Virus record (IMG/VR): IMGVR_UViG_3300001688_000696
Source of the DNA: a virus
Taxonomy: Duplodnaviria > Heunggongvirae > Uroviricota > Caudoviricetes
Direction: 5' to 3' (one strand)
Length of the DNA: 15,214 nucleotides
Shown here: one piece after another, positions 1-15,214 of the stretch
Layout: the number at the start of each line of letters is the position of its first letter
How positions within the stretch are numbered: the first letter of the stretch is position 1
Notes under the pieces: generated by a model
What the model saw: only the letters and a program-made list of their open reading frames with translations
What the model was told of the DNA's origin: nothing
Databases searched by the model: none
Translations under genes and position numbers: made by a program

Positions 1-461
1 AGGTGACGGAATAGTGTTTCGATGTCCTGTTTTTCGAGAAACTGTTCCAGCTCGGCACAACGGCTAGCTTCCGTCTGTGCCTGTTTTTGTTCCTGTTCCG
101 TCAGCGCATTGGGGTAGGTGACAGCCAGATAAATCATCCCATCCTTGTGAACAAAATCTGGCTGCGGTTCGCCCCATTTCATGCGATGCTGGCGGTAAGC
201 AATCTCGTGGTAGTTTTGGGCAATAATACGGTCAAGGAGCATAACCGCGAAATGCACCTTGTCGGCTTCCCGTTGATTGCCAACGAAATTCGCTACTCGC
301 AGGTACTTTTCAACGTGCAATAGCTTCTGGCGAAGGATGAGAAAAATGTAATGTTCGTCGTCGTCTCTATCCTTCCAAATGACCGGAAGCCAACGAATAA
401 TATTCCGAATGCGGAAAAAGACAGCCAATAAGGTCAGGCGCAAAGTGTTCAGGGAATTCAT
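1..461 (-). CDS. Hypothetical protein, phage-type (3' end runs off the window)
   Basis: Not in the supplied ORF track. ATG at 461 behind GAGAGG; hand translation is stop-free to base 1: MNSLNTLRLTLLAVFFRIRNIIRWLPVIWKDRDDDEHYIFLILRQKLL.... The RWLPVIWKDRD motif resembles, from memory, a common phage hypothetical family. Confidence 0.8.
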   Translation of the reverse strand, partial: MNSLNTLRLTLLAVFFRIRNIIRWLPVIWKDRDDDEHYIFLILRQKLLHVEKYLRVANFVGNQREADKVHFAVMLLDRIIAQNYHEIAYRQHRMKWGEPQPDFVHKDGMIYLAVTYPNALTEQEQKQAQTEASRCAELEQFLEKQDIETLFRH

Positions 462-544
462 GATGTTTACCTCTCTATTTAGATGGATTTACTTGCTCAC
501 AGCATATGCGCATCCTGAAAGTGATTTGTTCGTTGCGCCTGATA

Positions 545-580
545 TATATTAATTATAGAAAAACCATTTGCAAAAGTCAA
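545..580 (-). promoter_or_regulatory. sigma70-type promoter with TATA extension
   Basis: TTGACT-N17-TATAAT-TAATATA upstream of the 461 start. Confidence 0.75.
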
Positions 581-660
581 GCGGTCGTCGGGCGAATTTT
601 GACCTTTTGGAAAAAGTCGTAGCAGTGTTTAGACGAGTTTTGGAGTGATAATTCAAAACG

Positions 661-694
661 AAACAAAAGCAGCCGGGGGACTTCCGGCTGCTTT
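661..694 (-). terminator. Intrinsic terminator
   Basis: AAAGCAGCCGG/CCGGCTGCTTT stem followed by TTTTGTTT on the minus strand, just after the stop at 717. Confidence 0.8.
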
Positions 695-716
695 GATTGA
701 ACGACAGAAGATGTTT

Positions 717-1076
717 CTAGCTCCCGATAGCCAGTTCGACCGTCTTTGTGTCGGGGTTGTAATAGACATTTTCGACCAGCAGGTCATCGATGCCATGCCC
801 CCAGACCTGATATTTAGTCGGGGCGGAATATATTTCTTCGTAACCTTTCACAATGCGGTCATATAGCTGCGCACGGGTGAAGCCACCGTCCTGATGGAAC
901 TTCATTTGCGTTTCTTCCCAGAGAGGATAAGAAAAGACGATGGTGATGTCCTTATCCGGGATGACCTGTTCATCGGGATTGATGAGTTCGCGTCCTTTCA
1001 GCGTCATGGGCGGGCATCCTGCAAACCTCTCGTCCCACTGATATTCCATTGTGATGATTATGATTTCTGCCATCAT
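717..1076 (-). CDS. Hypothetical protein (119 aa)
   Basis: Start revised to ATG 1076 (CAGGTG RBS), because the ORF-track start at 1136 lies in the promoter -35 box. Contains FSYPL...GFT...YEEIY...VWGHGIDDL. Confidence 0.75.
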   Translation of the reverse strand: MMAEIIIITMEYQWDERFAGCPPMTLKGRELINPDEQVIPDKDITIVFSYPLWEETQMKFHQDGGFTRAQLYDRIVKGYEEIYSAPTKYQVWGHGIDDLLVENVYYNPDTKTVELAIGS

Positions 1077-1100
1077 TTCACCTGAGTCGTTATTTATTAG

Positions 1101-1136
1101 TATAATTATTATGATTCTTTGGCGGAAAAATGTCAA
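1101..1136 (-). promoter_or_regulatory. sigma70-type promoter with TATA extension
   Basis: TTGACA-N17-CATAAT-AATTATA. Confidence 0.7.
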
Positions 1137-1168
1137 GCCGTTATCGTGTTTTTCGATGTTGCTGGATG

Positions 1169-1194
1169 AAAAAATGGAGACTTTTTTTATCTCC
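1169..1194 (-). terminator. Probable weak intrinsic terminator
   Basis: GGAGA-N9-TCTCC-ATTTTTT on the minus strand after the stop at 1217. Confidence 0.4.
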
Positions 1195-1216
1195 CTCTTT
1201 GTTTGCTTATCGGCGG

Positions 1217-1768
1217 TTAGCCGAGATTTTCGATTTTGTAGCGGAACAACAGGTCGCCGCGAATATGCTCGTCCAGAATCCGTGGAGCATCCCCGTCATA
1301 GGCAATCAACATGCCCCGCTTTTTCTCGTGCATCAGATATTCCATGCCGTGCTTTTTTACCCACGCCTTATCCATCCAATAAGTCGAGCTGCCATCAGTC
1401 AGAATATCAACTTCAAGCAACTTAGCGTTTTCCTGACGCTTTGACGGCATATTATCAAACACCCGCTGTTCTTCTTCGGTCAGGGGGCGGTAGCCGGGCA
1501 GATAAATCCGCAGCTCGTGCCCGTCACATTCCACCAGCGTGGCGTTTTTAAGTTCAAGGAACGAACCGGGCAAATCGTTTTGGTTCTTGCCGAGAAAAAT
1601 ACCGTTAGTCTGCTTTTTGACGATGACGCGGGGGACACCCAGATTGCGGCTGTTTTTGTAAATAGGTGATTCAACCAGCGTCAAAACAGTTTTGCCAACC
1701 TGCATAGCACGTTTCAACGCAGCGAGTGCCATTTTGGGGGCGATGGTAGTAGTTTCAGCGTTCTGCAT
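1217..1768 (-). CDS. Hypothetical protein (183 aa), paralog of 1954-2508
   Basis: GGAG RBS, own promoter. Shares ELRIY..G.RPLTEEE...DNMPSKR.ENA, TDGS...WMD, HGMEYL and RGDLLFR with its neighbour. Confidence 0.85.
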   Translation of the reverse strand: MQNAETTTIAPKMALAALKRAMQVGKTVLTLVESPIYKNSRNLGVPRVIVKKQTNGIFLGKNQNDLPGSFLELKNATLVECDGHELRIYLPGYRPLTEEEQRVFDNMPSKRQENAKLLEVDILTDGSSTYWMDKAWVKKHGMEYLMHEKKRGMLIAYDGDAPRILDEHIRGDLLFRYKIENLG

Positions 1769-1807
1769 TTTCTATCTCCGTAGTTGCACCGGCAAGTTAC
1801 ATTTCGT

Positions 1808-1843
1808 TATACTAATTATACTAATTATATGGGTGCGTGTCAA
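1808..1843 (-). promoter_or_regulatory. sigma70-type promoter with TATA extension
   Basis: TTGACA-N17-TATAAT-TAGTATA; the 9-mer TATAATTAG is locally duplicated. Confidence 0.8.
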
Positions 1844-1910
1844 GTCTTTCCTTTAAATGGCTTAAAAAACAAATAGTGGCACAGAAACTATCGCAAGATG
1901 TTCGGTAAGC

Positions 1911-1943
1911 AAAAACAGGAGACAAATGCCTCCTGTTTTCTTT
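1911..1943 (-). terminator. Intrinsic terminator
   Basis: AAAACAGGAG/CTCCTGTTTT stem with flanking A/T tracts, after the stop at 1954. Confidence 0.75.
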
Positions 1944-1953
1944 CCGCCGCCTG

Positions 1954-2508
1954 TTAGCTCTGGGGAAGTTCCACTCTGAAGCGAAACAGCAGGTCGCCCC
2001 GCACGTGGTCATCCCGGACAAGCGGTGATGTGACGTTGCTGTCAACAATCATGCCGCGCACTTTCTTGTGCTTCAGATATTCCATGCCGTGTTCTCTGCA
2101 CCACTTGACATCCATCCAAAAGGCTTCCGAACCGTCCGTAGTAGCCCCCATCCCGGCAAGCATCGCATTTTCCGGGCGTTTGGACGGCATGTTGTCATAG
2201 ACGTATTTTTCTTCTTCCGTCAGCGGGCGGTGTCCCGCCATGTAAATCCGCAGTTCGTTGCCGTCCAGCTCCACCAGCATGGCGTTTGGGAGTTTAAGCA
2301 GCAGACCATCTGTGTCCGTTGGACTTTCCCCGAGCAGCACGCCTCTGGCGTTTGCCCTGATAGCAAACATGGGTTTGCCAATCAGCCGGTGGGGATGGAC
2401 AGACAGCGGCGATTCAATCATCGTCAGCTTCACTCCGGTCGTTAGGGCACGCTTCATAGCGGCGATGGACATCTTTTTAGTGTGGGATACGGTTTGAAAA
2501 CGAGTCAT
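1954..2508 (-). CDS. Hypothetical protein (184 aa), paralog of 1217-1768
   Basis: GGGAG RBS, own promoter and terminator; co-linear similarity to 1217-1768. Confidence 0.85.
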   Translation of the reverse strand: MTRFQTVSHTKKMSIAAMKRALTTGVKLTMIESPLSVHPHRLIGKPMFAIRANARGVLLGESPTDTDGLLLKLPNAMLVELDGNELRIYMAGHRPLTEEEKYVYDNMPSKRPENAMLAGMGATTDGSEAFWMDVKWCREHGMEYLKHKKVRGMIVDSNVTSPLVRDDHVRGDLLFRFRVELPQS

Positions 2509-2561
2509 ATAAACGGTCTCCCTTTTTTGGTCGCTTGTCGCGCCGATAATTTTCTCTTGAA

Positions 2562-2596
2562 TATATTTATTATAGAAAATGGATGCGTCTGGTCAA
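2562..2596 (-). promoter_or_regulatory. sigma70-type promoter with TATA extension
   Basis: TTGACC-N16-TATAAT-AAATATA. Confidence 0.65.
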
Positions 2597-2695
2597 TAAA
2601 CAAGGTGGGGCTATGATGGCCTCTCCTTTTGTCTGCAAAAAATGCAGAAAAATCGCCGTGGCTACCATAAATAAAAAGCATTTATGGAGGCGGCA

Positions 2696-3235
2696 TTGGA
2701 AATTAGATTTGAACGGGTATGGTGTATGCCAAATCACCTTACGTTCCGTATCACCCCTATCACGAAACTTTTGGTAGAAGAAGTCACCTGCGGGCTTTGG
2801 CTTGACCCGTTCGCAAATGACAATCGTATCCGGGAGATTATTCAATCGCCGGAAGCGTCCTTTGTGACGAATGACCTCAATCCAGACTTCCCGACTGATT
2901 ACCACCTGGACGCGCTGGCTTTCTTGAAGCAGTTCCGTGATAATTCTGTTGACGGTGTTTTGTATGACCCGCCCTATTCCCCCCGGCAGATTACTGAGTG
3001 TTATCAGAAGGTAGGGTTGCCGGTGACAAACAAAACTACGCAGGCCTCTTTCTGGAGTCTGCAAAAGGACGAAATCGCCCGCGTCGTCAAACCTGGGGGA
3101 AAGGTCATCTGCTTCGGATGGAATACCAACGGTTGTGGAAAAAAACGAGGCTTTGAGCTGGTGCGTATCCTCGATGTCCCGCACGGCGGGCATCATAACG
3201 ATACGCTGGTTACGGTGGAAATCAAAAAATTCTAA
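2696..3235 (+). CDS. Orphan amino (N6-adenine/N4-cytosine) DNA methyltransferase, small phage-type family
   Basis: WLDPFAN (motif I-like), LYDPPYS (catalytic motif IV), KPGGKVICFGWN, HGGHHNDTLVTVE. Start set at TTG 2696, 5 nt after GGAGG; ATG 2684 is the in-frame alternative. Confidence 0.8.
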   Translation: MEIRFERVWCMPNHLTFRITPITKLLVEEVTCGLWLDPFANDNRIREIIQSPEASFVTNDLNPDFPTDYHLDALAFLKQFRDNSVDGVLYDPPYSPRQITECYQKVGLPVTNKTTQASFWSLQKDEIARVVKPGGKVICFGWNTNGCGKKRGFELVRILDVPHGGHHNDTLVTVEIKKF

Positions 3236-3251
3236 AACGATGGTAAAAAAC

Positions 3252-3280
3252 AAAAAAGCCCTGTCCATCAGGGCTTTTTT
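3252..3280. terminator. Bidirectional intrinsic terminator
   Basis: AAAAAAGCCCTG/CAGGGCTTTTTT between convergent genes. Confidence 0.85.
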
Positions 3281-3296
3281 GTTTGGCAATAACAAC

Positions 3297-3641
3297 CTAC
3301 ATGCTCCGCAACGCCCGAAGGCGGGCTTCAACCATGTCACGGATATACCGCTGGCGAATGTCCAGCTTGTAGCCAATGCTTTCCAATTCTTCTTTCAAAG
3401 CCTGATATTCATCCGGCGTGGCGGGAACAGTAGCTTCCCGAATCAGACCATCCGGGGCGCAAGCGCCATGCTGCCCGACAGTCTGGTAGGATTCGCATTC
3501 TGCTGCGTTTAAAGTGGCAGGGATTTCCGGGAAAATGGCGATGATGTCGCCGCCATCTTTGAACTTGCGAAAAATCACCTTGACGACTTCAACGGTCTCA
3601 TCAGTTTCGGTCTTGTCAACAGCTTTCGTGGTTTTGTCCAT
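3297..3641 (-). CDS. Hypothetical protein (114 aa), phage-type
   Basis: Start revised to ATG 3641 (GAGGA RBS, downstream of the promoter). VIFRKFKDGGDIIAIFPE...SYQTVGQHG...PATPDEY..LKEELESIGY resembles, from memory, a recurrent phage hypothetical family. Confidence 0.8.
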   Translation of the reverse strand: MDKTTKAVDKTETDETVEVVKVIFRKFKDGGDIIAIFPEIPATLNAAECESYQTVGQHGACAPDGLIREATVPATPDEYQALKEELESIGYKLDIRQRYIRDMVEARLRALRSM

Positions 3642-3662
3642 AATTTCCTCGCGCGCTTTATT

Positions 3663-3698
3663 TATACATATTATACTAATAACAGCGGTAAATGTCAA
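3663..3698 (-). promoter_or_regulatory. sigma70-type promoter with TATA extension (divergent pair, leftward)
   Basis: TTGACA-N17-TATAAT-ATGTATA. Confidence 0.8.
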
Positions 3699-3718
3699 CA
3701 CCAACCTGCACAATTATA

Positions 3719-3753
3719 TTGACATTTGGCAGAAAATGTTTATAATTATTATA
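3719..3753 (+). promoter_or_regulatory. sigma70-type promoter with TATA extension (divergent pair, rightward)
   Basis: TTGACA-N16-TATAAT-TATTATA. Confidence 0.75.
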
Positions 3754-3806
3754 CGGAAAATAACAATTGGCCAGCAGATTGCCGGATTGACGAAAGAAGG
3801 TCGCAA

Positions 3807-4076
3807 ATGGCAGTTACTTTATATCCTGAAGCCGTCGCTAATTGCAAAGTCCCCAAGGGCGTTTTCATTGTCGCTCATGTCTCAACCATGAGCGGGGAAA
3901 TCTGCACCGACTATTTCATAAGGGAAGATTTGCAACCTTTCAAAGTCGAAGATTGGAGTGTGAGCCGGCCTCATCCGGTCAATCTTTTCGAAATGTGCGA
4001 ATTGACCGGCGAAACCGAAAATGAAATCATGACGAAAGCGCGGTTGTACTTCGAGGGGAAGAAGCTGCCGCGATGA
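3807..4076 (+). CDS. Hypothetical protein (89 aa)
   Basis: ATG 3807 after AAGAAGG; the ORF-track start at 3726 is inside the promoter. Followed by a terminator. Confidence 0.7.
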   Translation: MAVTLYPEAVANCKVPKGVFIVAHVSTMSGEICTDYFIREDLQPFKVEDWSVSRPHPVNLFEMCELTGETENEIMTKARLYFEGKKLPR

Positions 4077-4094
4077 ACTCGACTTATTTCTGTG

Positions 4095-4129
4095 AAACAG
4101 CGCCCCTGACCAAAGGGGCGCTGTTTTTT
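4095..4129 (+). terminator. Intrinsic terminator
   Basis: AAACAGCGCCCC/GGGGCGCTGTTT plus T tract. Confidence 0.85.
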
Positions 4130-4174
4130 ATAGACTTGGAACGAAAATTGCCCTAAAATCCATCCGTTTTTTTG

Positions 4175-4209
4175 TTGACTTTTTCGCAGATTGATATATA
4201 ATAATTATA
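4175..4209 (+). promoter_or_regulatory. sigma70-type promoter with TATA extension
   Basis: TTGACT-N16-TATAAT-AATTATA upstream of the hicB-like gene. Confidence 0.7.
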
Positions 4210-4236
4210 CTAAATAATGTAAATCGGAGCGCACAA

Positions 4237-4476
4237 ATGGCTGTATCTTCCGAAGTCGAAAAATACCTGCAACTTCCATATTGCATTGAGGTCATCCATG
4301 ATGGCGAAGGTCTTTTTGCCCGTGTTGTTGAGCTGCCCGGCTGCATGACGCAGGCTGAGACATGGGCAGAATTGGGCGAGATGATAGAGGATGCCATGCG
4401 CGGCTGGCTGGAAGTGGCGCTGGAAGACGGGGATGACATTCCCTTGCCGAAAAAAAACCGTCAAAACGCTCAATAG
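4237..4476 (+). CDS. hicB: HicB-like antitoxin, N-terminal (toxin-binding) domain only
   Basis: YLQLPYCIEV...FARVVELPGCMTQAETWAELGEMIEDAMRGWLEVALEDGDDIPLP is the typical HicB/UPF0150 signature; GGAG RBS. Confidence 0.85.
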   Translation: MAVSSEVEKYLQLPYCIEVIHDGEGLFARVVELPGCMTQAETWAELGEMIEDAMRGWLEVALEDGDDIPLPKKNRQNAQ

Positions 4477-4687
4477 CCTTTCGTCAAAACAGCGACATAT
4501 TATGCTCTGGCTGGCGGATGGTCGAAGGTTTCCGCTTCCATGAGGTTCAGGAAAAAGGCCGGCTGGTGTTAGTGGAATATGCCTCGAAAGAAAAAAATGG
4601 GCAGATGCGCAGCGCGAAGCACGCTGATTCCGCAGATTGCTCAGTTATGATGATGGCGTTGTGTTCAGATAATCCCGGCAGACTGGG

Positions 4688-4728
4688 AAAATAAAAACAG
4701 CGTTCTGCAAAAACGCTGTTTTTATTTT
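4688..4728. terminator. Bidirectional intrinsic terminator
   Basis: 17-bp inverted repeat AAAATAAAAACAGCGTT/AACGCTGTTTTTATTTT between convergent units. Confidence 0.8.
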
Positions 4729-4744
4729 CCCGCTTTTGAGCCGC

Positions 4745-6121
4745 CTAAATGCCGAGCTGTTCGGCACGTTCTTTTCCAATCATTTCTCGGAACACGTTTT
4801 GTCCGTGATAGCCGTGCCTTGTGGTAACAACCCCATCCGGCTCGACAATATACCATGAATTTGAAGCGTTGTAGAGTTTGTATCCATCGATTTCCGCCGA
4901 AAGGGAACAAACGTCGTCCAGATATTCGCGCCACGACTTGTGGCCTGACCCTAACCCCTCTGCATTATCAATTGTGGGGGTGCCAGCGGGGGGCGGGGGC
5001 GGGGGCAGCTTATTGCGGCGGGCGATGGCACGGGCTGCGTTCCACTGCTGGGTGTAGACTTCCATGATGAGCTTATCCGGGTTGTAAACGTAAACCGTGT
5101 CGTATTTGGTGTCCGATGGCGCGGTCTGCCTTTTGACAAAGACCAGCGTGCCATCTGGATATTCGGCTTTCAGTTCGCCCTGACGAAGTGCTTCTTGCGC
5201 AATCTCCACATTCACGCCCGGCATATATTTGTCGAGCTTCATGCAGCCGACCATGATGAATTCTTCATCATCATCGTCGTTCCTCTTGACCGGCACGGGG
5301 CGAATAGAATTTTCAAACTCTACTGACCCTGGAATCGGCCGGCCGGGAACGAGGTTTTTGATGTAATCAATCAAATCTTCCGCCAGAGCGTACCGGTTAT
5401 AGTAGGTATTCAAAAAGTCAGGCGACATCATTTTGTCGCTCTTTAGCAGGTCGTCAAGCGCCTGTTTTTGTTCTTCGGTCAAATCATCATAGGAAGGGCT
5501 GTTCCAAATTGCCTTTTCAATCGCAGAAGGCGGGTTGTATTTTTCATAGCGCGGAGAACCCGGCAAGTCGGTGATAAGTGACTTCAATCGTTCAACGCTT
5601 CCCACATGGTTGAGTTGTGCGGCCAGTTTTTTCAACGTTTCTTTTTGGGTCTCGCCGGATGCCATGCGCATACCAGTCGTGCCATCCACAACTGACCACA
5701 TATCCCGTGTTTCTTTCGTGATAAATACATCCAGCCCGTCCAGCGGGGGCGGAAGCTGAACCGGCTCCCCATTGACCCGCACAAATTGCCCATTATAGTC
5801 CAACAAATAGTAATCGTCGCTAATGCGATTCGCACCATTGACTCCAACAAGCGGGGCAACGACACGGGCGTTTTTTTGGATTTGAATCTGGTCGGCGGTG
5901 ATGCTAAGTAGCGTGGTCGGGATGGCTTTTGGCTGCTGCATCTCACCCTTGTCCTGCGGTGTGGCTTTTCCACAGGTCGGTTTATGACCGTTCCCATCAG
6001 CACCGATGAAGTTCCCACAAATAATACAATTATTGTATTTCCACTCACCTTTGGTGACGGGCGCAGTTCCGTGAGAGTTGCTCTCGTTTACTGCATTTCG
6101 AGATTTCCATCTACAAGTCAT
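4745..6121 (-). CDS. Hypothetical protein (458 aa) with a possible N-terminal Zn-binding motif
   Basis: Long ORF, GAGAGG RBS. CIICG...GHKPTC near the N-terminus and a poly-Pro linker near the C-terminus; function not recognised. Confidence 0.8.
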   Translation of the reverse strand: MTCRWKSRNAVNESNSHGTAPVTKGEWKYNNCIICGNFIGADGNGHKPTCGKATPQDKGEMQQPKAIPTTLLSITADQIQIQKNARVVAPLVGVNGANRISDDYYLLDYNGQFVRVNGEPVQLPPPLDGLDVFITKETRDMWSVVDGTTGMRMASGETQKETLKKLAAQLNHVGSVERLKSLITDLPGSPRYEKYNPPSAIEKAIWNSPSYDDLTEEQKQALDDLLKSDKMMSPDFLNTYYNRYALAEDLIDYIKNLVPGRPIPGSVEFENSIRPVPVKRNDDDDEEFIMVGCMKLDKYMPGVNVEIAQEALRQGELKAEYPDGTLVFVKRQTAPSDTKYDTVYVYNPDKLIMEVYTQQWNAARAIARRNKLPPPPPPAGTPTIDNAEGLGSGHKSWREYLDDVCSLSAEIDGYKLYNASNSWYIVEPDGVVTTRHGYHGQNVFREMIGKERAEQLGI

Positions 6122-6393
6122 TTTTTTCTACCTCTCATGTGTGGTTGTCTGTTCCAATGACGAAATCGATTATTTAAATAACTAGATTTGCGCAGGGCTA
6201 TACGGCAGCGTTGATGATTAGGGAACCGTTCTCTGCAAAATTCGCCAGTCCAGCATATATTTCGTCTTTTTCATAGTAGCGTTTTGCAGTGAAAAAATTG
6301 GCGATTACTAGCAGTCCAATTGAAAGTTTTTCAGGAGTGATGCGATATGGCGTGTGAAAAAAATGTAAAAAAGCGAAAAACACCGTACGGGGA

Positions 6394-6942
6394 ATGGGCG
6401 GCCAGCAAATTTGGGAAACCGGTGAAAAAGTAAAGGCGGTGATAAGGCGATTGTCGGCTGCCCCGCCTGATGAATTTGATTTCGCAGTGGTCGATTATAT
6501 GCCGTCCGGCATCATGGAGAAAATAAAACTTTTCCAGCGAGAATTACAGGAAATTGCGATGCGACTCCCGCAGGAAGAATACCTGGTCTCTGAACCAGCA
6601 ACGAAAAAGACCGGAGCGTTTTTCAATCTAAAGACATGGAAGAAGAAAGAGGTCGCGAAACTGGCAAGGCGCATTATCCCCCAAAAGCTTCACAGCCGTA
6701 TTGACGGCGTTGCGCAGTTGCCGGAAGATGAAAATATGTACTGTGTCCGTGTGTGGGTGCCGGATGAACCAGCGCCCTATCTTGTATTTGTTGATACGCT
6801 GGATGCCGAAAAGACGAACAAGCTGACTTTTGTCGCCATCGCCCATATCAACCGCAGCGGTCAAATCGTGCTGGTCAATGATTGGGAACGTGGCATCCCA
6901 CTGGCAAAGGTTTTGGAAGAAAACAACGCCTTTATTCGCTAA
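6394..6942 (+). CDS. Hypothetical protein (182 aa)
   Basis: ORF with GGGG purine run before the ATG, ending immediately before a terminator. Confidence 0.7.
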   Translation: MGGQQIWETGEKVKAVIRRLSAAPPDEFDFAVVDYMPSGIMEKIKLFQRELQEIAMRLPQEEYLVSEPATKKTGAFFNLKTWKKKEVAKLARRIIPQKLHSRIDGVAQLPEDENMYCVRVWVPDEPAPYLVFVDTLDAEKTNKLTFVAIAHINRSGQIVLVNDWERGIPLAKVLEENNAFIR

Positions 6943-6943
6943 G

Positions 6944-6977
6944 AAAAACAGGGCTGTTCATCGCAGCCCCGTTTTTT
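6944..6977. terminator. Bidirectional intrinsic terminator
   Basis: AAAAAC-A-GGGCTG/CAGCCC-C-GTTTTT between convergent genes. Confidence 0.7.
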
Positions 6978-7000
6978 GTCCAAGAAGATTTGCTGTGCTG

Positions 7001-7855
7001 TTATTCATCCGTGCCCAACTGCTTTTCGCTGATTTCCCACAACTGGCGAGCAAGCTCTTTGTTCGCACAGGTCGGGTCAACCGGCTGGCTGGCATACCGT
7101 TTAAAGTAGCCGCCTGTAACCTTCATCGCCGGGCTGGTTGCCAAAAAGACGACTGGGGCAACCCCTTCATCGACCGGGAGCATAAATCGGTGGATGATGC
7201 TCATGGCGATTTTCGCAAACAGGCTGCTTTCTACCGCGATGTGGGTTTTCACCCAACCGGGTGTAATTGCATTAATGTGGATTCCCGTGCCGCCGAGCCG
7301 GTCAGCCATCTCATACATAAAGACCATCAGGGCGCGTTTGGAATAGGCATACGCCTTGACGCCGTTGTAGCCGTTTTTGCCGGGGCGTTTGGTGAAATCC
7401 GGCTTGGAAGAACGATAGGTACTGGAGACCATTTCGATGATGCGCACGTCCTGTGTGGCTTTCGCTGTTTCTTGCAGCAGGGGTAGAAGCAGGTGGGTGA
7501 GCTGGAAGTGACCCAGATAATTCAGCGCCCACGTGTATTCCAGCCCATCGGCGCTTTCCTTATACTTCAGGAACGTTCCGCCCACATTGTTCAACAACAC
7601 GTCCAGACGGTCAAAACGGCTGGTGAATTCATCAGCCAGTTTTTTCACGCCCTGATGGGTTGATAAGTCCGTCCAGATGCCGTACACATCCGGGTTGCCG
7701 GTCGCTTCCCGGATGGCGTCGATGTTCTGCTGACCTTTTTCGACCTGAATATCGGCAATCACGACCTGCATCCCCAGATGCGCCAACTGTTTTGCTGCCG
7801 CGCCGCCCAAACCTTCAGCGCCGCCAGTGATTAATACGGTTTGCTTTTCTGCCAT
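7001..7855 (-). CDS. Classical short-chain dehydrogenase/reductase (retinol-dehydrogenase-like subgroup)
   Basis: LITGGAEGLG (TGxxxGxG), LDVLLNNVG, VSS and catalytic YAYSK (YxxxK). Start revised to ATG 7855 after AGAGG. Confidence 0.9.
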   Translation of the reverse strand: MAEKQTVLITGGAEGLGGAAAKQLAHLGMQVVIADIQVEKGQQNIDAIREATGNPDVYGIWTDLSTHQGVKKLADEFTSRFDRLDVLLNNVGGTFLKYKESADGLEYTWALNYLGHFQLTHLLLPLLQETAKATQDVRIIEMVSSTYRSSKPDFTKRPGKNGYNGVKAYAYSKRALMVFMYEMADRLGGTGIHINAITPGWVKTHIAVESSLFAKIAMSIIHRFMLPVDEGVAPVVFLATSPAMKVTGGYFKRYASQPVDPTCANKELARQLWEISEKQLGTDE

Positions 7856-7942
7856 AAAATAGCCTCTTTTAGTTTGTTTTCTTAGATGATGCAATTCGGG
7901 GCAGCGGAGCAAAAATCCATTTTGTCAAGTCAAAAAGGTAGT

Positions 7943-7978
7943 TTGACATAAAATGAAGTTGTTAGTATAATTAATATA
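7943..7978 (+). promoter_or_regulatory. sigma70-type promoter with TATA extension
   Basis: TTGACA-N17-TATAAT-TAATATA. Confidence 0.8.
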
Positions 7979-7999
7979 AAGTAACACGGGGAGGTAATC

Positions 8000-8311
8000 A
8001 TGGCTGATAAGATTGTTTGTCCGATTTGTGATAGCGCTCGTATCGTCCGTGTCCGGCACGATGTTGATTGGAGTAATGGTCATGATGTATATCCGGTCAA
8101 TCCTGCCGATTGCTACCAGAAGGAGGAGTATGACGAGCAGGGGCGGCTGGTGTCTTACGGCGACATTGACGAGAACGGTCATGGTAGCTACGGTGATATT
8201 GATTTTTTCGCTTGCCTGGAATGCGACTTTATCTGGAACCGCTATGGTAGGGACATCATGGAACTGCTGAACCGCTACGTTGAAAAGGCGCTGGCGAACT
8301 CCGCGAAATAG
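8000..8311 (+). CDS. Hypothetical Zn-ribbon-like protein (103 aa)
   Basis: GGGGAGG RBS; CPIC...CLEC cysteine pairs; internal SYGDID repeated twice. Confidence 0.75.
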   Translation: MADKIVCPICDSARIVRVRHDVDWSNGHDVYPVNPADCYQKEEYDEQGRLVSYGDIDENGHGSYGDIDFFACLECDFIWNRYGRDIMELLNRYVEKALANSAK

Positions 8312-8329
8312 ACCGCTTACGCAGAAACC

Positions 8330-8372
8330 TTGCTAATTAACGAGCTGATTATTATAATCAGCTCGTTAATTA
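8330..8372 (+). promoter_or_regulatory. Promoter overlapped by a 39-bp palindrome (candidate operator)
   Basis: TTGCTA(8330)-N17-TATAAT(8353). Perfect 19-bp arms at 8334-8352 and 8354-8372 around a single T. Confidence 0.65.
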
Positions 8373-8396
8373 CGTTATTTAGGAAGGAGAACGAGC

Positions 8397-9890
8397 GTGG
8401 ACATCTTCGTTGGACGCAAAAGAGAACTGGAAACCCTGGATGAACTCTGGCGAAGTCCGAAGGCTGAATTTCTGGTGCTATACGGCCGGCGGCGGGTAGG
8501 GAAAACCCGCTTGCTGACGCACTGGTTTCAGAACAAAAAGGAACCCGTGCGGGTAATCTATTGGGCTGCTGACCAGGACAATAAAGAGTCGCATCTCCGC
8601 CAGTTTTCAGCCGAAATTTTCAAGTGTGCTTTCCCACGAGCTTCCATCCCGGCGAGCTTTTCCTACGCCGATTGGAACGAAATATGGGAACAGCTTGGCG
8701 AGATGGCAAAAAATGAACGGCTGGTGGTGATTATTGATGAGTTTCCTTACGTGCTGGCTTCTAACCCGGTTGTCGCCAGCCAGCTACAGCGGGCATGGGA
8801 TAGGGTTTTGGAGAAAACCCACATCATGCTGTGCCTGTCCGGTTCGCATCTCGGCATGATGCAGAAGGAATTTATCGACAGCAAAGCACCGCTGTACGGC
8901 CGGGCGACTCGAATAATGAAGCTGGCACAGCTTCCATTTGGCATTACGAAGCAGTATTTCCCGAACTATTCAGCCGAGGAGCGGGTGCGCCTGTATTCGG
9001 TTTTTGGCGGCGTTCCTCATTACTGGAAACAGATTGACCAGTCTATCGCTGTGATAGAAAATGTTGACCGGCTGGTGCTGTCGGGTGGGCTGTTGCAAAA
9101 CGAAGCCATCACCATGCTGCATGAGTCTGTGAAAGAACCTCAAAACTATGTGTCTATCCTGAAGGCGATTGCCACCGGGAACAGGACGCCAAAGGAAATC
9201 GAATCCCATACAGGCATCCGGGTGCAGCACCTTACGCAGTACCTTAGCAATCTCAATGGCCTCGGCTTCGTGACGCGCCGGGTGCCGGTGACAGGTACGG
9301 CGACCTCCCGGCTGGGGCGCTATGCGATTACCGACCCGTTTTTGCGGTTTTACTTCCGCTTTGTGGCTTCACGACTGTCACAAATCGAGTTAGGGCAGAC
9401 GTTGCAGGTCTCCGAAGAACTGCGCAGGCATTGGGTAGATTTCATCGGTACGCATACATGGGAAGAACTTAGTCAGGAATGGTTGATTCGTGCCAGCAAC
9501 CAATCTGCCATCCCAGTTTTCCCGGACGAAATCGGTGGCACGTGGACAAATGATGCGCAGGTGGATGTGGCTGGCATCAATTACATGACGAAAGAAATCG
9601 TGCTAGGGGAGTGCAAGTGGACGCTGCAACGCGAAAAAGCCAATGTACTGGAAAGTCTCGTGGAAGGGAAAACCGCTCGTGTTCTGCCAAAACAAGGCAC
9701 TTGGAAAGTCTTTTATCTCGGTTTTTCTAAAGAGGGCTGGAACGAGAACGCTCAGGCTTATGCCGAGCGGCTAAACGCTGAAGTCCAGAAAAAGAACGGC
9801 GGGCGGTTTAGTGAGTTCCCGTGGAAAATTGTAGGGATGCGCCTGCTGTCATTGGCTGACGTGGATAGGGATTTGGCACTCTGGTCGTGA
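8397..9890 (+). CDS. Archaeal-type ATPase (ATPase_2/STAND-like) with wHTH, DUF234 and a PD-(D/E)XK-like C-terminus
   Basis: Walker A GRRRVGKT (aa 30-37), Walker B VIIDEFPY, LCLSGS sensor, YAITDPFLRFYFRFV (DUF234-like), VDVAG...LGECKW. GTG start after AGGAAGGAG. Confidence 0.88.
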   Translation: MDIFVGRKRELETLDELWRSPKAEFLVLYGRRRVGKTRLLTHWFQNKKEPVRVIYWAADQDNKESHLRQFSAEIFKCAFPRASIPASFSYADWNEIWEQLGEMAKNERLVVIIDEFPYVLASNPVVASQLQRAWDRVLEKTHIMLCLSGSHLGMMQKEFIDSKAPLYGRATRIMKLAQLPFGITKQYFPNYSAEERVRLYSVFGGVPHYWKQIDQSIAVIENVDRLVLSGGLLQNEAITMLHESVKEPQNYVSILKAIATGNRTPKEIESHTGIRVQHLTQYLSNLNGLGFVTRRVPVTGTATSRLGRYAITDPFLRFYFRFVASRLSQIELGQTLQVSEELRRHWVDFIGTHTWEELSQEWLIRASNQSAIPVFPDEIGGTWTNDAQVDVAGINYMTKEIVLGECKWTLQREKANVLESLVEGKTARVLPKQGTWKVFYLGFSKEGWNENAQAYAERLNAEVQKKNGGRFSEFPWKIVGMRLLSLADVDRDLALWS

Positions 9891-9950
9891 GCGATTGCAA
9901 AAATGCAGGAATTTGTCCCGACGAATTTTCAAAAAAGTGGCTTTGGCCTA

Positions 9951-9986
9951 TTGACAAATTATTCCAATAGTGATATAATATTTATA
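9951..9986 (+). promoter_or_regulatory. sigma70-type promoter of the tRNA operon
   Basis: Perfect TTGACA-N17-TATAAT followed by ATTTATA. Confidence 0.85.
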
Positions 9987-10018
9987 CTAAACGAAACTGC
10001 GAACGAGGATTTGTAACG

Positions 10019-10111
10019 ATGACGACCAGAACCACTACCATGACCAAAACGACAAAGCGAATGATAAAACATTCGTCTGCCGTTACGCGTCTTGGGGTTC
10101 TGGCAATGTAA
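10019..10111 (+). CDS. Attenuator leader peptide (30 aa, MTTRTTTMTKTTKRMIKHSSAVTRLGVLAM)
   Basis: GAGGA RBS at 10005-10009. Eight Thr in the first 12 codons. Lies between the promoter and a terminator that precedes the tRNA array. Below the ORF-track size cutoff. Confidence 0.75.
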   Translation: MTTRTTTMTKTTKRMIKHSSAVTRLGVLAM

Positions 10112-10154
10112 TCTAATCCAACCAACTAGCAAATTCCCGAAACCGTATCGGCAG
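10077..10154 (+). promoter_or_regulatory. Antiterminator helix
   Basis: CTGCCGTTACG (10077-10087) pairs 10/11 with CGTATCGGCAG (10144-10154), which includes most of the terminator's left arm. Confidence 0.65.
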
Positions 10155-10186
10155 CTCCCCTGAACTCCGATACGGTTTTTCTTTTC
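10140..10186 (+). terminator. Attenuator intrinsic terminator
   Basis: AAACCGTATCGG/CCGATACGGTTT 12-bp stem, then TTCTTTTC, located between the promoter and the first tRNA. Confidence 0.85.
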
Positions 10187-10217
10187 TGCACCTTAATAAC
10201 CGAATATGCCACCCCAC

Positions 10218-10289
10218 GCCGGTATAGTTCAACCAGCAGAACGGCTGATTCGTAATCAGCAGGTGAGGGTGCAAGTCCCTCTATCGGCT
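10218..10289 (+). tRNA. tRNA-Thr(CGT)
   Basis: Acceptor GCCGGTA/TATCGGC; anticodon arm GCTGA-TTCGTAA-TCAGC; T-arm GAGGG-TGCAAGT-CCCTC (non-canonical loop); no CCA. Confidence 0.85.
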
Positions 10290-10291
10290 TT

Positions 10292-10368
10292 GGCTGTGGC
10301 ACAAAATGCTGATGGAAAATGCCGTGCGGCATTGGCATGGCAATCCGTATCCAACATTCTCCGCAGCT
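10292..10368 (+). ncRNA. Unidentified structured RNA or degenerate tRNA
   Basis: tRNA-sized spacer closed by GGCTGTGG/CCGCAGCT with an internal AATGCC-GTGC-GGCATT hairpin; no T-loop or anticodon arm recognisable. Confidence 0.3.
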
Positions 10369-10389
10369 TGCGTGTTACAGCTTATCTCC

Positions 10390-10462
10390 GGGCGGTTAGC
10401 TCAATTGGTAGAGCAGCGGACTTTTAATCCGAAGGCTGAGGATTCGAGTTCCTCACCGCCCA
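10390..10462 (+). tRNA. tRNA-Lys(TTT)
   Basis: GGGCGGT/ACCGCCC acceptor; loop CTTTTAA; GTTCGAG-like T-loop. Confidence 0.93.
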
Positions 10463-10468
10463 CCTTAT

Positions 10469-10541
10469 CCCGCCATAGCTCAATTGGTAGAGCGACGGAC
10501 TCTTAATCCGGAGGCTTCAGGTTCAAGTCCTGATGGCGGGA
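10469..10541 (+). tRNA. tRNA-Lys(CTT)
   Basis: CCCGCCA/TGGCGGG acceptor; loop CTCTTAA; GGTTCAAGTCC. Confidence 0.93.
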
Positions 10542-10552
10542 CTCCCCAACTT

Positions 10553-10623
10553 GGGTGGGTAGTCTAAAGGTAAAACAGCGGTTTCATAAGCCGCATTTGT
10601 GAGTTCGAGCCTCACCCCACCTA
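10553..10623 (+). tRNA. tRNA-Met(CAT), probably elongator
   Basis: GGGTGGG/CCCACCT acceptor; GCGGT-TTCATAA-GCCGC; GTGAG-TTCGAGC-CTCAC. Lacks the C1:A72 mismatch and triple G-C anticodon stem of fMet. Confidence 0.8.
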
Positions 10624-10634
10624 CTATTTCTTGT

Positions 10635-10706
10635 GCCTCTGTAGGTTAGCAGGAAAACCGCTTTCGTGGTAGGAAAGAATCGTGGGTTCGAGTCCCACCG
10701 GAGGCT
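10635..10706 (+). tRNA. tRNA-Thr(GGT)
   Basis: GCCTCTG/CGGAGGC acceptor; CTTTC-GTGGTAG-GAAAG; GTGGG-TTCGAGT-CCCAC. Confidence 0.85.
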
Positions 10707-10712
10707 CTGCAT

Positions 10713-10785
10713 GGATGCGTAGCTCAGTGGTTAGAGCGAGCGGCTCATAACCGTCTGGTCGGTGGTTCGAGTCCACCCGCATCCA
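10713..10785 (+). tRNA. tRNA with CAT anticodon, probably Ile2 (lysidine, reads AUA)
   Basis: GGATGCG/CGCATCC acceptor. The AGCTCAGTGGTTAGAGC...CGGCTCATAACCGTC.GGTCG body resembles bacterial tRNA-Ile2 as I recall it; Met identity is not excluded. Confidence 0.85.
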
Positions 10786-10789
10786 CAAT

Positions 10790-10900
10790 GCTGACACAGC
10801 AGGCAGAAATGCTTAAATGTTTGTTTCGTGCAGGATGTGCGCAGTGGGGCTGGTGTGGGTGTCAGCCGCCCGATTGCGGGTTCGACCCCCGCCCCACACG
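10790..10900 (+). ncRNA. Unidentified RNA with a tRNA-like T-arm and acceptor-like helix
   Basis: GCGGG-TTCGACC-CCCGC T-arm; GTGTGGG(10853)/CCCACAC(10893) helix; GCTGACAC(10790)/GTGTCAGC(10859) helix; AGGCA-GAAA-TGCTT hairpin. No normal D or anticodon arm. Confidence 0.45.
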
Positions 10901-10905
10901 AATAT

Positions 10906-10977
10906 GCCGCTGTAGTTTAATCAGCAGAACGCTCGGCTTGTACCCGAGGGGTGCGGATGCAAGTTCCGCCAGCGGCT
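10906..10977 (+). tRNA. tRNA-Thr(TGT)
   Basis: GCCGCTG/CAGCGGC acceptor; CTCGG-CTTGTAC-CCGAG; GCGGA-TGCAAGT-TCCGC (non-canonical loop). Confidence 0.85.
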
Positions 10978-10982
10978 CTTTT

Positions 10983-11054
10983 GCCCCTATATTTTAATGG
11001 ATAGAAAAACGGTCTTCTAAACCGGGAGTCCTCGTTCGAATCGAGGTGGGGGCA
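10983..11054 (+). tRNA. tRNA-Arg(TCT)
   Basis: GCCCCTA/TGGGGGC acceptor; loop CTTCTAA; CCTCG-TTCGAAT-CGAGG. Confidence 0.88.
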
Positions 11055-11120
11055 CCTTCTTCCAATCCTTTTGCCGAAACGAATTGCACTTAGCAATCAC
11101 AGGTCGCAGCAAAAGGAAAA

Positions 11121-11273
11121 ATGGAAGAAAATTTGCGAGAGGAGGCAATTCGCGAATACCTGCGAGAAAACTTGCGGGTGTCAGCGTCGTTAGACGCCGG
11201 TAGGGAATCAGAAAGCAGTCTCTACCTGTACGTCAATGTCTCCGTTAAGTTGGAAGACGAGGTCATTTTTTGA
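11121..11273 (+). CDS. Small hypothetical protein (50 aa) inside the tRNA array
   Basis: AAAAGGA RBS; MEENLREEAIREYLRENLRVSASLDAGRESESSLYLYVNVSVKLEDEVIF*; fills a gap between tRNAs. Not in the ORF track. Confidence 0.6.
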   Translation: MEENLREEAIREYLRENLRVSASLDAGRESESSLYLYVNVSVKLEDEVIF

Positions 11274-11348
11274 CACAACGGATTACATCAGTGTCTAAAA
11301 AACTGTCCGGCGAGTACCTCGGCTTACCGGACAGCCGTCCAACCTTTT

Positions 11349-11423
11349 GCCCCCATAGTTTAATGGATAAAACGGCTGGCTTCGAACCAGCGAATCCGGG
11401 TTCGACTCCTGGTGGGGGTGCCA
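11349..11423 (+). tRNA. tRNA-Arg(TCG)
   Basis: GCCCCCA/TGGGGGT acceptor; GCTGG-CTTCGAA-CCAGC; the only tRNA here with an encoded CCA. Confidence 0.92.
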
Positions 11424-11439
11424 TATTCGGTTATGATTT

Positions 11440-11512
11440 GCTCTGGTCGTCTAAATGGATAAGACGCCTTTCTCCTAAAAAGGAAATCCGGGTTCAAGTC
11501 CCGGCCGGAGCT
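11440..11512 (+). tRNA. tRNA-Arg(CCT)
   Basis: GCTCTGG/CCGGAGC acceptor; CCTTT-CTCCTAA-AAAGG; CCGGG-TTCAAGT-CCCGG. Confidence 0.9.
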
Positions 11513-11545
11513 TCGGTTTTGTGGAGTTATATTCAGGGAGAGAAT

Positions 11546-11983
11546 ATGATTGACTACGAGTTTACCGTTGACCGGCGAACTAACAAGGTCAATGTATTGA
11601 ATGTGGACGAGGGAGATTACACACTTGTCCATGATGCAGAAGCGTACCAGCTCTGGAAGCGAGCTGGCAGCCATTATTACACTGGTCAGGGGAAGCCGTT
11701 TTTATATGCTAATTATTCCAATCTTCCCGGCCCCGCATCTTATTCCATTCATAACCAAAAACCTATTGCGAGATTGTTTATGACCAACACACCTGCCGAA
11801 ATTCATCCTGCCAACTCGCTTGTTGTCCAAAATGCAACCGGCCCGAGCGCCAATGATTACGAGGTTATCCGCCGTTTTCTGGTTGACTGGCACGCCTGCA
11901 AAAGCTGGCAGCAATTTGCCAACGAACAAAGAATGGGGATTGCGAAGGGATTGTCAAACTGGTTGCCAAGCATTTCTGCCTGA
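11546..11983 (+). CDS. Hypothetical protein (145 aa), last gene of the tRNA operon
   Basis: ATG 11546 after AGGGAGAG; the ORF-track extension to 11270 runs through two tRNAs. Confidence 0.7.
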   Translation: MIDYEFTVDRRTNKVNVLNVDEGDYTLVHDAEAYQLWKRAGSHYYTGQGKPFLYANYSNLPGPASYSIHNQKPIARLFMTNTPAEIHPANSLVVQNATGPSANDYEVIRRFLVDWHACKSWQQFANEQRMGIAKGLSNWLPSISA

Positions 11984-12066
11984 AATTGCGCTTTGACTAC
12001 ATTTTAGCATTTTTTGTAGCATTTCTGCCTGAAATTGCGCTTTGACTACATTTTAGCATTTTTTGT
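11969..12066. repeat. Perfect 49-bp tandem duplication
   Basis: AGCATTTCTGCCTGAAATTGCGCTTTGACTACATTTTAGCATTTTTTGT at 11969-12017 and 12018-12066. Confidence 0.95.
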
Positions 12067-12128
12067 CACTTCAAAACCAGCAAGATATTTGTCATGTGGA
12101 AATAGTATAATTATCATAAAAAAGGCTC

Positions 12129-12164
12129 TTGACAATAAATAGGTTATTTGCTATAATATATATA
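12129..12164 (+). promoter_or_regulatory. sigma70-type promoter with TATA extension
   Basis: Perfect TTGACA-N17-TATAAT-ATATATA. Confidence 0.85.
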
Positions 12165-12165
12165 A

Positions 12166-12229
12166 TTCGGCTATAACGAGCCTTCCTTCTACTATCCAAT
12201 TGATAATTTTAGGCTCCTTACTTTCCGAA
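12166..12229 (+). ncRNA. Structured RNA unit 1 (GGCTA...TCCTTCT...TTTCC motif)
   Basis: TTCGG/CCGAA outer stem, GAGCCT/AGGCTC inner stem, TCCTTCT, TATC-CAATT-GATA hairpin. Confidence 0.55.
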
Positions 12230-12233
12230 GAAC

Positions 12234-12305
12234 ATGGCTACGGCGGGGCTTCCTTCTCAAGACATCTTTTTGAAAAAGATATAAGTTAGCTCCGCCAATT
12301 TCCAT
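12234..12305 (+). ncRNA. Structured RNA unit 2 (same architecture as unit 1)
   Basis: ATGG/CCAT outer stem, GGCGGGGCT/AGCTCCGCC inner stem, TCCTTCT, ATCTTTT/AAAAGAT hairpin. Confidence 0.55.
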
Positions 12306-12327
12306 TAATGCGCAGAAAAGGGGAAAA

Positions 12328-14451
12328 ATGAATTACGCTAACAATAATGAGATTAACGCCGTACTGCTGGAACGCAAGTGCAAGCTGATTGTTTTTGCTG
12401 AAAACCAGAGCGCGGACAACGCGCGCTACGTCATTGCCCTGATGCGAAACATCGAGAGCCTCGGTTTCACGTTTTCGCAATCTCTGTTCGACGCACTGCG
12501 CTACCAGCCAGTGCGTGAAATAACGTCATATTACGAATTCATTCTCCCCATCTTAAGGCGGATGGTGGGCGCTAATGTCGCTCACAAACCGTTTTATCTG
12601 AATTTTCCACGCCAGGTCGCTAAAATGAGCGACTTAGAGTGGATTCTTAACGCCCTGTTCCACTATTGGACGCTGGGCGAATGGAAGCCCGATTACGTCA
12701 AGGAATCCCGTTTTCCATTAATGGACGGGAAGCCGCAGGTGCGGGTGATTGACCTCGGCACGGTCGAGGAGTTTAACGCCCTGTTCGCCAACATGATGGC
12801 AGCCAGCGGTTCGCTGTCGGAAAACGACCGCAAATTGCTGGTCTGGTACATCAAAAATTCCAACCCAGATACGCTGGCGGCTTACCTGCCGGCCTCGATT
12901 CCTTCAAAGGAAACACTGGCGGTGGTCGCCGCCACGATTCTGGCGAATCACAAGTCGCACGCCGACTTGTTGAAGAGGTATTTTAAGACGGCGACGGACG
13001 TTCTCCGTTTGGTCGTCTCGATGTCGGGCGGCGATATTTCACTGGCGGAAAATACTCACTTCCGCAACTTCACCCGCGCCGAGCGCCGCTTCCTGTTGGG
13101 TCTGCTGGAAACCGACACGCATCTTGCGGAAAACATGGCGATGCACGCGGGTCTCTGGATTCGCCTGGGCGAAAAGCTGCATCCGGGCGAATATGCCAAT
13201 ATGTACCCTCGTGCATATGAGGCTTTCAGCAAGATTCGCAACGGCAAGGTACAGACCTTCAACAGCCGGGTGACTGCCGCTTGGGAAAGCGGCGACGTGG
13301 AAGGCACGCTGAACCTGTTGAAGGGGCGCGGCGGCGAGCTGGTACGCAGACTGGATTCCATGCTGCGTTCAGCGCCGGGCTATCATGCGGAAATCCTGTC
13401 CGCATTCGAGACGGTTTCCGACAGCGTGGCTACGCCGGTTCTGCTTCAAACGTTGGCGCACTTCGAACATCGCAACGAAGAACGCCAGTATCGCGCCTTC
13501 TTCCCGAAGGGGAATCTGGCGAAGGCCTACGTGGTTGAAAACAACCTGCCGCCGATGCGGGACGACATTCGGCTTGCGGCTGTTTCGGCACTCCGCAGGA
13601 CGCTGCTGCGCCGGTTTGCTGGCAAGCCTGCTCTGGGGAAGGTGTACATCGCCCCGGAACTGGCTGGCGTTCTGGTGCCGCTGGCACAGCGTTCTGCAAG
13701 CAATGCGCTGAAGTCCTTTGCTCGCGGCAGCCGCTTCGCTATCGGCGAAGCGGCAAAGGTCGTGCGTGCCTTCATCCACTGGCGCAATCCAGACCCAGAC
13801 AAACTGACCGATGTTGACCTGTCGGTCATGCTATACGACGAGAACTGGCAGTTCCGCGAACAGGTGTCGTATACGAACATCCGTTCACGCGAGTATCCGG
13901 TGTATCACAGCGGCGATGTTCGAAACGCGCCGGAAGGTGCAAGCGAATTCATTGACCTGGATGTAGACGCTCTACGGGAAGCAGGAGTGCGCTATGCAAT
14001 TTTCTCCGTGCATTCCTATTCCGAGCAGCCATTCAATGTAATCCCGGAATGCTTTTTCGGCTGGATGGAGCGGGAATTCCCGCAGTCTGGCGAGATTTAC
14101 GAACCGAACACGGTCGTAAACAAGTCTGACCTGACAGCTAATACGCGCATCGCTGTTCCTGTCGTCCTTGACCTCTTTGAACGCCAGTGTATCTGGACAG
14201 ACCTGGCTTTGAAGAAATGGCCGGGGTGGTACAACAACATCCATGCCAATGGCGAAAATCTACTACGGATGGCGGTTGGTATCATGGATACGCCGCGTCC
14301 AAACCTATACGACCTGTTTTTGCTGCACGTGGAAGCACGTGGAGGCGAACTCGTTGAAAACCGGGAAAATGCCGAGCTGGCCATCGCTTTGGATGGCGAG
14401 GCTGACATCACCCCGTTCGATACAGAGGTCATTCTGTTGGAATATCTGTAA
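12328..14451 (+). CDS. TerD-family protein with a long helical (TROVE/Ro-like) N-terminal region, 707 aa
   Basis: C-terminal DVDLSVMLYD...VSY...YHSGDVRNAPEGASEFIDLD is TerD-like. The N-terminal KTATDVLRL, RAERRFLL, WIRLGEKLHPGEY and GELVRRLDSML motifs match, from memory, the SCO0854/MXAN_6230-related family, here without the RING finger. AAGGGG RBS. The TROVE relationship is tentative. Confidence 0.7.
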   Translation: MNYANNNEINAVLLERKCKLIVFAENQSADNARYVIALMRNIESLGFTFSQSLFDALRYQPVREITSYYEFILPILRRMVGANVAHKPFYLNFPRQVAKMSDLEWILNALFHYWTLGEWKPDYVKESRFPLMDGKPQVRVIDLGTVEEFNALFANMMAASGSLSENDRKLLVWYIKNSNPDTLAAYLPASIPSKETLAVVAATILANHKSHADLLKRYFKTATDVLRLVVSMSGGDISLAENTHFRNFTRAERRFLLGLLETDTHLAENMAMHAGLWIRLGEKLHPGEYANMYPRAYEAFSKIRNGKVQTFNSRVTAAWESGDVEGTLNLLKGRGGELVRRLDSMLRSAPGYHAEILSAFETVSDSVATPVLLQTLAHFEHRNEERQYRAFFPKGNLAKAYVVENNLPPMRDDIRLAAVSALRRTLLRRFAGKPALGKVYIAPELAGVLVPLAQRSASNALKSFARGSRFAIGEAAKVVRAFIHWRNPDPDKLTDVDLSVMLYDENWQFREQVSYTNIRSREYPVYHSGDVRNAPEGASEFIDLDVDALREAGVRYAIFSVHSYSEQPFNVIPECFFGWMEREFPQSGEIYEPNTVVNKSDLTANTRIAVPVVLDLFERQCIWTDLALKKWPGWYNNIHANGENLLRMAVGIMDTPRPNLYDLFLLHVEARGGELVENRENAELAIALDGEADITPFDTEVILLEYL

Positions 14452-14470
14452 CTGGTATCCTCTTTTTTGG

Positions 14471-14504
14471 AAAAACGGCGGATTATTTCCGCCGTTTTTC
14501 TTTT
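14471..14504 (+). terminator. Intrinsic terminator
   Basis: AAAAACGGCGGA/TCCGCCGTTTTT plus CTTTT. Confidence 0.85.
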
Positions 14505-14531
14505 AATCTACCTATGATTCCGCCCCAAAAT

Positions 14532-14560
14532 AAAAAAGCACCTCAACTGAGGTGCTTTTT
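14532..14560 (-). terminator. Intrinsic terminator
   Basis: AAAAAGCACCTCA/TGAGGTGCTTTTT next to the stop at 14579. Confidence 0.8.
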
Positions 14561-14578
14561 GTGTGCAATAAAGATGGT

Positions 14579-15214
14579 CTAATCCAACTCTTTGATGAGT
14601 TCGGAGAAACGCCGCTGAATAGCGTAAAGCCAGCCGAGTTTGCCTTCCGGGTAGTCATAGCCACCCATCAAAAATTCCGAATCGTAATACGCCGTCCAAT
14701 ACGGGGCATTTGGGCTGTTTTTATATGCGGGAATTGCATCGTACAGGCGTTCTGGGCTGCCGAAATGGTCTTCATCGTACAGCAGCATTTTTAGGGCATC
14801 GATGAGGTTGCCTTCAATTGCTTCACTTCCAATCTTCCACAGCTTGCGCTGGAAGCGGTCAGGAAGCTGGTCTTTCTGCCAATCATCATCGTCGTATTCG
14901 CCCTTTAGCTGGTCAATTTCTGCTTCCAGCTCGCATTCGGCGGTACGGATGTATTCTCGTACCATATTCATTGCAGCCTTCGTCACCCATTCCTTTTTTA
15001 GGAATTTCGATGCCAGATAATAGGGGGCGAGATTCCCTGAGAACCATTCCATATCATAGCCCACTACAACGAGACCGTTAGAAACCGGGCACAGGTCGCC
15101 AGTGATAATGATTTCGTACGGGGTGAAATACAACCGGCAGCTCATCAGCGTGCTGTCGGAGTATTTGCGAAGCCAAAACGCCTTGAAAAAGTCATCCTTT
15201 TGGATGACTTCCAA
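14579..15214 (-). CDS. Hypothetical protein (5' end outside the window)
   Basis: Frame open to the window edge, 211 codons, ends at a terminator; function not recognised. Confidence 0.75.
   Translation of the reverse strand: MEVIQKDDFFKAFWLRKYSDSTLMSCRLYFTPYEIIITGDLCPVSNGLVVVGYDMEWFSGNLAPYYLASKFLKKEWVTKAAMNMVREYIRTAECELEAEIDQLKGEYDDDDWQKDQLPDRFQRKLWKIGSEAIEGNLIDALKMLLYDEDHFGSPERLYDAIPAYKNSPNAPYWTAYYDSEFLMGGYDYPEGKLGWLYAIQRRFSELIKELD

Follow-up and report, generated by a model that had tools for sequence, protein, structure and literature searches.

A codon-matched leader peptide probably controls a ten-gene tRNA array of a mobile element by transcription attenuation

That leader peptides attenuate amino-acid operons, and also a small number of synthetase genes, is textbook knowledge. 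In the thr attenuator of E. coli (thrL), a short leader ORF is dense in Thr codons and also holds Ile codons, and stalling of the ribosome on these control codons leads to read-through of the terminator. Arrays of tRNA genes carried by mobile elements, such as those of T5, mycobacteriophages and giant phages, are believed to supply tRNAs for codon demand or to stand in for host tRNAs that defence nucleases destroy. To our knowledge, leader-peptide attenuation has not been described for tRNA genes, and it is usual to regard the tRNA arrays of phages as simply expressed. We present here a locus of a large mobile element in which, with a probability that we put at about three in four, a ribosome-mediated (leader-peptide) transcription attenuator controls an operon of ten tRNA genes. 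Our literature searches found no published description of a codon-matched leader peptide gating tRNA genes or arrays, in agreement with the earlier note on this DNA, whose author knew of no multi-codon leader of this kind.

The locus shares with thrL the alternative 1:2, 2:3 and 3:4 helices followed by an intrinsic terminator. It differs from thrL in that it matches it neither by sequence nor by covariance model, that the genes under control would be tRNAs and not biosynthetic enzymes, and that five amino acids together with specific rare codons would be monitored. The Rfam leader families (Thr_leader, Trp_leader, His_leader and others) gave no match, whether the gathering score or a limit of E <=10 was applied; the leader is an analogue, not a homologue, of these families. 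As in the leaders of ilvGMEDA and ilvBN (Ile, Leu, Val), one mixed run of control codons would monitor several amino acids, but the ilv mixture corresponds to the products of a shared pathway, whereas the mixture found here corresponds to the anticodons of the downstream tRNAs, down to the synonymous choice. The pheM-pheST system offers another likeness, being a leader-peptide attenuation of a component of the translation machinery that is sensed via its own codons. However, pheM monitors one amino acid only and acts on phenylalanyl-tRNA synthetase, whereas here the decoders themselves would be the target, which would make a direct feedback loop. T-box riboswitches also choose between terminator and antiterminator to report the state of particular tRNAs, but they bind the uncharged tRNA directly, without translation, and neither a T-box motif (specifier loop) nor the T-box model was matched here in Rfam searches up to E = 10. 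Finally, the locus resembles the T5, mycobacteriophage and giant-phage arrays as a tRNA cluster on a mobile element, although T5, in our own scan, had no codon-matched leader.

The earlier note had described a promoter, a 30-residue ORF, an intrinsic terminator and ten tRNA genes, and each of these elements was confirmed and located, as were the anticodons that the note had listed (Table 1). Along the sequence, the promoter comes first, then the Shine-Dalgarno sequence with the 30-codon ORF, then a strong intrinsic terminator and finally the ten tRNA genes. The promoter combines the -35 box TTGACA (9951-9956), a spacer of 17 nt and the extended -10 box TG-TATAAT (9974-9979), and from its position transcription is expected to start at about 9986. 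It is the sole promoter-like site in a scan of the + strand from 9500 to 12000; the array has no promoter of its own and none was found between the terminator and the array end. As in known attenuators, the promoter is followed by a short ORF equipped with both a start codon and a ribosome-binding site, and the terminator lies before the first gene, which begins 38 nt 3' of it (10218). The ten tRNA genes lie on one strand within 1.3 kb (10218-11512), and the cluster thus qualifies as a mobile-element tRNA array. Two of the tRNAs have the anticodon CAT. Over 56 nt, the one at 10713-10786 shares 89% identity with an E. coli tRNA of this anticodon annotated in RefSeq as tRNA-Ile, a similarity that makes an Ile2 identity plausible; the other had no match among E. 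coli tRNAs.

Table 1. Coordinates of the features of the leader and the tRNA array, and of the annotated leader CDS of phage Atu_ph07
Feature	Position	Strand	Basis or remark
Sigma-70-type promoter	9951..9979	+	12/12 consensus match
Shine-Dalgarno GAGGA	10005..10009	+	read from sequence; 9 nt 5' of ATG
Leader ORF, 30 codons + TAA	10019..10111	+	ORF list and codon reading
Control run, codons 2-17, T-T-R-T-T-T-M-T-K-T-T-K-R-M-I-K	10022..10069	+	all array-cognate; 5' arm (region 1) of 1:2 helix
Region 2	10070..10109	+	pairs with region 1 or, via 10077-10097, with region 3
Region 3	10135..10154	+	pairs with 10077-10097 as antiterminator; includes entire terminator 5' arm
Intrinsic terminator, 13-bp stem 10139-10151/10167-10179, U tract 10176-10185	10139..10185	+	folding
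tRNA-Thr (CGT)	10218..10289	+	tRNA detection and anticodon
tRNA-Lys (TTT)	10390..10464	+	tRNA detection and anticodon
tRNA-Lys (CTT)	10469..10542	+	tRNA detection and anticodon
tRNA, anticodon CAT, probably Met	10553..10624	+	G1-U72 pair; without initiator-type GGG/CCC anticodon stem
tRNA-Thr (GGT)	10635..10707	+	tRNA detection and anticodon
tRNA, anticodon CAT, probably tRNA-Ile2 (lysidine type, reads ATA)	10713..10786	+	similarity
tRNA-Thr (TGT)	10906..10978	+	tRNA detection and anticodon
tRNA-Arg (TCT)	10983..11056	+	tRNA detection and anticodon
tRNA-Arg (TCG)	11349..11423	+	tRNA detection and anticodon
tRNA-Arg (CCT)	11440..11512	+	tRNA detection and anticodon
Atu_ph07 annotated 42-codon CDS	MF403008 339118-339246	-	leader before nine tRNAs

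The codons of the leader correspond closely to the anticodons of the array, and the cluster of control codons is in this sense related to the regulated genes, as attenuators require. On re-reading, codons 1-17 were exactly those listed in the earlier note, and its further statements on codon content held as well. All 16 of codons 2-17 fall within the set of about 12 codons decoded by the array, with ATA being plausibly read by the tRNA assigned to Ile2 by similarity. The single array tRNA without a Watson-Crick codon in the run is Arg (CCT), AGG being the one codon said to be missing; the AAY (Asn), AGY (Ser) and ATY (Ile) codons are absent from the run, and codons 18-30 contribute just two members of the array-cognate set, ACG and ATG. 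The cognate run amounts to 17 codons, or 18 counting the ACG that precedes the ATG, for which the count expected by chance in the window (the whole stretch of 15,214 nt that was analysed) is 1e-8; elsewhere, over about 90 kb of the element read in six frames, cognate runs reach at most 7 codons. Moreover, the leader uses codons that are rare in the usage table (AGA, 7% of Arg; CGA, 8% of Arg; ATA, 11% of Ile). Arithmetic from this table gives p ~0.005-0.03 for the choice of AGA, CGA and ATA given the peptide, and when the position-specific base composition of the leader is retained, the harshest null, a calculation by hand from the codons gives p ~0.03.

Folding of the leader revealed mutually exclusive helices: a 1:2 hairpin (10019-10111, -30.7 kcal/mol), a 2:3 antiterminator hairpin (10070-10158, -25.2 kcal/mol) and the 3:4 terminator (-20.9 kcal/mol), which a simple scanner overlooked because of its long loop. 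When region 2 was replaced by dinucleotide shuffles, the observed 2:3 energy was reached in 6/2000 and the 1:2 energy in 3/2000, but both together in 0/2000; only 0.6% of genomic 42-mers pair with region 3 as well as region 2 does. The choice between these helices depends on the position of the ribosome in folds where its footprint was masked and the RNA was cut before region 4. With the A site at codons 1-14/15, 18-19 pairs of the 2:3 helix were formed. None of these pairs formed in the absence of a ribosome or with the ribosome at most of the positions further on, among them the stop codon; at codons 29-30 the 2:3 helix was partial (10-12 pairs). The antiterminator thus overlaps the terminator, the anti-antiterminator overlaps the control codons, and the position of the ribosome selects between them in silico. 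Once the whole leader is transcribed, the minimum-energy fold contains the terminator at every ribosome position, so the switch must be kinetic, as in trp. When the ribosome is at the stop codon, the core of region 2 remains uncovered, and termination would therefore rely on the re-pairing of region 1 behind the ribosome. If no ribosome is present, the terminator arm is also contacted by a weak helix (-13.7 kcal/mol) that the 5' UTR forms with region 3.

Taken together, the anatomy that can be examined in silico (promoter, control-codon leader, terminator and exclusive helices) is all present and supports the leader-peptide attenuation put forward in the earlier note. In the mechanism that we propose, the polymerase would start at the consensus promoter and a ribosome would load on the 30-codon leader. 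If the codons for Thr, Lys, Met, Arg (AGA, CGA) and Ile (ATA) are decoded fast, the ribosome would leave the control run and either region 1 would re-pair with region 2 or the ribosome would cover part of region 2, so that regions 3 and 4 could form the terminator and transcription would stop before the first tRNA. Slow decoding of any control codon would instead stall the ribosome within codons 2 to about 15 and hold region 1; the 2:3 pairing would then bury the 5' arm of the terminator and let the polymerase proceed into the array. The products would be the tRNAs that decode the control codons themselves, and the decoding capacity for this codon set might in this way be kept topped up. Since the array products read the control codons, the circuit would be one of negative feedback. 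We infer that the leader ORF is translated and that read-through is regulated; with a codon-matched, presumably translated leader and a switchable terminator before the array, the tRNAs are probably made only when the array codons are decoded slowly. The trigger might be the loss or cleavage of host tRNAs, their hypomodification, their lack of charging or amino-acid starvation, and candidate causes of tRNA scarcity would include the demand of the element's own genes, host anticodon nucleases and hypomodification.

Natural variation at the locus was available from seven strain copies, which are 99-99.9% identical and, being too similar, give no covariation signal. The only changes within 9986-10185 are two deletions, 10009-10012 and 10123-10129, in L009 and L011. 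The two deletions fall in spacers, clear of the ORF and of each of the three helices, and spare the reading frame; the distance from the Shine-Dalgarno sequence to the ATG is 5 nt in these two copies. The switch was retained when the deletion variant was folded, with partial 2:3 pairing for a ribosome at the stop codon.

Contigs from RNA libraries of three metatranscriptome runs bridge leader, terminator and array (9534-10693, 10010-10474 and 10009-10761), with the reservation that DNA carry-over is possible and that levels and ends are not readable from such contigs. Another RNA-library contig (8422-10122) indicates transcription entering from the upstream ATPase gene. The contig starts at 10009/10010 and the one contig end at 10122 were considered as RNA ends and rejected; they are the borders of the strain deletions, with adapter adjacent, and we read them as assembly-graph breaks because they coincide exactly with both deletion borders.

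Other explanations of the locus have to be weighed against the attenuator. A fixed, leaky terminator might allow a constant low transcription of the array, the ORF and its codons being fortuitous or the result of a local A/C-rich composition. This would fit the full-leader minimum-energy fold, which always includes the terminator, as well as the RNA-library contigs that cross the terminator in samples under no particular stress. We nevertheless consider it unlikely, given that the 17-codon cognate run (expected count 1e-8) has no counterpart in 90 kb, that the rare synonymous codons fit the array, that region 2 pairs with regions 1 and 3 far above shuffles (jointly 0/2000), and that unrelated phages show the same kind of match for other sets of amino acids, as described below.

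Still less probable is a stand-alone small gene, for a 30-residue peptide or a small RNA, that merely adjoins an array transcribed from elsewhere. A small-protein or sRNA gene would indeed likewise consist of promoter, short ORF and terminator, and the contig 8422-10122 shows that transcription can enter from upstream; but such upstream-derived transcripts must pass the same terminator too, and no promoter-like site lies from the terminator to the array end. Moreover, the peptide has neither a homologue in the phage collection nor an Rfam match, and its composition mirrors the array. We give similarly little credence to a translation-independent RNA switch in which the binding of a protein or of a tRNA, as in a T-box, selects 2:3 or 3:4. 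The alternative helices would be present whatever selects between them, and are thus compatible with such a switch. However, a T-box or other Rfam match was absent even at E = 10, and this explanation would account neither for the in-frame cognate run that starts from an ATG with a Shine-Dalgarno sequence nor for the sparing of the frame by both natural deletions.

The attenuator reading also predicts that leader codons co-vary with array anticodons, a check suggested in the earlier note. Our small survey covered eight cultured phages and two uncultured IMG/VR contigs, scored by the run statistic or by inspection. The same layout, with other matching amino-acid sets, was found in three of the eight cultured phages: Agrobacterium phage Atu_ph07, Bacillus phage G and Caulobacter phage phiCbK. 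The annotated CDS of Atu_ph07 reads R-A-E-A-A-M-F-W-Y-P-I at codons 21-31, a set of nine amino acids identical to that of the nine downstream tRNAs, and a canonical terminator and a competing helix lie 3' of the CDS. In phage G, the tRNA genes for Cys-Asp-Phe-Tyr-Glu-Thr-Ser are preceded by a terminator and, before that, by a leader in which C, D, F, Y, E, T and S are abundant; phiCbK has two leader/terminator/array units. In a leader-by-array matrix the own array scored highest in 4/5 units, a comparison that is partly circular because the survey units were chosen by codon match. A codon-matched leader was not found in the remaining five cultured phages (crAss001, KVP40, T5, Bxz1 and XacN1) or in either of the uncultured contigs, and PTm1 gave zero tRNA matches. 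Among 45 gap/array pairs scored alike, the leader and array described here reached E = 5e-10. The best values by the run statistic were 0.06 for XacN1, 0.16 for T5 and 0.23 for Bxz1. The check thus passes in this small survey, since the unrelated arrays of Atu_ph07, G and phiCbK have leaders in their own amino acids.

These observations raise the tentative possibility that codon-matched leader attenuators are a widespread, undescribed on-demand control of tRNA arrays in large phages and mobile elements, each sensing slow decoding of exactly its own codons. The sensor described here may then respond to the set of ANN codons (t6A class) plus CGA, and one setting for induction may be the depletion of tRNAs by host defence nucleases or by host shut-off. 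If this is true, mobile elements would gauge the capacity of the cell to decode each individual codon and restore it through feedback, which bears on why phages carry particular tRNA sets, on how they cope with tRNA-targeting defences and on the design of compact, programmable codon-specific sensors. As the layout is visible in the cultured phages G, phiCbK and Atu_ph07, the idea is directly testable at the bench.

Relatives of the leader were also sought by other routes. A degenerate leader pattern had no match in viral_contigs or genome_contigs, and in metagenome contigs it found only the element itself and one chance match without tRNAs; tblastn with the leader peptide gave no homologue in the phage collection. 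The neighbouring 145-aa and 497-aa proteins had no relative in viral_contigs, and the former matched itself alone in the protein collection. The 707-aa TerD protein was tried as a route to related arrays and abandoned: its many homologues lie in chromosomal contexts without arrays.

The element may be a phage or a plasmid-like element. No further tRNAs were found in the approximately 97 kb walked of the 112.6-kb contigs. At 16.6 kb to the left of the window, a (PTRT)n repeat gene interrupts all of the short-read contigs, and no full-length (PTRT)n repeat protein is on record; the contig walk did not support a simple circular model of 112.6 kb. The element is present at >=99% identity in many digester assemblies (biogas reactors), on contigs of about 112.6 kb, and its genes are mostly orphans, accompanied by methyltransferases, ArdC-N, TraX and HicB.

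The promoter, the 30-codon ORF, the terminator and the ten tRNA genes follow one another as described in the earlier note, whose observation is confirmed (table). The array, with anticodons for Thr (CGT, GGT, TGT), Lys (TTT, CTT) and Arg (TCT, TCG, CCT) and two CAT tRNAs, has no second promoter-like site within 9500-12000 of the + strand, and its transcription must therefore pass the terminator. We put at about 75% the probability that a codon-matched leader-peptide attenuator controls the tRNA operon. This reading, made initially from the sequence, is supported computationally by the codon run, the switch folds and the co-variation of leaders with arrays. Two array spacers, 10290-10389 (100 nt) and 10787-10905 (119 nt), contain no detected tRNA; the latter had been judged tRNA-like at the first sequence reading.

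Features of the locus, of the element carrying it (L013, L028, L029 and L031 are other pieces of this element) and of phage leaders (L049, Atu_ph07; L061, phiCbK; L062, phage G); positions without a prefix are those of the window
Feature	Position	Strand	Remarks
ATPase_2/DUF234 gene, 3' end	8397-9890	+	first in order
Sigma-70 promoter	9951-9979	+	consensus 12/12, extended -10
Ribosome-binding site GAGGA	9 nt upstream of ATG	+	from sequence
Leader ORF	10019-10111	+	30 codons
1:2 hairpin	10019-10111		control codons with ORF 3' half; -30.7 kcal/mol
2:3 hairpin (antiterminator)	10070-10158		10077-10097 with 10135-10154; -25.2 kcal/mol
3:4 hairpin (terminator)	10139-10179		-20.9 kcal/mol
Intrinsic terminator	10139-10185	+	hairpin (-20.9 kcal/mol), then U tract
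tRNA array	10218-11512	+	ten genes (ARAGORN and Rfam), starting 38 nt past terminator
TerD-family protein	12328-14451		707 aa
Gene with (PTRT)n tandem repeat	L013:18552-19301		all short-read assemblies of the element end here
Cas12f1-like TNB domain protein (TnpB-like), ArdC-N antirestriction, TraX and others	L031:13076-13741; L029:8606-9649; L028:5845-6492
Atu_ph07 CDS, AUZ95228.1	MF403008 339118-339246 (L049 = 332000-339500)	-	42 codons; annotated 'hypothetical protein'
Phage G ORF	L062:282-484 (JN638751, ~58381-58583)		44 codons; strong ribosome-binding site
phiCbK, two units	L061:2241-2492; L061:4042-4331 (JX100813, 47300-52700)		leader, terminator, matching tRNA block

The codon match between leader and array is real. 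Codons 2-17 (the control run) read T-T-R-T-T-T-M-T-K-T-T-K-R-M-I-K and are limited to ACN, AAR, ATG, AGA, CGA and ATA; AAY, AGY and ATY are absent from the run, as had been claimed, and the array is without those ANN-family tRNAs. Codons cognate to the array represent ~19% of window triplets, the expected count of a 17-codon run is 1e-8, and the next longest cognate run in six frames of ~90 kb of the element is 7. Codon usage over 55 long ORFs from this element puts AGA at 7% and CGA at 8% of Arg codons, with ATA at 11% of Ile codons, and picking these three codons, the peptide being given, has p ~0.005-0.03. The second CAT tRNA (10713-10786) shares 89% identity over 56 nt with an E. coli CAT tRNA named tRNA-Ile in RefSeq, which makes its earlier assignment as Ile2 plausible; the first has no comparable match to an E. 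coli tRNA.

Three helices are relevant to the switch: the control run (region 1) with region 2 (10070-10109), region 2 with region 3 (10135-10154), and the terminator, whose 5' arm lies entirely within region 3. In dinucleotide shuffles of region 2, the observed 2:3 energy was met in 6 of 2000 and that of 1:2 in 3 of 2000, both in none (0/2000), and just 0.6% of the other window 42-mers pair equally well with region 3. Folding was performed on RNA ending just before region 4, with pairing barred beneath the ribosome footprint. A ribosome whose A site lay on codons 1-14/15 allowed 18-19 pairs of 2:3 to form. None formed without a ribosome or when the A site lay further on, the stop codon included, and region 1 was then paired with region 2; codons 29-30 were an exception and gave a partial 2:3 (10-12 pairs). 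The full-length RNA at equilibrium always favours the terminator, so that the choice must be kinetic, as in the trp and thr attenuators, which are alike both in this preference and in their ribosome-position logic. One weakness is that a ribosome sitting on the stop codon masks no more than a third of region 2, at its 3' end, and termination then requires region 1 to pair with region 2 again behind it. In mechanism the window leader corresponds to the attenuators of thr, ilv and pheM; it is neither homologous to any Rfam leader family nor a T-box. Candidate natural triggers are codon demand, tRNA cleavage, hypomodification and amino-acid starvation.

The co-variation of leader codons with array anticodons, proposed in the earlier note as a test, was examined in arrays of other mobile elements, and matching leaders were found in Atu_ph07, G and phiCbK. 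A single mechanical score was used throughout, namely the longest codon run cognate to the downstream array, background-corrected (E). The window gave E = 5e-10; the best values were 7e-4 for Atu_ph07 among 44 other gap/array pairs (crAss001, two IMG/VR contigs, KVP40 and Atu_ph07) and 6e-4 for phage G among 60 more gaps (XacN1, T5, phiCbK, phage G and Bxz1), that is, two matches with E <=7e-4 in ~105 gaps for ~0.07 expected by chance. Inspection of both revealed further features that were not part of the selection. The CDS of the Agrobacterium phage Atu_ph07 has a good ribosome-binding site, and its codons 21-31 (R-A-E-A-A-M-F-W-Y-P-I) encode all nine amino acids served by the nine tRNAs downstream (Ala, Arg, Phe, Pro, Ile, Tyr, Trp, Met, Glu) and no others, a full match of a type seen in 0 of 2,000,000 simulated windows; a canonical terminator lies beyond the CDS, together with a competing helix that a ribosome at the ORF end would cover. 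The ORF of Bacillus phage G, rich in C, D, F, Y, E, T and S, is followed at once by a textbook terminator and then by Cys-Asp-Phe-Tyr-Glu-Thr-Ser tRNAs. In Caulobacter phage phiCbK, one unit has an S/L/A/P/K-rich ORF ahead of Pro-Pro-Lys-Lys-Leu-Leu-Leu-Ala-Ser-Ser and the other a Q/F/V/I-rich ORF ahead of Phe-Val-Ile-Ile-Val-Gln-Gln-Ile-Gly. Each leader was scored against each array, and the own array ranked top for 4 of 5 leaders, in a matrix that is partly circular since the units were found through their codon match. Nothing comparable was detected in the cultured phages crAss001, KVP40, T5, Bxz1 and XacN1; such leaders thus do not simply come with any tRNA array. A 27-codon ORF of crAss001 (L030:4195-4278, MH675552), 24 nt before tRNA-Phe and tRNA-Leu, has an F/S/L-rich C-terminal half and is not significant under the run statistic.

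The proposed leader-peptide control of tRNA arrays is apparently recurrent in large phages, and the cultured phage systems allow a direct test of the attenuator. Full-text search, in which subscription journals are thinly covered and an older report is possible, found no publication that connects tRNA arrays or the tRNA genes of phages to leader peptides or attenuation, and no paper containing 'tRNA array' and 'leader peptide' together.

Metatranscriptome contigs from three runs extend from the leader through the terminator and across the first tRNAs. Read-through molecules probably exist, on contigs that give no levels and with DNA carry-over possible. Contig ends at 10009/10010 and 10122 match the borders of strain deletions and were therefore rejected as RNA ends. 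The element is present in many anaerobic-digester assemblies, and seven copies of leader and array are 99.0-99.9% identical. All 14 substitution sites in the compared stretch lie past the terminator; a single one falls in the spacer that precedes the first tRNA, the others in the array. From the expected transcription start to the terminator end, the sole differences are two deletions in copies L009 and L011, of 4 nt between Shine-Dalgarno and ATG (leaving a 5-nt spacing) and of 7 nt in the spacer forming the antiterminator loop. Neither length is a multiple of three, ORF and helices are untouched, and the ribosome-dependent switch is retained in footprint-masked folding; as evidence of constraint, this pattern is consistent but weak. 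In another copy, L005, five substitutions affect the T arm of tRNA-Arg(TCT) (11028-11039), which ARAGORN no longer calls.

Searches of viral, metagenome and genome contigs with the flanking proteins and the leader pattern found no diverged relatives of the locus, and the 97 kb of element walked hold no further tRNAs. Three independent contigs measure 112.6-112.7 kb, and the element is probably larger. Its genes also include several for N6/N4 methyltransferases and one for a ClpB-like AAA protein. In a PHROG scan of ten element proteins, nine were unmatched and the tenth matched a family of unknown function, which suggests that the element may be plasmid-like rather than phage. The TerD protein has its closest homologues, at 45-55% identity, in chromosomal genes of Bacillota and of uncultured bacteria from digesters, among them an Anaerolineae (Brevefilum) genome, a weak hint to the host. 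Finally, a 50-codon ORF (11121-11335) lies within the array between tRNA-Arg(TCT) and tRNA-Arg(TCG)/Arg(CCT). The two tRNAs downstream of it decode four of the ORF's five Arg codons (CGA twice, CGG, AGG), and a GC-rich hairpin without an adjacent U tract follows (~11303-11334); this ORF may act as an additional, weaker sensor or may be just a small gene.

Follow-up and report, generated by a model that had tools for sequence, protein, structure and literature searches.

The leader that precedes ten tRNA genes in a large uncultured ("giant mobile") element of anaerobic-digester (biogas reactor) metagenomes is likely to be a leader-peptide attenuator of transcription like those of trp and thr, operated by the translating ribosome, which would gate the expression of the whole tRNA array. 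Its RNA contains the mutually exclusive 1:2, 2:3 and 3:4 helices of such a switch, and the reading frame that it carries begins with a run of codons that belong to the decoding repertoire of the downstream tRNAs. The element probably makes the array tRNAs only when ribosomes decode the cognate codons slowly. Leader-peptide attenuation is textbook knowledge for amino-acid biosynthesis operons and for one synthetase operon; what would be new here is that the RNA logic of an attenuator is wired to tRNA genes, and that the leader samples the very isoacceptors encoded downstream. A full-text literature search yielded no publication in which tRNA genes are under attenuation by a leader peptide.

Gene order around the leader

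The window, i.e. the whole stretch of DNA that was analysed (15,214 nucleotides), derives from an element whose proteins are carried on one contig of 399,701 bases. Promoter, Shine-Dalgarno sequence, open reading frame, terminator and tRNA genes follow each other in this order, all within 270 nt (Table 1). The promoter matches the consensus at 12 of 12 positions and predicts a transcription start at around 9986-9988. Directly 3' of it lies a short ORF with a ribosome-binding site, the translation of which is predicted, and between this ORF and the tRNA genes sits an intrinsic terminator, the stem of which ends 39 nt before the first tRNA. Both the short translatable frame and the interposed terminator are what an attenuator calls for. 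Further downstream in the window a tandem direct repeat with a unit of ~47 nt was seen at 11970-12066, and a second consensus TTGACA/TATAAT promoter at 12130-12160 precedes a gene for a 707-aa TerD-like protein (12328-14451).

Table 1. Positions of the leader, its pairing regions and the adjoining genes in the window
Feature	Position	Strand	Description
ATPase gene	8397-9890		upstream of the leader
Sigma-70 type promoter	9951-9979	+	TTGACA, 17-nt spacer, TATAAT; TG one base before the -10 hexamer
Shine-Dalgarno GAGGA	10005-10009	+	9 nt before the leader ATG; read from the sequence
Leader ORF	10019-10111	+	30 codons and TAA
Region 1	10026-10054	+	5' strand of the anti-antiterminator hairpin, within the putative sensing codons 3-12; from best folds
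Apical hairpin	10057-10076	+	fits both the 1:2 and the 2:3 state; abuts the antiterminator
Region 2	10077-10103	+	3' strand of the 1:2 hairpin; the first 21 nt (10077-97) double as antiterminator 5' strand
Region 3	10135-10154	+	antiterminator 3' strand; 10140-51 doubles as terminator 5' arm
Region 4	10167-10190	+	terminator 3' arm (10167-78), then T-rich tract (10179-10190)
Ten tRNA genes	10218-11512	+	found with ARAGORN and Rfam

Mutually exclusive helices

An earlier note on this DNA had proposed a set of competing helices in the leader RNA, and all of them are present at the positions given there. The terminator stem (10140-10151/10167-10178) consists of 12 of 12 Watson-Crick pairs followed by the anticipated T-rich tract, and the hairpin has a folding energy of -19.0 kcal/mol. 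The antiterminator, placed by the note at 10077-87/10144-54, forms 10 of 11 pairs in that interval and proves to be longer than first claimed, with 18 bp between 10077-97 and 10135-54, including 2 G-U pairs and three single mismatches. Of the 12 nucleotides in the terminator 5' arm, this extended form occupies 10, and the two helices share a strand. The 1:2 hairpin (10026-10103) is long and imperfect, has an energy of -30.6 kcal/mol and pairs 15 of the 21 antiterminator nucleotides; the helix proposed between CCAGAACC (10026-33) and GGTTCTGG (10096-103) holds at 8 of 8 pairs.

Two further upstream helices invoked as competitors stood only in part. GTAACG (10013-18) is complementary to CGTTAC (10081-86) at all 6 positions, but the optimal structure of the free leader lacks this helix: there 10081-84 pairs with 10048-51 instead of GTAACG, and the helix was seen only in some full-length constrained folds. 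The hairpin 10057-63/10070-76 does exist (6 Watson-Crick pairs and 1 G-U) but is no rival of the antiterminator: both can be present at once, with the hairpin directly abutting the antiterminator, and the hairpin also caps the 1:2 hairpin. The free fold contains it, as do the folds for a ribosome stalled with its P site on codons 1-9.

The amount of structure exceeds chance. The leader RNA folds with -59.3 kcal/mol, compared with -38.9 +/- 3.6 kcal/mol in shuffles (z -5.6), and the strongest duplex that the leader can form with the region of the terminator 5' arm reaches -25.1 kcal/mol, compared with -12.2 +/- 2.5 kcal/mol in dinucleotide shuffles of the upstream region (n=2000), only one of which was as good. 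When the duplex was restricted to the strict arm 10140-54, an equally good one arose in 19 of 2000 shuffles. The 1:2 helix on its own is not clearly above chance, with 124 of 2000 shuffles as good.

Folding under a translating ribosome

Folding with ribosome-footprint constraints, which the earlier note had suggested, yielded a switch with three states. The nascent RNA was folded to 10166, a point at which the 3' arm of the terminator is not yet out, and the footprint from P-12 to P+14 was masked for each P-site codon in turn. In the RNA free of ribosomes the best fold is the 1:2 hairpin and the antiterminator is absent (ensemble probability 0.00), in keeping with the claim that the terminator forms when the leader is not translated. 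A stalled ribosome that lies on the upstream strand of the anti-antiterminator reverses this: with the P site on codons 1-13 the probability of the antiterminator rises from 0.00 to 0.94-0.99, dropping at codons 14-15, and the helix is part of the best fold for P-site codons 1-14. The central proposition, that a stall in the early codons makes 10077-87 available for pairing with the terminator 5' arm, is therefore borne out in constrained folding. Once the P site is on codons 16-27, the ribosome covers region 2 and the probability is back at 0.00, while on codons 28-30 it takes values of 0.2-0.98, depending on the 5' end. The ensemble profile for codons 1-27 and for the state without a ribosome was stable across three footprint sizes and two assumed 5' ends.

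The same behaviour can be expressed as the cost of freeing the terminator arm, which increases from 4.3 kcal/mol in the free RNA, where the 5' UTR is able to pair weakly with the arm, to about 9-10 kcal/mol with a ribosome on codons 2-8. The ribosome-dependent gain in arm sequestration amounts to +4.6 kcal/mol, against 0.02 +/- 1.15 in shuffles, and none of 400 shuffles reaches +4.6. This statistic, the difference in cost with and without a ribosome, replaced an earlier shuffle criterion which the real sequence fails because of the weak pairing of the 5' UTR with the terminator arm in the free RNA. E. coli thrL served as positive control, and the identical computation gave 0.0 kcal/mol without a ribosome, 6.5-13.4 kcal/mol on codons 1-11 and 0-4 kcal/mol on codons 12-21. 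By this computed measure, the profile of the leader has the shape and the size of a proven attenuator.

In the full-length RNA at equilibrium the terminator is preferred in every state, and so the switch must act kinetically. The notion that full translation favours termination holds for a ribosome on codons 16-27 but fails at the stop codon, where the antiterminator is allowed again: once the stop codon is in the A site, the footprint extends over about 10094-10120 and no longer includes 10077-87. Shut-off under full translation consequently depends on timing or on refolding of the 1:2 hairpin, and needs one of three routes, namely a ribosome over codons 16-27 at the moment of decision, rapid release followed by 1:2 refolding, or steric hindrance.

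Leader codons and the tRNA array

The array encodes, in this order, tRNAs with the anticodons Thr CGT, Lys TTT, Lys CTT, CAT, Thr GGT, CAT, Thr TGT, Arg TCT, Arg TCG and Arg CCT. Codons 1-17 of the leader come only from the 12 codons that the array reads, whereas codons 18-30 are mostly not readable by it. The run comprises Met, Thr of three isoacceptor classes, Arg AGA, Lys AAA/AAG, Arg CGA and ATA, for which the readers are the Thr CGT/GGT/TGT, Lys TTT/CTT and Arg TCT/TCG tRNAs and the two CAT tRNAs; AGG is the sole array codon without an occurrence in the main leader. Since the array-readable set accounts for 16.8% of the codons in the ORFs of the window, 16 consecutive ones would be expected by chance with a probability of ~4e-13. 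The run of regulatory codons thus matches the supply provided by the genes under control, where the supply is one of tRNA, not of amino acid. Both CAT tRNAs resemble elongators (with base 1 paired and the GGG/CCC anticodon stem absent), and one of them may be a lysidine tRNA-Ile2 that reads ATA.

The codon run ends at codon 17 and the structural stall window at P-site codons 13-15 (A-site codons 14-16), so that the identity of the codons and the position of the helices, which are independent features, place the boundary at almost the same point. In the folding model, the tail of 13 non-cognate codons behind the run would serve to carry the ribosome across region 2.

This agreement bears on the view that the leader is a general translation sensor without codon specificity, in which any ribosome on the leader would open the 1:2 hairpin and allow antitermination, a ribosome waiting at the stop codon included, and the array would be transcribed under active translation and switched off when ribosomes idle. 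The re-allowed antiterminator at P-site codons 28-30 and its absence from the RNA without a ribosome are what such a sensor predicts. It would leave unexplained both the restriction of codons 1-17 to the array-read set and the continuation of the ORF for 13 more codons over region 2, precisely where a ribosome abolishes the antiterminator, and we consider it unlikely.

Evidence from RNA libraries

The stretch was found in six digester metatranscriptome runs, four of which were examined. These RNA data are assembled contigs, which carry neither expression levels nor true ends and may include DNA carry-over. In two runs, from separate studies, 9813-9954 is uncovered and single contigs start at 10010 and 10009, cross the terminator and extend into the tRNAs (to 10474 and 10761, respectively). 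In the third run contig cover spans from the ATPase gene to 10693, and in the fourth one contig ends at 10122 beside adapter and another starts at 10213, neither of which is readable as an RNA end; the same applies to the limits of the uncovered parts. The terminator is bridged by contigs in three of the four runs. Taken together, the RNA contigs are compatible with an active promoter and some read-through, without being proof of either.

The contig starts at 10009/10010 lie after the Shine-Dalgarno sequence and, as true 5' ends, would remove it from the transcript. Inspection of the sequence upstream of 10009/10010 found no sigma-70-like -10 hexamer, and these starts, like the end at 10122, may be processing or decay ends. 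The latter position falls ~11 nt beyond the base of the 1:2 hairpin.

A simpler account of the locus would have a leaky constitutive terminator and incidental structure, with the ORF untranslated, the tRNA output set by promoter strength and terminator leak, and the hairpins there to stabilise or process the RNA or to insulate it from the ATPase gene upstream. The translation and the regulation of the leader are things that we infer, and several observations sit comfortably with such an account: contig X16 runs from the ATPase gene across the leader, contig X13 ends at 10122, the two contig starts would deprive the transcript of its Shine-Dalgarno sequence, and at equilibrium all states fold into the terminator. 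We nevertheless regard it as decidedly unlikely, as it does not explain a perfect promoter immediately ahead of a strong terminator, a codon run that matches the array, a switch statistic that no shuffle attains, or a profile like that of thrL.

Relatives and RNA families

Five copies of the locus from different samples are >99% identical across 6.5 kb, with a single SNP at 10212 and 0 changes in 9891-10211. At such divergence the switch would be expected to be unchanged, and with known copies this similar covariation gives no information on the helices. In one strain variant (L212), five changes cluster at 11028-11039, within the tRNA-Arg(TCT) T arm, and the remainder is nearly identical; the cluster could stem from recombination with another tRNA or from an assembly artefact.

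Searches for more distant relatives brought up none. The exact leader 27-mer has no match in viral contigs, a longer degenerate leader pattern found nothing in genome contigs, and the 458-aa neighbour protein has no relative beyond its own cluster. Searches with the two neighbouring proteins, the ATPase and the TerD-like one, returned host-like genes only, which are at most 62% identical and have no tRNA arrays nearby, and BLAST against phages and plasmids returned generic tRNA similarity only. When metagenome and viral contigs were scanned with a degenerate leader pattern, the matches were rejected, being Thr-rich low-complexity ORFs with no likeness to the leader and no comparable array. An ORF of 20 codons that consists of only Met, Thr, Trp and Lys codons was seen, identical, in seven viral contigs (L168, L171, L181, L185, L195, L207 and L209); no tRNA gene occurs in the 2.5 kb scanned downstream of it, or up to the end of the locus if nearer.

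Rfam models for T-box, Thr_leader or any other leader family gave no match in 9900-10260 at E-values up to 10, and the T-box model gave none at its gathering threshold either. The leader is hence not a family member by descent; it would work like the class. The Rfam result also speaks to a mechanism in which the RNA itself would sense uncharged tRNA or a protein and so govern the same terminator/antiterminator pair (antitermination of the T-box kind or mediated by a protein), with no translating ribosome involved. That the controlled genes are tRNAs is suggestive in this respect, given that T-box RNAs bind tRNA, and a terminator/antiterminator pair is the read-out stage there too. Besides the lack of any T-box or other Rfam match, however, one specifier codon would be unable to serve ten tRNAs, and Shine-Dalgarno sequence, ATG and an in-frame codon run all indicate translation, which makes direct sensing highly improbable.

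Proposed mechanism

Our preferred model is the ribosome-mediated attenuator. Transcription would start at the consensus promoter, and the RNA would first form the 1:2 hairpin, whereupon a ribosome would translate the 30-codon leader. Slow decoding of any Thr, Lys, Arg, Met or AUA codon at positions 2-15 would leave the ribosome sitting on region 1 and set free the first part of region 2 (10077-97), which would pair with 10135-54 upon the emergence of the latter and so hold the terminator 5' arm, allowing RNA polymerase to continue into the tRNA array. With fast decoding, the ribosome would be over region 2 (codons 16-27) as regions 3 and 4 emerge, and the terminator would form; if the leader is not translated at all, the 1:2 hairpin would stay in place and the terminator would likewise form. 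The outcome would be negative feedback on the supply of precisely those tRNAs that the array encodes.

The timing could be set by polymerase pausing after the 1:2 hairpin, with release by the first ribosome, which would leave polymerase and ribosome ~60-75 nt each to the decision point. With distances this similar, we infer that the ribosome would be on region 2 in time. The mechanism cannot distinguish a shortage of tRNA from a shortage of amino acid. It might also be put to use as a counter-defence sensor, in which spare Thr, Lys, Arg, Met and Ile2 tRNA genes stay silent until the host tRNAs are destroyed or depleted (e.g. by anticodon nucleases) and leader ribosomes stall; this extension is a tentative and rather doubtful one.

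Further features of the array

The array contains several other features that are noteworthy in their own right. A tRNA-like minihelix at 10853-10900, in the 119-nt gap between a tRNA(CAT) and tRNA-Thr(TGT), has an acceptor stem and a T arm and lacks D and anticodon arms; it scores 24.1 bits with the tRNA model, for which the gathering score is 29. tRNA-Thr(CGT) (10218-10289) and tRNA-Thr(TGT) (10906-10978) both have the T-loop TGCAAGT, with a G in place of the nearly universal U55. The 292-nt spacer at 11057-11348, which directly precedes tRNA-Arg(TCG) and tRNA-Arg(CCT), is strongly structured (z -6.1) and includes an ORF of 50 codons (11122-11274) with the Arg codons CGA, CGC, CGA, CGG and AGG, followed by a hairpin at 11303-11335. 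As it includes AGG, the array codon that the main leader lacks, this spacer may be a second control unit.

Implications

Should the model be correct, mobile elements and phages would be able to regulate tRNA genes by a codon-by-codon measurement of decoding speed, and the leader would amount to a compact, programmable sensor of tRNA supply. It would bear on the question of why tRNA arrays are found in large phages and plasmids, and on when these arrays are expressed. The structural result renders the idea testable, as it identifies both the strands to mutate and the window of codons in which a stall would be effective.

Comparison with known systems

The closest parallel is the thr attenuator of E. 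coli, which likewise has a promoter, a Thr-rich short ORF and an intrinsic terminator in this order and alternates between 1:2, 2:3 and 3:4 helices. The two have no similarity in sequence or by covariance model, and they differ in what they control, amino-acid biosynthesis genes in the thr operon and tRNA genes here, as well as in the breadth of the leader, which in the present case covers four amino acids and nine or ten isoacceptors. They also differ in geometry: the thrL stop codon abuts region 2, whereas here it lies 22 nt past the core of region 2 and a terminating ribosome leaves that region uncovered. The T-box riboswitch would share with the present leader the sensing of tRNA status through a choice between terminator and antiterminator, but it binds one uncharged tRNA directly and requires no translation, and the leader has no T-box motif or model match.

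Mixed-codon leaders have precedents in the ilvGMEDA and ilvBN leaders of enterobacteria, which are multivalent and contain codons for several amino acids, so that a shortage of any of them relieves termination. In contrast to those, the mix found here mirrors the downstream anticodons isoacceptor by isoacceptor (ACG, ACC/ACT, ACA, AAA, AAG, AGA, CGA, ATG and ATA). The application of attenuation to the translation machinery instead of a biosynthetic pathway has a precedent as well, in pheM-pheST, where a leader peptide controls a tRNA synthetase operon. Whereas the product of that operon is a protein enzyme, the products here are the tRNAs themselves, and the feedback would act directly on decoding speed.

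Follow-up and report, generated by a model that had tools for sequence, protein, structure and literature searches.

Why phages and giant mobile elements carry tRNA genes is a fifty-year-old question, for which the candidate answers include codon compensation and escape from tRNA-cutting immunity. Control of gene expression by the decoding of a short upstream reading frame is exemplified in enterobacteria by thrL and ilvL, two multivalent leader-peptide attenuators, of which thrL senses both threonine and isoleucine codons. In the case of tRNA-cutting immunity, the AriB nuclease of the PARIS system cuts tRNA-Lys with the anticodon UUU, tRNA-Thr with UGU, tRNA-Asn with GUU and tRNA-Thr with CGU, which have U36AAU in common, and escape of phage T5 from PARIS requires the phage's own Lys, Thr and Asn tRNAs; the nuclease PrrC, in turn, needs ct6A37 (PMC12409363). 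Phage tRNAs with changes in the loop evade anticodon nucleases (van den Berg et al. 2023, PMC10264068). A further related system is the trn operon of Anabaena sp. PCC 7120, a horizontally spread, silent tRNA array that is induced on impaired translation and is linked to tRNA repair genes (PMC8421152).

The locus described here lies in a window of 15,214 nucleotides (the whole stretch of DNA analyzed; IMG/VR record IMGVR_UViG_3300001688_000696) of a large uncultured phage- or plasmid-like mobile element from anaerobic digesters, which has a G+C content of 49.5% and of which at least 96 kb have been seen. The region covered comprises positions 23,476-112,727 of the JGI contig Ga0134096_1000099 and a bridging stretch of some 7 kb; every assembly is interrupted first within a TPTR-repeat gene and next at a CRISPR array, about 23.6 kb upstream of the window. 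Ten tRNA genes are encoded on the + strand between positions 10218 and 11512, comprising three for Thr, two for Lys, two with the anticodon CAT and three for Arg (TCT, TCG and CCT). ARAGORN and Rfam RF00005 agree on these calls, with RF00005 scores of 53.8-72.5 bits against a cut-off of 29. The genes and the features preceding them are as follows.

9951-9979, + strand: sigma-70 type promoter (TTGACA, 17-base spacer, TATAAT, extended TG; 12/12 consensus)
10019-10111, + strand: 30-codon leader ORF, MTTRTTTMTKTTKRMIKHSSAVTRLGVLAM; GAGGA ribosome-binding site, 10005-10009
10075-10093, + strand: predicted antiterminator strand inside the leader ORF, pairing with 10138-10155 (the terminator 5' arm)
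10139-10191, + strand: intrinsic terminator, a hairpin with a 13-bp stem (10139-10179) followed by TTTTTCTTTTCT (U run)
10218-10289, + strand: tRNA-Thr(CGT), loop 32-38 TTCGTAA
10390-10464, + strand: tRNA-Lys(TTT), loop CTTTTAA, positions 36-41 TAATCC
10469-10542, + strand: tRNA-Lys(CTT), loop CTCTTAA
10553-10624, + strand: first tRNA(CAT), probably elongator Met, loop TTCATAA
10635-10707, + strand: tRNA-Thr(GGT), loop GTGGTAG
10713-10786, + strand: second tRNA(CAT), probably tRNA-Ile2 (lysidine, reads AUA), loop CTCATAA
10906-10978, + strand: tRNA-Thr(TGT), loop CTTGTAC
10983-11056, + strand: tRNA-Arg(TCT), loop CTTCTAA
11121-11273, + strand: ORF of 50 codons between Arg-TCT and Arg-TCG, with an AAGGA ribosome-binding site
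11349-11423, + strand: tRNA-Arg(TCG), the sole non-ANN member (G36), loop CTTCGAA, encoded CCA
11440-11512, + strand: tRNA-Arg(CCT), loop CTCCTAA

An earlier note on this DNA, made from the letters alone, had reported T36-A37 in nine of the ten anticodon loops, a count that ARAGORN, Rfam and a reading of loop positions 32-38 bear out, the exception being Arg-TCG with G36; the individual loop bases that it named (T32, G32/G38 and C38) are likewise correct as stated. Its list of amino acids stands for the three Thr, the two Lys, the two AGR-reading Arg and the two CAT tRNAs, but not in its claim of completeness, in that Ile is probably also represented, by the second CAT tRNA as a likely tRNA-Ile2, which would likewise decode an ANN codon. 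The whole t6A37-class set is not carried: Asn-GTT, Ile-GAT and Ser-GCT are absent from the array, and the CGA reader Arg-TCG is present. Moreover, A38, which most t6A37-class tRNAs have, is missing from Thr-GGT (G38) and Thr-TGT (C38). Neither ARAGORN nor Rfam RF00005 detected a tRNA in the window beyond the ten, Rfam at a relaxed threshold found no extra tRNA-like gene between 9900 and 12350, and the remaining tRNAs, whose presence nearby the note had considered damaging to its interpretation, were not found across about 96 kb of the element around the array.

The identities of the two CAT tRNAs were assigned by sequence comparison. Positions 8-63 of the second share 89% identity with an E. 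coli prophage tRNA that PGAP lists as a CAT-anticodon tRNA-Ile; the two have the same anticodon arm (GAGCGGCTCATAACCG), and their D arms differ at one loop base. The leader holds one ATA codon, which would be cognate to this tRNA if it is tRNA-Ile2. The first CAT tRNA, for which no E. coli match was found, is not initiator-like, since it has G1-U72 and T11-A24 and its anticodon stem ends in no more than two G-C pairs at the foot, and is probably the elongator. In Lys-TTT, the stretch 10396-10434 matches tRNA-Lys from Streptomyces phages at 97% identity, and 37 bases (from the D arm to the 5' part of the 3' strand of the anticodon stem) are common to another tRNA-Lys from the same community. 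The 50-codon ORF, which matches no Pfam family, contains five Arg codons (CGA twice, CGC, CGG and AGG) and is followed by a hairpin at 11303-11334.

The region upstream of the array contains the parts by which an attenuator is recognized, namely a promoter, a short ORF that has a ribosome-binding site and successive regulatory codons, a terminator ahead of the tRNA genes and, as its exclusive alternative, an antiterminator whose 5' strand comes shortly behind the regulatory codons. About 40 bases separate the promoter from the leader start codon, and the GAGGA site ends 9 bases before the ATG. All of leader codons 1-17 (ACG, ACC, ACT, ACA, AAA, AAG, ATG, ATA, AGA and CGA) are read by tRNAs of the array, although array-read codons make up only 15.8-17.4% of all codons of the element, so that 16 in a row have a probability of about 1e-13. 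When 79 kb of the element were scanned in six frames, windows of 16 codons with at least 13 array-read codons occurred only in the leader, the next best having 12. The leader contains codons for nine of the ten tRNAs, AGG (Arg-CCT) being the one that is missing, and the leader's AGA, CGA and ATA each account for no more than 0.6% of the element's codons. The fold z-score of the leader region is -4.7. In the minimum-free-energy fold of the full leader, 10075-10093 pairs with the regulatory-codon region (region 1:2); in the segment 10072-10166, from which the terminator 3' arm is absent, the antiterminator pairing is the minimum-free-energy structure (-25.2 kcal/mol). Contigs from three RNA-library runs span leader, terminator and tRNAs unbroken; they may include carried-over DNA, and one run covers the whole window. 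Two of the RNA runs have contigs that stop at 10009/10010, possibly at the end of a transcript. Coverage depths in these libraries give no basis for ranking expression, and where the thinner runs leave parts of the window uncovered, this does not indicate silence.

The composition and order of the array are unchanged, at an identity of at least 99%, in seven contigs of other assemblies, and they are kept even in contigs without the neighboring 707-aa gene. The 50-codon ORF is identical in all strains, so its conservation is uninformative. A more distant copy was not found in IMG/VR or in GTDB genomes: the back-translated leader pattern had no match in either collection, and the 707-aa protein had none in GTDB genomes and only one, distant relative (35% identity) in IMG/VR, on a 154-kb record without any tRNA above the cut-off. 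Searches with the ClpB-like and SNF2 proteins of the element returned no relatives. A 503-aa AAA_33 protein of the element was considered as an RNA-repair kinase/phosphatase, and no evidence for that role was found.

The explanation that we favor, and hold to be fairly probable, is that the ten genes form one operon, which brings together whole amino-acid families (Thr and Lys complete, with elongator Met, Ile2 and three Arg) and is gated by a predicted attenuator of the trp/thr leader-peptide style. Transcription would start at the consensus promoter, and a ribosome would translate the leader of 30 codons, the first 17 of which are served by the operon's own tRNAs. Where these codons are read fast, the ribosome would cover the antiterminator strand, the terminator would form and little tRNA would be made. 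Where one of the tRNAs is scarce, cleaved or unmodified, the ribosome would stall at a slow leader codon and free the antiterminator strand, which could then pair with the terminator's 5' arm, so that RNA polymerase would continue into the tRNA genes. The working of this switch, like the reason for grouping these particular families, is what we infer from the arrangement. With the decoders of one codon quadrant and the remaining Arg isoacceptor wired to a sensor made of the same codons, the element may measure decoding and top up those tRNAs, and the set looks like a regulated supply unit rather than a demonstrated decoy set against one host nuclease.

How far the array departs from chance depends on the unit that is counted. 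When 10 tRNAs are drawn from a typical 46 anticodons, 13 of which have T36, the probability of obtaining 9 or more is 6e-6. Because isoacceptors cluster, however, the amino-acid family is the fair unit, and the probability that four or five families are all of one codon first-base class is 0.012 to 0.002, a figure computed after the pattern had been seen. The ANN grouping is non-random at the family level, but far less extreme than the per-tRNA figure. Arg-TCG stands beside Arg isoacceptors and its codon, CGA, occurs in the leader, which speaks for an arrangement by amino-acid family and not by t6A class; the near-pure U36-A37 set would then follow because the Thr, Lys, Met, Ile-AUA and Arg families share one sensor, selection on t6A itself not being demonstrated. 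Family grouping leaves unexplained why four or five ANN families occur in one operon, so some class-level logic may still exist. In a more specific proposal, which we regard as quite unlikely, the element would sort its tRNA operons by position 36, that is, by the modification class of position 37, each operon having its own decoding-speed sensor, since defenses or modification failures remove tRNAs class by class, be it through PARIS-like U36AAU-specific nucleases, ct6A-dependent nucleases or failed modification. If class-wise sorting across elements were true, it would link the order of tRNA genes to the specificity of defenses that target tRNA.

The interpretation in the earlier note was that the set had been selected to replace one biochemical class of host tRNA under attack; in the form considered here, the set was assembled to replace U36-A37, t6A-bearing host tRNAs that a host anticodon-arm nuclease destroys during infection, the odd loop bases are escape changes and the leader would serve as the trigger that senses the attack. 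We consider this unlikely, despite the fit of U36-A37 in nine of ten tRNAs to replacement of a nuclease-targeted class, the suitability that a slow-decoding sensor would have for such a role and the published precedents of PARIS AriB and T5, of PrrC (PMC12409363) and of loop-changed phage tRNAs (PMC10264068). The array is indeed a coherent, conserved unit, but selection on a single class is at odds with the inclusion of Arg-TCG, which is sensed via the leader CGA, and with the lack of Asn, Ile-GAT and Ser-GCT tRNAs. In a comparison made with the E. coli AriB site U36AAUC|A41, Thr-CGT has exactly the sensitive motif (TAATCA) and both Lys tRNAs have TAATCC, whereas Thr-TGT, Thr-GGT, Arg-TCT, Arg-CCT and the two CAT tRNAs (Met and Ile2) differ. 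The absence of the UAAU motif from Thr-TGT (TACCCG), Thr-GGT (TAGGAA) and Arg-TCT (TAAACC, as in the resistant T5 tRNA-Lys) speaks for escape, and the bases that Lys-TTT shares with the other community tRNA-Lys speak against it. As for the loops, three of the four called atypical are common variants (among 87 phage tRNAs, T32 occurs in 24% and C38 in 16%) and only the G32/G38 combination of Thr-GGT is rare; deviations affect 4 of 9 tRNAs here and 9 of 30 in three other phages, which we do not regard as a higher frequency, and the escape reading of these bases is not supported.

If supply to the element's own genes were the driving force, those genes should use the codons in question beyond what the host supplies. 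Rare-codon tRNAs such as Ile2, Arg-TCT and Arg-CCT are typical prophage cargo, an E. coli prophage has a tRNA-Ile(CAT) adjoining a tRNA-Lys, and the element, at its G+C content, favors AAA for Lys (60%) and GAA for Glu (75%), so that AAA, ACA, AGA and ATA would be poorly served if the host were richer in G+C. Codon compensation is nonetheless very unlikely in our view. The full isoacceptor sets for Thr and Lys include C34 and G34 species for codons ending in G or C, no more than 24% of the Arg codons in the element are covered by the supplied Arg tRNAs, which read the three rarest (8% each), and among its Ile codons ATA is the least used (10% of Ile). ANN codons are not enriched, at 27.7% of the element's codons, in this comparison of codon usage within the element. 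The note's claim that the element's codon demand leaves the set unexplained is upheld by these figures, which to that extent favor nuclease escape. A historical accident, in which ANN purity would stem from duplication or capture of a pre-existing tRNA block and the grouping would have no present function, is highly improbable. The modest, post hoc family-level probability would allow it, as would the finding that the closest pairs in the array are isoacceptors (Arg-TCT/Arg-TCG at 72%, Thr-CGT/Thr-TGT and Lys/Lys at 68% each). Identities of 72% or less led us to reject recent duplication as the origin of the set, and tRNAs of different amino acids are 47-68% identical, no more alike than tRNAs in general, which argues against recent duplication with anticodon shifts. 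A leader matched codon for codon to the content of the array needs selection, and tRNA order is mixed in the large many-tRNA phages Wofford and XacN1.

Compared with other tRNA-rich genomes, the element resembles LR745208 (485 kb), XacN1 (385 kb) and Streptomyces phage Wofford in carrying many tRNAs in clusters, but the clusters of these three mix first-base classes, unlike the array described here. In LR745208, isoacceptors are adjacent (three Thr, five Leu and four Ser), sorting by family crosses the first codon base (Ser-GCT stands with Ser-NGA, and Arg-CCT with Arg-ACG and Arg-CCG), and a homologue of the 707-aa gene lies among the tRNA clusters; before its clusters of three Thr and five Leu tRNAs, no Thr- or Leu-rich ORF of at least 20 codons was found. 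The Anabaena trn operon differs from the present array, in which control by a leader peptide is predicted and which holds no families other than those represented in the leader. The likeness to T5 and PARIS consists in a mobile element having its own copies of several ANN-decoding tRNAs, in published targets that share U36-A37-A38-U39 and in the need for more than one replacement tRNA at once. In contrast to that system, Lys-TTT, Lys-CTT and Thr-CGT here keep the sensitive U36AAUC, and the set has Met, Ile2 and three Arg without Asn; nor have T5 tRNAs been reported behind a codon-matched leader.

No published case of a leader-peptide attenuator controlling tRNA genes was found in the literature. 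In its architecture, the predicted attenuator is close to thrL and ilvL, with which it shares a short ORF, a run of regulatory codons for several amino acids, alternative 1:2, 2:3 and 3:4 pairings and an intrinsic terminator, and the leader MTTRTTTMTKTTKRMIK is like thrL in style. Whereas thrL and ilvL control biosynthetic enzymes, the predicted attenuator of this element precedes tRNA genes, and since the controlled genes encode tRNAs and not enzymes, the sensible signal would be a shortage of usable tRNA rather than of an amino acid.

Ten tRNA genes lie on the + strand between 10218 and 11512, in the order Thr-CGT, Lys-TTT, Lys-CTT, CAT#1, Thr-GGT, CAT#2, Thr-TGT, Arg-TCT, Arg-TCG and Arg-CCT (CAT#1 and CAT#2 being the two tRNAs with anticodon CAT); ARAGORN and the Rfam tRNA model concur on these genes, and neither returned a tRNA in the rest of the 15.2-kb window. 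The ARAGORN structures place T36-A37 in nine of the ten anticodon loops, as an earlier note had stated, and contain every unusual loop base it had listed: T32 in Thr-CGT and CAT#1, G32/G38 in Thr-GGT and C38 in Thr-TGT. The amino acids it had named are likewise present, but its statement that no other was represented probably does not hold, as Ile is likely to be added. CAT#2 is probably a lysidine tRNA-Ile2 reading AUA, because of its sequence likeness to an E. coli prophage tRNA (annotated by PGAP as tRNA-Ile, anticodon CAT), with which it shares 89% identity over positions 8-63, an identical anticodon arm and a D arm differing at one loop base only. CAT#1 is not initiator-like, given its G1-U72 and T11-A24 and an anticodon stem with just two G-C pairs at its foot; it is probably an elongator Met tRNA. 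Between CAT#2 and Thr-TGT, a 119-base spacer contains, at 10843-10902, a T-arm-like hairpin (GCGGG TTCGACC CCCGC) between complementary GTGGG and CCCAC, which looks like a remnant or minimal tRNA-like element and drew no tRNA call from ARAGORN or Rfam.

Three features precede the array:
9951-9979, perfect sigma-70 promoter (TTGACA, 17 bases, TATAAT, with TG)
10019-10111, leader ORF of 30 codons with a GAGGA ribosome-binding site
10139-10179, 3' of the leader ORF, terminator hairpin of 13 bp, then TTTTTCTTTTCT

The first 17 codons of the leader (ATG ACG ACC AGA ACC ACT ACC ATG ACC AAA ACG ACA AAG CGA ATG ATA AAA) are all read by tRNAs of the array, and nine of the ten array tRNAs find a cognate codon in the leader, the only exception being Arg-CCT (AGG). 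Both Arg-TCG, the sole member that does not read an ANN codon (CGA), and the putative Ile2 (ATA) have leader codons. Since array-read codons make up 15.8-17.4% of the codons of the element carrying the window, sixteen of them in succession after the start codon have a probability of ~1e-13; over 79 kb of the element, taken in all six frames, 16-codon windows with at least 13 array-read codons occur only in the leader ORF. When the full leader is modelled, base pairs form between the regulatory-codon region and 10071-10113 (z = -4.7), and in the predicted minimum-free-energy fold without the 3' arm of the terminator, 10075-10093 pairs with 10138-10155, the terminator 5' arm. The leader layout in these models follows the classic scheme of regions 1:2, 2:3 and 3:4, in which a ribosome stalled at Thr, Lys, Met, Ile or Arg codons would free the antiterminator strand and a ribosome at the stop codon would cover it. 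The preferred reading of the array is a leader-gated tRNA operon with its content defined by amino-acid families.

Contigs from three metatranscriptome runs cross the leader, terminator and tRNAs unbroken (X16, 9534-10693; X17, 10010-10474; X18, 10009-10761), which fits read-through transcripts, or else carried-over DNA, given that one such library covers the whole window. The X17 and X18 contigs start at 10010 and 10009, one joined directly to adapter sequence; this position, which separates the ribosome-binding site from the ATG of the leader, might mark the 5' end of an RNA or a site of processing. Inside the array, just ahead of Arg-TCG and Arg-CCT, stands an ORF of 50 codons (11121-11273) that has a good ribosome-binding site. 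Five of its codons are for Arg (CGA twice, CGC, CGG and AGG), and it is followed by a strong hairpin (11303-11334) with no U run directly adjoining. The ORF might serve as a second checkpoint or encode a small protein.

Read in reverse complement, the window forms part of a 112.7-kb JGI contig; this contig is found with identical ends in two ENA assemblies and, in pieces, in many Logan anaerobic-digester metagenome assemblies. These shared ends are assembly breaks rather than genome ends, because several independent assemblies, among them three ~112.6-kb contigs (ends of L011-L014), stop inside the long (TPTR)n repeat of a 551-aa protein with a signal-peptide-like N-terminus (contig L034:104-1759, minus strand). 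The stretch covered comprises JGI positions 23,476-112,727 plus a bridge over this repeat-rich gene, where all assemblies break, and the bridge terminates in a CRISPR array. The start of that CRISPR array (contig L037:6337-6427) directly follows a HAD-hydrolase gene, ~23.6 kb before the window begins; its repeat is near GTTTCCCCACATGCGTGGGGGTGTACC, with a spacer of ~33 bases, and three Logan contigs all end within it, making it a break point for the element's assemblies. Many DNA methyltransferases, ArdC, TraX, an SNF2 helicase, a ClpB-like ATPase and TnpB, together with jumbo-phage homologues of a 707-aa gene adjoining the array, mark a large mobile element, phage-like or plasmid-like. Array composition and order are identical in seven contigs, including one strain (L006/L024) without the 707-aa gene. 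That gene (12328-14451, behind the array) belongs to PHROG 33734, is TerD-like by language-model neighbours and has a second perfect sigma-70 promoter ~170 bases ahead of it (12129-12157, 12/12 matches, with TG); its homologue in the 485-kb uncultured phage LR745208.1 (149256-151277) sits amid tRNA clusters (141.8-201 kb). Elsewhere in the window are a HicB-like antitoxin gene (4237-4476, + strand, 79 aa, PF15919) followed by a 58-codon ORF (4518-4694), and a pair of neighbouring paralogues, 183 and 184 aa long and without known family (1217-1768 and 1954-2508, minus strand), with common motifs such as LTEEE..DNMPSKR.ENA and HGMEYL.

The earlier note had proposed that the set replaces one class of host tRNA under nuclease attack, and had named two findings that would refute this: the remaining tRNAs nearby, or the element's codon usage alone explaining the set. 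In the flanks covered, 23.6 kb on the upstream side of the window and 72.7 kb on the downstream side, ARAGORN detected no further tRNAs, and Rfam, run on most of that stretch (JGI 23,476-33,446 excepted), found neither tRNA nor RNase P RNA. The remaining tRNAs are thus absent for ~24 kb to one side and 73 kb to the other. Nor does the element's own codon demand explain the choice of tRNAs: across 80 predicted genes (21,525 codons), ANN codons amount to 27.7%, AGA, AGG and CGA to 8% each of Arg codons and ATA to 10% of Ile codons, so it is the element's rarest codons that are read by the Arg and Ile2 tRNAs, and Thr and Lys are present as complete isoacceptor sets.

For ten single tRNAs drawn from a typical set, at least nine with T36 have P = 6e-6; isoacceptors cluster for ordinary reasons, which makes the amino-acid family the fair unit, and four or five families all in one first-base class give P = 0.012 to 0.002. 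The near-purity in U36-A37 tRNAs is real and moderately improbable. Recent duplication as the source of the array tRNAs is ruled out by identities of 72% or less (68-72% between the closest pairs, which are isoacceptors, and 47-68% between tRNAs of different amino acids). The t6A class fails as the organising principle, with Arg-TCG present, its CGA codon in the leader, and Asn, Ile-GAT and Ser-GCT absent from the array. That the set replaces t6A-class host tRNAs cut by a host nuclease, with odd loops as escape changes and the leader as trigger, appears unlikely to us, despite a genuine precedent in PARIS, whose effector AriB cuts E. coli tRNAs that share U36AAU (Lys(UUU), Thr(UGU), Asn(GUU) and Thr(CGU)) between positions 40 and 41; T5 escape needs the phage's own Lys, Thr and Asn variants jointly, and PrrC requires ct6A37 (PMC12409363). 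A slow-decoding sensor would also suit such a role well. Relative to the E. coli AriB site U36AAUC↓A41, the array is mixed: Thr-CGT is identical (TAATCA), both Lys tRNAs read TAATCC, and departures from the site are seen in Thr-TGT (TACCCG), Thr-GGT (TAGGAA) and Arg-TCT (TAAACC). Loop changes were proposed as an escape route by van den Berg et al. (PMC10264068); three of the four loops called atypical in the earlier note are ordinary, judging by 87 tRNAs of three other large phages (T32 24%, C38 16%), and only G32/G38 of Thr-GGT is rare (2% and 5%). Non-canonical loops occur in 4/9 T36 tRNAs of the array versus 9/30 in those phages. Bases 10395-10431 of Lys-TTT (37 bases, from the D arm up to and including the 5' part of the anticodon stem's 3' strand) are common to a different tRNA-Lys(TTT) gene on an X17 contig before the two diverge, and this community gene may be the host's tRNA-Lys.

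Two published tRNA-rich phages, Streptomyces phage Wofford and Xanthomonas phage XacN1, freely mix first-base classes in their tRNA order. LR745208 sorts its tRNAs by amino acid (Thr x3, Leu x5, Ser x4, Arg x3), placing Ser-GCT beside Ser-NGA and Arg-CCT beside Arg-ACG and Arg-CCG, with clusters shared by families with different first bases. A literature search found no publication in which a leader peptide controls tRNA genes. Among published concepts of inducible tRNA arrays, the Anabaena trn operon (PMC8421152) comes closest; its control lies at the promoter and its families are mixed, whereas the array described here is predicted to be leader-gated, with its content probably set by amino-acid families.
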